The notes under the pieces: generated by a model | Databases searched by the model: none | What the model saw: only the letters and a program-made list of their open reading frames with translations | What the model was told of the DNA's origin: nothing | Shown here: positions 1 to 32,000 of the stretch, piece after piece | How positions within the stretch are numbered: position 1 is the first letter of the stretch | Layout of the letters: the number at the start of each line of letters is the position of its first letter | Assembly (NCBI RefSeq): GCF_017432245.1 | Contig: NZ_JAFRJO010000004.1 | Span: 25,072-57,071, forward strand | Length of the DNA stretch: 32,000 bases | Direction: 5' to 3' | DNA from: Methanobrevibacter sp. | Lineage (GTDB): Archaea; Methanobacteriota; Methanobacteria; Methanobacteriales; Methanobacteriaceae | Translations under genes and position numbers: made by a program

Positions 1-89
1 TAAATGAAATGTATGAGGATGGAACTATCGATAAGATAGCTCAAAAATATAAAGATTATGGAGTCCCAGAAGGGGTAATTTATCCATAA
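1..89 (+). CDS. 3' end of a CDS truncated by the window edge; possibly the C-terminus of an ABC-type solute/amino-acid substrate-binding protein
   Basis: The frame starting at nt 3 reads ...NEMYEDGTIDKIAQKYKDYGVPEGVIYP* with TAA at 87-89. The DGT-x-DKI-x-KY tail resembles C-termini of family-3 periplasmic binding proteins. Only 28 aa are visible. Confidence 0.35.
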   Translation, partial: NEMYEDGTIDKIAQKYKDYGVPEGVIYP

Positions 90-394
90 TTTTTTCTTTT
101 TTAACTAAATTTATTTTTTATAATTAATTTTCTTTTTCAATTTATTTTTAGATTATTTTAGATTTATTTTTTTAAGTAAATTTTTAAAATTATTATTTTA
201 TTTTTCCACTTGTTTTTTAAAATATAATTACTTAACTATATATTGTATTAAAATCATAAATTATATTGTATAAATACTTACTATTATGAAAGTAATATGT
301 AATATTTAAACTAAATAAATTCAAAAAATGACTTAAAAATGATTTAAATTGAAATCATGATTATAAAATTATTCTTAAAATTGGAGGATATGAA

Positions 395-1612
395 ATGTTT
401 ATAGGAGAAGCTCTTATCGGAGACGGAGACGAATTAGCACACGTTGATTTACTTATTGGTGAAAAAGATGGTCCTGTAGGAAACGCTTTTGCTAATGGAT
501 TAAGCCAATTATCTGTTGGACACACCCCATTGCTCAGTGTAATCAGACCTAACTTAATTACCAAACCAGCTACCATCATTATTCCTAAAGTAACTGTTGG
601 TGACTTAGATGATGCAAGCAAAATCTTTGGACCTGCTCAAACTGCTGTAGGTAGAGCTGTAGCTGATTGTGTGGAAGAAGGAATCATTCCTAAAGACAAA
701 GTGGAAGATTGGGTAATTAATGCAAGCGTATTCATTAGCCCAGCTGCACAGGATTACAGAAAAATCTACCAATACAACTATGCAGCAACCAAACTTGCAA
801 TCAAAAGAGCATTGAAAGGTTACCCTGATATTGACAAAGTATTATACGAAAAAGACCGTGGAACCCACGCTATTATGGGATTCAAAGCAATCAAGCTTTA
901 CGAACCACCTTACTTGCAAGTTGCTCTTGACCTTGACAACATGGATGTTATGGAAAGAATCATTAAGCAACTCCCTAACAGAGAAAGAATCCTCCTTGAA
1001 GCAGGAACCCCTCTCGTTAAAAAATTCGGTGTCGGTGTAGTGGGCAAAATCAGAGAATTGGCTCCAAGCGGATTCATTATTGCTGACTTGAAAACCTTGG
1101 ACGTAGGAAGAGTTGAAGTTAAAATGGCTGCAGATGAAACTGCTGATGCAGTAGCAATTTCCGGTCTCGGAACTATTGAATCCATTGAAAAAGCTATTCA
1201 TGAATGTCAAAAACAAGGTATCTACTCCATCCTTGATATGATGAATGTAGATGACTTCACCAAAAAACTCAAGAAAATCAACAAAGAGTTCTTACCTGAC
1301 ATTGTTCTCTTACACAGAAATGTTGACTTAGAAAGTAAACTTAGAGCAGAAGGTAAAAACCTTGATGACGTAAGTGCTTGGGGTAACATTAAGGAAATTA
1401 AGAAAATCACTGGCGGTTTAGTTGCTGTAGCTGGAGGAGTAACTCCAGAAAAAGCACCTGAAGCATTTGAAAAAGGTGCAGACATCATCATCGCAGGTAG
1501 ATACATCATTGGATCTGGTGACCCAAGAAGAGCTGCAGAAGACTTCTTAGCTCAAATGCCTGTAGACCCAAACCACATGAGAGTGGTAATGGAAGATGAT
1601 GAGCAAATTTAA
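395..1612 (+). CDS. fae-hps: Bifunctional formaldehyde-activating enzyme / 3-hexulose-6-phosphate synthase (Fae-Hps fusion)
   Basis: The N-terminal ~165 aa ([26 protein letters not shown]...[12 protein letters not shown]...[16 protein letters not shown]) matches Fae. The C-terminal half (LQVALDL...AGTPL...[11 protein letters not shown]...VAGGV...IIIAGRYI) is an OMP-decarboxylase-fold HPS. A GGAGGA RBS lies 7 nt upstream of the ATG. Confidence 0.9.
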
Positions 1613-1648
1613 GTAGCCGTCCATTGATTGATAAAAATTATAAAGCTT

Positions 1649-1684
1649 TAGCTAATTAGATTATTCTAATTAGCTATTTTTTTT
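1649..1684 (+). terminator. Hairpin plus T8 terminator downstream of fae-hps
   Basis: Perfect 11-bp inverted repeat TAGCTAATTAG (1649-1659) / CTAATTAGCTA (1666-1676) with a 6-nt loop, followed directly by TTTTTTTT (1677-1684). Confidence 0.6.
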
Positions 1685-1744
1685 AAATAATTTTTAATTT
1701 AAGACTGATTTGAATCATTTTAGTTATTAATTAAAGGTGAAACA

Positions 1745-2071
1745 ATGGGATTTTGCAATTCTTGCGGCAGGCCAATGGGAAGAAATGACTATGGAACAAA
1801 TGAAGACGGTAGCCCAAATATGGATTACTGTAAAGACTGTTTCCAAAATGGAGAGTTCACTGAACCTGACATTACCATAAATGAAATGATCATTAGACAT
1901 GCAAAAAGAATGATGAAAAGAAACCCTGATTTACGTGAAGAGGAAGCAACTGGATTGCTATGTAATTTCCTTCCAAACTTGAAAAGATGGAATCCTAATC
2001 CTGATGATGAAATTGATGAGGATGAGGAACCAGTCATGGGTTACAGAGGTAATGCCAGAGATATGTTCTAA
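1745..2071 (+). CDS. Zinc-ribbon domain protein (Zn_ribbon_2-like, CxxC...CxxC)
   Basis: 108 aa: CNSCGRPM...(17 aa)...YCKDCFQNGEFTEPDITINEMI, with an acidic C-terminal tail. A GGTGA RBS lies 5 nt upstream of the ATG. Confidence 0.65.
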   Translation: MGFCNSCGRPMGRNDYGTNEDGSPNMDYCKDCFQNGEFTEPDITINEMIIRHAKRMMKRNPDLREEEATGLLCNFLPNLKRWNPNPDDEIDEDEEPVMGYRGNARDMF

Positions 2072-2092
2072 TTAAAACAAGATGTTAGAGAT

Positions 2093-2130
2093 TTATAGAA
2101 GTTTTATTAAAGTTTGACTTCTATAATTTT
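2093..2130. terminator. Possible bidirectional hairpin terminator between convergent genes
   Basis: TTATAGAAGT (2093-2102) pairs with ACTTCTATAA (2117-2126) across a 14-nt loop. It is flanked by T-runs on the + strand and A-runs (T-runs on the - strand). Confidence 0.35.
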
Positions 2131-2256
2131 ACTATTTTTATTAAAAACTTTAAAAAAATAGGATATAAGGCACAAAATAAGCCATTTTAAAACTAATTTT
2201 GAAAATATTGAATTTTAAAAAAAGATTTAAAGAGTATTGATTTAAAAAATAGATAG

Positions 2257-3006
2257 TTATTGTATTCTTAAAATAAAGTTTTTGAATTTGTCCAAGAGAT
2301 TCCTATAGTGAATGACTTTAACTTTCTCATTGTATAAATCTTCTTGAGATTTTTCGTATTTTTTGAGTAAAGCAATGTATTCCTTTTGCAACTCAACATA
2401 ATCATCAAAGGAATATGAATTTGAACTGGATGTGAACTGTTCATTGCTTAAGAATTCAGAATCAATGATAACATCATCATTTTGTGAATTTAACTTTTCG
2501 TTTAATAAATCCAAATCATCATTCAAGTCAGATATGATGAAATTTTTATCTTCCAATTGTTTTCTTAAACTGGATATGGTGTTTTGATTTTCTTCAAGCT
2601 GCTCTTTCAAACCAGAGCAGTCTTCTTTTAAAACAAGTAATCTTTTTCTGGATTCTTCCAATTGCTCTTCTCTCTTAACCAATTTTTCAGAAAGGGCTTT
2701 CAATTTAGAGGAGGTGGTCTTTAAATCTTCATCAGCAATAGTGAAATCTTTGGTCAATTTTTTATTATCTTCCAATAGCATGCTGTTAAACAATTCTAAA
2801 GCTGATTTCAATTCATCAAACTCGTTAAATTCTTCTGCTTGATCAGCTGATATAATAAAGACTTCTTCCTTATCTTCAAAGATATTGTCAGATTTAGATA
2901 CAGTGACCTGAACCTGTTCTGTCTTATAGGTCTTTTTAGTACCATCCTTTAATGTCCTATTGTAAGACCTAAAATATTTTTTAACAATACCTTTTACGAA
3001 ATCCAT
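2257..3006 (-). CDS. Coiled-coil protein of unknown function with a short N-terminal beta-rich module; paralog of 13459..14154
   Basis: 249 aa. Residues ~60-249 are heptad-rich, E/K/L-dominated (LKALSEKLVKREEQLEESRKRLLVLKEDCSGLKEQLEE...). The N-terminus (VSKSDNIFEDKEEVFIIS) aligns with LSKKDNFEGGEKVMILRIS of the 13459..14154 product. Confidence 0.65.
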   Translation of the reverse strand: MDFVKGIVKKYFRSYNRTLKDGTKKTYKTEQVQVTVSKSDNIFEDKEEVFIISADQAEEFNEFDELKSALELFNSMLLEDNKKLTKDFTIADEDLKTTSSKLKALSEKLVKREEQLEESRKRLLVLKEDCSGLKEQLEENQNTISSLRKQLEDKNFIISDLNDDLDLLNEKLNSQNDDVIIDSEFLSNEQFTSSSNSYSFDDYVELQKEYIALLKKYEKSQEDLYNEKVKVIHYRNLLDKFKNFILRIQ

Positions 3007-3275
3007 AAAAACACCATTTTGAATATAACCATTAATAAAATATTGGCATTAAGCAAATAATCATGTGAAAAATTTAAAAAATTATTTTTTTTAGACAAAA
3101 ATTTGTCAATAAAACAACATTATAATATTAATATATGATTTATATTATATAAGTTTTATAATTTTTTTAAAAAATTTTAAAAAAACTTTTAATGAAAGTT
3201 AATAAAAATAGTAATAGATAAAAAAATTAAAAAAATATTCTATAATCTAAATTTAATAATCTAATTTGAGGTAAT

Positions 3276-3875
3276 ATGATGAAAATTCTTGGAATTTGTG
3301 GAAGTCCACGAGAAGGTGCCAGCGAATATTTATTGAAAAGGGCATTGAATGAATTGAATAAGGAAGATTCATTTGAAACCACCTTCATATCTGTAAAAGA
3401 TAAGGACATCGCTCCTTGCACACATTGCAATGAATGTGCAGAAACAAAGGGAAAGTGTTCAATATCTGATGATATGGACGAAATTTATAAAGCTCTTAGA
3501 GATGCCGATGGAATCATAATGGCAAGTCCAATCCATTTCGGAAGCATCTCTGCACAATTGAAAGCAGTTATTGACAGATGCCAAGCCATGATCATGGAAG
3601 ACTTGGATATTTTCAAAAACAAGGTGGGAATTTCAATAGTTGTAGGTGGAGACAGGTCTGGAGGTCAGGAATTGACCATTCAGCAAATCAACACATTCTA
3701 TCTATTAAATAAAATCATACCATTAAGTGGAGGATCCTTTGGCGCTAATTTAGGAGCATGCTTATGGTCCCAGGATGATGGAGCAGAAGGCGTGAAGGAA
3801 GACGAATATGGACTTAAAACATTGGATATGACTATAAATCATTTTAAAGAGTTTTTATTAGAGTTTAAATCATAA
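3276..3875 (+). CDS. Iron-sulfur flavoprotein (Isf-type NADPH-dependent FMN reductase family)
   Basis: MKILGICGSPREG flavodoxin-like N-terminus plus a compact Cys motif CTHCNECAETKGKC (CX2CX2CX5C), which is typical of methanogen Isf. GAGGT RBS. Confidence 0.8.
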   Translation: MMKILGICGSPREGASEYLLKRALNELNKEDSFETTFISVKDKDIAPCTHCNECAETKGKCSISDDMDEIYKALRDADGIIMASPIHFGSISAQLKAVIDRCQAMIMEDLDIFKNKVGISIVVGGDRSGGQELTIQQINTFYLLNKIIPLSGGSFGANLGACLWSQDDGAEGVKEDEYGLKTLDMTINHFKEFLLEFKS

Positions 3876-4032
3876 TGAGGATTTATAAAAAAATTATTCC
3901 TTTTTTAACAAAAGGTATATAAATAAAAATTTATATAGGAATATCTAATTATATTATATAGTATAATACTATTAATTTAATTAAGTATTTTATTAAATTT
4001 GATATTTCATAGCTTTTTTTAAAGAATATGGT

Positions 4033-5604
4033 GTGAATATGGGAGAAGCAACTGGGAGTTCTAAAGTAGCTAAGGGAAGCGCTATTATCTTAATAGGAAA
4101 TGTCATCTTCCGTGTAGGGGGATATCTTTACCGTTTCCTTATGGCATCACTTTTAGGACCGGCAGCATATGGTATACTTGGACTCACAACTCCATTTCAA
4201 GGAATATTCCAAGTTTTATCTGCAGCAGGGCTTCCACCGGCAATAGCTAAATACGTATCAGAGTACAATGCCCTTGATGAAGAGGATCTTGCTCGCCAAA
4301 CAGTTTTCACAGCACTGAAGATAATGGTCTTTTTAGGATTCTTCTTTGGACTGATTATGGTATTTGTAGCTGCACCTATCATTACAAACTATTATCACAA
4401 GCCAGAGGCATTGTTGCCGCTTCAGGCTGTTGGTTTAATCACTCCTTTCAGTGTGATAGTCGGTGCATTTAGAGGTGCTTTCCAAGGTGTATACAAAATG
4501 GAATACATCCTTTATACACGTGCAATTGAACAGATATTCATGATTCTATTTGCAACTGCACTTGTAATTTTAGGATTATCCACCTTTGGTGCAGTATTAG
4601 GTTCTGTACTCGGTTTTGCAGCATCAGCAGTGTCTGCAGTCTATATCTTTAAAAGGTATATGGGAAAATATATCCCCCCTGCAAATCCTGACTTTAAGTT
4701 TACCTTCAGACAGGAATTGGGCCTTGCAAAAAGATTGCTTTTCTTTTCAATTCCAGTTACAGTCACTGCACTTGCTGAAATGGGTATTTACAGCATTTGT
4801 ACCTTGATTATGGGAGGATTCTTAGCTGCAAGCGCAATCGGTTACTTTACAGCAGCAGATCCTATTTCACGACTTCCTTTAATAGTCTCAAGTTCACTTG
4901 CAACTACCATATTGCCTGCAGCGTCTGAAGCATATGCTCTAAAGGATCAAAACCTACTTGAAAAATATGTCAATGCATCATATAAATACGGAATGTTCTT
5001 TGTAATTCCAATGTGTGTAGGAATAGCTATTTTTGCAAAGGAAATCATGGGGCTTGTATACTTTACAAATTCAGCTTACATGAACGGTGCAATGTCTCTT
5101 GCAATTCTTGTAATCGGTATGACATTCTATTCAATATATACAATTTCAGGAAGTATTGTCCAAGGTATTGGAAATCCAAGAATACCAATGTACCTTTTGA
5201 TATTCGGATGTATCATCACTTTAGGCCTCGGTTGGTACTTGATTCCTACTTACGGCATTGAAGGTGGAGCATTAGCTACTACAATAGCTTCATTCATAAT
5301 GATGATACCTATGTTCCTGCTCCAATTCAAGTTAACTAAAACCCATGCCCCTTATGCATTCTTAACTAAAGTCACAATAGCTTCATTGATTATGGCCTTG
5401 CCTGTATTTGTGCTTCCAAACAATAGCTATGGATTGATTGCAGGACTGATAATCTGTCCAATAATCTATATGATTGCAATTGTAGCACTTAGAACATTAT
5501 CCCATGATGATGTGGCAGGATTTAGAAAATTCACCAGAAAATTAGGTCCTTTAAGAAAATATGCCAATAAGCTATTGGATATTATAGATAAATACAGTTC
5601 TTAA
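4033..5604 (+). CDS. MOP-superfamily polysaccharide/oligosaccharide flippase (Wzx/MurJ-like polysaccharide biosynthesis protein)
   Basis: 523 aa, about 14 predicted TM helices, with an N-terminal SAIILIGNVIFRVGGYLYRFLMASLLGPAAYG pattern typical of the family. The track start is GTG 4033; ATG 4039 with GGTG 5 nt upstream is the likelier start. Confidence 0.75.
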   Translation: MNMGEATGSSKVAKGSAIILIGNVIFRVGGYLYRFLMASLLGPAAYGILGLTTPFQGIFQVLSAAGLPPAIAKYVSEYNALDEEDLARQTVFTALKIMVFLGFFFGLIMVFVAAPIITNYYHKPEALLPLQAVGLITPFSVIVGAFRGAFQGVYKMEYILYTRAIEQIFMILFATALVILGLSTFGAVLGSVLGFAASAVSAVYIFKRYMGKYIPPANPDFKFTFRQELGLAKRLLFFSIPVTVTALAEMGIYSICTLIMGGFLAASAIGYFTAADPISRLPLIVSSSLATTILPAASEAYALKDQNLLEKYVNASYKYGMFFVIPMCVGIAIFAKEIMGLVYFTNSAYMNGAMSLAILVIGMTFYSIYTISGSIVQGIGNPRIPMYLLIFGCIITLGLGWYLIPTYGIEGGALATTIASFIMMIPMFLLQFKLTKTHAPYAFLTKVTIASLIMALPVFVLPNNSYGLIAGLIICPIIYMIAIVALRTLSHDDVAGFRKFTRKLGPLRKYANKLLDIIDKYSS

Positions 5605-5964
5605 AAAATCAATAAATTTTTATCTTTACTTTTTTTATTTACTTTAATCTTACTTTTTTTAACTCTAGCTTAGTTTTTTTTGGGTCGAATTAAACATTCA
5701 TTCTATTTTTCAAATTCATATCGATTTTTTAAAAGAATCACTTATAAAGGAATTATCGATTACGAATATTCATCATAACGAGTCAAAACTAAATATCCTT
5801 TCTTTTATATCTTAAAACATCTTATAACCAAAAATAATTTTTGAAATAATTAGCGAATATAATTAGATTAAAATAAATAAGTTTAATTAATAAAAGGCAT
5901 ATATTAAATATCAATCTGAGTAATTTTTGAAAAATATTTTTTTAAGGTAAAAGGGACGATTAAT

Positions 5965-6657
5965 ATGACTGAGGTAAAAGCTGGAGTAGAATATAAGATT
6001 AATATAGATGGAAATTCTTTTCTATTGGATCAAAAGAAATTCAATCTGTTGATTTATATAAATGAAAGCGAATCAATTACAGAAGCTGCTAAGCGTTCAA
6101 AAATTTCATACAGAACTGCTTTAAACTATATCGATAAAATAGAGTCAAGCTTGGATATAGCTATTGTAAGCACTAAAAAAGGAGGAAGCGGTGGTGGAGG
6201 CAGTACCACTCTTACCGAAGAGGGCTTGCAGATTCTAAAGGAATGTAAAAAGATCAATGCAATCATGGAACTTCATAGCGAAACAAATGAGATTGAAGCT
6301 GAAATTCTTGAAGTTGACAAGTCAAAAGGTGTCATGAAAATTCAAATGAATGAGTTGGTCATAACTATTCCACTTAAAAAGGAATATAAAGTTGGAGATA
6401 AGATTCTCGCTTTAATAAGCTATGACAATATATTCATAATGTTGGAGCCTCAAGCATCCAGTATTAGAAACATCTTCAAGGGAAAAGTCACTGAAATGAG
6501 ACTTAAGGATGAAATGATCCGTGTAAAAATTGACATTGATGGAGTGGACATTTTCTCAGACATTACCTTATCTGCAGGTAAGGACTTGGATTTAAGTTTA
6601 GGAAAAGAGGTTTACATTGGATTTAAGGCATTGTCAATAGCTACATTAAAATTATAG
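5965..6657 (+). CDS. ModE-like molybdate-responsive transcriptional regulator (N-terminal wHTH plus C-terminal TOBE/Mop domains)
   Basis: ISYRTALNYIDKIE...VSTKKGGSGGGGSTTLTEEGLQIL parallels E. coli ModE ISYKSAWDAINEMN...ATGGKGGGGAVLTRYGQRL. The C-terminus SSIRNIFKGKVTEM...VKIDIDG...ITLSAGKDLDLSLGKEVYIGFKA is TOBE-like. Confidence 0.8.
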   Translation: MTEVKAGVEYKINIDGNSFLLDQKKFNLLIYINESESITEAAKRSKISYRTALNYIDKIESSLDIAIVSTKKGGSGGGGSTTLTEEGLQILKECKKINAIMELHSETNEIEAEILEVDKSKGVMKIQMNELVITIPLKKEYKVGDKILALISYDNIFIMLEPQASSIRNIFKGKVTEMRLKDEMIRVKIDIDGVDIFSDITLSAGKDLDLSLGKEVYIGFKALSIATLKL

Positions 6658-6765
6658 GCAATTTACTTGAAAAATAAAAATAATATATTTTTTTAACAAA
6701 TTAGCCATAATTTTATATATTTTAAATAAAATAAGATTATTTACAGATTTATTCATGGTGATATT

Positions 6766-6966
6766 ATTTTAAAGATTATAGTTGATGAGGACAAATGCAC
6801 TGCATGTGGAAATTGCAAAGAGATTTGTCCAAAAGGAGGATATATTTGGACTATTGATACTGTTGCACATGTATCAAACTTAGATTATTGTCATGTTTGT
6901 ACATTATGTGCAATGAAATGCGGTCCAGATGCAATTAAAATTATGAGAAATGCACCAGATGAGTAA
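6766..6966 (+). CDS. 2x[4Fe-4S] ferredoxin (small, ~66 aa); start codon unresolved
   Basis: Absent from the ORF track. The frame reads ...LKIIVDEDKCTACGNCKEICPKGGYIWTIDTVAHVSNLDYCHVCTLCAMKCGPDAIKIMRNAPDE* with TAA at 6964-6966, giving two CxxCxxCxxxC(P/G) motifs. There is no in-frame ATG/GTG/TTG after the upstream stop at 6727-6729. GGTGA at 6757-6761 would serve an ATT start at 6766. Confidence 0.7.
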   Translation: MLKIIVDEDKCTACGNCKEICPKGGYIWTIDTVAHVSNLDYCHVCTLCAMKCGPDAIKIMRNAPDE

Positions 6967-7102
6967 ATAATTAATCGTTATTTTAATTTAAATATAGTTT
7001 AAAATTTTTCTGTAAATTGTTACTATATTATCCTTATTAGAAATACTTTTAGTAAATACTTTTAGGAAATACTTATTAGAACTTAAATCAGTGAGTGATT
7101 CA

Positions 7103-7681
7103 ATGACTAGAACAGCTAAAGTTTCAAGAAAGACATCTGAAACAGATATTGAAATAGAGTTAAATATTGATGGAACTGGAGAATATGATATTGACACCGG
7201 CGTCAATTTCTTCAACCACATGTTGGAATCATTTTCAAAACACAGTTTCATGGATTTAAAGGTTAAGGCAATCGGTGATATTGAAATCGATGATCACCAC
7301 ACTGTAGAGGATGTTGGCATATTGTTAGGTGAAGCTTTTAGAGAAGCTATTGGCGACAAGAAAGGAATCAGAAGAATGGGTCACGCAATTGTCCCTATGG
7401 ATGATTCAGTTGCAACTGTTGCCATAGACATCAGCGGCCGCAGCTACTGCAATATGGACTTGGATTTCAAGCATGACAAGATTGGTGACTTAAGCAGTGA
7501 TGTTGTAGTTCACTTCTTTGAATCCTTTGCTTCCAGCGGAAAGATCAATATCTATGGAACCTGTGAAGGAGCAAATGATCACCACAAGGCTGAAGCCCTA
7601 TTCAAAGCCTTTGCAAAATCATTGTATGATGGATGCAAAATAGAGCATGATGAAATATTAAGTACAAAAGGTGTTCTTTAG
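7103..7681 (+). CDS. hisB: Imidazoleglycerol-phosphate dehydratase
   Basis: [16 protein letters not shown]...[13 protein letters not shown]...[17 protein letters not shown]...[19 protein letters not shown] are canonical IGPD metal-binding motifs. The track starts at GTG 7091; ATG 7103, preceded by GTGAGTGA, fits family N-termini better. Confidence 0.9.
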
Positions 7682-7987
7682 AATATCTTTTTATTTCTTT
7701 TTTTCTATTTTTCTATTTTTCTTTTTATCTCTTTTTTATTTTAATTTTTAAAATTCTTTTAAAGTAATTTTTATAAATTTTCAATTTTTAAAACATTATT
7801 CTATTTTTTAAATTTGCACTTTTTCCGCCAAGACAATTATTTTAAAAAATTTAATGAAAAAAAGTTAGTAATTATACGAATAAAACATTGGCATGCAAAG
7901 TTTTGAAATTGATTTAATAAAAAGAAAAAAAGTAAATTTTGGTTTTGATTTGAGATTTGATTTTTTGATTTGATTTGAATTTGTTTT

Positions 7988-8028
7988 AAAAAAGAAAAAA
8001 GAAAAATAAGTAGCTGAAAAGCTACTTA
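7988..8028 (-). terminator. Hairpin plus T-tract terminator downstream of mtd
   Basis: TAAGTAGC (8007-8014) / GCTACTTA (8021-8028) forms an 8-bp stem with a 6-nt loop, 12 nt after the mtd stop. On the - strand it is followed by TTTTTCTTTTTTCTTT (complement of 7988-8006). Confidence 0.5.
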
Positions 8029-8039
8029 ATCCTCGACAC

Positions 8040-8870
8040 TTATTCTGGTTTGCTGATTAAATCAAGTTTGCAACCAACGTTACCTTCTTTCATGTGAGGG
8101 GTTCTTAATACAGTGTCGTTGGATTTTTCAATTTCTCTTGCTTCAGCTGCTAATGCAGCAGCACATGCAGCCATTTCGTGAGCAGCAGCTACTAAAGGAA
8201 TGAAGTTTTCGAATCCTTTGGTCATGAAACAACCTTTCATGTCTAAACCTGCTACAGCACCAGCCATTTCATATGCAGCAATAGCTTTTGCTTTTGCGTA
8301 AGGGTTTTGGAATTTAGCAGCTTCTACAGCTTTTTCAGCGGTTACAATGAGTTTAGGTAATTCTACTTCGTTACCTGCTTCAATAGCTTCGATTACACCG
8401 TCAATGGTTTTTTGTACTAATCTTAAAGCACCGGTTTCTGCTAATACTTTAATGATATCAGCGTTGAAAATAGCCATTTCAGTAGGGTCTAACCATTCTC
8501 TTTTTGCACCGATCATTGGGTCTGCCATAACAATAATGTAACCTAAACCTTGTTCGTCCATTTCATCTTTTTTGCCTTTACCAGGAGCGTCACCAATGAT
8601 AATAGCAGGTTTATCTATTTCAGATAATAATTCTCTTGCTCTAGCTGGACCAGGTGCTGCTGGGTTTGGGCTAATGAAAATACAGAAATCTGGGTCGAAT
8701 TGTTCAAACTTAGGTACAACGTCTTCGACTTGTTCAGGGTTCATTTTTGCTCCAGATCCAAATACTCTTACGTCGATGTTTGGTCTGTCTGCTCTTTCGT
8801 CTAATAATAAATCTAATATTGGTGAAGTACCAATATTACCACTTCTTAATATAGCGATTTTAACTACCAT
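8040..8870 (-). CDS. mtd: F420-dependent methylenetetrahydromethanopterin dehydrogenase
   Basis: MVVKIAILRSGNIGTSPILDLLLDERADR...PNPAAPGP...IIGDAPG...LGYIIV...EKSNDTVLRTPH closely parallels characterised Mtd. The ATG at 8870-8868 is preceded by GTGAT. The 43 extra codons in the track ORF (to 8999) are low-complexity read-through of AT-rich leader. Confidence 0.9.
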   Translation of the reverse strand: MVVKIAILRSGNIGTSPILDLLLDERADRPNIDVRVFGSGAKMNPEQVEDVVPKFEQFDPDFCIFISPNPAAPGPARARELLSEIDKPAIIIGDAPGKGKKDEMDEQGLGYIIVMADPMIGAKREWLDPTEMAIFNADIIKVLAETGALRLVQKTIDGVIEAIEAGNEVELPKLIVTAEKAVEAAKFQNPYAKAKAIAAYEMAGAVAGLDMKGCFMTKGFENFIPLVAAAHEMAACAAALAAEAREIEKSNDTVLRTPHMKEGNVGCKLDLISKPE

Positions 8871-9094
8871 AATATCACAATAATATTTATAGTATTTGCT
8901 TATTATAAAGTTAATGTAAAAAAACAAATAAAAAACTTTATATATTAGAATAATTTTTTTTAAAATACAAGTAAAATTAGTTATAAAAATAAAGAACATA
9001 GAGAAAGTATTTTGGAAAAATAAGGAAAATTAAATCTAATCTAAAAAAATTTAGAATCTTAAATAAATTATCAAGATTTTAAAAAAAAATATAA

Positions 9095-9736
9095 TTATTT
9101 TTCTAGATAATTATCAATTCTTTCACCAAAAATATTGTTGTAAAATTGAATGATGAAACCGACTGTAACAGCTGAAAAGATGGTTCCTTCACGAACCCCT
9201 TCAAGGTGGCCTATGAATGCCAATGCCAAAATGACACCTATGCTTACAACAGTAACATCAAAAAATGGCTTGACCTTACCCCAATCCTTGTTCAGGACTT
9301 CCCCTATCGCCACCACAGCACCATCTCCGGGAAGCATGGTAATGTCAGACTTTACTTCAATGACAAGACCGAATGCAAGAACAAGACAGCTAATGATTAG
9401 CAAGATCCATTGACTTATATAATTTGTTGGATTGATGAAGTCAATGAAACTTAAGTTAAAATCAATCATATAGCCAAAGAGAATGCATACAAGCATTTGA
9501 GCTATTTGTGATAATGTGATTTTTCTTAAAAGAACCATTTGGAATATGACAAGCAACACATTGAAAATTATTGTGAATTCTCCTACAGTCAATGGAAAAG
9601 CAACAGCTAGAACAGCAGGAATGCATGATATAGGAGGAGTGCCTAAAGTGGATTTAAGAGATAATGCAATGCCTAAAGACATTATGGTCACTCCAAGAAT
9701 AAGTAAAATATATCTAATAATCAATTTTTTATCCAT
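9095..9736 (-). CDS. Polytopic membrane protein, YczE/YitT-like (DUF6198-type)
   Basis: 213 aa, about 6 TM helices. LILGVTIMSLGIALSLKSTLGTPPISCIPAVL and GDGAVVAIGEVL resemble the YczE/YyaS family pattern. Confidence 0.65.
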   Translation of the reverse strand: MDKKLIIRYILLILGVTIMSLGIALSLKSTLGTPPISCIPAVLAVAFPLTVGEFTIIFNVLLVIFQMVLLRKITLSQIAQMLVCILFGYMIDFNLSFIDFINPTNYISQWILLIISCLVLAFGLVIEVKSDITMLPGDGAVVAIGEVLNKDWGKVKPFFDVTVVSIGVILALAFIGHLEGVREGTIFSAVTVGFIIQFYNNIFGERIDNYLEK

Positions 9737-9812
9737 TCTAAAACCTTTCCTATCAATTAAAAAAATAGTATTCCTCTAAAACCTTTCCTATCAATTAAAA
9801 AAAATAGTTTCC
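9737..9812. repeat. Tandem 38-bp duplication of the leader immediately upstream of the 9095..9736 gene
   Basis: 9737-9774 (TCTAAAACCTTTCCTATCAATTAAAAAAATAGTATTCC) and 9775-9812 (TCTAAAACCTTTCCTATCAATTAAAAAAAATAGTTTCC) are head-to-tail, differing only in A-run length and one indel. Copy 1 abuts the start codon. Confidence 0.8.
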
Positions 9813-9953
9813 ATTTAAATTTAAAGGGATTATGATATTTAAAATTTTTTGATTAGGAGTTTAAGTATTGATTTGATTTTCAATTTTTAAAATATTTAAA
9901 TGATAAGAAATAAAAAATAATTAAAAACAGATTAAAGTTTTTAGGTGAATCAA

Positions 9954-10268
9954 TTGAAAAAAGTTAAGATTACAGTCATGAAGAAAGTAAGGCATGATGA
10001 CTTGATTGAAAAGTATGAAAATCCATTGGAACATGAATGCGATGTTGAATGTGGAGATGTCTTCATAGCTAATGGTTGGGAAAAGCCTGAGAATTTCTGT
10101 GCAAGTGCATGGGAAGTATTATCCCCATTTGTCATGGGATTGGCTAATGGTGCAGAAGACTTTTATGATGGTTGGATGAAAAATAAGAAATCAGCAATGA
10201 TCTCATGCAATGATGGGTTCCGTCCTGTAAGCTTTTTGCTTGAAACCATGGATGAAGATGCTGATTAA
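9954..10268 (+). CDS. Small Cys-rich protein, TIGR04076-like family (function unknown)
   Basis: KVKITVMKK...CDVECGDVFIANGW...PENFCASAWEVLSPFV...MISCNDGFRPVSFLLE. The track starts at GTG 9945, which lies inside the AGGTGA RBS. TTG 9954, 5 nt after GGTGA, is the likelier start. Confidence 0.6.
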   Translation: MKKVKITVMKKVRHDDLIEKYENPLEHECDVECGDVFIANGWEKPENFCASAWEVLSPFVMGLANGAEDFYDGWMKNKKSAMISCNDGFRPVSFLLETMDEDAD

Positions 10269-10382
10269 AAAAATGTATACAATATACAAAAATTATACAA
10301 AATAAATTTTAAAAATAATGTTCATGAAAATGAAAAGACATAGAAAAAAAGAAGAGAAATGGAAAAAGATGAAAAAATAAAA

Positions 10383-11504
10383 TTATCTGTATACTTTACG
10401 GCTATTCCAAATTTGCTTAGTGGATTTAAATCCACTTCTTTTTAGTGATTTTTCATCAAAGTCATTTATCAAATCCACTAATCTATCAATAGCTATTTCA
10501 CTATTTTTTACAAGACAAGATTCCTTCTGTTCAGGAAGATTTTCAAAAGCTTCAGGGATTTCTTCTATTTTTACGATTGGTATATTAAGTTCCTTTGCCA
10601 AATCCACACTGCCATGAGTTTTATGAAATCCTTCTATTTTCAATGATGGGATGTTGAATACACCTGCTTCAATAGTCATTCCCATACCTGCAGCATAGAT
10701 TAGGTGAGATGCAGCATTCATAAAGCTTAACATATCAACATATTGAGGCAAAACCTTGATGTTTGGTGATAATACCAATTCATTAACCATATCCCTATCA
10801 AACCTGTAAGGTGCAATCAATGCCTTAAGATTAAGCTCTTCTACAGATCTTATCAATGGCTCAATATCATCATCTTTCAAATCTCCTCCAAGAACTGCAA
10901 GGACAAATTCCTTCATTCCATATTCACCATAGATTTCATCCTTATCGATTAAATTATCTTGTTTAATGTAGTTATCAACATATTTTGCCATAGGATAACC
11001 ATCGATATTTACAACATTTTTCAGATTATAGTTTTTCTCCAGATACTCCTTATAGATGTTTGAAGGAACAGTTACTAGATTAGCTTGGGAAATGACTTCA
11101 ATCGGATTATAAATATCCTGCTCTATATGCAAAACAGGAATATTCAGGATATTCGCAGCTACAATAGCTTTTCTTACATCCCCTGCATTTCCTGCAGTAA
11201 TCAACAAATCAATATCCTTTCCTTTAAGGGCATTCAATGACTTTAAGATATCCTTTGAAATAAGGTATGCCAATTTTCCAGTAGAATTTTTTTTACCCCT
11301 TCTGCCTTCTCCAATAGAATAAGTTTCATTGCAATAAGGTTCTAGGAAATCCCTTGATGATTCCCCATGATAAAGGCCAATTATTTTATTGATCTTAAAG
11401 CTTAATTTGCCTTCAGCTTCCCTCTCCTTTAGTTTTTCTATGATTGGAATGATTGTTTTAGATGGAGTGATTTCTCCTGCAATAGCTATATTTTTAGATT
11501 TCAT
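10383..11504 (-). CDS. GT-B-fold glycosyltransferase-like protein (MurG/GT28- or DUF354-like), uncharacterised
   Basis: Two Rossmann-like halves: DLLITAGNAGDVRKAIVAANILNIPVLHIEQD in the N-domain, and VLAVLGG...HLIYAAGMGMTIEAGVFNIPSL in the C-domain, like the MurG RAGA-x-T-x-E-G-x-P motif. ATG at 11504 with a GGGGTG RBS; it overlaps the upstream gene's stop by 11 nt. The track ORF begins at GTG 11513. Confidence 0.55.
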   Translation of the reverse strand: MKSKNIAIAGEITPSKTIIPIIEKLKEREAEGKLSFKINKIIGLYHGESSRDFLEPYCNETYSIGEGRRGKKNSTGKLAYLISKDILKSLNALKGKDIDLLITAGNAGDVRKAIVAANILNIPVLHIEQDIYNPIEVISQANLVTVPSNIYKEYLEKNYNLKNVVNIDGYPMAKYVDNYIKQDNLIDKDEIYGEYGMKEFVLAVLGGDLKDDDIEPLIRSVEELNLKALIAPYRFDRDMVNELVLSPNIKVLPQYVDMLSFMNAASHLIYAAGMGMTIEAGVFNIPSLKIEGFHKTHGSVDLAKELNIPIVKIEEIPEAFENLPEQKESCLVKNSEIAIDRLVDLINDFDEKSLKRSGFKSTKQIWNSRKVYR

Positions 11505-12639
11505 GATTAGCACCCCTTAGGAAACGGATGATAAGCAAAATGCCGATTAAATAGAATATCCAAACCACAACATCAGTTGGGCCTGTTTCTATCCAGATGA
11601 TTGTTTGTGCAAGTAAAATTCCATAAAATGCTGTAAAGATGCTTTTACTTTGATTTTGTATGCTATGTAATGTCTTTAAGATAAGGCCGATTAAAAACAT
11701 TTGAATAAGCATTCCTACAATACCGAAATCAAGCAATGCTGGGCCGAAAATTGTAGAGGTTATTGAATGAACCCTTCCAATTGTTGCTTGTCCTACTAGG
11801 ACTCTTGCATCTGAATGTGTAAAGAATCCTGTCAATGTTGTGTAGAATAGATTTCCCATTGTAGTGAATTGATTTTCAATTGCCTTGGAAAGTACATTCA
11901 ATGTAAATGCAGCCCTATAAGATACCAATTCAATTGGATTCAATGACCAGTGCTGCCAGCTGATAGCTTGAACTGCAATGAATCCAACAGCTAAAAGCAC
12001 TGCTGCAATAGCCAAAATAGCTAAAATTATGTATTTCACATCAACATCCCTTGTATAATACAAGGTAATGAGGGCGGATAGCATGATTGCAATAGGAGTG
12101 GTCCTATATCCTGTAAGAGCAAATAAGACTAAACCAACGATTAGCAATAGGTAATGGGATTTTCTATTGTATTTTGCAAGCAAAATATTGATGGACGGCA
12201 GGAAAATTATATAGGATATAAGCCAAATTTTAGTTGCCGCTTTTGCCTTTAATGTAGCAGAAAATAGGGGAATTCCACCTAATAAAGCTATGTTTATTAT
12301 CTGCAAAAGAATGCCGAATGAAACAAGTCCCACTAAAATCAATTCATTTTTTGAATATGAATCAGATAATGATAATTTCTCAGGGATTAGAGTTCTTTTA
12401 GTAGTGGAATCTCCATCGATTTTAAAATTCTTATTCAAGAGGTAGTTAGATAAGAAAACGCCTAAAATAAAGAATAAAAGCCCTAAACCGATATAAAGAT
12501 ACAAATCTAAATTAGGGGAAGGCAATTCACGATAAAAATACCACATAGGCATAGCTATGATTAAAAATAGGATTACCATAACTACAAGAATCAACGGATG
12601 AAATAGATCATAATTTCCATTTTTAAAATTAAAGTTCAT
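11494..12639 (-). CDS. Polytopic membrane protein, oligosaccharide repeat-unit polymerase (Wzy)-like
   Basis: 381 aa, about 10-11 TM helices, with a GGIPLFSATLKAKAATK loop and a TGYRTTP motif reminiscent of archaeal/bacterial Wzy-type polymerases. Translationally coupled to the downstream GT-B gene. Confidence 0.5.
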   Translation of the reverse strand: MNFNFKNGNYDLFHPLILVVMVILFLIIAMPMWYFYRELPSPNLDLYLYIGLGLLFFILGVFLSNYLLNKNFKIDGDSTTKRTLIPEKLSLSDSYSKNELILVGLVSFGILLQIINIALLGGIPLFSATLKAKAATKIWLISYIIFLPSINILLAKYNRKSHYLLLIVGLVLFALTGYRTTPIAIMLSALITLYYTRDVDVKYIILAILAIAAVLLAVGFIAVQAISWQHWSLNPIELVSYRAAFTLNVLSKAIENQFTTMGNLFYTTLTGFFTHSDARVLVGQATIGRVHSITSTIFGPALLDFGIVGMLIQMFLIGLILKTLHSIQNQSKSIFTAFYGILLAQTIIWIETGPTDVVVWIFYLIGILLIIRFLRGANHEI

Positions 12640-13000
12640 AAAAACCCCTTAAATTAAGCATTATTTAATTAAAAGCATTATTTTAGATTTTGTAAAAACT
12701 ATTATAATAAGTTTATTAAAAAGGTCTGAAGTGGGCTTGATGATTTTCTTAAATAATTACAGCATTTTCATTGCTAAAAAATAAAAAATTTTCCAATGAA
12801 AAAGAGAAAAAGTATGTAGGAAAAAATTTTGTGAAGAAAAAAAGTATACAAGATATTGGAAAAAACTGATTTTTTAATGATAATGGTTTGAATAATATGA
12901 AACAAATGTTCCAATAGATAAAAAATAAGAATGTAATACAAAAATTCATAAAAATTTAATGAAAATCTTAGAAAATTGTTGAAAAATTGTTGAAAAATTC

Positions 13001-13223
13001 ATGATAATAACATTTTAAAGAGAAAAAATCTAAAAAAAATCCTCAAAATAAATGATATTACAAAAGATTTGAAATGATGATGAGAATAAATTAACGTGAT
13101 TATGTTATGATAATAACATTAGAAAAAAGTTTGAAAAATTTTAAAAAAAATTACACTTGAAACTTACGTCAAGGAATTTCTGGCCCTGAAATTGGAAAAA
13201 AATGATAATAACAGGTTAACTCA
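13001..13223. repeat. Dispersed repeat set: ATGATAATAACA x3 at ~100-bp spacing, plus composite GTTAACTCA site
   Basis: Perfect 12-mers at 13001-13012, 13107-13118 and 13202-13213 (spacing 106 and 95 bp). The last abuts GTTAACTCA at 13215-13223. A tandem GAAAA(A)TTGTT lies just upstream at 12971-13000. Confidence 0.7.
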
Positions 13224-13458
13224 TTATACAGTTGAAATTTATGTCTAAGAGTCACAACGAAAATTAATCCAAAAATACAACTCAATGAATTGAAAATGCA
13301 TATGAATTGAATATTCATAAAAAATAAATGACATTACAATTATGAGAATAAAAAAATTATGAAAATTGAATAGAAATAGAAAGGATTAGATAAAATAGAT
13401 AAAAAATAGATAAAAAATAGAATAAATGGATAAAAAAGAGAATAATAGAAGATGATGA

Positions 13459-14154
13459 CTAATCTTCTTGTTTTTCAGCTTCCAAGACATAAGTTTCCTT
13501 TGGCTTGCTGTCTATTTGCAAGTCAGTATCATCAGGTTGCCTGTTTAAAAGACGATCGATGAAGCTTCTGTTTTTATATCTGTCAATTAAAAGCCTATCT
13601 GCAGTTAACAATTGATCTTTATAAGCGATTTCCTTAAGGCTGTCCTGAAGTTGCTGGTTGACATTATGTAATTCCTTGTCCTTTTCTAGAACCAATTCAT
13701 CATGTCTTTTTCTCTCTTCAAGGAGATTTTCTTCTGCCTTTTGCTTAGCTAAATCTGACTTTGCCCTTTCAAGCCTAATCTCTTCATTAGCCTGCTTGAT
13801 AAGCTGGTCTTTTTCATCAATGATTTCATAGCATTTCGCAATAGCAGATTTGTTTTCTTCGACAAGGTCCATGATTTCCTTATTCTTTTCTGAAATCTCC
13901 TGATTCCTTTGTTCCATGATTTCATTTATGGAAGAATCCGCTTCACTGCGTGATTGCTTTAAATCTGAAATGGTATTTTTATTATCGTCAATTTTAGATT
14001 TAAGATCATCGATCTCATTTAGATAAGATTCATATTCACTTATCCTAAGAATCATTACCTTCTCTCCACCTTCAAAATTATCCTTTTTTGAAAGATCAAT
14101 ACGATAAGTGAAACTGTTTCCTCTCTTATATTGTTTGACTTCCTTTTCTAACAT
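13459..14154 (-). CDS. Coiled-coil protein of unknown function with a short N-terminal beta-rich (swapped-hairpin/AbrB-like?) module; paralog of 2257..3006
   Basis: 231 aa. The N-terminus is FTYRIDLSKKDNFEGGEKVMILRISEYE, followed by ~150 aa of uninterrupted heptad-like E/K/L/Q sequence. It is flanked by 819- and 922-bp non-coding regions. Confidence 0.65.
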   Translation of the reverse strand: MLEKEVKQYKRGNSFTYRIDLSKKDNFEGGEKVMILRISEYESYLNEIDDLKSKIDDNKNTISDLKQSRSEADSSINEIMEQRNQEISEKNKEIMDLVEENKSAIAKCYEIIDEKDQLIKQANEEIRLERAKSDLAKQKAEENLLEERKRHDELVLEKDKELHNVNQQLQDSLKEIAYKDQLLTADRLLIDRYKNRSFIDRLLNRQPDDTDLQIDSKPKETYVLEAEKQED

Positions 14155-14251
14155 AAAAATACCTTCGTATGAAAAAAATTGATATTATCAAAGAAATTTT
14201 TAAATTAATAATATAATCATAAAATAAAAAATTATTAACATTATTATATAT

Positions 14252-14654
14252 GTTAACTCATTGCATATAAACTTAATTTAAAAATCTATAAAAAAAATAA
14301 TTTTGTAACTCAAAAAATTGAAAAAAATTATAAAAAAATGATGATGAGTCATAATGATATTACATCGATAATTCTGCAGCGATAATTTGAGTTAACACTT
14401 TTTTAAGATAATCTGAAAATTTGAAAAAATATGAAAAAAATAGCTGGTGTCATTTCAAGTGTAAAATTTGAGTTACAAAATTTGAAATTAAATTTCCAAA
14501 AAATCTGCAGAATCCCAAATGATATTAACATGAGTTTTATAAAAAAATATTAAGATCATGGCCTGAAAAATAAAATTTGAATAACTTTAGAAAAAAGATG
14601 GATTTCATATACATAAATGTACAAAAATATAGCATGTAATATCATTGAGTTAAC
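14252..14654. repeat. Orientation-switched array of TGAGTTA(A)CA / AATGATATTACA motifs upstream of the coiled-coil gene
   Basis: GTTAACTCA at 14252-14260; variant TGTAACTCA at 14304-14312; TGAGTTAAC at 14388-14396 and 14646-14654; variant TGAGTTACA at 14469-14477. AATGATATTACA at 14353-14364 and its reverse complement at 14635-14646, which overlaps the last TGAGTTAAC by one base. Confidence 0.7.
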
Positions 14655-15076
14655 GTTGTATCTACAAAAAGTTACAAAGAGCATTAAAAAAATTGATGTG
14701 GAGGATAGTTTAAAATAATTATTTAAAAAAAATAATAATTATTTATAGTTTTTTAAAAAAATAGATAAAAAAACTCAAGTTAGAAAACAAAATAATGAAT
14801 TTAAATAGATTTTAAAATTTGAAAATTTTTTTGTAAAAATTCCTCCAGATTTCTTAAGTAATACTTTTTTATGAGAGAAATTTCTTGAAAAATCTAAAAA
14901 TTTTGTATATTGTAAAAAAATTTAAGAAAAAATAGTATACATTATACAAAAATAAATTTTTAAAAAAGTTCATGGAAATAATGAGAATGGAAAAATATGA
15001 AAATATGAAAAAATATGAAAAAAATAAAAATAGAAATCTAATAATATATAAAAATTTTAAGAAAAAAAATAAAACT

Positions 15077-16561
15077 TTAATCTAACTCAGCTATATTCTT
15101 AGTGAAATTATATGCAAAGTTAGGACATGAACAAGCATGAATATGAATATAATTAGCTAAAGTGTTCCTAACAGAGACTCCATCCATACTATTCAATACT
15201 CCTCTTCCTCTAAGCACATCAAATGCAAGATCATCTGTACTGTCTATGTTGAGTTTAGTGTAGTGGAATTCATGTGCACGGAAAATATCCCCTTCTTCAG
15301 ATATGAGATTATTCCTATTGGATCTTGCTACAACATAATTCAATCCTTGAACTCTAGAAGTCATTTCAGCACTGTATGGGATTGCATTGACCATTCCTAA
15401 GCCGTCAATAGACTCTGATAAATAGATCAATCCACCGCATTCACCATATATTGGCCTATCTTCCTTATGGAACTTATTGATGGATTTTAGCATGGATTCA
15501 TTCTCAGACAATTCCTTCTTGAACACTTCAGGGTATCCTCCGCCAATGTAAAGGGCATCTACATCTGGAATTTCCTCATCCTTATATGGGCTGAATGGAA
15601 CAATCTTAGCACCATTATCCTCAAGGGATTCCAATGTTTCCTTATAGTAAAAGGTGAAGATTTCATCTATGGCAACGCCAATTTTTAAAGGGGCCTTATT
15701 GCCTATTTTCCATAATTCTCCTGGTTTGGAGTCATTAGTAACTTCAAGGTTTATTGCTTCATTATGCTCCCTATTGAATTCATCCTCATGAATGGATAAA
15801 TCCACACGGTGTCCAAAATTATTATCTTCTTCCTTTGATTCAATTGCCTTATCCTTATTGTCTTTTAGAGCGGATTTATCAGATGTTTTCATTATATCCT
15901 TTAGAGCATCCAAGTCTATATACTCCTCTGCAATATTTCCCCAAAGTTCAATATTCCTATTGATCTTTTCCTTTTCAAGAGCTGGAACCAAACCGAGATG
16001 CCTTTCTTCCACTGCAATCTCATCATTTCTTGGAATGCCGCCTATAACTGGAACATTTGCCAATTTTTCAACTGACTCCTTAGCCTTTCTGAAATGTCTT
16101 GGACCTTTGACCTTATTCAGGATAACTCCTTCTATTCTTACATCAGGGTCAAGGGCCTTAAAGCCCAATACAACAGCTGCCGCACTTTTCACCAAGCTTC
16201 TTGAGTCCATAAGAAGGACAACAGGCGCATCTAAGGCCTTAGCAATGGAGGCCGTGTTACCTATATCACTAATAGGACTGATACCTTCATACAAACCTCT
16301 TACACCTTCAATAATCCCCATATTGGATTTTGATATCTTCATAGCCCTTTCAAATGAATTGATTATTTGAAACTCATCCATGAAAAATGAATCCAAGTTC
16401 CTTGATACATTGCCTGTCGCAATTGTATGATAAGAAGGATCAATAAAATCAGGGCCTACCTTGAAGGGTTGAACATTTTCATCTTGAAGTGCTTTCATGA
16501 TTCCTGTAGAAATAGTTGTTTTTCCAACAGCACTTCCAGTTCCAGCAAGTACGACTTTCAT
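15077..16561 (-). CDS. a,c-diamide synthase of the CbiA/CobB/CfbB family (cobyrinate or Ni-sirohydrochlorin a,c-diamide synthase)
   Basis: The N-terminal P-loop [29 protein letters not shown] and [10 protein letters not shown], plus a C-terminal GATase with GGGYPE...ECGGLIYL...HEFHY. The family cannot be split into CbiA versus CfbB by eye. Confidence 0.85.
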
Positions 16562-16838
16562 AATATTAAATTAGCATATATTTTATATAAAATTTTCTTA
16601 AATAAAATAAGAAATCTGCATAAATATAAGGGATATTGGAAGAAAGTAATAAAAACAAGGGATTTTTAAATTATTTGTAATAATAATAGGACTAGAATAA
16701 ACATGAAAAAATAATTTTTATTTGCTTACATAAAGTATATAATATTAAAATAAAAAAATTATATATGAAAATATAACAGAAGTAGAATATTTTGTTTTTA
16801 TATAAGCAAAAATCATATATAAGTTAAAGAGGGATACT

Positions 16839-17954
16839 ATGTCTACATTGGAAAAAATGCAAGTTTTGGCAGATAGTGCACAATATGATCTGTGCGATTA
16901 TGTCAGCCATAGCAAGAGCTCACAGGTTAATCTCCCTGGGATTTACCATGCAACAGGACATAATGGATGCAAAATACCTCTTTTTAAAACATTGATGACA
17001 AATAAATGCAAAAACGATTGCAAATACTGTATCAATCAAAGCAAACGCAATTTCACACGTCTTGAACTAAGTCCTGAAGAATTGTCAAGAGCCTTTTTGC
17101 ATTACTACAACAATGGCTATGTAAACGGTCTTTTCCTAAGTTCTGGAATAGGTGATACAATAGACAACACTATGGAAAAAACCATAGAAACAGCAAGAAT
17201 CCTCAGAAAGGATTACGGATATGATGATTACATTCACCTAAAGATCATTCCTGGAGCATCTAAAGATTCAATCAAAAGGGCAATGAGCTTAGCAAATAGG
17301 GTAAGCTTGAACATAGAGGCTGCTACTAAGGATGGCCTCAGTGAAATCACAAGCACAAAGGACTACAATAAGGACATTCTAAAAAGATTGGATTGGATGA
17401 ATGACATTGCAAAGAAGAATCCAAGCTTTGCAAAATCCGGCCATACCACACAGTTGATTGTTGGTGCAAATGATGAAACCGACTTGGAAATTCTAAAAAG
17501 AATGGAAAGTCTATACAAGAAAGTAGACCTTAGAAGAAGCTACTTCAGTGCATTTTCACCGGTAGAGGGAACTGAATTTGAAAAGAAGGAATCCTGTAAT
17601 ACAGACAGAACAGCTAAGCTCTACCATGCAGATGCCTTGCTAAGCGATTACAAGTTTGATGTGAAAGAACTGGTATTTGATGAAAACGACAAGCTTTCCT
17701 TGAAGGAAGATCCAAAGATTTTAGCTGCAAGGGAAATGGACATTTTCCCTGTAGAAATTAATTATGCATCCTATAAAAAACTGATACGTGTACCAGGAAT
17801 CGGTCCGAAATCTGCAAGAAAGATTATGGCCATACGCAAAAACAAGCCATTCAAGAAACTTGAAGAGCTTCAAAGAATTGGAGTTGTTGTAAAAAGGGCA
17901 GAACCTTATATAAAATTGGATGGAAACTACCAATCAGCTTTGGATAATTATTAA
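16839..17954 (+). CDS. Radical SAM protein with C-terminal helix-hairpin-helix (putative DNA modification/repair radical SAM family, TIGR03916-like)
   Basis: LEKMQVLADSAQYDLCD N-terminus, CKNDCKYC (CX3CX2C) radical-SAM cluster motif, and C-terminal HhH LIRVPGIGPKSARKIMAIR. Confidence 0.8.
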   Translation: MSTLEKMQVLADSAQYDLCDYVSHSKSSQVNLPGIYHATGHNGCKIPLFKTLMTNKCKNDCKYCINQSKRNFTRLELSPEELSRAFLHYYNNGYVNGLFLSSGIGDTIDNTMEKTIETARILRKDYGYDDYIHLKIIPGASKDSIKRAMSLANRVSLNIEAATKDGLSEITSTKDYNKDILKRLDWMNDIAKKNPSFAKSGHTTQLIVGANDETDLEILKRMESLYKKVDLRRSYFSAFSPVEGTEFEKKESCNTDRTAKLYHADALLSDYKFDVKELVFDENDKLSLKEDPKILAAREMDIFPVEINYASYKKLIRVPGIGPKSARKIMAIRKNKPFKKLEELQRIGVVVKRAEPYIKLDGNYQSALDNY

Positions 17955-18034
17955 GAAACACTAAAAATAATAAATAATTAAAATAATAAATTAAGATATA
18001 CTTATTTACTTATTAAATCAAAGGATAGGGAAAA

Positions 18035-19570
18035 ATGAATGCAATAGACATTGAAGATGTAAAGGAAGAATTGAAAATCCCTGATAAGATCAGAATTTTT
18101 GATACAACCTTAAGAGATGGAGAACAGGCTCCAGGCATCGCTTTAACAGTTGATGAGAAGATAAAGATAGCTCAAAAGCTGGATGAACTTGGAGTGGACA
18201 CCATAGAAATGGGTTTTCCAACTGTATCAGAAGGGGAAAGAAAAGCCGCAAAAAGAATGGTGGAATTAGGCTTTAAGTCTAATATATGCGGTTTAGCAAG
18301 AGTATTGCAAAAGGATATCGATGCAGTAATCGACTCTGACTTATCATATGCTCACTTGTTTATTGGAACTTCTCCTCTCCATAGAGACTACAAACTGAAA
18401 AAGTCAAAAGAGGAAATATTGAATCAAGCGATTGAAGCGGTTGAATATGCAAAAGACCATGGGCTTACTGTGGAATTTTCAGCTGAAGACGCTACAAGGA
18501 CCGAACTTAATTATCTAATAGAATTCTATAAAGGTGTTGAAGGTGCAGGAGCGGACATAATAAATGTACCGGACACTGTTGGAATCTTAGTCCCATCCAC
18601 TACAAGAGATTTAATAAGAATCCTAAGAAAGAAAATAAATGTTCCTATAAGCCTTCATTTCCACAATGACTTTGGGCTTGCTGTATCAAACTCAATCATT
18701 GGTATTGAGGAAGGGGCAAACCAAGCTCATTGTACTATAAACGGTATTGGGGAAAGAGCTGGAAACACCTCTTTAGAGGAACTTGTAGTTAGCTTGAAGA
18801 TAGCTTATGGTGCTAATATTGGTGTTGACACAACAAAACTTTATGACACATCCAATTTCATTGGATCAATTACAGGTATTAAGATGCCTCCTACAAAGCC
18901 TATAGTGGGAGAAAATGCATTCGCTCATGAATCAGGCATCCATGTGGATGGAATATTGAAAAACACTTCTACCTATGAACCGATTCCACCTGAACTTGTT
19001 GGCCACAAAAGAAGAATTGCCCTTGGAAAGCATACTGGCCATGCTGGAATCAAGTCAAAATTGGAAGAGTTCAATATAGAGGTAAGCCCTAAGCAATTCG
19101 AAAACATTTACAATCAGGTAAAGACACTTGGGGATAAGGGAAAATGCATTACAGATGAGGACTTGAAATCCATTGCAATTACAGAACTAAGTACAAGTGG
19201 TAAAGAGTACATCAAACTGCTTGGAATGAGTGTAATGACTGGAGAATCAGTATCTGCAACAGCAACTGTAAGGCTTTCCATTGAAGGAAAGGTCCTCGAA
19301 ACCTCTCAAATTGGAGTGGGTCCAGTTGATGCAGCCATCGGTGCAATCAAATCACTTGTTAAGGAAACCGTTGACATTAACCTTGAAGAGTACAGACTTG
19401 AAGCGGTGAGCGGTGGTACTGATGCATTGGCAGAAACCTTTGTAGTGATTTCAGACAATGATGGGCATAGGGCAACAGGAAGAGCTACAAGAGAGGACGT
19501 TATCATTTCAAGTGTGGTTGCAGTCATCAACTCTATAAATAGATTGTTGGCTATTGAGAAGAATAGCTGA
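18035..19570 (+). CDS. 2-isopropylmalate synthase / (R)-citramalate synthase family enzyme (LeuA/CimA)
   Basis: IRIFDTTLRDGEQAPG, HFHNDFGLAVSNS and HESGIHVDG catalytic motifs, plus a C-terminal LeuA-dimer regulatory domain. LeuA versus CimA is not resolvable by inspection. Confidence 0.85.
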   Translation: MNAIDIEDVKEELKIPDKIRIFDTTLRDGEQAPGIALTVDEKIKIAQKLDELGVDTIEMGFPTVSEGERKAAKRMVELGFKSNICGLARVLQKDIDAVIDSDLSYAHLFIGTSPLHRDYKLKKSKEEILNQAIEAVEYAKDHGLTVEFSAEDATRTELNYLIEFYKGVEGAGADIINVPDTVGILVPSTTRDLIRILRKKINVPISLHFHNDFGLAVSNSIIGIEEGANQAHCTINGIGERAGNTSLEELVVSLKIAYGANIGVDTTKLYDTSNFIGSITGIKMPPTKPIVGENAFAHESGIHVDGILKNTSTYEPIPPELVGHKRRIALGKHTGHAGIKSKLEEFNIEVSPKQFENIYNQVKTLGDKGKCITDEDLKSIAITELSTSGKEYIKLLGMSVMTGESVSATATVRLSIEGKVLETSQIGVGPVDAAIGAIKSLVKETVDINLEEYRLEAVSGGTDALAETFVVISDNDGHRATGRATREDVIISSVVAVINSINRLLAIEKNS

Positions 19571-20056
19571 ACTTTCTTCTTTTTTTAATCTTTTACTTAT
19601 TTTGCTTTTTCTAATTTTCTATTTTTTATAATTCTTTAATTTATTATATTTTTTAAAAATTTTCAGATATAATTTTAATAATGTATAAATTAACTTTTTT
19701 TTAATTTGATTTTATTTCTTTTTTTATTAATTTTAACTAAAAAATCCTATAATAATTATATTTTGTATATTTTTTAGAATAAAAACTGAATAATTGGCTA
19801 TATTTAAAAATAATACACCATATTTCTTTAAACGCCTATTAAACTATTTTAAAAATGTTCAAAAAATACCAAATTAATTAAAAAAAATGAAAATTTGTTT
19901 GATAATATTAAACAAATAAATAAAAAATTTTATATGCCTTAAACGAGAAATATTTAAAGCACCCACGCAAAAAATTATATTTAACTTAGTTAAGTGGTTA
20001 GGATAATATAAAAAAAATTATCAAAAAATGAATTTGTTTGAAAAAACGGTGATAAT

Positions 20057-20884
20057 ATGAAGAATAAATTTTTTGGAATAATGACAATAATGTTATTATT
20101 AGTAATAATATCAACATTGACAGTTCCAACCGTATTTGCAACAGAGGCAACGGTAGTTGCAAATGCAAGTAGCGGTGACTGTTATAATGTTACTTTTGAA
20201 ACAGAGGGAGATAATTATTCGTCCTATTGTGTGCAGAAAGGTATGACTGTTCCTGAAGTTGACACTGTATATAATGTTGAAGAAAATATAACATCAACTG
20301 AGGTAATAACAGATGTACAAGCTGATAAAGTCAAAATATTCGCTATAAAGTATAGAAATGAAGATTTGACTCATTTTACTGTTAATCCTAAAACAGGAGC
20401 CCTAGGTAAAGAGCTTGATGATGTGACATCAAGACAGTTAATTATTTGGTATCTTATTGGACAAGGAGAAGAAGGATGGTTTAAAACTAATCATGTTAAC
20501 ATAAGCATCATAGAAGATATTAATAAATCATATGCTGATGGATTGAAATATCCGGATAAGGGAACTATTCCTATAAACAACACAACTCAGTTTAATTATA
20601 CTTTCAAGTATTTCAGCAGCAAAGACGGTAGTCTTCAAGATTTCATAGGATGGTTCTTCGTTGAATCTGATATCCCGCCTCAAAATAATGAGACAAACAA
20701 TACAACCAATGAAACACCTCCTCCAAAGAATGAAACAGAACCTCCAATCAATGTGGCTCCAGCAGAGATTCAAAAAACATATACCAAAAAAGTACCAATG
20801 ACTAATGCTGCAGGAAATCCTTTGGGACTATTGGCATTCGCTGGATTAGGTTTAGGACTAACTCTTAGAAGGAGAAGAAACTAG
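20057..20884 (+). CDS. Secreted, sequon-rich surface (adhesin-like) protein with TED-like Cys/Gln motifs and a C-terminal tripartite sorting signal
   Basis: Signal peptide MKNKFFGIMTIMLLLVIISTLTVPTVFA. YCVQ with Cys58 (nt 20228-20230) and RQLIIW with Gln127 (nt 20435-20437). At least a dozen N-x-S/T sequons. A P/N/T-rich stalk PPQNNETNNTTNETPPPKNETEPP. C-terminus VPMTN-AAGNPLGLLAFAGLGLGLTL-RRRRN. Confidence 0.8.
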   Translation: MKNKFFGIMTIMLLLVIISTLTVPTVFATEATVVANASSGDCYNVTFETEGDNYSSYCVQKGMTVPEVDTVYNVEENITSTEVITDVQADKVKIFAIKYRNEDLTHFTVNPKTGALGKELDDVTSRQLIIWYLIGQGEEGWFKTNHVNISIIEDINKSYADGLKYPDKGTIPINNTTQFNYTFKYFSSKDGSLQDFIGWFFVESDIPPQNNETNNTTNETPPPKNETEPPINVAPAEIQKTYTKKVPMTNAAGNPLGLLAFAGLGLGLTLRRRRN

Positions 20885-20978
20885 ATCAATAACTTGAATT
20901 GATATGAAAGCAAGAACATTATAAAAAAAATCTGAAAATATTTAGAAGATTTTATGAAAAATTTCTTTTAATCTTAAC

Positions 20979-21836
20979 TCATAATGTGCCGATAGCCATG
21001 GTCAAAATATTTCTTAAACCTGGCGCCAATCCTAGTACAAATACTGTTAATTTTAATAGATTTTTTATGGTTGAGTCATCGAAATATTGATCGATAATGT
21101 ATAATACTGCAACGATGACAATAATTTTCATAGGAAATAGGGTGAGATATGTATTGAATAGTTGATTTAGAGCATTTGGTAAAACGTGCTGTTCTGCATA
21201 ATTGAAGTATTCTACTGCAACATAAGTTGTTGATGCATCGAACAGGTGGGTAAGTACGATGGAAAAATCAATTTTATGATCAAGTACTTTTTGAGCAATG
21301 TTAGAGAATACGTAGTCATTATTGTTGTCCATATATTTATTCGTAATGTATAAAACTAAAAATGCGATTCCCATAAAAATCAATGATGATATCATCCAAG
21401 TTGCTAAAACATAAAGTATTGCTGTATAATTTAGACTTGAGAAAAAAATAATGTTGGGAATCATAAAAATTAATCCCATGCAAAATAATGAATATCTATA
21501 ATCAATAGATTTTTTATGAAATAGATAAACGCTGAATAAAAATGAAAAGATTGTAATCAATCCTACAAGAATATATAGTCCAGGAGTGATCAAGAAAACC
21601 GTTTTAGGTAAAATTCCATTATCCACTAAAGCTCGAGTTGATGATCCGAGAAAAATGAATGGGATGATTGAATAGAAAATTGAAAGTGGGTCAATCTCCA
21701 ATTTCTTAAACATTTTGATAATGGCCAATATGAAGATTACTAAAATCAGTGTATAGACTATTGTATTGAAAACAGTGTATCCAGAGAAAAAAGTGCTTTG
21801 TACAAAATCTGGAAGAAAAGTGTCTACAGTAGGCAT
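20979..21836 (-). CDS. Archaeal polytopic membrane protein (DUF63-like)
   Basis: 285 aa, about 7-8 TM helices. The N-terminus (short soluble lead, then YTVFNTIVYTLILVIFILAIIKMF) resembles the DUF63 family. It lies 40 bp downstream of the PHP gene, so they are probably co-transcribed. Confidence 0.55.
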   Translation of the reverse strand: MPTVDTFLPDFVQSTFFSGYTVFNTIVYTLILVIFILAIIKMFKKLEIDPLSIFYSIIPFIFLGSSTRALVDNGILPKTVFLITPGLYILVGLITIFSFLFSVYLFHKKSIDYRYSLFCMGLIFMIPNIIFFSSLNYTAILYVLATWMISSLIFMGIAFLVLYITNKYMDNNNDYVFSNIAQKVLDHKIDFSIVLTHLFDASTTYVAVEYFNYAEQHVLPNALNQLFNTYLTLFPMKIIVIVAVLYIIDQYFDDSTIKNLLKLTVFVLGLAPGLRNILTMAIGTL

Positions 21837-21876
21837 ATTATCATCAACATATTCATTATAAATTAAAACTTATAGA

Positions 21877-22542
21877 CTACTCTTCTCTTTTTGGATACCT
21901 TCTAAGGACTTTCTTTACAAAGACTTCCTTAGCTATGAGGAAATTGCTTGTTCTATGACCCATTGCCTTACATCGTCTATGTTTAATGGCTTTCAATATG
22001 CCATCTACAGAATCATCTCCTTTGGTGTTGACTTCAGTGAATGCATCTCCTACAGACTTGAGGAAATGAGAGTCACTAGCACCTAAAGTTGCAAGCCTTT
22101 TATTGTATGCCAATGTTTCTGCCTGCTTGTTTGAGTATCCGAAAATGTACCTTGCATTTTTGGTTTCTACACCATCAACAACAAGGTTCTTGTCAACATT
22201 GCAGAAGAGGCCGTGCCTATAATATGAAAATGGATGAGGTACAATAGCAAGCCCACCTGCATCATGAATTCTATCTACAGTCTCTACAGCAGACAATCCT
22301 TTTGGAATGATTTCATCTACACCTAATCCTAAAATATGGCCTTTGTCAGATGATATTTCAATAGATGGGACTACAATGATGTTACCGCCATAAGACCTTG
22401 CAAGTCGTGATCCTTTAATTTCATTATGATCGCTGATTGCAATAGCATCTAATCCCTTCTTTTCAGCTTGTATTAAAATGTCTATAACTTCTGAACGGGA
22501 ATCGCCTGAATAAACACTATGGATATGTGGATCAAATTTCAT
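21877..22542 (-). CDS. PHP-domain metal-dependent phosphoesterase
   Basis: KFDPHIHSVYSGDS...GLDAIAISDHN...VPHPF...GASDSHF are PHP His/Asp metal motifs. ATG 22542, with a GAGG RBS 6 nt upstream, is preferred; the track ORF starts 12 nt further up at 22554. Confidence 0.8.
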   Translation of the reverse strand: MKFDPHIHSVYSGDSRSEVIDILIQAEKKGLDAIAISDHNEIKGSRLARSYGGNIIVVPSIEISSDKGHILGLGVDEIIPKGLSAVETVDRIHDAGGLAIVPHPFSYYRHGLFCNVDKNLVVDGVETKNARYIFGYSNKQAETLAYNKRLATLGASDSHFLKSVGDAFTEVNTKGDDSVDGILKAIKHRRCKAMGHRTSNFLIAKEVFVKKVLRRYPKREE

Positions 22543-22905
22543 ATTATGCCTCATTTTTTCTATTAAATTAAATTGCTATTATTAATATTATCAATTGTTA
22601 TATTAGTATTAATCCATTATAAACTTTTTTTATATCTCCATAAATATTAATGAAAAATTTTACTGATACTCAAAATAAATTGTAAAAAAAATTACTGTAT
22701 ATTCGAAAAAAGTTGCAAGGAAAAATGAAAAAGTAACTAGGAAATGATGAAATTTGAGAAAAAAATTACTGAATAAAGGTTAAAAGTAACTGAAAAAATT
22801 AAAAAAATAGGAAAAATGTATGTAAATAAATAAGATAAATAAAATTATTATTAATTTTATTATATTTTTAAAAATCATTAGATTATAATTATATTAATAA
22901 TTTTA

Positions 22906-23964
22906 TTATTCTTTTCTTAAGAATTCCATGGATTTTACAAGGCCAACAGTGCCTGTCATCATCACATCTCCACCAGGAGCTGCATGATAATAGTCAAGAT
23001 TAGTGCCTTCTATCAATGCTCTTTTTGGGCCAGCTACGATAACTTTTTCCAATTTGGAAATAGGATTCAATGCAAATGCACCGTGCCCTCCTTCACCATG
23101 AACGTCCTCGTGCTTAATTGTTCCATCAGCAAGGGCTAAAACAAGCTCTTCAAGTCTTTGAGAGGTCAAATCTCTTGTGTGGTGCTCGAATACACCCTGT
23201 ATTTTACCATCTTCAATTGACGCTACAGTAGTATGTCCATTGCCTATATCCATAACAACAAAGCTATTTAACTTTAGAACTTCCTTATCGTAACATACTC
23301 CAGCGATTGATGCAAACTTGGTATCCATTAGAACTGGTTTAAATTCAGGGTTTTCTTTAGCTAATGACTTTATGACAGATTGCATTCTTGTAAAGTATTC
23401 AGGAACTTCTTCAGCTTCCATTGCAAAAGTTTCAGGCTCCATAGGTTCTGGGAGCTTTTCCTTGATTTTCTCGAATCTGAAGTCCCTGTCTCCCATATCC
23501 TCACTGTATCCATGATCTTGAACAGCTACAATGAGCTCATCCACATTCAAGTCAAGGTCAAATGAAGAGAATATATCAATCAAATGATTTACATCCACAT
23601 CCTTTAAAGATATTTTTGCATAATTTGAATAGCTTGAATCGTTTTCGTATGCATTGTCCTCTGCTATTTCAAATCCATATGACTTTACCTGTTCTATATT
23701 GTCACGGATTGTTCTTGCTGCCAAATCCTCGAAAGCAATCTTATATCCTTTTTCCATATGCTCAAGGCATCTATCCTTGATCTTTCCTCCACCCATGATG
23801 ACACCATCAAAATAAATGTCACTTTCACATTCAGATATCATCTGGCCAATGGTTAAATGAGGAGAGGGAATAACCAATTTCATTGAATTTTCAATCTCTT
23901 TTTCACTGTCATACAATAAAACGTCTTCTGTGCCAGTTCCTACATCAATAGCTAAAATTTTCAT
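22906..23964 (-). CDS. ASKHA-fold (actin/Hsp70/sugar-kinase-like) ATPase-like protein, DUF1786-type
   Basis: The N-terminal phosphate-1 motif MKILAIDVGTGTEDVLLYD, a second DIGNGHT motif (VVMDIGNGHTTVASI), and a C-terminal GGDVMMTG. This domain order is typical of methanogen DUF1786 proteins. Confidence 0.65.
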   Translation of the reverse strand: MKILAIDVGTGTEDVLLYDSEKEIENSMKLVIPSPHLTIGQMISECESDIYFDGVIMGGGKIKDRCLEHMEKGYKIAFEDLAARTIRDNIEQVKSYGFEIAEDNAYENDSSYSNYAKISLKDVDVNHLIDIFSSFDLDLNVDELIVAVQDHGYSEDMGDRDFRFEKIKEKLPEPMEPETFAMEAEEVPEYFTRMQSVIKSLAKENPEFKPVLMDTKFASIAGVCYDKEVLKLNSFVVMDIGNGHTTVASIEDGKIQGVFEHHTRDLTSQRLEELVLALADGTIKHEDVHGEGGHGAFALNPISKLEKVIVAGPKRALIEGTNLDYYHAAPGGDVMMTGTVGLVKSMEFLRKE

Positions 23965-24069
23965 AGTTTTCTATTTGTTTTAAAAATATTTAAGTTTTTT
24001 ATAAATCTTGAAAAAGCTTGAAAAGAACTCTGAAAAACTAAGAAAAATATTTTATTTTAAATACTATAA

Positions 24070-24160
24070 TGTACAAATATGTACTACAAAGCTTTATATA
24101 GTTCATTATACATAATATTAGTACAGAACGATTAAGATTACAATCTTATTACAATCTTAA
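24070..24160 (+). promoter_or_regulatory. Putative trpB2 promoter/operator: TATA box, TRP-box-like hexamers and tandem 11-bp repeat
   Basis: TGTACA at 24070-24075, TGTACT at 24080-24085, consensus TTTATATA at 24093-24100, and AGTACA at 24120-24125, about 25 bp downstream of the TATA at the expected TSS. TTACAATCTTA occurs twice in tandem (24138-24148 and 24149-24159), bracketed by TTAAGATT (24132-24139) / AATCTTAA (24153-24160). Confidence 0.4.
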
Positions 24161-24205
24161 GAAAATTTTTACAAAAAGATTATTTAAAAAACAAAATGTG
24201 ATAAT

Positions 24206-25507
24206 ATGCAATATAGAATTGATTTAACTAACGATGAAGTACCAACCAAATGGTATAATATTAACGCTGATTTACCTGTAGAACTTCCTGCTCCTAAAAA
24301 CAGTGAAGGAAAAGATCAAATAGGCACATTGCCTCAAATATTCGTAAACGAATGTCTTAATCAAGAGTTCGCTACTGACAGATACATAAGTATCCCAAAA
24401 GAGGTAAGAGAACTCTACCAAAGATTAGGAAGACCTACTCCTTTAGTTAGAGCAAAAGGACTTGAAGAAAAACTTAATACGCCTGCAAAAATCTATTATA
24501 AGCGGGAAGACACTTCTCCTACTGGAAGTCACAAGCTAAACAGTGCAATAGCTCAGGCATACTATGCTAAAAAGGAAGGTATTGAAAGAATTACCACAGA
24601 AACCGGTGCAGGGCAATGGGGTACTGCTTTATCCCTTGCAGCTTCCATGATGGGAATCGATTGTACCGTATACATGGTAAGGGTTTCATATGACCAAAAG
24701 CCTTTCAGAAAAACTATCATGCAATTGTATGATGGAGAGGTTCATGCTTCCCCAAGTGAAAATACTGAAGTAGGAAGGAAAGTTCTTGCAGAACATCCAG
24801 ACACTCCAGGTTCCCTTGGAATAGCTATTTCTGAAGCTGTAGAAGATGCTTTAACTGATGATAAAGTAAAATACACCTTAGGAAGTGTATTGAACCACGT
24901 TATCTTGCATCAAACCACAATTGGTCAAGAAATCAAGATTCAATTGGAAAAAGTTGAAGAAGAGCCAGACACAATGATTGCTTGTGTTGGTGGAGGAAGT
25001 AACTTTGGAGGATCCTTGTTCCCATTCATTAAAGACAAGATTCAAGGTAACACCGACACTGAATTCATAGCTGTAGAACCTTCTGCATGCCCTACATTGA
25101 CTCAAGGAGAATACAGATACGACTTTGGTGATGAAGTGGGATTCACTCCTCTCTTGAAGATGTTTACATTAGGACACAACTTCGTTGCTCCTTCTGTACA
25201 TGCAGGTGGACTTAGATACCACGGTATGAACACACAAGTGTCCTTGCTTAGAGACTTAGGCTACATCAATCCAGTTGCTGTTCACCAAAGAGATGTATTT
25301 GCAGCAGGTAAAATGTTTGCATTGTGTGAAGGAGTCATTCCAGCACCTGAAACAAACCATGCAATCAAGGCAGCTATTGATGAAGCTAAAAAATGTAAGG
25401 AAACTGGTGAAGAAAAAACCATTGTTGTTAACTTCTCAGGCCATGGTTTAATGGACTTTAAAGGTTACGCAAGTTATATGGATGGATCTATGGAAAACTC
25501 CAAATAG
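24206..25507 (+). CDS. trpB2: TrpB2-type tryptophan synthase beta-subunit-like PLP enzyme
   Basis: 433 aa with the long TrpB2 N-terminal extension. The PLP-lysine motif is EDTSPTGSHKLNSAIAQAYYAKKEG, followed by GGGSNFGG and then GLRYHG. No other trp genes are adjacent. Confidence 0.9.
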   Translation: MQYRIDLTNDEVPTKWYNINADLPVELPAPKNSEGKDQIGTLPQIFVNECLNQEFATDRYISIPKEVRELYQRLGRPTPLVRAKGLEEKLNTPAKIYYKREDTSPTGSHKLNSAIAQAYYAKKEGIERITTETGAGQWGTALSLAASMMGIDCTVYMVRVSYDQKPFRKTIMQLYDGEVHASPSENTEVGRKVLAEHPDTPGSLGIAISEAVEDALTDDKVKYTLGSVLNHVILHQTTIGQEIKIQLEKVEEEPDTMIACVGGGSNFGGSLFPFIKDKIQGNTDTEFIAVEPSACPTLTQGEYRYDFGDEVGFTPLLKMFTLGHNFVAPSVHAGGLRYHGMNTQVSLLRDLGYINPVAVHQRDVFAAGKMFALCEGVIPAPETNHAIKAAIDEAKKCKETGEEKTIVVNFSGHGLMDFKGYASYMDGSMENSK

Positions 25508-25542
25508 ATTTCCATTCTATTATTTTTTTTTATGATAATTTT

Positions 25543-25783
25543 TAGTTATAAGTTATAAGTTATAACTAATAACTTATAAAATATAAGAAATAACTTAAAA
25601 ATAAAAACTTATAAATGATAAATTATAAAGTAAAAGTAATAAGATATAACTTAAAACTTATATAGTATAACTTATAAATTATAATATATAAGTAATAACT
25701 AGGAAGTAATAACTTACAAATAATAACAAATAAGTTTTAAGAAAAAACTTCTAAGTTATTCCAAGTTATTCATTATAAGTTAT
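25543..25783. repeat. Iteron array of AAGTTAT / ATAACTT (candidate centromere-like site/operator upstream of parA)
   Basis: Perfect AAGTTAT at 25550, 25557, 25753, 25763 and 25777. Perfect ATACTT-orientation copies (ATAACTT) at 25569, 25590, 25646, 25667 and 25709. At least 5 one-mismatch copies, e.g. 25543, 25604, 25653, 25695, 25731. Orientation runs F-F-F, then R x5-8, then F-F-F. The last copy overlaps a TATA-like TTATAAAA about 55 bp before the parA ATG. Confidence 0.8.
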
Positions 25784-25837
25784 AAAATTTAAGAAATCAC
25801 TTTATTTTAAGAAAAAATACTAAGGAGAATTAATATA

Positions 25838-26611
25838 ATGGGAGAAACTATTGCCGTAATGAATCAAAAAGGCGGATGTGGGAAGACTACAACTGTAGTT
25901 AATTTGGCAACATCACTTGCAGCTATGGGAAAGGCCGTCCTTGTAGTCGATATGGATCCGCAAGCTAACGCTACAACAAGTTTTGGAATTAATAAAACAG
26001 AAATCAAGAAGACAGTATACACTGCTTTAGTAAACGAATGCAGTGTTCAAAAAGCTACAATTCCAACAAAAATTGAAAACCTATTCATACTTCCAAGCAA
26101 TATCGACTTAAGCGGTATTGAAGTGGAATTAAGCAAGGAAGCTAACTATCATATAGCTTTAAAGAACTTGCTTGAACCTATTAAAGGCATCTTTGATTAC
26201 ATTATAATAGACTTGCCACCATCTCTTGGAATAATAACAATAAATTCACTAATAGCTGCAGACAGCGTATTGATACCGATTCAAGCTGAATATTTTGCAC
26301 TTGAAGGATTGGCCGACCTGATGAATACAATCAAACTTGTGGAAACAAGATTAAGAAGCCCGACACCAATCAAGGGAATACTTCTAACATTGTATGATGC
26401 AAGAACCAGATTAGGAAGGGAAGTCTATTCCGAGCTAAAAAAATACTTCAAGGACAAGGAATACGTATTCAATACAGTCATTCCAAGAAACATACGTTTG
26501 GCAGAAGCTCCAAGTTATGGAAAACCATGTATTGTCTATGATCCAGAAAGCAAAGGTGCAATAGCTTACTTGAAACTTGCTAAGGAAATATTGGAAAGGG
26601 ATGGAAACTGA
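25838..26611 (+). CDS. parA: ParA/Soj-family partition ATPase (deviant Walker A)
   Basis: IAVMNQKGGCGKTTTVVNLA (KGGxGKT with signature Lys), VLVVDMDPQANAT, IIIDLPPSLG, and LPSNIDLSGIEVEL. 257 aa with no N-terminal HTH. AAGGAGA RBS. Confidence 0.9.
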   Translation: MGETIAVMNQKGGCGKTTTVVNLATSLAAMGKAVLVVDMDPQANATTSFGINKTEIKKTVYTALVNECSVQKATIPTKIENLFILPSNIDLSGIEVELSKEANYHIALKNLLEPIKGIFDYIIIDLPPSLGIITINSLIAADSVLIPIQAEYFALEGLADLMNTIKLVETRLRSPTPIKGILLTLYDARTRLGREVYSELKKYFKDKEYVFNTVIPRNIRLAEAPSYGKPCIVYDPESKGAIAYLKLAKEILERDGN

Positions 26612-26688
26612 AAAATAAAAAATAGAAAGAGAAAGAGAGTTATTGAATTAAAATAGGAATATGATACTTGATGATTACAATAATGATT

Positions 26689-26696
26689 TTTATATA
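26689..26696 (+). promoter_or_regulatory. Consensus archaeal TATA box positioned for a leaderless or near-leaderless transcript of the 26717 gene
   Basis: TTTATATA at 26689-26696. Its centre is about 25 bp upstream of the ATG at 26717, the usual TATA-to-TSS distance in archaea. Confidence 0.35.
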
Positions 26697-26716
26697 ACAC
26701 GAAAGGGTTTGATGAA

Positions 26717-27361
26717 ATGGCTAAAAAGGAAAAGAATACAGGATTAGGAAGAGGATTGGATTCATTGATTCCAAAAATAGAAGAGAAAGATTTTGAAGAA
26801 GGCATCAGTCTTGAGGATATGTTAAGGGAATCCGAAGAGGAATCAAAAACATTTGAAGAACTGGTTGAAGAAGTTGAAGAGGAATTCGATGGTGAAGATG
26901 AACTTCAAGTTTTAGAAAAATCAGCAGATGTTGAAGAGGAAAAAGTAGAAGAAAGTTCAGAGTACACAAATGTTTTCTTCAATGATGATGAGAAACCACC
27001 AGAAAATGGTGCAAAAGATGAAGAAAAAATCAGCTCAGAAAAAAGTGTAGAAATAATTGATTCTACAGTTAATTTAAATGAAGAAAGTGATGCAACTAGT
27101 GAAATAATTAAAGCTTCAGATGATTTAAAAGAAGTTGGTAGTCTTCTTTCAGAAAAAGAGGAGAAACTGATAGATGAAGTCATCGAAACTGTGGAAAATA
27201 ATCCAAGAATCACTTTATGGTCTGCAAGATCAGCGGCTGTACTAAGGTACTTGAGAAAAACCGAACCTGAATTCAGCATAAGCAGTGAAGCATCAAACTT
27301 GATAGATGCTGCAATAGCTGAAAAGTATCCTGAAATCTGGACATTGTTTAATCATTTGTAA
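26717..27361 (+). CDS. Acidic protein with ParB-like N-terminal peptide and C-terminal ribbon-helix-helix-like module (candidate ParA partner; not a canonical ParB)
   Basis: aa 1-20 are MAKKEKNTGLGRGLDSLIPK, matching the conserved ParB/Spo0J N-terminal GLGRGL(D/E/S)ALL ParA-interaction motif. aa ~21-160 are very acidic low-complexity sequence with no ParB/Srx GERRxRA box and no HTH. aa 161-207 are NNPRITLWSARSAAVLRYLRKTEPEFSISSEASNLIDAAIAEKY, a beta-helix-turn-helix pattern like ParG/omega/CopG. Confidence 0.75.
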   Translation: MAKKEKNTGLGRGLDSLIPKIEEKDFEEGISLEDMLRESEEESKTFEELVEEVEEEFDGEDELQVLEKSADVEEEKVEESSEYTNVFFNDDEKPPENGAKDEEKISSEKSVEIIDSTVNLNEESDATSEIIKASDDLKEVGSLLSEKEEKLIDEVIETVENNPRITLWSARSAAVLRYLRKTEPEFSISSEASNLIDAAIAEKYPEIWTLFNHL

Positions 27362-27534
27362 GATACTTACATGATTTAGAATTATGATTATCCACTTAAC
27401 ATCAATAAATCAAAGGATTGGTAGATGATTGGAATCTGTTTTTAAATGGATTCCTTTATCTATCAATTAAGAAGATTAACAAATTTTATATTAATTTAAA
27501 AATAGCTAACTAAAATTAAAACACGGGGATTAAA

Positions 27535-28293
27535 ATGAAATTAGGATTTTCACTTCTTTCACTTTTCATGAAAGATGTAAATGAAATGCTTGATATGGCA
27601 GTAGAAAAGGGCTTTGATAGTGTTGAACTCTTGGCTGAAGGTCCATACAGACCAGATGAAATGCTTGGAAAAAAGGAAATCACAGAAGTGTTTCACTCAT
27701 ATGACTTGGATGTCTATATGCATGCAGTAAATGTTGACATAAACCTTGCAAGCTTAAATACAGGAATTCGTAAGGAATCTGTGAAACAGACAAAGGATTG
27801 CCTTGACCTTGCAGATGAGATAGGTGCTATAGGCATAACAGCCCATCCTGGTAAAATAGGAAGGCCTGAAAAATACCTAAGGGACATGGCACTTGAGTTC
27901 CTTACAGAATCCACCCATGAACTTGTGGCCTATGCTGAAGACAAGGAAGCAAAAATATCCATAGAAAACATGCCAGAACGTTTTTCCTATCTTGGAAACC
28001 GTGCTTATGAATTGGAAAACCTCACCAATGAGACCGGTTGCAACATTACAATAGATTTAGGTCATGTCAATACTTGTGAAGATCAAGAAAGTTTCTTCAA
28101 GATTCCTAATATCCTATATAACCATATAAATGACAATGATGGGATAAAGGATAAGCACCAGGCAGTAGGTGACGGAACTCTTGACTTGAATCTGTTGAAG
28201 CATGTGAAGCATGGAATTATCGAATTGAATAATTTCGATAATGTAATGAAAAGTAAAAAAGTGATTGAAGATTTCTTAAGCGAAAATAAATAG
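27535..28293 (+). CDS. Sugar-phosphate isomerase/epimerase, xylose-isomerase-like TIM barrel (AP_endonuc_2 family)
   Basis: Metal-ligand ladder typical of the fold: SVELLAEGP, MHAVNVDINLAS, ITAHPG, ISIENM, IDLGHVN. Confidence 0.75.
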   Translation: MKLGFSLLSLFMKDVNEMLDMAVEKGFDSVELLAEGPYRPDEMLGKKEITEVFHSYDLDVYMHAVNVDINLASLNTGIRKESVKQTKDCLDLADEIGAIGITAHPGKIGRPEKYLRDMALEFLTESTHELVAYAEDKEAKISIENMPERFSYLGNRAYELENLTNETGCNITIDLGHVNTCEDQESFFKIPNILYNHINDNDGIKDKHQAVGDGTLDLNLLKHVKHGIIELNNFDNVMKSKKVIEDFLSENK

Positions 28294-28337
28294 AATAATA
28301 AAAAAGAAAATAATTGAAAAAAGATTGAAGATTTTGA

Positions 28338-29138
28338 CTAGAAATCTATTTGAAGAACTTCGCTAATGTCTTCAATTACAAAATCTGCATACCCTTTTAG
28401 TTTATCAGGGAAATCACCATCTTTCTGTTCAGTTGTAAGAATAGCTGTATCAGCTTGCTCAAATGCTAAAATGTCATTTGGGCCATCACCAACCATCATG
28501 ACCTTATACCCTTCATCCTGAAGATTAGCCACAATTTCAGCTTTTCTATGCGTACTTGCAGTTGCAAATGCATGGTCTTCAGGTATTCCTGTAATGTTTG
28601 CAAGTCTTTTGATAGCTCCTGATCTGTCTCCTGAAGCTATGAAAACTTCTATATCCTTATCCTGAAGCTTGGCTATTGTATCCTTAACGCCACTGAATAA
28701 TTGGCCTGCAGATGTTATTGTGAATGCAATTCTTTCCTCTGCAATGTCTATAATGACTGCTGAACCATTGCATAATTCCATATTAGGAACCCTTTCGGCT
28801 AAAAGAGGGAATGTATCTGTAATGTCCTTTATCACAGCAGTATCCTTTTCAAGAATTGAAGTAATTTTCTCTTTGGAAACCTCTGTAGAATAATAGCTGA
28901 TGTCAAAATCTATATTGTTTTCCAATACAAAATCACTTATCAAGGTATTTGGATCCAATTCATTGAGACGATTTGTGTTGAATTGAAGAACAACAAGTGC
29001 TGCATTCAAATAGCTGTCTATCAAATCCAAAGAGTTCACATGAGTGATAAATTCGCCAGTAGACACATTCTTTATAACCCTAAACCTTTCTAATAATGTT
29101 CCGGAGTTATCAAATACAATAGCTTTTTTAGTCATCAT
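28338..29138 (-). CDS. HAD-superfamily hydrolase resembling a stand-alone P-type-ATPase cytoplasmic (P/N) domain
   Basis: Motif I is IVFDNSGTLL (DxxGT), motif III region is IASGDRSGAIKRLANITGI, and motif IV is MVGDGPNDILAFEQADTAI. There are no TM segments. Confidence 0.75.
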   Translation of the reverse strand: MMTKKAIVFDNSGTLLERFRVIKNVSTGEFITHVNSLDLIDSYLNAALVVLQFNTNRLNELDPNTLISDFVLENNIDFDISYYSTEVSKEKITSILEKDTAVIKDITDTFPLLAERVPNMELCNGSAVIIDIAEERIAFTITSAGQLFSGVKDTIAKLQDKDIEVFIASGDRSGAIKRLANITGIPEDHAFATASTHRKAEIVANLQDEGYKVMMVGDGPNDILAFEQADTAILTTEQKDGDFPDKLKGYADFVIEDISEVLQIDF

Positions 29139-29259
29139 ATCAGCTCAAATTAATAATAATTATAATTATAGATTAGTAATATATTAATTTATTGAATAAC
29201 AATTTAAAAAAATGAATTTGTAATTAAAATGATTTTTTAAAAAGATAGTGTGTGAAAAA

Positions 29260-30201
29260 ATGTTGATTGATGAGGAATTGAAATTAAAAAACATTACCCT
29301 TAGAAATCGTATAGTCATGCCTCCTATGGCTAGGGAAGGCAGTGCTGATGGAAAGGTGACAGAAAATCTTATAGAATATTATCGCTTGAGAGCAGAATGT
29401 ACAGGGCTTATAATAGTTGAACACGCATATGTTTCCATTGAAGGAAAATCAACCCCAAAACAGCTTTCTATGGCTGATGATTCTGTTATTGAATCTTATA
29501 GAAATTTGACAGAAGCCATTCATAAGAAAAATTGCTTTGCAATAGCCCAATTAAATCATGGCGGGAAAGAGAGAATTTCAAGGGATTGGATAAACATAAA
29601 TTCCATGACTAAAGAGGATATTGAAAAGGTAAAAGAGGATTTCGCAAAAGCCGCTATAAGAACTAAAAAAGCTGGCTTTGACGGTGTGGAAATACATGCG
29701 GCCCATGAATACCTATTGACTCATTTCTATTCACCTTACACAAATAAAAGAACTGATGAGTATGGGGGAAATCTTGAAAATCGTTTGAGATTGGCTAATG
29801 AAATCATTCAGGAAGTTCGTGCATCTGTAGGTGAAGACTATATTGTAGCCATTCGCTTTGGCGCATATGATTATTTGGAGGGAGGAAGCAAATTGGAGGA
29901 AATTCCTTTTGCTGTCCAATCATTCATAGATTCAGGGGTAGATTTAATTGACATTAGCGGCGGGCTATGCAGATCCAGAAATCCATACAGCAAAGAGCCA
30001 GGATACTTTAAGGAACTTAGTAAAATAGCTAAGGAATCATCTTCAGTTCCAGTGATTCTTACTGGAGGTGTGAAAAAAGCAAAAGATGCTGAAAATCTGC
30101 TGAAAGAGGGATACTGTGACCTTATTGGCATTGGCAGGGCTATGTTAATGGATGCTGAGTGGTCTAAAAAGGCATTGAAATCATTGAAAAATATCCAATA
30201 G
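29260..30201 (+). CDS. Old Yellow Enzyme-family NADH:flavin oxidoreductase
   Basis: LKNRIVMPPM, AQLNHGG, GFDGVEIHAAHEYLLTHFYSPYTNKRTDEYGG, and IGIGRAML. ATG 29260 with GTGTGTGA upstream is preferred over the track's GTG 29248. Confidence 0.85.
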   Translation: MLIDEELKLKNITLRNRIVMPPMAREGSADGKVTENLIEYYRLRAECTGLIIVEHAYVSIEGKSTPKQLSMADDSVIESYRNLTEAIHKKNCFAIAQLNHGGKERISRDWININSMTKEDIEKVKEDFAKAAIRTKKAGFDGVEIHAAHEYLLTHFYSPYTNKRTDEYGGNLENRLRLANEIIQEVRASVGEDYIVAIRFGAYDYLEGGSKLEEIPFAVQSFIDSGVDLIDISGGLCRSRNPYSKEPGYFKELSKIAKESSSVPVILTGGVKKAKDAENLLKEGYCDLIGIGRAMLMDAEWSKKALKSLKNIQ

Positions 30202-30407
30202 GTATAACTACTTATTCTAACTTATATCCTAACTTAATCCTAACTTATATCCTAACTAATAGTTTATATAACTTGAAAAATATAATTATATTATTATATA
30301 AAAAAATCATTATCAAAATTTATTGAAATATTTGATATAATATGATTTGATTATCAAAGATTACTTAATCATAATTACAATGTTTTAAAATAAAGTAAGG
30401 TGTTTTA

Positions 30408-31793
30408 ATGAATATCCTTGAAAAATTAAATGCAATTAAAAATCAAGAAATTACTGCAAAGGAAAATGTAGAAGCTTACATTAAGGTTATTGAAGAAAAG
30501 AACGATGACATTAACGCTTTTCTTGAATTAAACAAAGAACAAGCTATCGCTAAAGCAGAAGAGATTGATGCTAAAATAAAGGCTGGAGAAGAAGTCGGAG
30601 CTCTTGCTGGTTTAGTGTTTGGTATTAAGGCTAACATAAATGTAGAAGACTTTATCATATCTGCTGCATCCAAAACCTTAGAGGATTATATCGGAAGCTA
30701 TGATGCAACTGTAGTTAAGAAAATCAAGGCTGAAGACGGAATCATCATAGGAATAAACAACATGGATGAATTTGCAGCAGGAAGTTCAACTGAAACCTCA
30801 TACTATGGAGCTGTAAACAACCCAGCAGCACCTGGAAGAATCCCTGGTGGTTCAAGTGGAGGAAGTGCAGCAGCAGTGGCATCTGGAATGTGTGACATTG
30901 CAATCGGTTCCGACACTGGTGGATCAATCAGAAACCCATCTTCCCACTGTGGAGTCTTAGGTATGAAACCTACCTATGGTGCTGTTTCAAGACAAGGATT
31001 GCTTGACTTGTCAATGAGTTTAGACCAAATCGGTCCTATGGCCCGTGACATCACTGGAATCACCCTTGCTTTAGACACTATTGTTGGATATGACCCAACC
31101 GAATGTACAACATTGAAATGGGACGCTCCAAACTTCACTGAAATAGCTGAGTCTGTCAAAGATGCTGAAAAGCCATTGACAGGAATGAAAATAGCTACCT
31201 GTAAGCAGTTCAAGGAAGTAACCAATGATGAAATCAATGCAATCATTGATGAATCCGTTGCAAAGCTAGAGGAATTAGGTGCAGAAGTAGTGGAATTGAG
31301 TTTCAACTACATTGACATTTGTCTTCCTACATACTATCTTATAAACTATGTTGAATTCTTCTCTGCAACCAGAAAATACGATGGAAGAAAATACGGTTCC
31401 AGAATCGAAGAGGTATGTGGTGAGGAAGTTCTCAGAAGAATCCAAATGGGTTCATACATTTCACAAAAGGAATTCAGCGGCAAATACTATCAAAAAGCTC
31501 TTCAAGCAAGAACAGTCATTAGAAATGAAATCAATGAAATGCTTGAAGGAGTGGACTTGATTGTAGGTCCAACCGTTCCTAAATTGCCACACAAATTAGG
31601 TGAAAAGTTAGAGCCTATGGAAATGTATGCATACGATGTGCTTACCGTAATTGCTAACTTGGCAGGTATTCCAGCTGCAAGCGTAAAGGCTGGTGAAGTT
31701 GATGGCATTCCTGTAGGATTGCAATTGCAGGCAAAACCTCAAGACGATGCAAAAATCGTTCAGGCAATGGCTGCATTTGAGTATGCTAAATAA
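30408..31793 (+). CDS. gatA: Asp/Glu-tRNA amidotransferase subunit A
   Basis: Amidase signature [14 protein letters not shown]...[17 protein letters not shown], a GatA-typical N-terminus ([24 protein letters not shown]) and C-terminus ([10 protein letters not shown]). Confidence 0.9.
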
Positions 31794-31806
31794 GTTTAAA
31801 ACAACC

Positions 31807-31840
31807 AATAGCTATTATTAGCTATTAACTTACTTTTTTT
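31807..31840 (+). terminator. Hairpin plus T7 terminator downstream of gatA
   Basis: AATAGCTA (31807-31814) / TAGCTATT (31819-31826) forms an 8-bp stem with a 4-nt loop, followed by a T7 run at 31834-31840. Confidence 0.45.
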
Positions 31841-31903
31841 ATTTTTTTATTAAATTAATTGATTTTTCTTTTTTTCATGATTTAAATTTTGTAGAGGGTT
31901 AAT

Positions 31904-32000
31904 ATGAGCGAAAATTCATCAAATAAACAGAACAATTCCAAAAAGAGAAACAGGAACAACAATTCCAATCAAAACAAAAAACTGCTCAATGAAATCAAGA
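31904..32000 (+). CDS. 5' end of a CDS running off the window; basic, Asn-rich low-complexity N-terminus, function unknown
   Basis: ATG at 31904 with a GAGGG RBS 5 nt upstream. It reads MSENSSNKQNNSKKRNRNNNSNQNKKLLNEIK... and is open to the window edge. Confidence 0.4.
   Translation, partial: MSENSSNKQNNSKKRNRNNNSNQNKKLLNEIK

Follow-up and report, generated by a model that had tools for sequence, protein, structure and literature searches.

Does a methanogenic archaeon possess an adhesin of the type that attaches covalently to its target through an internal Cys-Gln thioester? This question is raised by a small surface protein encoded in the window, the 32-kb stretch of Methanobrevibacter DNA that was analysed here, and for this genus a gut or rumen setting is plausible. 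Thioester domains (TEDs) have been described as exclusive to Gram-positive bacteria (PMC4450167). Our preferred reading, to which we assign a probability of roughly 55%, is that the window protein carries a diverged archaeal class-I-like TED and a degenerate sortase-type anchor.

Gene and overall layout of the protein

The open reading frame (20057-20884, forward strand, as are all features given below) encodes 275 amino acids from an ATG start, as read from the sequence. A Shine-Dalgarno-like GGTGAT (20048-20053), read from the sequence 3 nt before the ATG, supports this start over the 264-aa start of some public gene calls; homologues begin with MKKK at the same position, and clusters with 275-aa members exist. 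Residues 1-28 (20057-20140) were recognised by inspection as a signal peptide comprised of MKNK, a hydrophobic core and VFA, which would be cleaved before T29, and the region is kept in all full-length homologues. It is followed by a TED-like globular domain (residues 29-208; 20141-20680), assigned from an AF2 model, profile alignment with hhalign and sub-threshold Pfam TED matches of relatives, and by a short Pro/Asn/Thr-rich stalk (residues 209-246; 20681-20794). Five of the 14 N-X-S/T sequons of the protein fall within residues 211-227, which bears out the sequon-dense stalk described in an earlier, sequence-only reading of this locus. Stalk length differs between homologues, and the stalk has low pLDDT in the full-length model. 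The protein contains two cysteines only, Cys42 and Cys58. The open reading frame and the two motifs quoted in the sequence-only reading (those around Cys58 and Gln127) are real and were re-read at their coordinates. The layout that it proposed, with signal peptide, TED-like domain, glycosylatable stalk and C-terminal anchor, holds as a general idea on several independent, individually weak lines; the Cys58-Gln127 bond that came with it does not.

The putative C-terminal anchor

Alignment with relatives identifies PMTNAAG (residues 247-253; 20795-20815) as a degenerate counterpart of LPXTG: the same site reads LPRTG in P0007, MPATG in P0006 and LPATG in P0039, with a shared GNPL after it. The LPXTG pentapeptide of sortase substrates is not intact in the window protein. 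The remainder (20816-20884), in which the hydrophobic segment NPLGLLAFAGLGLGLTL leads into an RRRRN tail and the stop codon, was delimited from an NCBIfam match and from the alignment, and is a putative membrane anchor or sorting-signal tail. The match concerned, to MYXO-CTERM and GC_trans_RRR-like models, covers residues 250-274, and MYXO-CTERM, at residues 252-274, narrowly passes its cutoff of 20 with 20.7 bits. Membership of MYXO-CTERM (TIGR03901) was rejected, since the C-terminal region has no Cys for the Gly-Cys motif of that family and the organism is an archaeon, not one of the Myxococcota; the match reflects a generic shape of hydrophobic stretch plus Arg tail. The NCBIfam LPXTG_anchor model missed the window protein, P0007 and P0039 altogether, and its score for P0006 was 8.3 bits where 15.9 are required. 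No sortase gene lies within the 32-kb window. Within the genus, M. ruminantium and M. smithii are each reported to possess one sortase, together with a few LPxTG proteins (PMC2812497).

Three TED motifs in the expected order

The thioester Cys and the bonding Gln are the sole universally conserved residues of TEDs, while the TQxxΦW motif is common and not universal. The bonding Gln belongs to a separate weak motif, ΦQζΦΦ, on the last β-strand; TQxxΦW is located on helix α2, where its Gln and Trp contribute no more than hydrogen bonds to the main chain of the thioester Cys, and the thioester can form without them (PMC4450167, PMC6194298).

The window protein has a candidate for each of the three motifs. 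YCVQ (residues 57-60; 20225-20236) fits [YFL]CΦζ in a motif scan; its Cys58 (TGT, 20228-20230, inside SSYCVQKG) lies on a predicted β-strand (domain residues 24-31), is aligned by hhalign with the thioester Cys of SaTIE and of plasmid TEDs, and is by analogy predicted to be the thioester cysteine. RQLIIW (residues 126-131; 20432-20449) fits the helical TQxxΦW motif with R in place of T. It lies on a predicted helix (domain residues 94-105), opposite ATQMLIWELLG of SaTIE-TED (PDB 6FX6) in the hhalign alignment, and by analogy its Gln127 (CAG, 20435-20437, inside TSRQLIIWYLIG) and Trp131 would adjoin the thioester without taking part in the bond. The third motif, absent from the sequence-only reading, is LQDFI (residues 193-197; 20633-20647), which fits ΦQζΦΦ; Gln194 (CAA, 20636-20638) stands at the beginning of the last predicted β-strand and is, again by analogy, predicted to be the bond-forming partner of Cys58. 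In the AF2 domain model each motif thus occupies the element prescribed by the published descriptions, namely a β-strand, the central helix and the last β-strand. The spacing from Cys58 to Gln194 is 136 residues, against 129-153 in class I TEDs (SfbI 152, PnTIE 153, CpTIE 129). When the mature domain was shuffled 200,000 times, the three published motifs occurred in this order in a fraction of 2e-5.

Sequence and profile comparisons

Pfam gives no match at E<=10 for the window protein itself, and in particular none to TED (PF08341), the family whose profile the sequence-only reading had put forward as a check. NCBIfam gave no TED- or TQXA-type match for it, only the C-terminal sorting-signal look-alikes. 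Phmmer and hmmsearch against PDB sequences returned nothing with the single sequence or with the profile (profile E<=10); phmmer searches with TIE-pLS20 and the SaTIE fragment, both bona fide TEDs, found no other TED in the PDB. Searching plasmids by tblastn with the domain yielded two insignificant matches and no TED genes.

The lack of any match over threshold in Pfam, NCBIfam and PDB sequences is what could be expected of a lineage-specific methanogen surface glycoprotein that is unrelated to TEDs, possibly with a new fold, whose motifs are due to chance or convergence and whose binding would be non-covalent. Cys58 would then form a disulfide with Cys42 in the subfamily of the window protein, or be a free thiol with another role. 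We consider such an origin unlikely, and it is the alternative that survives best. Against it stands the improbability, by shuffling, of the ordered motif match given above, as well as the behaviour of the relatives in Pfam. Four of them match TED (P0006, E 0.012; P0014, E 0.015; P0015, E 0.041; P0004, E 0.95) with 10.4-16.4 bits, all under the gathering score of 22; the register is constant throughout, with Y-C at profile positions 3-4, and TED is the sole Pfam family matched by both subfamilies described below. In favour of an unrelated glycoprotein, the unrelated families DUF5824 and Cdc6_C score as high as TED in the window protein's own subfamily, at an equally noise-level strength.

Profile-profile comparison also argues against it. 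When the family alignment (A4) was compared by hhalign with a profile that combines annotated bacterial TEDs and the crystal sequences of SaTIE and BaTIE (A7), the score was 25.1 (P 0.0025), and against SaTIE-TED alone it was 27.5 (P 6e-4); in both alignments the Cys falls on the thioester Cys and RQLIIW on TQxxΦW. None of 600 column shuffles reached either score (Gumbel P ~1.4e-4), a significance that may be overstated, as column shuffling removes local structure periodicity. The hhalign probabilities are just 12-28%. As a single sequence, the window protein scored 14.2 against the TED profile (P 0.22, not significant). With the BaTIE fragment alone the TQ motif only was aligned (P 0.25), and with the full class II plasmid TED alignment the Cys region only (P 0.0018).

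Predicted structure

The AF2 model of the domain, built on A4, has a pLDDT of 73 and a pTM of 0.73. It is based on 12 sequences, three of the five models collapsed to a pLDDT of 34-41, and the N-terminal β part has a pLDDT of 48-69. The predicted order of elements is β-β-β (with Cys58), helix, β-hairpin, helix (with Gln127 and Trp131), short helix, helix and β-β-β (with Gln194), which agrees with the description of class I TEDs. The full-length AF2 model is poor (pLDDT 43).

When the domain model was searched by Foldseek against the PDB, no TED was found among the 50 matches listed, none of which had E<0.04, and the TM-scores of the matches listed were 0.13-0.27. A search against BFVD likewise returned no TED and no significant match, and the poor full-length model had no match in the PDB. 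The TED-like fold on which the sequence-only reading was to be judged was not recovered by Foldseek, a negative result tempered by the 12-sequence alignment, the three low-scoring models and the weak N-terminal β part. Together with the missing Pfam match, it brings about in part the refuting outcome named in that reading; on the other hand, bona fide TEDs likewise miss one another in sequence searches, and relatives of the window protein do match Pfam TED below threshold in a constant register. A model of pTM 0.73 with no TED or other significant Foldseek match again favours an unrelated, possibly new fold.

Conservation across two subfamilies

The family is very small: its members fall into about 14 clusters of unnamed proteins. 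Exhaustive scanning of 1.84 billion representatives with HMMER gave 5 matches, and DNA scans recovered one locus in genomes and three in metagenomes; so tiny a family would suit a fast-evolving orphan. A second subfamily (P0012, P0014, P0015 and P0039), 20-27% identical in A4, retains Cys58, Gln127, Trp131 and Gln194, and these motif residues belong to the few positions common to both subfamilies. Cys58 is nearly invariant among homologues, Gln127 and Trp131 are invariant in all homologues that cover the position, and Cys58 and Gln194 are present in every full-length member of both subfamilies. The context of Gln194 varies across the subfamilies (LQDF, YQDF, LQML, YQNL, FQML).

Cys42, conserved in the window protein's subfamily, would lie just ahead of the predicted β-partner of the strand with Cys58, and two conserved Cys in or adjoining neighbouring predicted strands are what a disulfide in this subfamily would call for. 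However, while the four TED-critical residues are kept across subfamilies, Cys42 is not: the domain of P0012 and P0039 has a single Cys, which leaves no partner for a disulfide inside it. Extracellular disulfides are, moreover, unexpected in a strict anaerobe.

The archaeal relative P0039

A further point against an unrelated glycoprotein is the architecture of P0039 (L015:1341-6242), a protein of 1633 aa encoded on an archaeal contig. It displays a signal peptide, a TED-like domain, 11 DUF11/CLIPPER repeats, a Pro-rich linker, LPATG, a hydrophobic helix and RRKD, and this predicted arrangement is the layout of bacterial thioester-isopeptide (TIE) adhesins. DUF11/CLIPPER is a structurally confirmed isopeptide domain, and a survey of isopeptide domains left the partners of archaeal CLIPPER stalks mostly unrecognised (PMC12617251). 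A 274-aa gene that precedes P0039 in L015 was considered as a paralogue and rejected, as no similarity to the family could be seen by eye.

Possible loss of the thioester, and the choice of glutamine

A second alternative accepts that the domain is a true TED relative and supposes that the thioester was lost or never formed, so that the cell surface would bear a conventional module that binds non-covalently. It would fit the divergence of the family past the thresholds, the R in place of T in TQxxΦW, and the published remark that the thioester does not determine the structure of the fold. A relaxation of constraint, which would point the same way, is suggested by the sorting signal of this lineage, degenerated from LPATG to PMTNAAG. 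The retention of Cys58 and Gln194 in all full-length members would, however, not be expected had the chemistry been lost, and we regard this outcome as improbable.

The bond originally proposed, between Cys58 and Gln127 of RQLIIW, is very improbable: both residues are conserved and the TQxxΦW Gln does adjoin the thioester Cys in TED structures, but it is unbonded in all characterised TEDs, where its mutation leaves the thioester in place, and the separate conserved Gln194 suits the bond-forming motif, its strand context and the spacing. A cysteine protease of the papain, transglutaminase or NlpC/P60 type was also considered and rejected, as no family of this kind is matched, Cys58 lies on a predicted β-strand instead of the N-terminus of a helix, and the second subfamily does not retain the candidate His106.

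Comparison with known systems

The preferred reading, a diverged class-I-like TED, draws on the likeness of the domain to class I TEDs (SfbI-TED, CpTIE-TED, PnTIE-TED, Cpa; PF08341), with which it shares the motif order, the predicted secondary-structure context and the N-terminal position behind a signal peptide and ahead of a stalk and a C-terminal anchor. The domain also has no class II β-sandwich insert, with approximately seven residues between the last helix and the C-terminal strands. In class II TEDs (SaTIE-TED, TIE-pLS20) this insert of approximately 75 residues supplies the bonding Gln via a slipknot, and there is no room for it here. Unlike class I TEDs, the window domain is archaeal, shorter (approximately 180 residues), has RQ for TQ and an extra predicted β-hairpin between helices 1 and 2, belongs to a family that scores below the gathering score, and has a 3D model that retrieves no TED structure. 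The best profile alignment is with SaTIE-TED (PDB 6FX6), extending from the Cys motif through ATQMLIWELLG, which is SRQLIIWYLIG in the window protein, and pLS20-type plasmid TEDs share Cys-x7-Pro with the window family.

Among TIE proteins and fibrillar adhesins, the layout of a thioester-like domain, an isopeptide stalk and LPXTG is matched by P0039. The window protein differs in having approximately 38 Pro/Asn/Thr-rich residues and no repeat stalk, and in its degenerate LPXTG, and the wall would be pseudomurein instead of murein. Secreted surface proteins of the same genus include the Methanobrevibacter ALPs and the LPxTG proteins mru2147 (M. ruminantium), msm0173 and msm0411 (M. smithii). 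Unlike the window protein, a typical ALP is very large, rich in repeats and built with Big/ABD or β-helix domains, and thioester chemistry is not mentioned in the ALP literature searched.

Proposed mode of action and significance

If the window protein is indeed a class-I-like TED, it would be exported by Sec and cleaved after VFA28. During folding, the thiol of Cys58, on the third β-strand, would attack the side-chain amide of Gln194 on the last β-strand; ammonia would leave and a buried Cys58-Gln194 thioester would result, on which Gln127 and Trp131 of the central helix may pack. The short Pro/Asn/Thr stalk would be N-glycosylated, and the C-terminal signal, with its degenerate LPXTG-like motif, hydrophobic helix and Arg tail, would retain the protein in the membrane, with transfer to pseudomurein if the sortase of the genus still takes PMTNAAG. 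A primary amine of the target, typically a Lys side chain, would then attack the thioester and form an intermolecular isopeptide bond, in other words covalent adhesion. Candidate targets are microbial partners, material of the host and the wall of the cell itself.

On a broader scale, pseudomurein-walled methanogens may own a full Gram-positive-style covalent adhesion toolkit, probably obtained from gut Bacillota, a proposal that we put forward tentatively and rate at a little under even odds. Its parts would be thioester warheads (the window protein and the N-terminus of P0039), isopeptide CLIPPER stalks and LPXTG anchoring. Cells so equipped would lock covalently onto hydrogen-producing partners or host material, and the 275-aa form, which lacks a repeat stalk, could instead be directed at lysines of its own pseudomurein. 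No report in the literature searched links Methanobrevibacter to a thioester domain, and no archaeal TED appears in the titles or abstracts of the few papers in which 'thioester domain' and archaea occur together. Should the chemistry be absent, the window protein would merely be a small orphan surface glycoprotein. If present, this would be the first internal-thioester adhesin beyond Bacteria, and covalent adhesion chemistry with sortase-type display would reach the Archaea. The 180-residue scaffold would then be usable in protein-ligation tools, Cys58 and the thioester would be a target for anti-methanogen vaccines or inhibitors, and the attachment of Methanobrevibacter to its syntrophic partners or host would have a testable molecular basis.

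Genomic context and gene features

The genes around the ORF at 20057-20884 (+) are methanogen housekeeping genes. They include a fusion of the formaldehyde-activating enzyme Fae with an OMP-decarboxylase/HUMPS-family (Hps-type) domain (395-1612, +) and the F420-dependent methylene-H4MPT dehydrogenase Mtd (8040-8999, −), hallmark methanogen genes that confirm the host type, as well as IGPD, CobQ, a LeuA-like synthase, a radical-SAM protein, a DUF63 membrane protein and a PHP phosphoesterase. No sortase or second adhesin gene was found within the 32-kb window. The same neighbourhood is found in several metagenome contigs and, around a copy of 72% identity, in a different, uncultured Methanobrevibacter MAG (locus L005), so the gene is a stable part of the chromosome in a small clade of Methanobrevibacter. 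Cell-envelope glycan genes lie at 4033-5604 (+) and 10383-12639 (−); one encodes a MurJ/Wzx-type polysaccharide flippase and another an O-antigen-polymerase-like membrane protein (PF01901), the latter sharing a 20-nt overlap with a 376-aa ORF (GTG start) without a Pfam match. The ORFs at 2257-3006 (−), 13459-14154 (−) and 26717-27361 (+), of 214-249 aa, gave no Pfam match at E≤1e-5.

The ORF starts with ATG and encodes 275 aa. Upstream of it lie a GGTGAT ribosome-binding site (20048-20053) and 486 nt of AT-rich intergenic DNA. The form most often called in public data (cluster P0001, 264 aa) begins at Met12 (20090 instead of 20057), which cuts off the charged n-region of the signal peptide; the 275-aa start is backed by the ribosome-binding site and by the MKKK start of homologues. 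Immediately 3' of the stop, a 6-bp AT-rich inverted repeat (20885-20903; ATCAAT, 7-nt loop, ATTGAT), with an A/T-rich run downstream, may be the transcript end; it was unflagged in a σ70/intrinsic-terminator scan, which is not made for archaea.

The protein has a signal-peptide-like N-terminus (MKNK, a hydrophobic run, VFA), cysteines at positions 42 and 58 only, and 14 N-X-S/T sequons, of which a Pro/Asn/Thr stretch (residues 211-227) holds five. It ends in PMTNAAG-NPLGLLAFAGLGLGLTL-RRRRN, an ending in which NCBIfam detected nothing more specific than a tripartite signal of the generic MYXO-CTERM type (20.7 bits, cutoff 20).

Thioester domain motifs

Thioester domains (TEDs) carry three motifs: [YFL]CΦζ, on a β-strand, bears the bonding Cys; the helical TQxxΦW provides a Gln and a Trp that touch the backbone of the thioester Cys and are dispensable and not bonded; and the weak ΦQζΦΦ, on the last β-strand, bears the bonding Gln (Walden et al. 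2015, PMC4450167; Miller et al. 2018, PMC6194298). The sequence-only reading had placed Cys58 (TGT, 20228-20230) within SSYCVQKG and Gln127 (CAG, 20435-20437) within TSRQLIIWYLIG, and translation bore out the ORF and both motifs. All three TED motifs are matched, by YCVQ (residues 57-60), RQLIIW (126-131) and LQDFI (193-197), an ordered arrangement found at a frequency of 2e-5 when the mature domain was shuffled 200,000 times. Cys58 and Gln194 are 136 residues apart; the Cys-Gln spacing in class I TEDs is 152 in SfbI, 153 in PnTIE and 129 in CpTIE.

Family and comparison with bacterial TEDs

Word-seeded searches of 5.8 billion proteins, an exhaustive HMMER scan of 1.84 billion representatives, and scans of genome and metagenome DNA together recovered only about 14 clusters, all unnamed. 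They form two subfamilies: that of the window protein (P0001-P0010; 53-100% identical, 264-313 aa) and a second one (P0012-P0016 and P0039; 20-27% identical over the domain). Cys58, Gln127, Trp131 and Gln194 are among the few residues common to both. Cys42 is not present in the second subfamily, where the P0012/P0039 domain has only one cysteine. A proline exactly eight residues past the motif Cys (C-x7-P) is kept in the archaeal family and in the TEDs of pLS20-type plasmids, SaTIE having Ala at this place; it may be an additional feature of one TED subgroup.

The window protein matched no Pfam family even at E≤10, including TED (PF08341), to which the sequence-only reading had pointed. Its relatives match PF08341, all below threshold: P0006 (E 0.012, residues 67-150, profile positions 3-78 of 102) and P0004 (E 0.95, residues 57-160, positions 3-98) from the window's subfamily, and P0014 (E 0.015, residues 135-237, positions 1-97) and P0015 (E 0.041, residues 59-161, positions 1-97) from the second. 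The motif Y-C falls at profile positions 3-4 in all four. TED is the only Pfam family matched by both subfamilies; equally weak matches to DUF5824 and Cdc6_C are confined to the closely related window subfamily.

We compared the archaeal profile with a bacterial TED profile built from annotated 'thioester domain-containing' conjugation adhesins of pLS20-type plasmids and from crystal-sequence fragments of SaTIE (6FX6) and BaTIE (6FWV), retrieved from the PDB with the plasmid TED profile. The similarity was weak but register-consistent. Hhalign aligned 69 columns (score 25.1, P 0.0025, probability 12%), placing Cys58 opposite the thioester Cys and SRQLIIWYLIG opposite the TQxxΦW helix, and kept this register against the SaTIE TED alone (score 27.5, P 6e-4, probability 28%). 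None of 600 column-shuffled controls, a lenient null, reached either score (null mean ~11, maximum ~24; Gumbel-tail P ~1.4e-4). As a single sequence, the window protein scored 14.2 against the TED profile, which is not significant (P 0.22). True TEDs share 5-30% pairwise identity, and in phmmer searches of the PDB neither TIE-pLS20 nor the SaTIE fragment retrieved another PDB TED, so an absent sequence match weighs little.

Architecture of relatives and sorting signal

P0012 is a fragment of P0039, a 1633-aa protein (L015:1341-6242, ENA sample ERZ27303370). P0039 comprises a signal peptide and acidic linker, the TED-like domain (about residues 85-265), a stalk of 11 DUF11 repeats (PF01345, E 6e-119) with DUF7507 matches, and a Pro-rich linker followed by NELPATGNPLVMVLLALIALGAAGLRRKD (LPATG, hydrophobic helix, RRKD). 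DUF11/CLIPPER and DUF7507/CLIPPER_2 are CnaA-like intramolecular-isopeptide domains, and a DUF11 crystal structure exists (PMC12617251). Bacterial TIE adhesins are built in exactly this way, with a warhead at the N-terminus, then an isopeptide stalk and LPXTG; here the TED-like domain sits in the warhead position. The contig, of ~31% GC, is archaeal; neighbouring genes include ArgRS, CbiC and an archaeal-type signal peptidase (88 bits, cutoff 51.85).

P0007 ends in a canonical LPXTG signal (ALPRTG, hydrophobic helix, RRDLRK), and most homologues, including the window protein, carry (M/I)TN(A)(A/V)G-NPL. Because these endings form the series LPATG-NPL (P0039), LPRTG (P0007), MPATG-NPL (P0006) and MTNAAG-NPL (window protein), the anchor of the latter appears, from these sequences, to be a degenerated LPXTG signal, and a sortase motif appears to be decaying inside one small clade. 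For M. ruminantium and M. smithii, a single sortase and one or two LPxTG proteins per species have been reported (PMC2812497).

Predicted structure and interpretation

AlphaFold2 modelled the full-length protein poorly (10 sequences, pLDDT 43). The domain alone (12 sequences from both subfamilies) reached pLDDT 73 and pTM 0.73, with three of five models at pLDDT 34-41 and an N-terminal β region at 48-69. In domain numbering, the predicted elements are β 4-8, β 16-21, β 24-31 (Cys at 30), α 58-70, a β-hairpin (78-92), α 94-105 (Gln99, Trp103), α 113-117, α 121-132, β 140-144, β 149-160 and β 167-177 (Gln166 at its start), an order that agrees with the strands A-D, three core helices and strands P and Q of class I TEDs. 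The last helix and the C-terminal strands are only about seven residues apart, which leaves no space for the β-sandwich insert of class II TEDs; this would make the domain class-I-like.

Foldseek with the domain model returned no TED and nothing significant among the PDB matches listed (best E 0.04, TM-scores 0.13-0.27) or against BFVD, and the same was true of the full-length model. On these models, the fold comparison with known TEDs no more than leans negative, and it is mainly for this reason that our confidence in the TED reading is not higher. That the protein is instead an unrelated orphan surface glycoprotein fits this fold result; set beside the ordered motifs and the profile register, we consider it rather unlikely. 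A relative of TEDs that lacks the thioester is improbable, Cys58 and Gln194 being kept in both subfamilies. The originally proposed Cys58-Gln127 bond, for all that both residues are conserved, is very improbable: it merged the helical TQxxΦW with the bond-forming ΦQζΦΦ, matched here by LQDFI.

We favour, with a probability of roughly 0.55 and on the strength of the motifs, their conservation, the profile similarity and the domain architecture, a diverged, amine-reactive, class-I-like TED. Cys58 and Gln194 would form its internal thioester, a short, putatively glycosylated stalk would carry it, and a membrane or sortase-type anchor would retain the protein. The thioester would then react with a primary amine of a target to give an intermolecular isopeptide bond.

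TEDs have been described as exclusive to Gram-positive bacteria (PMC4450167). Our literature search found no paper joining 'thioester domain' to Methanobrevibacter, and the literature examined on Methanobrevibacter adhesin-like proteins mentions neither thioesters, isopeptides nor sortase. If confirmed, the present case would extend internal-thioester covalent adhesion to the Archaea.

Follow-up and report, generated by a model that had tools for sequence, protein, structure and literature searches.

To our knowledge, chromosome segregation in archaea other than the Sulfolobales is essentially unstudied. SegB is the established ribbon-helix-helix (RHH) partner of the archaeal ParA-like ATPase SegA (PMC8682754). 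The site of Saccharolobus solfataricus (Sso) SegB, TCTAGA-S-TCTAGA, is occupied by two dimers, with dimer-dimer contacts mediated by P72 (PMC12284271; PMC8682754), and the N-terminal 21 residues of the protein are needed for SegA stimulation (PMC8682754). In Sulfolobus, the chromosome was reported to contain 39-46 SegB sites, most of them intragenic (PMC12284271). Euryarchaeal SegB homologs, including those of Methanobacteriales, have already been catalogued (PMC5120986, PMC12284271, PMC12139799), and a search with the Sulfolobus motif failed to locate SegB sites close to segAB in a euryarchaeon (PMC12284271). The spread of SegAB in Euryarchaea and "variations on the SegAB theme" were named as open questions (PMC5120986), and transfer from Sulfolobaceae to Euryarchaeota was proposed (PMC12139799).

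Two bacterial systems are also relevant. In the type Ib system delta/omega of plasmid pSM19035, one omega dimer binds each 7-bp heptad, the bound dimers form a left-handed spiral, and at least four contiguous heptads are needed for full ParA activation (PMC9499535). In chromosomal ParABS, residues L150, G151, L152, and L192 of Myxococcus xanthus ParA contact the ParB peptide (PMC12462528).

Organization and conservation of the locus

We analyzed a 32,000-nucleotide stretch of Methanobrevibacter DNA (hereafter, the window), in which an array of 7-bp repeats precedes an ATPase gene and an adaptor gene (Table 1). The locus is probably a chromosomal SegAB partition operon, in a euryarchaeal form, of Methanobrevibacter of the olleyae/ruminantium group. 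The operon order is identical to that of SegAB from S. solfataricus and Sulfolobus acidocaldarius (PDB 7DUT, 7DUV, and 7DV2), with segB beginning 105 bp after segA; unlike in Sulfolobus, no segC-like neighbor is present. The hosts also differ, being a rod-shaped methanogen here and a coccoid, ESCRT-dividing thermophile in the case of Sulfolobus. Related loci were collected by a genome scan with an alignment of 10 closer sequences, and the synteny check proposed with the original prediction showed conservation: the parA-segB pairing was kept in about 75 of the 80 loci, with the two genes mostly abutting or overlapping, and in Methanobrevibacter-type loci repeats adjoined parA wherever they could be scored.

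Table 1. Positions in the window of the genes, protein segments, and DNA elements of the locus
Feature	Positions	Strand	Description
Phased heptad array	25546..25762	none	31 contiguous TTATAA-N units in one register; candidate SegB-binding centromere/operator (segS)
Array-to-gene junction	25763..25837	+	Out-of-register AAGTTAT (25763, 25777), TATA-like TTATAAAA, AGGAG
segA/parA	25838..26611	+	257-aa Soj-type deviant-Walker-A ATPase; Pfam AAA_31, 8e-66
segB	26717..27361	+	214-aa putative centromere-binding adaptor with an N-peptide, a disordered acidic linker, and an RHH domain of SegB type
Predicted ParA-binding/ATPase-activating motif, ParB-type, SegB residues 8-19 (TGLGRGLDSLIP)	26738..26773	+	Family conservation, PDB profile matches
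Acidic low-complexity linker, SegB residues 22-140	26780..27136	+	39% D+E, pI 4.05
SegB-type ribbon-helix-helix domain, SegB residues 141-214	27137..27358	+	PDB, AF2, and Foldseek matches
Possible operon end	27431..27454	+	Hairpin then T-run downstream of segB; low confidence

The ATPase

Judged by its sequence, the ATPase is a canonical Soj/ParA. It was predicted to be a deviant-Walker-A ParA lacking an N-terminal HTH, and we indeed found the Walker A motif KGGCGKTT and no additional N-terminal domain. The closest PDB matches examined were bacterial: ParA of 8RAY, which the study of Myxococcus xanthus ParA cites (PMC12462528), at 1.6e-76 and 48% identity, Helicobacter pylori Soj at 7.5e-65, and Thermus thermophilus Soj at 1e-56. 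Bacterial Soj/ParA proteins scored 195-260 bits, versus 70 bits for Sso SegA (7DUT; 2e-18, 35% identity over 162 aa). The ParB-peptide pocket residues L150/G151/L152/L192 of the 8RAY ParA are conserved in the present SegA, as L130/G131/I132/L172. A Soj-type ParA with a ParB-peptide pocket, which characterizes bacterial chromosomal ParABS, is hence found here, whereas the short SegA of Sulfolobus type (220 aa, non-sandwich dimer) is not what these scores indicate for the 257-aa, full-length protein.

The adaptor and its SegB domain

The 214-aa adaptor gave no ParB/Srx or HTH match, as had been anticipated, and no other usable match in Pfam or NCBIfam, with ParB considered up to an E value of 1; a ParM_N match (E 0.1) was set aside as spurious. 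The segB product appears in public records as a "hypothetical protein" or, incorrectly, as an "AAA family ATPase". Two lengths given in the original prediction needed revision: its poly-acidic linker of about 140 aa spans about 119 aa, and its C-terminal module of about 50 aa is a folded region of about 74 aa. The linker contains a genus-conserved S-L-E-D-x-L motif (residues 30-36), and residues 54-136 were modeled as disordered (AF2 pLDDT <50). Among relatives, the length of SegB ranges from 139 to 331 aa. One of the tandem two-domain SegB-like proteins was checked for a ParA neighbor, and none was found.

Sequence, modeled fold, and signature motif all assign the C-terminal domain to SegB. 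Residues 121-211 matched the SegB chains of 7DUV and 7DV2 in phmmer searches (E 9e-9 and 1e-7), with 31% identity to the Sso RHH domain. The AF2 model of the domain (pLDDT 89.5) follows Sso SegB in its alpha-[beta]-alpha-alpha-alpha order, and the expectation of an RHH-type module was borne out by Foldseek, in which the model's sole PDB fold matches were the SegB-DNA chains 7DV2_A/C (TM 0.69-0.72, rmsd 2.4 A). The SegB signature K/R-D/N-P-K/R-I-G/T-V/L-W-S (PMC12139799) fits NNPRITLWS (residues 161-169) at 8 of 9 positions, with N instead of K/R at the first; the beta-strand N162-P-R-I-T-L-W-S169 within it is encoded by 27200-27223. The contact residues K52, W56, and P72 of Sso SegB align to R164, W168, and P184, whereas its base-contact residue K75 corresponds to S187.

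These matches bear on the suggestion that the locus is a previously undescribed archaeal segregation module, built differently from and unrelated to SegAB. The lack of Pfam/NCBIfam matches and the uninformative or wrong public names of the 214-aa protein could be taken in its favor, but the suggestion is refuted by direct sequence and fold homology to crystallized SegB. In addition, the protein bears the SegB signature, and PMC12139799 lists SegB homologs of Methanobacteriales; we consider the suggestion highly improbable. The architecture that had been described, namely a Soj-type ParA, an adaptor combining a ParB-type peptide with an RHH-type domain, and upstream iterons, holds, and its novelty as a module does not.

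The ParB-type N-terminal peptide

The N-terminus of SegB reads MAKKEKNTGLGRGLDSLIPK, as stated in the original prediction, which had likened it to the ParA-stimulating peptide of ParB. We found that a K-x-LG(R/K)GLD(A/S)LI peptide is common to at least 66 of the 150 representatives of the family and is present in all related loci having a SegB ORF. In the PDB, a profile of the motif matched best to T. thermophilus Spo0J (residues 1-18, E 0.005) and Caulobacter crescentus ParB (residues 1-19, E 0.1); with the single sequence as query, the best match was Spo0J residues 3-19, at an E value of 1.1. AF2 placed a short helix at residues 14-17 (pLDDT about 73). In sequence, the adaptor carries the LG(R/K)GL-x-AL(L/I) motif expected of a centromere binder in bacterial chromosomal ParABS, and R12 is the predicted key residue of the putative 12-residue activation peptide. 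For so short a peptide, the likeness to ParB could reflect convergence instead of common descent.

Sulfolobus SegB and the present SegB both have a flexible N-terminal tail followed by a variable low-complexity insert. The tail is conserved here and its stimulation of SegA is predicted; in sequence it is unlike the MSELDFLL tail of Sulfolobales, with a complete ParB-type motif, K-x-GLGRGLDSLIP, instead of MSELDFLLKKK. In comparison with bacterial chromosomal ParABS (Soj/Spo0J; 1VZ0, 6T1F, 8RAY; PMC12462528), the ATPase class and the pocket are shared, whereas the present adaptor lacks the ParB/Srx CTPase, HTH, and C-terminal ParB dimerization domains. Neither a CTP-gated clamp nor sliding is therefore expected. 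The bacterial parS consensus gave just three 3-mismatch matches across the window, none of them near segAB.

The heptad array upstream of segA

The array lies in a 330-bp intergenic spacer (25508-25837). The predicted 7-mer repeats proved to be real: the spacer contains 10 perfect copies, AAGTTAT at 25550, 25557, 25753, 25763, and 25777 and ATAACTT at 25569, 25590, 25646, 25667, and 25709, together with 25 one-mismatch copies, versus 17 perfect copies in the entire window, so that perfect copies number 30/kb in the spacer and 0.22/kb in the rest. The symmetric orientation pattern claimed for these copies is better described in other terms. The array consists of TTATAA-N heptads in a single register, with the consensus T.74 T.65 A.90 T.77 A.97 A.94 followed by C.39/G.32/A.26 (31 units, with 12 C, 10 G, 8 A, and 1 T at the spacer position), and the apparent two orientations are merely G versus C as the spacer base between palindromic TTATAA hexamers. 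The region is 80-90% A+T, and TTATAA is similar to the archaeal TATA box.

The array is highly non-random. TRF detected 22 copies of a 7-bp period and 13.9 copies of a 14-bp period. The dimer AASTTATAASTTAT, allowing up to 1 mismatch, gave 13 matches in the window, every one within 25543-25759, with 0.19 expected. Lag-7 periodicity was 0.33 in the array, versus a mean of -0.015 (sd 0.028) in the remaining window and a maximum of 0.056 over 746 AT-rich control windows. A neutral, slippage-generated microsatellite in an AT-rich spacer would be compatible with the species-variable array length and with the uniform (TTATAAG)n runs seen beside unrelated genes in many metagenome contigs. However, the control windows show no comparable periodicity, one register is kept through at least 31 units despite imperfect repeats and mixed G/C/A spacers, and both the location and the core of the array are conserved between genera and between orders. 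A microsatellite origin is accordingly extremely improbable.

Between the array and segA, the junction is presumed to be the segAB promoter/5'UTR, overlapped by the repeats; the promoter scan used sigma-70 models only, and the host is archaeal. TTTTAAGAAAAAA, which occurs in the junction, is present twice (25735 and 25805), and a Shine-Dalgarno-like AGGAG lies about 10 nt ahead of the segA ATG.

Other elements were sought in the window. The Sulfolobus SegB motif TCTAGA-S-TCTAGA occurred at about chance frequency: at 3 mismatches, 6 matches were found in the 32 kb where 6.95 were expected, all of them away from segAB. No Rfam family was found in 25-28 kb, and no origin gene (cdc6) in the window, centromeres typically lying close to the origin. 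A TAACTTA cluster at 30203-30275 was rejected as a secondary SegB site because it is a 12-bp tandem repeat with a copy number that varies among close relatives.

Heptad arrays in other genomes

In Methanobrevibacter and relatives, phased TTATAA-S heptads (150-640 bp, one register) adjoin parA in 69 of 69 scorable loci, with array lengths that differ between species. Short TTATAA-S versions flank segAB in Methanobacterium (loci L081/82), in an Archaeoglobaceae MAG (L084), where segAB lies between two cdc6 genes, and in contigs of 42-49% GC. All 7 motif matches at locus L083, and all 13 at L185, are situated at the parA start; heptad matches occur on both operon sides at L144, and the main arrays are downstream of segB in Methanobacterium (L081/82), L144, and L164. 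The heptad motif was absent from the Sulfolobus locus examined and from the vicinity of some SegB subclades (L209/L210), and viral contigs yielded just two distant ParA-SegB loci, both without it. No further heptad clusters were seen in about 0.5 Mb examined (the window plus about 0.45 Mb of locus flanks). A metagenome scan with three successive TTATAAS units listed at least 120 matching contigs, among which 5 carried ParA or SegB; the remaining listed contigs had short (TTATAAG)n runs of uniform sequence next to unrelated bacterial genes. Therefore, a triple heptad alone is not diagnostic of segAB.

Co-occurrence with segAB and analogy mark the heptads as a candidate for the SegB site of euryarchaea, which the Sulfolobus motif search had missed. 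It is improbable that the array is instead the site of another factor, such as an origin or DNA-unwinding element, TBP/TATA decoys, or nucleoid-protein loading, merely co-located with segAB. The TATA-like hexamer, the extremely AT-rich and easily melted region, the two cdc6 genes at the Archaeoglobaceae locus, and the position of oriC1 beside segAB in Metallosphaera (PMC12284271) point in that direction. Against it, no cdc6/orc1 gene was found anywhere in the 32-kb window, and the 7-bp period fits the spacing of an RHH array and not the helical repeat. The motif also accompanies segAB in different orders and in GC-rich genomes, in which all copies at the locus sit at the operon boundary, and the Sulfolobus locus without the motif has a SegB with different base-contact residues.

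In Sulfolobus as here, the cis site comprises operon-adjacent 6-bp palindromes with 7-bp spacing and a central G/C (binding here being predicted), with one or two 13-bp TCTAGA-S-TCTAGA palindromes there versus about 31 TTATAA-S units here. The tandem short repeats overlapping the presumed promoter, together with an RHH binder bearing a disordered, predicted activating tail, also place the locus close to the type Ib (ParG/omega) class. It resembles pSM19035 delta/omega (PMC9499535) in combining a small ParA and an RHH binder with a disordered N-tail, which activates the ATPase in omega, and in having contiguous, promoter-overlapping 7-bp heptads in both orientations. It differs in that no sequence relationship to omega is detectable, delta is a distinct ParA subtype, the omega tail is not the ParB LG(R/K)GL motif, and the plasmid-borne centromere has 7-10 repeats of the heptad WATCACW. 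TP228 ParF/ParG similarly shares an RHH dimer, a flexible N-tail stimulating a small Walker ATPase, and upstream autoregulatory repeats, but ParF belongs to a remote subgroup of ParA, its partner has another tail sequence and other repeats, and this plasmid-borne system has no sequence homology to the present one.

Proposed mechanism

The steps proposed here for the present SegB are all inferred by homology. SegB would dimerize via its C-terminal RHH domain and place paired beta-strands, bearing R164 and W168, in the major groove at the palindromic TTATAA hexamers. Since the hexamers repeat every 7 bp, adjacent dimers, touching via the conserved proline P184 of the alpha2-alpha3 loop, are proposed to coat the array of about 220 bp. 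This coat would form a left-handed spiral, like omega on its 7-bp heptads and Sulfolobus SegB on a pair of TCTAGA half-sites 7 bp apart. Up to about 60 flexible acidic linkers would then project the K-x-GLGRGLDSLIP N-peptides from the nucleoprotein complex, and the usual ParA gradient/ratchet would move the marked chromosome region. Juxtaposition of the peptides would come from dense array binding and not from a ParB clamp; by analogy, a dense RHH array may take the place of the CTP-gated ParB clamp in presenting the ParB peptide.

The array extends into the promoter region, and therefore the same SegB binding probably also autoregulates segAB. That the array is essentially a transcriptional operator for SegB auto-repression, with segregation sites elsewhere or dispersed, overlaps with this reading, and we regard it as possible but rather unlikely. 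It would be consistent with the array abutting or overrunning the parA start or presumed promoter in all scored loci, with repression by the RHH partition proteins omega and ParG at promoter-overlapping repeats (PMC9499535), with the many chromosomal sites of Sso SegB (PMC12284271), and with a perhaps regulatory role of S1/S2 (PMC5120986). However, 20-90 heptads are far beyond the needs of an operator, the arrays downstream of segB at L081/82, L144, and L164 lie away from the promoter, and the roughly 0.5 Mb examined showed no other clusters.

Implications

SegAB in Methanobacteriales has already been described; a ParB-type peptide on SegB and a long heptad array were not reported in the literature searched and are possibly new. 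The features that look new are the heptads at euryarchaeal segAB, the family-wide ParB-type peptide, and the bacterial-ParA-like ATPase. We see about even chances that the euryarchaeal SegAB clade represents a distinct, perhaps more ancestral form, in which a Soj ATPase, a ParB peptide, and an archaeal RHH domain are combined with a centromere that resembles that of omega and is built of tens of phased TTATAA-S heptads.

Public annotation of the genes discussed here is wrong or empty. The locus offers, as the partner of SegB, a canonical ParA with bacterial homologs that are mechanistically understood, and its candidate centromere, (TTATAA-S)n, is conserved in gut and rumen Methanobrevibacter, Methanobacterium, and an Archaeoglobaceae MAG. 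If the euryarchaeal clade is indeed such a distinct form, the SegB site missed near euryarchaeal segAB by the Sulfolobus motif search would be supplied, and the direction of transfer from Sulfolobaceae to Euryarchaeota (PMC12139799) would be called into question. The ParA-activating peptide would then be portable, having been exchanged as a module among unrelated centromere-binding folds and across domains.

Identity and genomic setting of the locus

Although the 214-aa protein encoded downstream of parA has no usable family match in Pfam or NCBIfam, a PDB sequence search aligned its residues 121-211 with SegB of Saccharolobus solfataricus (Sso; 7DUV, 7DV2; E 9e-9). SegB is a ribbon-helix-helix (RHH) centromere-binding protein whose disordered N-terminus stimulates the ParA-like SegA (PMC8682754). 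An AF2 model of residues 135-214, derived from 20 homologs (pLDDT 89.5), consists of a helix, the extended segment NPRITLWS and three helices, arranged as in Sso SegB (alpha1-beta1-alpha2-alpha3-alpha4; PMC8682754), and its sole Foldseek matches in the PDB were chains of SegB-DNA complexes (TM 0.69-0.72, rmsd 2.4 Å). NNPRITLWS also fits the published SegB signature, K/R-D/N-P-K/R-I-G/T-V/L-W-S (PMC12139799). In the full-length AF2 model, residues 14-17 form a short helix (pLDDT ~73) and residues 32-54 a helix of moderate confidence; 54-136 is disordered and 140-214 is folded.

Judged by sequence and predicted fold, the locus is SegAB in a euryarchaeal variant. The original prediction had placed both ORFs correctly and anticipated an RHH fold from sequence alone, and the architecture that it described stands. 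Its statement that SegAB is "built differently" was wrong in view of the sequence, fold and signature matches, and the system is not undescribed, as euryarchaeal SegB homologs, with Methanobacteriales and Methanosphaera named, were already reported (PMC5120986, PMC12284271, PMC12139799).

Window G+C is 32%, and methanogen housekeeping genes are present (Fae-Hps, Mtd, hisB, leuA, gatA-like, cobyrinic acid synthase and a trpB2-like PALP enzyme). Its 24.2-31.7 kb part shares 86-95% DNA identity with Methanobrevibacter MAGs, one of them labelled M. olleyae, and the window is therefore chromosomal DNA from a Methanobrevibacter of the olleyae/ruminantium group. The 32-kb window contains no cdc6/orc1 gene.

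Features of the segAB region and other repeats in the window
Feature	Position	Description
Direct repeat, 38 bp	9737-9812	2 copies, 94% match, TRF score 136; spacer beside DUF6198 gene
trpB2-like PALP enzyme gene	24206-25507	
Heptad array	25546-25762	31 contiguous TTATAA-N, single register, zero indels
parA	25838-26611	257 aa
parA-segB gap	26612-26716	105 bp
segB	26717-27361	214 aa
S-L-E-D-x-L motif (ISLEDML)	26804-26824	SegB residues 30-36
Tandem repeat TATCCTAACTTA, 12 bp	30203-30275	4.2 copies; between OYE-like oxidoreductase and amidase genes

SegB family and synteny

With the C-terminal domain as query, an exhaustive HMMER search showed the family to be small, with 196 clusters at 50% identity; when one genome was scanned for each species, 227 loci emerged. 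The best 80 of these 227 all belong to Methanobrevibacter and close relatives, including M. thaueri, millerae, intestini, filiformis, cuticularis, Ca. Methanorudis and Ca. Methanovirga. In about 75 of these 80, a ParA ORF lies directly 5' of segB, mostly abutting or overlapping it. The 105-bp gap is seen in the window's clade; Sulfolobus and the majority of other Methanobrevibacter loci have abutting or overlapping genes. SegB length spans 139-331 aa because the acidic insert is variable, which fits the expansion proposed in PMC12139799.

Some proteins of 155-215 aa (P0172, P0181, P0184, P0192-P0194, P0212, P0213 and others) form a subfamily that carries a tandem pair of SegB-like domains without the N-terminal peptide; each could be a pseudo-dimeric RHH protein in a single chain. 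At the one such locus inspected (L207, 1517-2026) there was no ParA neighbour, only a TTATAAAGTAA direct repeat upstream. Public annotation is wrong or empty for the SegB homologs P0083, P0117, P0320, P0306 and P0278, none of which bears the SegB name; NCBI labels several homologs 'AAA family ATPase', and JGI labels some 'sulfur relay DsrC/TusE family protein' or 'histone H3/H4'.

The ATPase and the N-terminal peptide

The window ParA scores 260 bits (48% identity) against the ParA of PDB 8RAY, an entry cited by a study of M. xanthus ParA (PMC12462528), 222 bits against H. pylori Soj and 195 bits against T. thermophilus Soj. Against Sso SegA the score drops to 70 bits (35% over 162 residues). 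ParAs beside distant SegBs (L083, L084) share 47-49% full-length identity with it. Residues of the ParB-peptide pocket align to L130, G131, I132 and L172, all conserved. At the first pocket site, Sso SegA reads L-G-T.

The motif (K/R)-x-(G/A/R)-L-G-(R/K)-G-L-D-(S/A)-L-I is carried by at least 66 of 150 SegB family representatives, many of those lacking it being fragments or near-variants, and occurs in every related locus with a SegB ORF found. The best PDB match of the window peptide aligned EKNTGLGRGLDSLIPKI with RKPSGLGRGLEALLPKT at the very start of T. thermophilus Spo0J (12/17 identical, E 1.1). When a profile of 43 SegB N-peptides was searched against 177,635 PDB sequences, Spo0J 1-18 ranked first (E 0.005) and C. 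crescentus ParB 1-19 second (E 0.1), both aligned end to end. The likeness is short and may be convergent. SegB has been described as without identity to bacterial proteins (PMC12284271, PMC5120986), and the resemblance is not mentioned in the SegB literature searched.

High Soj/ParA scores, a conserved pocket and a full peptide motif together indicate that the window's clade pairs a canonical Soj with a complete ParB-type peptide. Sulfolobales instead pair a divergent short SegA with a truncated motif: their SegBs start MSELD(F/L)(L/I)L followed by lysines, the LDxLL half without LG(R/K)G. Methanobrevibacter SegBs have a second motif, S-L-E-D-x-L, about 10 residues past the N-peptide, where it begins the predicted helix 32-54; its L32 and D34 hardly vary. 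The motif is missing from SegBs of Methanobacterium and other clades.

The heptad array

The array described in the original prediction is confirmed: the 330-bp spacer that separates the trpB2-like gene from parA holds 10 perfect AAGTTAT/ATAACTT, five per orientation, as well as 25 copies with one mismatch. Perfect copies number 17 in the whole window (30/kb in the spacer vs 0.22/kb outside). TRF reported period 7 x 22 copies and period 14 x 13.9 copies; the dimer AASTTATAASTTAT (at most one mismatch) occurs 13 times vs 0.19 expected, always inside 25543-25759; and the lag-7/14 autocorrelation score is 0.33 in the array vs -0.015 ± 0.028 in the rest of the window, with a maximum of 0.056 among 746 equally AT-rich control windows. 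Heptad position 7 (C 12, G 10, A 8, T 1) holds nearly all G/C of the region, and therefore the two orientations of the original prediction are a G or a C spacer. This single G/C base separates palindromic hexamers; the array can equally be described as successive 9-bp palindromes, ATAA-S-TTAT (S, G or C), each overlapping the next.

No second array was found within the 32 kb and ~0.45 Mb of locus flanks. The TATCCTAACTTA repeat shares the TAACTTA core and was rejected as a conserved site; with 1 to 4 copies among close relatives, it is VNTR-like.

Of the related loci, 69 extend far enough 5' to be scored, and in all 69 the stretch of the locus with the strongest 7-bp periodicity lies directly 5' of parA. 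These arrays of 150-640 bp (about 20-90 heptads) keep a single register over as many as 50 or more heptads. TAACTTA/AAGTTAT/AACTTAT are the commonest 7-mers in most; in M. filiformis and M. cuticularis, (T/A)TATAA is retained with a spacer that is mostly A. Methanobacterium sp. (L081/82) has four units, TTATAAG-TTATAAC-TTAAAAT-TTATAAG, directly 5' of the parA ribosome-binding site and a bigger array directly 3' of segB (L081 3418-3540); the main array is likewise 3' of segB, not 5' of parA, in some metagenome contigs. Among more distant loci, motif matches fall at the parA start in L083 (46% GC; 7/7 matches in 4.2 kb, TTATAAG-tcaggag-TAATAAG-TTATAAG-TTAGAAG-tgcTAAG-TTATAAG) and L185 (49% GC; 13/13); clusters flank the operon on both sides in L144, with the main array 3' of segB (1435-1493); and L164 has triple heptads at intervals of 45-55 bp across ~0.9 kb 3' of segB (1764-2643). 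An Archaeoglobaceae MAG (L084) carries ATAACTT, ATAACTTATAACT and TAAGTTA directly upstream. Its segAB is probably origin-proximal, being flanked on both sides by cdc6/orc1 genes (1-1236, 4933-6225), and a PIN/RHH toxin-antitoxin pair lies directly downstream. The Sulfolobus locus has zero TTATAA heptads and its own GAAGAGTCTAGAC site instead, and two distant ParA-SegB loci on viral contigs are without the motif.

A metagenome scan for three consecutive TTATAAS matched at least 120 contigs, and 5 among the matches listed encode ParA or SegB; therefore, the short motif by itself is not diagnostic. The others listed carry short uniform (TTATAAG)n beside unrelated bacterial genes. These intergenic runs of 3-14 units (L087-L206; contigs of 35-68% GC) have bacterial-looking neighbours such as hisIE, FGGY kinase, a Crp-type regulator and sulfite reductase.

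Possible mechanism and implications

The in-vivo Sso SegB motif, TCTAGA-S-TCTAGA, comprises two 6-bp palindromes with centres 7 bp apart and a central G/C (PMC12284271), and one S1 site takes two SegB dimers, with P72 contacts between neighbours producing a left-handed superhelix (PMC8682754). The heptad geometry of the array matches that of known SegB sites. In the alignment, K52, W56, P72 and S77 of Sso SegB correspond to R164, W168, P184 and S189 of the window SegB, and base-contacting K75 to S187, which is compatible with altered hexamer specificity and retained side-by-side packing. A functional analogue is omega of plasmid pSM19035, whose RHH dimers occupy promoter-overlapping arrays, one to each 7-bp heptad whatever its orientation; omega forms a left-handed spiral, and full ParA activation takes at least 4 contiguous heptads (PMC9499535). 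As TTATAA is TATA-like, operator and centromere roles of the array are not separable.

We propose that an RHH array of SegB likely binds (TTATAA-S)n, and that ParB-type peptides on acidic tethers likely activate the canonical Soj. In the searchable literature, neither the candidate heptad centromere nor the ParB-type peptide is reported. Working in this manner, the locus would act as a type Ib (omega/ParG) system built with type Ia parts.

Follow-up and report, generated by a model that had tools for sequence, protein, structure and literature searches.

The window, which is the whole stretch of DNA analysed here (32,000 nucleotides from a Methanobrevibacter species), contains in close succession a gene for a TrpB-like enzyme, a ParA-type ATPase gene and a gene for a putative DNA-binding adaptor, termed trpB2, segA and segB, respectively (Table 1). 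The intergenic region between trpB2 and segA spans 330 bp (25508–25837), has a GC content of 14%, and carries an array of short repeats. The segA and segB genes lie on the same strand and are separated by 105 bp. The window also contains housekeeping genes, namely those for Fae-Hps, Mtd, HisB, a LeuA-type enzyme, TrpB2 and a GatA-type amidase. Because these are chromosomal housekeeping genes, and because synteny is kept on contigs of up to 497 kb, the locus is assigned to the chromosome and not to a plasmid.

Table 1. Features of the trpB2-segA-segB locus and of a second repeat cluster (positions within the window; a dot marks features without a strand).
Feature	Position	Strand	Remarks
trpB2, TrpB-like PLP enzyme	24206–25507		
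Main array	25543–25759	.	31 heptads AA-S-TTAT in one register; putative segS-type SegB binding array
Tandem duplication, TTCCAAGTTA x 2.3	25749–25771	+	Promoter-proximal copies moved by +3 bp
Promoter-proximal site, perfect 13-bp palindrome TTATAA-G-TTATAA	25773–25785	.	0 mismatches
TATA-like TTATAAAA, candidate archaeal TATA box of segA	25780–25787	+	Overlaps the proximal site; putative promoter role
Shine-Dalgarno-like AGGAG	25823–25827	+	10 nt 5′ of the segA ATG; kept in relatives
segA, ParA/Soj-type deviant Walker ATPase, 257 aa	25838–26611	+	Pfam AAA_31, E = 8e-66
segB, 214 aa	26717–27361	+	N-terminal ParA-binding-type peptide, acidic variable linker, C-terminal SegB RHH DNA-binding domain
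GLGRGLDSLIP, segB codons 9–19	26741–26773	+	Like the ParA-binding peptide of bacterial ParB
SegB DNA-binding domain, codons about 147–212, with strand NPRITLWS	27155–27352	+	Conserved across the family
Second, smaller cluster, 12-bp tandem repeat TATCCTAACTTA	30204–30275	+	Three exact TAACTTA cores at 11–12 bp spacing

The original prediction described ten perfect copies of a seven-nucleotide motif in this region and gave a position for each, and all ten positions proved exact. The motif AAGTTAT is found on the forward strand at 25550, 25557, 25753, 25763 and 25777, and its reverse-strand form ATAACTT at 25569, 25590, 25646, 25667 and 25709. Exact matching across the window returned 17 perfect copies in total, of which these 10 fall inside 240 bp. 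In 2000 dinucleotide-preserving shuffles of the 330-bp intergenic region, copies of AAGTTAT or ATAACTT occurred with a mean of 0.58 and a maximum of 5, which bears out the further claim that the copy number is far from chance.

The same prediction read the copies as three blocks that switch orientation, and this turned out to be an artefact of how the motif was framed. All copies from 25543 to 25759, on either strand and with either 0 or 1 mismatch, share a single 7-bp register, so that this interval consists of 31 contiguous heptads with the consensus A-A-S-T-T-A-T. The series begins TAGTTAT AAGTTAT AAGTTAT AACTAAT AACTTAT and ends AACTTCT AAGTTAT. Position 3 of the heptad carries 22 of the 29 G/C bases in the interval (11 G and 11 C; chi-square p = 2e-17). 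Read in another frame, the repeat combines the palindromic hexamer TTATAA with a single trailing G/C base; 24 of the 32 hexamers in register deviate from TTATAA at no more than one position, which holds for none of the hexamers out of register. Because TTATAA is palindromic, what distinguishes “forward” from “reverse” copies is solely the G or C at the dyad (TAAGTTA versus TAACTTA).

When two hexamers and the base between them are taken together, the resulting 13-mer TTATAASTTATAA (TTATAA-S-TTATAA) has 23 matches in the window at up to two mismatches, against an expected 4.2 ± 2.0, and none of 100 shuffles reached 23. The array holds 18 of the 23. No comparable 7-bp phasing was found among the other 217-bp stretches of the window, AT-rich intergenic regions included. 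A 20-bp palindrome, TTATCACTTATAAGTGATAA, was also recorded. The smaller cluster at 30204–30275, built from TATCCTAACTTA, has a spacing other than 7 bp and a copy number that differs between strains; it may be an accessory SegB site, an assignment that is uncertain.

At the segA-proximal end, a 10-bp tandem duplication (period 10, 2.3 copies) gives rise to the copies at 25753 and 25763. Because this duplication intervenes, the copies at 25763 and 25777 are shifted 3 bp off the main register. The original prediction placed the last copy over a TATA-like sequence, which would allow autoregulation of the ParA gene. The overlap with TTATAAAA is there, and autoregulation through that copy is plausible, but the copy is degraded in M. 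ruminantium, a close relative, where the proximal palindrome has decayed to TTATAATTTAAAA. None of the three promoter-proximal copies is conserved in M. ruminantium, which also lacks one unit of the 10-bp duplication and has a 1-bp indel that breaks the register.

The product of segA is most similar, among solved structures, to bacterial proteins. The best matches are M. xanthus ParA (8ray, E = 1.6e-76), H. pylori Soj (E = 7.5e-65) and T. thermophilus Soj (E = 1e-56), and these bacterial ParA/Soj matches cover the full length of the protein. In comparison, the match to SegA of Saccharolobus solfataricus (Sso; 7dut) reaches only E = 2.2e-18 and is of partial length (residues 5–169). By sequence, SegA of this locus is a member of the same superfamily as Sso SegA, with bacterial proteins as its closest solved relatives.

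The 214-residue product of the next gene had no match in Pfam or NCBIfam, and its two halves likewise had no match in Pfam, even at E ≤ 10. A profile of its C-terminal region matches Saccharolobus solfataricus SegB over about 67 residues (7dv2, E = 5.8e-13; 7duv, E = 1.2e-12), and a search with the single sequence reaches solved SegB at E = 9.4e-9. Omega and ParG were absent from the PDB matches of this profile at E ≤ 10, and the ribbon-helix-helix (RHH) families of Pfam were also unmatched. At 50% identity this small family counts 194 representatives, and it has a recurrent layout: an N-terminus of the form M..K..GLG(R/K)GLDSLIP, an acidic linker that is very variable in length, and a C-terminal domain of about 65 residues with the consensus ..NPRITLWS..SAAVLRYLRKT.PEFSIS.EAS.LI..A...KYPEIW. 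In 27 diverse homologues, P163, R164 and W168 are invariant, while N162, I165, T166, L167 and S169 are found in at least 90%.

Sso SegB is an RHH protein with the order alpha1-beta1-alpha2-alpha3-alpha4 (PMC8682754). An AlphaFold2 monomer model of the protein encoded here (pLDDT 86) has the order helix, coil (NPRITLWS), helix, helix, helix, and the modelled succession of elements agrees with that of Sso SegB (PMC8682754); the NPRITLWS strand forms only in the SegB dimer. A Foldseek search with the monomer model gave no match and was uninformative. The published SegB signature is K/R-D/N-P-K/R-I-G/T-V/L-W-S-Y/P-P/E (PMC12139799). The protein in the window reads N-N-P-R-I-T-L-W-S-A-R at this place: the core N-P-R-I-T-L-W-S fits, while the final two positions and, in this strain, the first deviate, and the family consensus is K-N-P-R-I-T-L-W-S. 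It has been established that Lys52 of Sso SegB is essential for DNA binding and that euryarchaea have an arginine instead (PMC8682754); Arg164 stands at this position here. The gene at 26717 is identified as segB because the profile E-values, the order of the helices and the core of the signature all match SegB. SegB homologues of Methanobacteriales have already been listed (PMC5120986, PMC12139799).

The N-terminus of SegB carries a peptide of another kind. A Saccharimonadales ParB (MSNNKGLGRGLDSLIPK) contains the identical 11-mer GLGRGLDSLIP, a Bacillota ParB (MSKGLGRGLDALIP) and T. thermophilus Spo0J (GLGRGLEALLPK) a nearly identical one, and the alternation of R and K at its central position is that of bacterial ParB (PMC12462528). 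The N-terminal ParB peptide alone suffices to activate ParA (PMC12462528). Many short metagenome proteins of the SegB family carry the same type of peptide, as does the 104-residue SegB of a metagenome-assembled genome (MAG) of the Thermococci. One orphan segB with no adjacent segA lacks the peptide too, a single case that fits the idea that the peptide may serve the ATPase. When the N-terminal 36 residues were used in phmmer, only T. thermophilus Spo0J came up, at a non-significant E = 1.1; the Sulfolobus SegB chain, available from residue 11 onwards, was not matched.

The comparison of related loci covered 18 archaeal loci from species-representative genomes and 6 more from close strains, plus 7 metagenome loci adjoining segA and/or segB and one contig end that holds only the trpB2 side of the array. 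A ParA gene lies directly 5′ of segB in 17 of the 18 archaeal loci, and in the Thermococci MAG (L017) segA and segB overlap. Every segA-bearing locus with intact upstream sequence has the core TAA-S-TTA upstream of segA, which extends the motif over Methanobrevibacter, Methanobacterium, Methanovirga and the one Thermococci MAG. This answers the suggestion in the original prediction that related loci be aligned: the core motif upstream of segA is conserved across genera, while the flanks diverge. It also persists where the upstream gene is not trpB2 (L013, L014–L017), and in Methanobacterium, Methanovirga and the Thermococci MAG it adjoins the promoter.

Within Methanobrevibacter, TAACTTA/AAGTTAT ranks first among the 7-mers in the upstream region of segA at all intact loci except that of M. 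cuticularis (L002), in which the core is still abundant, with 12 exact sites. Apart from L002, the intact Methanobrevibacter loci have a trpB2-segA gap of 383–673 bp that is filled by 8–21 exact sites. The 700 bp upstream of segA hold 71–100% of the TAASTTA sites present in 6–9 kb of each Methanobrevibacter locus other than the truncated L001, and 9 of the 17 in the 32-kb window. Between strains, the array varies in copy number and indels, with duplications of 36 and 10 bp and an indel of 132 bp.

The 7-bp spacing recurs throughout the set. Among neighbour distances of up to 80 bp, 144 of 174 are multiples of 7, compared to about 25 expected, although these counts are not independent because many of the Methanobrevibacter loci are related. 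Multiples of 7 also prevail in distant lineages (8 of 9 in M. cuticularis, 3 of 3 in Methanobacterium L014, 2 of 2 in L013 and 3 of 3 in Methanovirga). The register holds across non-motif spacers of 14–77 bp; in addition, the flanks of the sites rebuild TTATAA-S-TTATAA, and G/C is enriched at ±7.

Outside Methanobrevibacter, the arrays take other forms. Methanobacterium-type loci have a conserved block, tatatatta-TAASTTA-TAASTTA-TAATTTA-GAACTTA, which amounts to four in-register heptads and sits right after a TATA-like run, 25–70 bp 5′ of the start codon. Two Methanobacterium loci have a further phased cluster downstream of segB. The Thermococci MAG, at 40% GC, has AACTTAT AACTTAG AACTTAT about 50–70 bp 5′ of segA, and in six further metagenome loci the core lies about 40–70 bp ahead of the segA start codon. 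The orphan segB keeps sites in its own upstream region.

A scan of metagenomes with the triple-hexamer pattern TTATAASTTATAASTTATAA showed that the pattern is not exclusive to segAB. Only 7 of the 120 matches listed adjoin segAB, and the other 113 have no segAB in the stretch that was fetched. Several of the matches listed are perfect (AACTTAT)n microsatellites on unrelated contigs without segAB, and the heptad is therefore not exclusive to segAB. It had been reasoned at the outset that equal density in unrelated regions would mark the motif as a generic low-complexity feature; the window offers no rival phased stretch, but the metagenome contigs do contain the repeat.

Taken together, these observations suggest that, in Methanobrevibacter, a SegAB-like partition system of the chromosome probably uses the array as its cis-acting centromere, of the segS type, and at the same time as its operator. 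The original prediction had proposed an iteron-type centromere and autoregulatory operator for a ParA system, and both the homology and the comparative evidence argue for it. It had further named the 26717 product as the candidate binder of the array, which is consistent with this product being a SegB-family RHH protein and with the presence of Sulfolobus SegB sites of like architecture upstream of segA. We infer, from sequence, that SegB binds the array.

The experimentally studied SegAB systems of the Sulfolobales provide the most direct comparison. ChIP-seq of Sso SegB defined the motif TCTAGA-S-TCTAGA, in which the core AGA-S-TCT hardly varies (PMC12284271), and segS of S. acidocaldarius consists of heptad repeats, [AGNGTNN]x3 (PMC12139799). 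These systems resemble the one described here in their homologous C-terminal RHH domain, in a segB directly 3′ of a ParA-type gene, and in sites located upstream of segA that consist of palindromic hexamers at a 7-bp pitch with a central G/C (PMC12284271, PMC12139799). The differences are equally clear. The hexamer is TTATAA instead of TCTAGA, with almost nothing in common beyond the architecture, and about 31 contiguous units compare to 2–3 per Sulfolobus site. The ATPase resembles bacterial Soj far more than it does Sso SegA (1e-76 versus 2e-18), the adaptor has a bacterial ParB-type N-terminus, segA and segB are 105 bp apart rather than overlapping as in Sulfolobus, and the strand has an arginine instead of Lys52 (PMC8682754). 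The Sulfolobus SegB motif had no match within the window. When the ChIP study, of 2025, scanned Thermococcus sibiricus with that motif, no convincing site turned up near segAB, and quite different sequences were predicted there (PMC12284271). The array mirrors the Sulfolobus site in architecture but not in sequence, which accounts for the lack of sites near euryarchaeal segAB in published scans for the Sulfolobus motif.

By analogy of function, the closest counterpart is the omega/delta system of plasmid pSM19035. An RHH dimer of omega occupies each 7-bp heptad, and 7–10 contiguous heptads in mixed orientation lie over the par promoters (PMC9499535); at least four contiguous heptads are required for ParA activation (PMC9499535). 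Both systems have an RHH centromere-binding protein with a flexible, ParA-activating N-terminal tail, and in both, contiguous heptads extend over the ParA gene promoter. Unlike the present case, the omega heptad WATCACW is non-palindromic, and the system is plasmid-borne with 7–10 heptads rather than chromosomal with about 31. No sequence similarity of omega to SegB was detected, and the delta ATPase matches the segA product only distantly (2oze, E = 1.6e-14). More generally, type Ib plasmid systems (omega/delta, ParG/ParF) share the combination of an RHH binder, an N-terminal tail and an iterated centromere over a promoter, which is a functional resemblance.

Bacterial ParABS (Soj/Spo0J/parS) shares the Soj-type ATPase and the N-terminal GLG(R/K)GLDSLIP of the adaptor. 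In contrast to ParB, the adaptor has neither a ParB/Srx CTPase domain nor a helix-turn-helix according to Pfam and NCBIfam, and its multivalency would come from iterated DNA sites instead of CTP-dependent clamp loading and spreading. No bacterial parS-like 16-mer is present within the window.

These comparisons can be assembled into a mechanism. SegB dimers would insert their paired β-strands (PRITLWS) into the major groove, with one dimer per hexamer, and would coat the array side by side at a 7-bp pitch, as omega does on its heptads and Sulfolobus SegB on TCTAGA-S-TCTAGA. Successive dimers would be turned by about 240 degrees and would thus form a left-handed protein helix, as has been seen for SegB and omega (PMC8682754). 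Each dimer would show two GLGRGLDSLIP peptides on long acidic linkers, and the array would therefore concentrate many ParA-activating peptides at one point of the chromosome. The resulting partition complex would stimulate ATP hydrolysis by nucleoid-bound, Soj-type SegA and would be moved by SegA. RHH proteins do not spread far (PMC8682754), and SegB without a CTPase clamp should be unable to spread; multivalency would instead be hard-wired in the iterated sites, which would stand in for spreading. Moreover, occupancy by SegB should repress segA, and possibly segB, because the proximal units and the putative TATA region at 25780–25787 overlap.

Alternatively, the array might be a transcriptional operator only, at which SegB or another repressor autoregulates segAB with no role in partition. 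In every clade, sites come to within about 20–90 bp of the start codon, Methanobacterium-type loci have just 4–5 heptads directly 3′ of the TATA-like run, the orphan segB retains upstream sites without a segA, and a review raised the possibility of a regulatory role for the Sulfolobus sites as well (PMC5120986). This explanation is nevertheless judged unlikely, in that at least 30 units over 220–670 bp far exceed what promoter occlusion needs, the phased cluster downstream of segB in Methanobacterium lies off the promoter, and a ParA-activating peptide on SegB together with a paired ParA makes sense only for a partition complex. The low GC content of the region (14%), the differences in copy number and indels between strains (the 36-bp and 10-bp duplications and the 132-bp indel) and the perfect (AACTTAT)n on unrelated contigs could also be taken as signs of a neutral heptanucleotide microsatellite, AT-rich and without function, that arose by slippage and is decaying by point mutation. 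Against this, the core keeps its position with respect to segA in genera with other flanks and other upstream genes, the register is maintained over the non-motif spacers, the phasing is unique among the AT-rich intergenic regions of the window, and the architecture is that of an experimentally defined site of a homologous protein (PMC12284271), which makes a neutral repeat very improbable.

Finally, the array might be bound or unwound by another factor, for example as a replication origin (ORB/DUE) or as the target of a regulator of the trpB2-like gene. The tract is extremely AT-rich and dense in repeats, and it lies directly 3′ of trpB2 in Methanobrevibacter. A role of this kind is considered extremely improbable. 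The origin was rejected since no ORF of at least 140 aa in the window has an Orc1/Cdc6 match in Pfam, and the cumulative GC skew has no turn at the locus; the trpB2 regulator was rejected since the motif tracks segAB where the upstream gene differs (L013–L017). In addition, an Rfam search of the whole window returned no family, and the array is therefore not a known RNA.

To our knowledge, no machine dedicated to chromosome segregation other than SegAB has been described in archaea, and we know of its DNA sites only in Sulfolobales. No paper defining a euryarchaeal SegB site, methanogens included, was found in the literature searched. The locus, together with those related to it, provides a testable consensus for Methanobacteriales and one Thermococci MAG, namely TTATAA-S-TTATAA with the core TAA-S-TTA and 7-bp phasing. 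In Methanobacterium the arrays have about 4 units, in Methanobrevibacter at least 30, and the recurrence of the same spacing suggests that the 7-bp pitch may be common to SegB-DNA assemblies. The finding is not surprising in kind; what is new is the choice of hexamer, the far greater length of the phased array, the Soj type of the ATPase and the presence of an activating peptide resembling that of ParB, and it makes the question of where euryarchaeal SegB binds directly testable.

A broader reading, towards which the evidence leans slightly, is that euryarchaeal SegB is a modular chimera, in which a ParB peptide, an expandable acidic linker and a SegB RHH domain are combined and work with a bacterial-type Soj, and that the centromere (TTATAA-S)n replaces the CTP-driven spreading of ParB. 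If this chimera reading is true, the array would be the first defined chromosomal centromere of a methanogen, within the literature searched, and would supply the consensus that published searches missed near euryarchaeal segAB. The ParB-like peptide and the Soj-type ATPase suggest how an RHH adaptor may plug into a bacterial-type ParA motor, and the pairing of the two bears on the modular assembly of partition systems. Methanobrevibacter is the dominant methanogen of the gut and rumen, and for this reason a defined centromere could aid the building of stable vectors.

Between the window (25838-27361) and comparison locus L001 (118-1671), SegA is 98.8% identical and SegB only 62%. SegB has an acidic linker whose length and sequence are both hypervariable, even among close relatives. 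SegB is described in the literature as lacking similarity to ParB. Its N-terminal peptide (see the table) is of the type by which bacterial ParB binds ParA, and the ATPase paired with SegB resembles bacterial Soj more closely than it does Sulfolobus SegA. Locus L013 carries an orphan segB (3400-4231, 239 aa) with no segA upstream, and its product does not have the GLGRGL N-terminus. The region upstream of this orphan gene itself contains TAASTTA sites 21 and 14 bp apart.

While segA and segB overlap in Sulfolobus, and also in a Thermococci metagenome-assembled genome (MAG), they are 105 bp apart in the window. The ATTTTTATATAA run in this gap could be a separate promoter for segB.

Coordinates of sequence features in the window and comparison loci
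Feature	Location	Remarks
TATA-like run ATTTTTATATAA	window 26687-26698	inside the segA-segB gap (26612-26716), about 20 bp from the start codon of segB
SegB N-terminal peptide	window 26741-26773	segB codons 9-19; grouped with L019 3992-4849 and L020 3992-4858
12-bp tandem repeat TATCCTAACTTA	window 30204-30275	3-4 copies, between OYE-type oxidoreductase and amidase genes
Perfect 20-bp palindrome TTATCACTTATAAGTGATAA	L021 4693-4712; L022 4731-4750; L025 4738-4757; L015 4443-4462	
Array unit of about 70 bp	L006, L009, L018	...gttaacttataatttatctc.tttgagttgg.gggtataactta.tt.gttata.cttttaactt...

The TTATCACTTATAAGTGATAA palindrome consists of three hexamers in register. M. ruminantium has it directly after trpB2, as does a strain whose SegB is the same as that of the window. 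The window itself lacks the palindrome along with about 132 bp. In a Methanobacteriota MAG (L015), it is found 3′ of segB. The TATCCTAACTTA repeats contain a TAACTTA core at a spacing of 11–12 bp rather than 7, and their copy number depends on the strain, with 1–2 in M. ruminantium and 4 in locus L025. This cluster might serve as an accessory site for SegB, or it might be unrelated. Perfect (AACTTAT)n microsatellites of 5–9 heptanucleotide units occur in four unrelated metagenome contigs (L035, L052, L086 and L143), which have higher GC content and no segAB nearby. Elsewhere in the window, a 38-bp direct repeat, TCTAAAACCTTTCCTATCAATTAAAAAAAATAGTTTCC (9737-9812; 2.0 copies, 94% match), abuts the upstream side of the start codon of a DUF6198 gene (9095-9736, minus strand).

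In some Methanobrevibacter species (L006, L009 and L018), the array upstream of segA is made up of 2–3 copies of the unit of about 70 bp. This organization suggests that these arrays expanded through duplication of multi-site blocks.

Follow-up and report, generated by a model that had tools for sequence, protein, structure and literature searches.

SegB of Methanobrevibacter: a known archaeal family in a variant with a putative bacterial-type motor interface

To our knowledge, no dedicated chromosome-segregation system other than SegAB has been described in archaea; all segB genes lie directly downstream of a ParA gene, and all experiments so far have been carried out on Sulfolobales. Reviews describe SegB as having no similarity to ParB (PMC9178275), and the latest comparative study treats the N termini of euryarchaeal SegB proteins as lineage-specific and of unknown function (PMC12139799). 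The SegB crystal structure is an RHH fold that superposes on ParG at 0.7 Å (PMC8682754), the C-terminal signature of the family has been published as (K/R)(D/N)P(K/R)I(G/T)(V/L)WS(Y/P)(P/E) (PMC12139799), and the core of the Sulfolobus SegB site is AGA-S-TCT (PMC12284271). Homologues from the Methanobacteriales, 68 to 331 aa long and with lineage-specific insertions in the middle, have already been catalogued (PMC12139799, PMC12284271, PMC5120986), and published phylogenies already include SegB from Methanobacteriales and Thermococcus (PMC12139799, PMC5120986, PMC12284271). A further point of comparison is omega: it occupies 7 to 10 contiguous heptads that overlap its own parA promoter, with a single dimer on each heptad, and requires 4 heptads or more for activation of ParA (PMC9499535).

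Here, we analyzed the gene for a 214-aa protein in a 32,000-nucleotide stretch of Methanobrevibacter DNA (the window), together with the ATPase gene and the repeats that precede it (Table 1). By the comparisons below, the protein belongs to a known family, SegB, and represents a variant whose interface with the motor ATPase appears to be of the bacterial type.

Table 1. Features of the parA-segB locus, in window coordinates; residue numbers are those of the 214-aa protein
Feature	Coordinates	Strand	Evidence
31 contiguous in-phase 7-bp units, consensus TAA(G/C)TTA; candidate centromere and operator	25542..25758	.	TRF, register analysis
Further 4 to 6 heptads after a 3-nt phase shift (CAAGTTA ... 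TAAGTTA ... TAAGAAA)	25762..25803	.	Register analysis
parA, ParA/Soj-type deviant Walker A partition ATPase, 257 aa ("SegA" of the operon)	25838..26611	+	Pfam AAA_31, E = 8e-66
parA-segB spacer, 105 nt, with possible internal TATA box TTTATATA at 26689-26696	26612..26716	+	Sequence
segB-family gene, 214 aa plus stop codon	26717..27361	+	ATG-initiated ORF; SegB homology
Putative ParB-type ParA-binding/ATPase-activating motif GLGRGLDSLIP, residues 9-19	26741..26773	+	Motif conservation, profile match
Second conserved short motif SLEDML, residues 31-36	26807..26824	+	Column conservation ~90-100%
Acidic, low-complexity, length-variable linker, predicted disordered, residues ~37-145	26825..27151	+	Composition, pLDDT
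SegB-type RHH DNA-binding and dimerization domain, residues 146-214	27152..27358	+	phmmer, family profile
RHH domain elements: alpha1 146-161, strand R164-S169, alpha2 170-180, alpha3 190-203, alpha4 205-210			
Hairpin, then a T-rich tract, 3′ of segB	27431..27464	+	Terminator-like consensus match only

The segB gene and its family

The open reading frame singled out by a first-pass annotation of the window proved to be a real, conserved gene with the anatomy described there. It has about 1,000 close homologues, and a genome scan found a relative encoded in 227 GTDB species genomes; the scan used a tight alignment, which biased the sampled loci toward Methanobacteriales. In 79 of 80 loci, the frame remains open even though the encoded proteins range from 99 to 331 aa. 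The co-oriented parA gene lies directly upstream, as it does in 76 of the 80 related loci (the contigs of the remaining 4 end there), and the same gene order occurs in Thermococcus, Methanosphaera, and Methanobacterium. The two genes are 38 to 149 nt apart in the closest clade; outside it, the gap is −14 to +10 nt, with parA and segB abutting or overlapping in most other Methanobrevibacter species. The hairpin and T-rich tract downstream of segB probably mark the end of the operon. The operon sits among housekeeping genes, without mobile-element genes in the 32-kb window, and a plasmid or provirus context was rejected on the basis of these neighbors. An Rfam scan of the window returned no match. 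Some database records name SegB-like proteins "AAA family ATPase," which is misleading.

Based on its C-terminal domain, we conclude that the 214-aa protein is the SegB orthologue of this Methanobrevibacter (M. olleyae-like). The C terminus reads NPRITLWS / ARSAAVLRYLRK / TEPEF / SISSEASNLIDAAIAEKY. In a phmmer search of the PDB, residues 121 to 211 matched residues 11 to 99 of SegB 7DUV (E = 9.4e-9), and a 41-sequence family profile matched 7DV2/7DUV over profile positions 3 to 68 of 70 (E = 6e-16); by these matches, the C-terminal 70 residues are homologous to the RHH domain of Sulfolobus SegB (PDB 7DUV/7DV2). The core NPRITLWS fits the published SegB signature in full, and across the longer N-N-P-R-I-T-L-W-S-A-R, 8 of 11 positions carry an allowed residue and 3 flanking positions differ. 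R164 and W168 align with K52 and W56, which contact bases in Sso SegB, and arginine in place of K52 has been reported for euryarchaea (PMC8682754). In the family alignment, T182, P184, and F186 of the dimer-dimer loop do not vary. The SegB DNA-contact residues K75, R78, and K81 are all replaced by serine, suggesting that the mode of DNA binding may differ.

The RHH-like C terminus that the first-pass annotation had likened to ParG is thus borne out as SegB homology, given that the SegB RHH superposes on ParG. A dimeric RHH fold would follow from this homology, and AF2 and Foldseek are weakly supportive. The AF2 model of the C-terminal domain had a pLDDT of 82 and a pTM of 0.70, and SegB chains ranked 1 to 3 when it was searched with Foldseek, at nonsignificant scores (E ∼ 0.25, TM ∼ 0.42, rmsd 12 Å). 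The weakness of this match is explained by a monomer model that collapses the intertwined-dimer fold and forms no strand, the strand region being modeled as coil or helix, and the fold assignment therefore rests on sequence homology. With the full-length AF2 model, which is mostly disordered, Foldseek for that reason returned nothing significant (best E = 2.8). Pfam, NCBIfam, and PHROGs scans matched no family, whether with the whole protein or with each third as the annotation had proposed. Hits to ParM_N (E = 0.1), Rap1a (E = 0.13), and phrog_22349 (E = 0.005, no single domain passing by itself) were dismissed as noise. The C-terminal 75 residues matched nothing in Pfam at E up to 10, including ParG and Omega_Repress.

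The N-terminal motif and the partner ATPase

The reading of GLGRGLDSLIP as a ParB-type, ParA-contacting motif, also made in the first-pass annotation, gained support from several comparisons. L10, R12, L14, L17, and I18 have the same spacing as L11, R13, L15, L18, and I19 of M. xanthus ParB, residues that were reportedly defined by mutation as critical. A 21-column profile of the motif alone, searched against 177,635 PDB sequences, matched Spo0J/ParB chains at their extreme N termini (1vz0, E = 0.0021; 6t1f, 0.11; 4umk, 0.44) and also scored three lumazine-synthase-like chains at E ∼ 0.1 to 0.2. Aligned as a single sequence to residues 3 to 19 of T. thermophilus Spo0J, the motif region is identical at 10 and similar at ∼14 of 17 positions (E = 1). 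When conservation among orthologues was checked, 79 of 80 loci carried L-G-(R/K)-G-L-x-x-L-I, as did 101 of 114 diverse profile matches and 69 of 150 representatives of 50%-identity clusters, many of the other representatives being truncated or having miscalled starts. Carriers include Thermococcus litoralis, Methanothermobacter, Methanosphaera, and Methanobacterium, as well as Archaeoglobales. The central residue is arginine in 33 and lysine in 27 of the 69 representatives; the R/K split of bacterial ParB is roughly 50/50 (PMC12462528).

On this evidence, we regard the motif as more than chance, and the whole euryarchaeal SegB branch seems to begin with the motif of chromosomal ParB, an observation apparently absent from the searchable literature. 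Sulfolobales SegB begins with MSELDFLL and lacks LG(R/K)G; alignment with the MSELD(F/L)(L/I)L tail of the characterized proteins is confined to the L-D-x-L-(I/L) half, in which L14 is an invariant column. No PDB ParB matched beyond the first ∼19 residues, and Pfam and NCBIfam scans of the whole protein and its thirds found no ParB/Srx CTP-binding or HTH domain; for these reasons, we do not consider the protein a member of the ParB family. The second short motif, S-L-E-D-x-L, is present in 77 of 80 Methanobrevibacter-group proteins, 28 to 38 residues from the start.

The partner ATPase is of the Soj type, which likewise seems to be unreported in the searchable literature. Its PDB matches were M. 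xanthus ParA 8RAY (E = 1.6e-76, 48.8% identity), H. pylori Soj 6IUB (7.5e-65, 47%), and T. thermophilus Soj 1WCV (1e-56), whereas Sulfolobus SegA 7DUT matched at only 2.2e-18 over residues 5 to 169 (32.9% identity to Sso SegA). At 257 aa, it is not of the SegA type, an atypical non-sandwich dimer of ∼220 aa, although this is a feature of the operon and not of the SegB protein. The pocket that receives the ParB peptide in M. xanthus ParA has reportedly been mapped by experiment. All six of its hydrophobic residues and three of its four Arg-docking residues are conserved here (V96, L130, I132, I135, L167, L172, Y61, D90, and E97), the exception being E82 of M. xanthus, which is T62 in the window. 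Sulfolobales SegA has a deletion over the pocket tyrosine and T/S/G/A at three hydrophobic positions; together with a SegB that lacks the motif, we read these changes as co-variation of pocket and peptide.

The resemblance to ParB could nevertheless be convergent or incidental, with the true ParA contact elsewhere, for example, in SLEDxL or the RHH body. The motif is short, its single-sequence match is not significant alone, the lumazine-synthase-like chains score with its profile, Sso SegA-SegB cross-links are scattered over SegB, and Sulfolobales SegB activates SegA without LG(R/K)G. We give such a coincidence only a slim chance, however, as the motif occupies the extreme N terminus in both families with all five functional residues identically spaced and a similar R/K split, and as the pocket is kept exactly in ATPases that have a motif-bearing partner and is altered in Sulfolobales SegA. 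Next to no chance is left for the broader proposal, made in the first-pass annotation, that the domain combination is an undescribed chimeric family, here taken as unrelated to known partition adaptors. It may draw some appeal from the lack of a matching Pfam, NCBIfam, or PHROGs model, for the full protein as for each third, and from the misleading name on some records, but the clear homology to crystallized SegB already refutes it, relatives from Methanobacteriales and Thermococcus are placed in published SegB phylogenies, and tail, variable middle, and RHH together are the published SegB plan. The word "chimeric" is fair for the euryarchaeal branch in the sense of a ParB-type peptide on a SegB RHH body.

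The heptad array and the acidic linker

Upstream of parA, pseudo-palindromic G-centered and C-centered heptads (that is, both orientations) are intermixed in one contiguous array, and a second, phase-shifted block ends ∼35 nt before the parA start codon. TRF reported a period of 7 with 22.1 copies (consensus AGTTATA) and a period of 14 with 13.9 copies. In register, 28 of 34 positions match at least 5 of 7 nt, compared with at most 2 in any other phase. Lag-7 identity is 0.62, versus 0.36 at other lags; this exceeds the window mean by 8 SD, and 0.025 was not surpassed on the lag-7 measure by any other AT-rich interval. Exact TAASTTA occurs 17 times in the 32-kb window, where 8 are expected; 9 of the 17 fall within 25549-25782, spanning the array and the phase-shifted block, and 8 fall in the array itself.

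The heptad consensus is kept upstream of parA in ∼68 of 71 related loci, and in 57 of 59 no other part of the locus gives a stronger period-7 signal than the array. The same heptads also precede parA in Methanothermobacter, T. litoralis, Methanosphaera, and Methanobacterium despite very different GC contents, with 4 to 8 copies in other genera and 13 to 82 in Methanobrevibacter. The 3-S-3 geometry of TAA-S-TTA is that of the Sulfolobus core AGA-S-TCT. Based on these patterns, the array is probably the SegB centromere; such an array upstream of euryarchaeal parA seems to be unreported in the searchable literature. Its conservation could partly reflect a promoter or other chromatin function, TAASTTA being AT-rich and overlapping the TATA-like TTATAA. 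A replication origin was rejected as the meaning of the AT-rich array: the 32-kb window contains no Orc1/Cdc6 gene, the repeats have a 7-bp period, and in other genera, too, the array accompanies parA.

The middle of the protein had been annotated as about 40% Asp/Glu and probably disordered, and both statements agree with our results, the second as a prediction. Residues 21 to 160 are 39% Asp+Glu and 9% Lys+Arg, with a net charge of −41, and the AF2 model has pLDDT values of <50 and no secondary structure over residues ∼57 to 135. In the alignment, the linker columns are poorly conserved with many indels, linker length varies from 8 to 229 aa across loci, and the coding strand of the linker DNA is 67% purine; purine-tract slippage is a published neutral explanation for expansions in the middle of SegB (PMC12139799). 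The acidic linker is specific to Methanobrevibacter. Nearly all 66 Methanobrevibacter-group loci have it (D/E, 0.22 to 0.57; net charge, −10 to −81), the exception being a single short linker of 49 aa with a charge of +1. In other genera, the linkers are short and either neutral or basic, K-rich in Methanosphaera and 9 aa long in Methanothermobacter, and charge is therefore not a requirement of the family. Array size and linker length are weakly correlated (rho = 0.24, P = 0.05); this relation is phylogenetically confounded and was not used as evidence.

Instead of a passive spacer, the linker could be a functional DNA mimic or autoinhibitory module that occupies the basic face with which ParA, or else the RHH, binds DNA, tuning specificity or supplying a "DNA cofactor" for ATPase activation. 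We consider this unlikely. Acidity has been maintained across the Methanobrevibacter group despite rapid change in sequence and length, the expansion coincides at the genus level with growth of the array, and ParB and DNA are synergistic on ParA; the linkers of other genera, slippage in a purine-rich coding strand as a neutral explanation, and the weakness of an array-linker correlation that ignores kinship all weigh on the other side. The array, for its part, might be merely an operator, so that the protein would be essentially a transcriptional autorepressor binding heptads to control parA-segB, without a centromere role for the array. The repeats lie directly over the presumed parA promoter, close to the start codon, and contain TTATAA; the RHH partition proteins omega and ParG are also repressors (PMC9499535), and the Sulfolobus sites might be regulatory according to a 2016 review (PMC5120986). 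Yet 31 to 82 contiguous units are more than an operator requires, and a conserved ParA-activating peptide with its partner pocket would be purposeless in a pure repressor. We consider repression as the sole role improbable, and the repressor and centromere roles are not mutually exclusive.

Proposed mechanism and comparison with known systems

Our preferred reading, which we think likely, assigns SegB the role of centromere-binding adaptor in a two-gene archaeal operon for ParA-type chromosome partition that works in four steps, every one of which we infer for euryarchaeal SegB. By homology, the RHH would dimerize and insert its paired beta-strands (R164-I-T-L-W168-S) into the major groove, and dimers would probably line up next to one another along the 31-heptad array upstream of parA, each taking up 7 bp. 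The resulting large nucleoprotein filament would mark the chromosome and probably also autoregulate the operon. Motif identity and pocket conservation then suggest that L10-G-R12-G-L14-D-S-L17-I18 forms a short amphipathic helix that would lodge in the hydrophobic cleft where the subunits of the ATP-bound Soj-type ParA dimer meet, with R12 docked on the Y61/D90/E97 site; docking of the peptide in the ParA cleft has reportedly been demonstrated for M. xanthus ParB and ParA. The peptide would tether nucleoid-bound ParA-ATP to the SegB-centromere complex and trigger ATP hydrolysis, giving a ParABS-like diffusion ratchet. More speculatively, the ∼110-residue polyacidic linker, which would have arisen by lineage-specific expansion of a short ancestral linker, may serve as a flexible tether, repelled by DNA, and hold the activating peptides away from the filament. 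From these three steps, it would follow that the euryarchaeal system is a hybrid of a Soj motor, a ParB-type peptide, a SegB RHH body, and an omega-like heptad centromere, differing from the characterized Sulfolobus SegAB in all three interfaces. Because the localization of Sulfolobus SegAB is reported to differ from ParABS behavior (PMC12139799), a diffusion ratchet should not be assumed. Many euryarchaea are polyploid (PMC5120986), and polyploidy may relax the need for active partition.

A bolder version, which we put forward tentatively and think unlikely, is that euryarchaeal "SegAB" is a distinct hybrid partition machine and not a diverged copy of the Sulfolobus system. In this machine, a Soj ATPase and a ParB-type peptide would be joined with an RHH that polymerizes on a giant heptad centromere, and a linker brush would stand in for the CTP clamp of ParB, present many peptides, and perhaps mimic the DNA cofactor. 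If so, the ParB-type motif would be ancestral to SegB, the MSELDFLL tail of Sulfolobales would be a truncated derivative, and the published scenario of horizontal transfer from Sulfolobaceae would be reversed. For the preferred adaptor reading, use of a ParB-ParA interface on a Soj-type ATPase would make the bacterial mechanism transferable to, and testable in, methanogens and Thermococcales, and the evolutionary story of SegAB would have to be revisited. We know of no centromere in gut and rumen methanogens; if the adaptor reading is true, the conserved TAA(G/C)TTA array would be a concrete candidate. The practical payoff lies in simple, decisive in vitro experiments and not in a new kind of biology.

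Among the known systems, SegB of the Sulfolobales SegAB system (Saccharolobus solfataricus SSO0035, PDB 7DUV/7DV2; S. acidocaldarius SegB) shares with the protein described here a homologous RHH and a gene position directly 3′ of a ParA-family ATPase. In both, a short N-terminal tail, putatively ATPase-activating in the Methanobrevibacter protein, precedes a variable middle and an RHH at the C terminus. The DNA-reading strand P-K/R-I-x-x-W-S, the T-x-P-x-F dimer-dimer loop, and, for the candidate site here, the geometry of 3 nt, a central G/C, and 3 nt are also alike. The Sulfolobales system differs in its MSELDFLL-KKK tail, compared with LG(R/K)GLDxLI here; in a 220-aa SegA (33% identity), compared with a Soj-type ParA of 257 aa (49% identity to bacterial ParA); and in its few dispersed 13-bp palindromes, compared with a contiguous 31-heptad candidate centromere. 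The ∼110-aa polyacidic linker and the serines at K75, R78, and K81 also set the Methanobrevibacter protein apart.

Chromosomal, type Ia ParB/Spo0J (M. xanthus ParB residues 11 to 19; T. thermophilus 1VZ0; C. crescentus ParB) has the same hydrophobic pattern around a central R/K, with R and K about equally frequent, placed at the extreme N terminus after a short basic stretch and matched by a conserved cognate pocket. Its CTPase (ParB/Srx), HTH, and C-terminal dimerization domains had no Pfam match here. Since the rest of ParB is absent, juxtaposition of the peptides is not expected from CTP-dependent clamp closure and would have to come from RHH dimerization and array packing.

The type Ib centromere-binding proteins omega (ParB of pSM19035) and ParG (TP228) are small dimeric RHH proteins whose flexible N-terminal tails activate an ATPase of the ParA family, as the tail of the Methanobrevibacter protein is predicted to do. 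Omega occupies 7-bp repeats that are contiguous, run in both orientations, and cover the parA promoter; occupancy here is putative. Neither has detectable sequence homology to the protein described here, which belongs to a chromosomal, archaeal system. The omega heptad is WATCACW, versus TAASTTA here, in an array that is 3 to 10 times longer, and the activating tail of the Methanobrevibacter protein appears to be of the ParB type rather than of the ParG or omega type.

SegB family placement

The 214-aa window protein is a SegB, and its C terminus is homologous to the SegB ribbon-helix-helix (RHH) domain. It looked unclassifiable because neither the whole protein nor any of its thirds has a model in Pfam, NCBIfam, or PHROGs, so that the search by thirds proposed in the first-pass annotation named no family; placement came from a PDB sequence search. 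Residues 121 to 211 matched Sulfolobus solfataricus SegB (7DUV, E = 9.4e-9; 7DV2, E = 1e-7), and a profile from 41 diverse family members covered the entire SegB domain (E = 6e-16). In the archaeal SegAB chromosome segregation system, SegB binds DNA site-specifically as the partner of the ParA-like SegA; the RHH crystal structure of SegB superposes on ParG at 0.7 Å, and ∼1000-fold stimulation of the SegA ATPase requires the unstructured SegB residues 1 to 21 (PMC8682754). The window protein ends in NPRITLWS-ARSAAVLRYLRK-TEPEF-SISSEASNLIDAAIAEKY, where NPRITLWS matches the core of the published SegB signature. W168 corresponds to W56, and R164 replaces the base-reading K52, a change noted for euryarchaea by Yen et al. 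(PMC8682754). T182, P184, and F186, in the dimer-dimer loop, are invariant across the family. Based on the agreement of homology, signature, synteny, and DNA-reading residues, we assign the protein to SegB. Membership in ParB was rejected given the lack of a CTPase or HTH domain, and by sequence the protein also falls outside the ParG and omega families.

The ORF described in the first-pass annotation is genuine, and the annotation had the anatomy right, in that a ParB-type N-terminal motif and a middle predicted to be disordered precede an RHH C terminus, here found homologous to SegB. Its claim of an undescribed family fails: the homologous SegB has been crystallized, and euryarchaeal SegBs, including those of Methanobacteriales and Thermococcus, are published (PMC12139799, PMC12284271, PMC5120986). 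Those reports give lengths of 68 to 331 aa, with lineage-specific middle insertions ascribed to G[A]n-tract slippage. With the C-terminal domain as query, HMMER was run exhaustively over 1.84 billion cluster representatives and returned only 198 clusters (51 to 332 aa).

Some metagenomic members (P0171, P0181, P0190, P0192, P0212, and others) carry two SegB-like RHH stretches per chain, start directly at the domain without the ParB-like motif, and may be single-chain pseudodimers. Two matched stretches also occur in a 322-aa protein of Methanosaeta sp. (P0128/P0437). Four homologues (P0083, P0117, P0324, and P0333) are named “AAA family ATPase” or “ATPase AAA” in NCBI and UniRef and have no ATPase domain, probably through annotation spillover from the adjacent parA.

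The window comes from the chromosome of a Methanobrevibacter olleyae-like methanogen. At the C terminus, 75 residues of the protein are 100% identical to an M. olleyae MAG contig, and housekeeping neighbors include a TrpB-like PLP enzyme, a xylose-isomerase-like TIM barrel, a HAD hydrolase, an OYE reductase, an amidase, LeuA, and CobQ, among others. An Rfam scan of the window gave no match.

Features of the window, with coordinates
Feature	Coordinates	Strand	Description
Minus-strand ORF	9095-9736	-	
38-bp tandem unit	9737-9812		TCTAAAACCTTTCCTATCAATTAAAAAAAATAGTTTCC; two copies, 94% identity; directly upstream of the minus-strand ORF
Intergenic region			330 nt long; upstream of parA; holds the repeat array
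Heptads	25542-25758		31 contiguous, in register; consensus TAA(G/C)TTA; upstream of parA
parA	25838-26611	+	ParA/AAA_31 ATPase, 257 aa; Pfam E = 8e-66
parA-segB spacer	26612-26716		Contains TTTATATA at 26689-26696
segB-family ORF	26717-27361	+	ATG start to stop; 214 aa
S-L-E-D-x-L motif	26807-26824		Residues 31-36
Antisense ORF	26905-27279	-	124 aa; Ser-, Phe-, and Leu-rich; inside acidic-linker coding region
OYE-like ORF	29248-30201		
Period-12 tandem repeat	30210-30261		TATCCTAACTTA x 4.2; three exact TAACTTA cores, 11-12-bp spacing; between OYE-like and amidase ORFs
Amidase ORF	30408-31793		

ParB-type N terminus and Soj-type partner

The ParB-type N-terminal motif is conserved family-wide, and the partner ATPase conserves the pocket for it. 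Residues 9 to 19 of the window protein read GLGRGLDSLIP, with L10, R12, L14, L17, and I18 spaced identically to the Myxococcus xanthus ParB motif, whose central R13 docks on Y81, E82, D110, and E117 of ParA and is a lysine in about half of all ParBs (PMC12462528). The GLGRGL segment singled out in the first-pass annotation proved conserved among orthologues, with the motif present in 79/80 species-representative genomes and 101/114 diverse profile hits, including those of Thermococcus litoralis, T. aggregans, Methanothermobacter, Methanobacterium, Methanosphaera, and Archaeoglobales MAGs. Among the best 150 of the 198 clusters, 69 had the pattern [LM]G-x-G-[LIVMF]-x-x-[LIVMF]-[LIVMF] somewhere in residues 1 to 45 (central residue R in 33, K in 27); many without it had clearly truncated or miscalled N termini or belonged to the two-domain subgroup.

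The single peptide matched Thermus thermophilus Spo0J residues 3 to 19 alone (10/17 identical; E = 1, not significant by itself). A 21-column motif profile from 44 diverse SegBs, searched against 177,635 PDB sequences, matched three chromosomal ParB/Spo0J proteins (1VZ0, E = 0.0021; Caulobacter crescentus 6T1F, 0.11; Helicobacter pylori 4UMK, 0.44), all at the extreme N terminus; the remaining matches were only lumazine-synthase-like chains at internal positions. Sulfolobales SegBs (n = 30) begin MSELD(F/L)(L/I)L and continue with K/R-rich residues. MAFFT aligned this start onto the second half of the euryarchaeal motif (G-LDSLI) with the L14 column invariant, whereas the LG(R/K)G half is missing.

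The partner ATPase is a Soj-type ParA, operon-linked to segB in the same orientation across 105 nt. Its PDB matches were M. xanthus ParA (8RAY, E = 1.6e-76), H. pylori Soj (7.5e-65), and T. thermophilus Soj (1e-56), versus just 2.2e-18 over residues 5 to 169 only for Sulfolobus SegA (7DUT). Identity was 48.8% and 47.0% to the bacterial M. xanthus and H. pylori proteins, 53 to 62% to segB-adjacent ParAs of Thermococcus, Methanosphaera, and Methanobacterium, and 32 to 33% to SegA of S. solfataricus and S. acidocaldarius. Because the 8RAY alignment is gap-free through residue 205, window ParA residue j equals M. xanthus residue j + 20, and the D60A site falls on D40. The six hydrophobic residues of the pocket are all kept (V96, L130, I132, I135, L167, and L172 for M. 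xanthus V116, L150, L152, L155, L187, and L192), as are three of the four Arg-docking residues (Y61, D90, and E97; E82 is T62). These positions are likewise conserved in other euryarchaeal ParAs, whereas in Sulfolobales SegA the Tyr falls within a deletion and three hydrophobic positions carry T, S/G, and A. Pocket and peptide therefore covary between the SegAB branches, the strongest indirect evidence for the motif as the ParA-activating element.

The parA-segB gap is 38 to 149 nt in the closest clade and -14 to +10 nt (abutting or overlapping) in other Methanobrevibacter species; the spacer may provide segB with an internal promoter particular to this clade. The S-L-E-D-x-L motif lies 10 to 15 residues after the ParB-like motif, just before the insertion, in 77/80 Methanobrevibacter-group SegBs, is absent from those of Methanothermobacter and Thermococcus, and coincides with a low-confidence AF2 helix (residues 32 to 40).

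Heptad array and acidic linker

A unique, conserved heptad array lies upstream of parA. TRF called two periods, 7 (22.1 copies; consensus AGTTATA) and 14 (13.9 copies). In the array phase 28/34 positions match at ≥5/7, against ≤2 in any other phase, and a further few heptads follow a 3-nt phase shift after 25758. G-centered and C-centered heptads are intermixed, so both orientations occur. Lag-7 identity is 0.62 versus 0.36 at other lags and exceeds the window mean by 8 SD; in the lag-7 scan, all remaining AT-rich windows stayed at or below 0.025. Exact TAA(G/C)TTA matches number 17 in the window, 9 of them within 25549-25782 (array plus phase-shifted tail), with ∼8 expected in all 32 kb. The consensus was recovered upstream of parA in ∼68/71 related loci, and the period-7 peak there is the strongest of the entire ∼8-kb locus in 57/59. 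Methanothermobacter, of much higher GC, has ∼8 in-phase heptads before parA, T. litoralis has AGTTATA ACTTATA TCTTATA, and Methanosphaera and Methanobacterium parA genes are also preceded by these heptads.

The heptad shares its geometry (3 nt, central G/C, 3 nt) with the invariant core of the Sulfolobus SegB site, AGA-S-TCT; a published search with the Sulfolobus motif found no convincing site near Thermococcus segAB (PMC12284271). We infer that SegB binds the heptads, making the array a candidate centromere. The heptad also resembles TATA boxes, so the array likely contributes as promoter or operator. The period-12 repeat downstream has the same TAACTTA core at a different spacing and might either serve SegB as a secondary site or be unrelated.

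Residues 21 to 160 contain 39% Asp+Glu and 9% Lys+Arg (net charge, -41). In an AF2 model built with a 138-sequence alignment, confident helices fall in the C-terminal domain only (146-161, 170-180, 190-203, and 205-210), in the published α1-β1-α2-α3-α4 order, the strand itself being modeled as coil; residues ∼57 to 135 have pLDDT <50 and no secondary structure, and the acidic middle is thus predicted to be disordered. Within Methanobrevibacter the region is indel-rich and poorly conserved, with linkers in the group of 49 to 229 aa (at least 77 aa in all but one locus), D/E content of 0.22 to 0.57, and the reading frame always kept. Linkers of Methanothermobacter, Thermococcus, Methanosphaera, and Methanobacterium are 8 to 25 aa and neutral or basic. 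The linker coding strand is 67% purine and therefore compatible with the published slippage model; the antisense ORF is most likely a shadow of this purine-rich strand, not a gene. Across loci L001-L083, in-phase heptads number 13 to 82 in the Methanobrevibacter group versus 4 to 8 in the other four genera, coinciding with linker expansion at the genus level, a pattern confounded by phylogeny. As the rank correlation is weak (rho = 0.24, p = 0.05) and not corrected for phylogeny, the possible coexpansion of centromere and tether is a lead only.

Proposed mechanism and known systems

In the mechanism we propose, RHH dimers bound to the heptads would act as filament and operator, their loading probably being cooperative; the peptide at the N terminus, on a linker serving as a flexible anionic tether, would enter the ParA-ATP dimer cleft and trigger hydrolysis; and chromosomes would be segregated through a ParABS-like ratchet. 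The ratchet is the least secure step, because Sulfolobus SegAB reportedly behaves unlike ParABS (PMC12139799) and many euryarchaea are polyploid (PMC5120986). We consider this explanation as a whole probable; we are most confident of the assignment to SegB and less so of heptad binding and of how segregation works.

Reviews describe SegB as without similarity to ParB (PMC9178275), and the latest comparative analysis regards euryarchaeal N termini as lineage-specific, with little conservation and no known function, and proposes transfer from Sulfolobaceae (PMC12139799). Our literature search, whose scope did not include the 2012 PNAS paper, found no paper tying SegB to Methanobrevibacter in this respect or mentioning the motif. 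For the euryarchaeal branch, the ParB-type interface, Soj-type partner, and candidate heptad centromere appear to be new observations and are cheap to test.

The array closely parallels that of omega, the RHH ParB of pSM19035, which binds 7 to 10 contiguous 7-bp repeats in either orientation over its own parA promoter, with a single dimer on each heptad, and activates ParA only with four or more contiguous repeats (PMC9499535). Judged from sequence, the window protein would function much as type Ib RHH adaptors do, its nearest parallel, but its putative activating peptide is of type Ia, that of chromosomal ParB.
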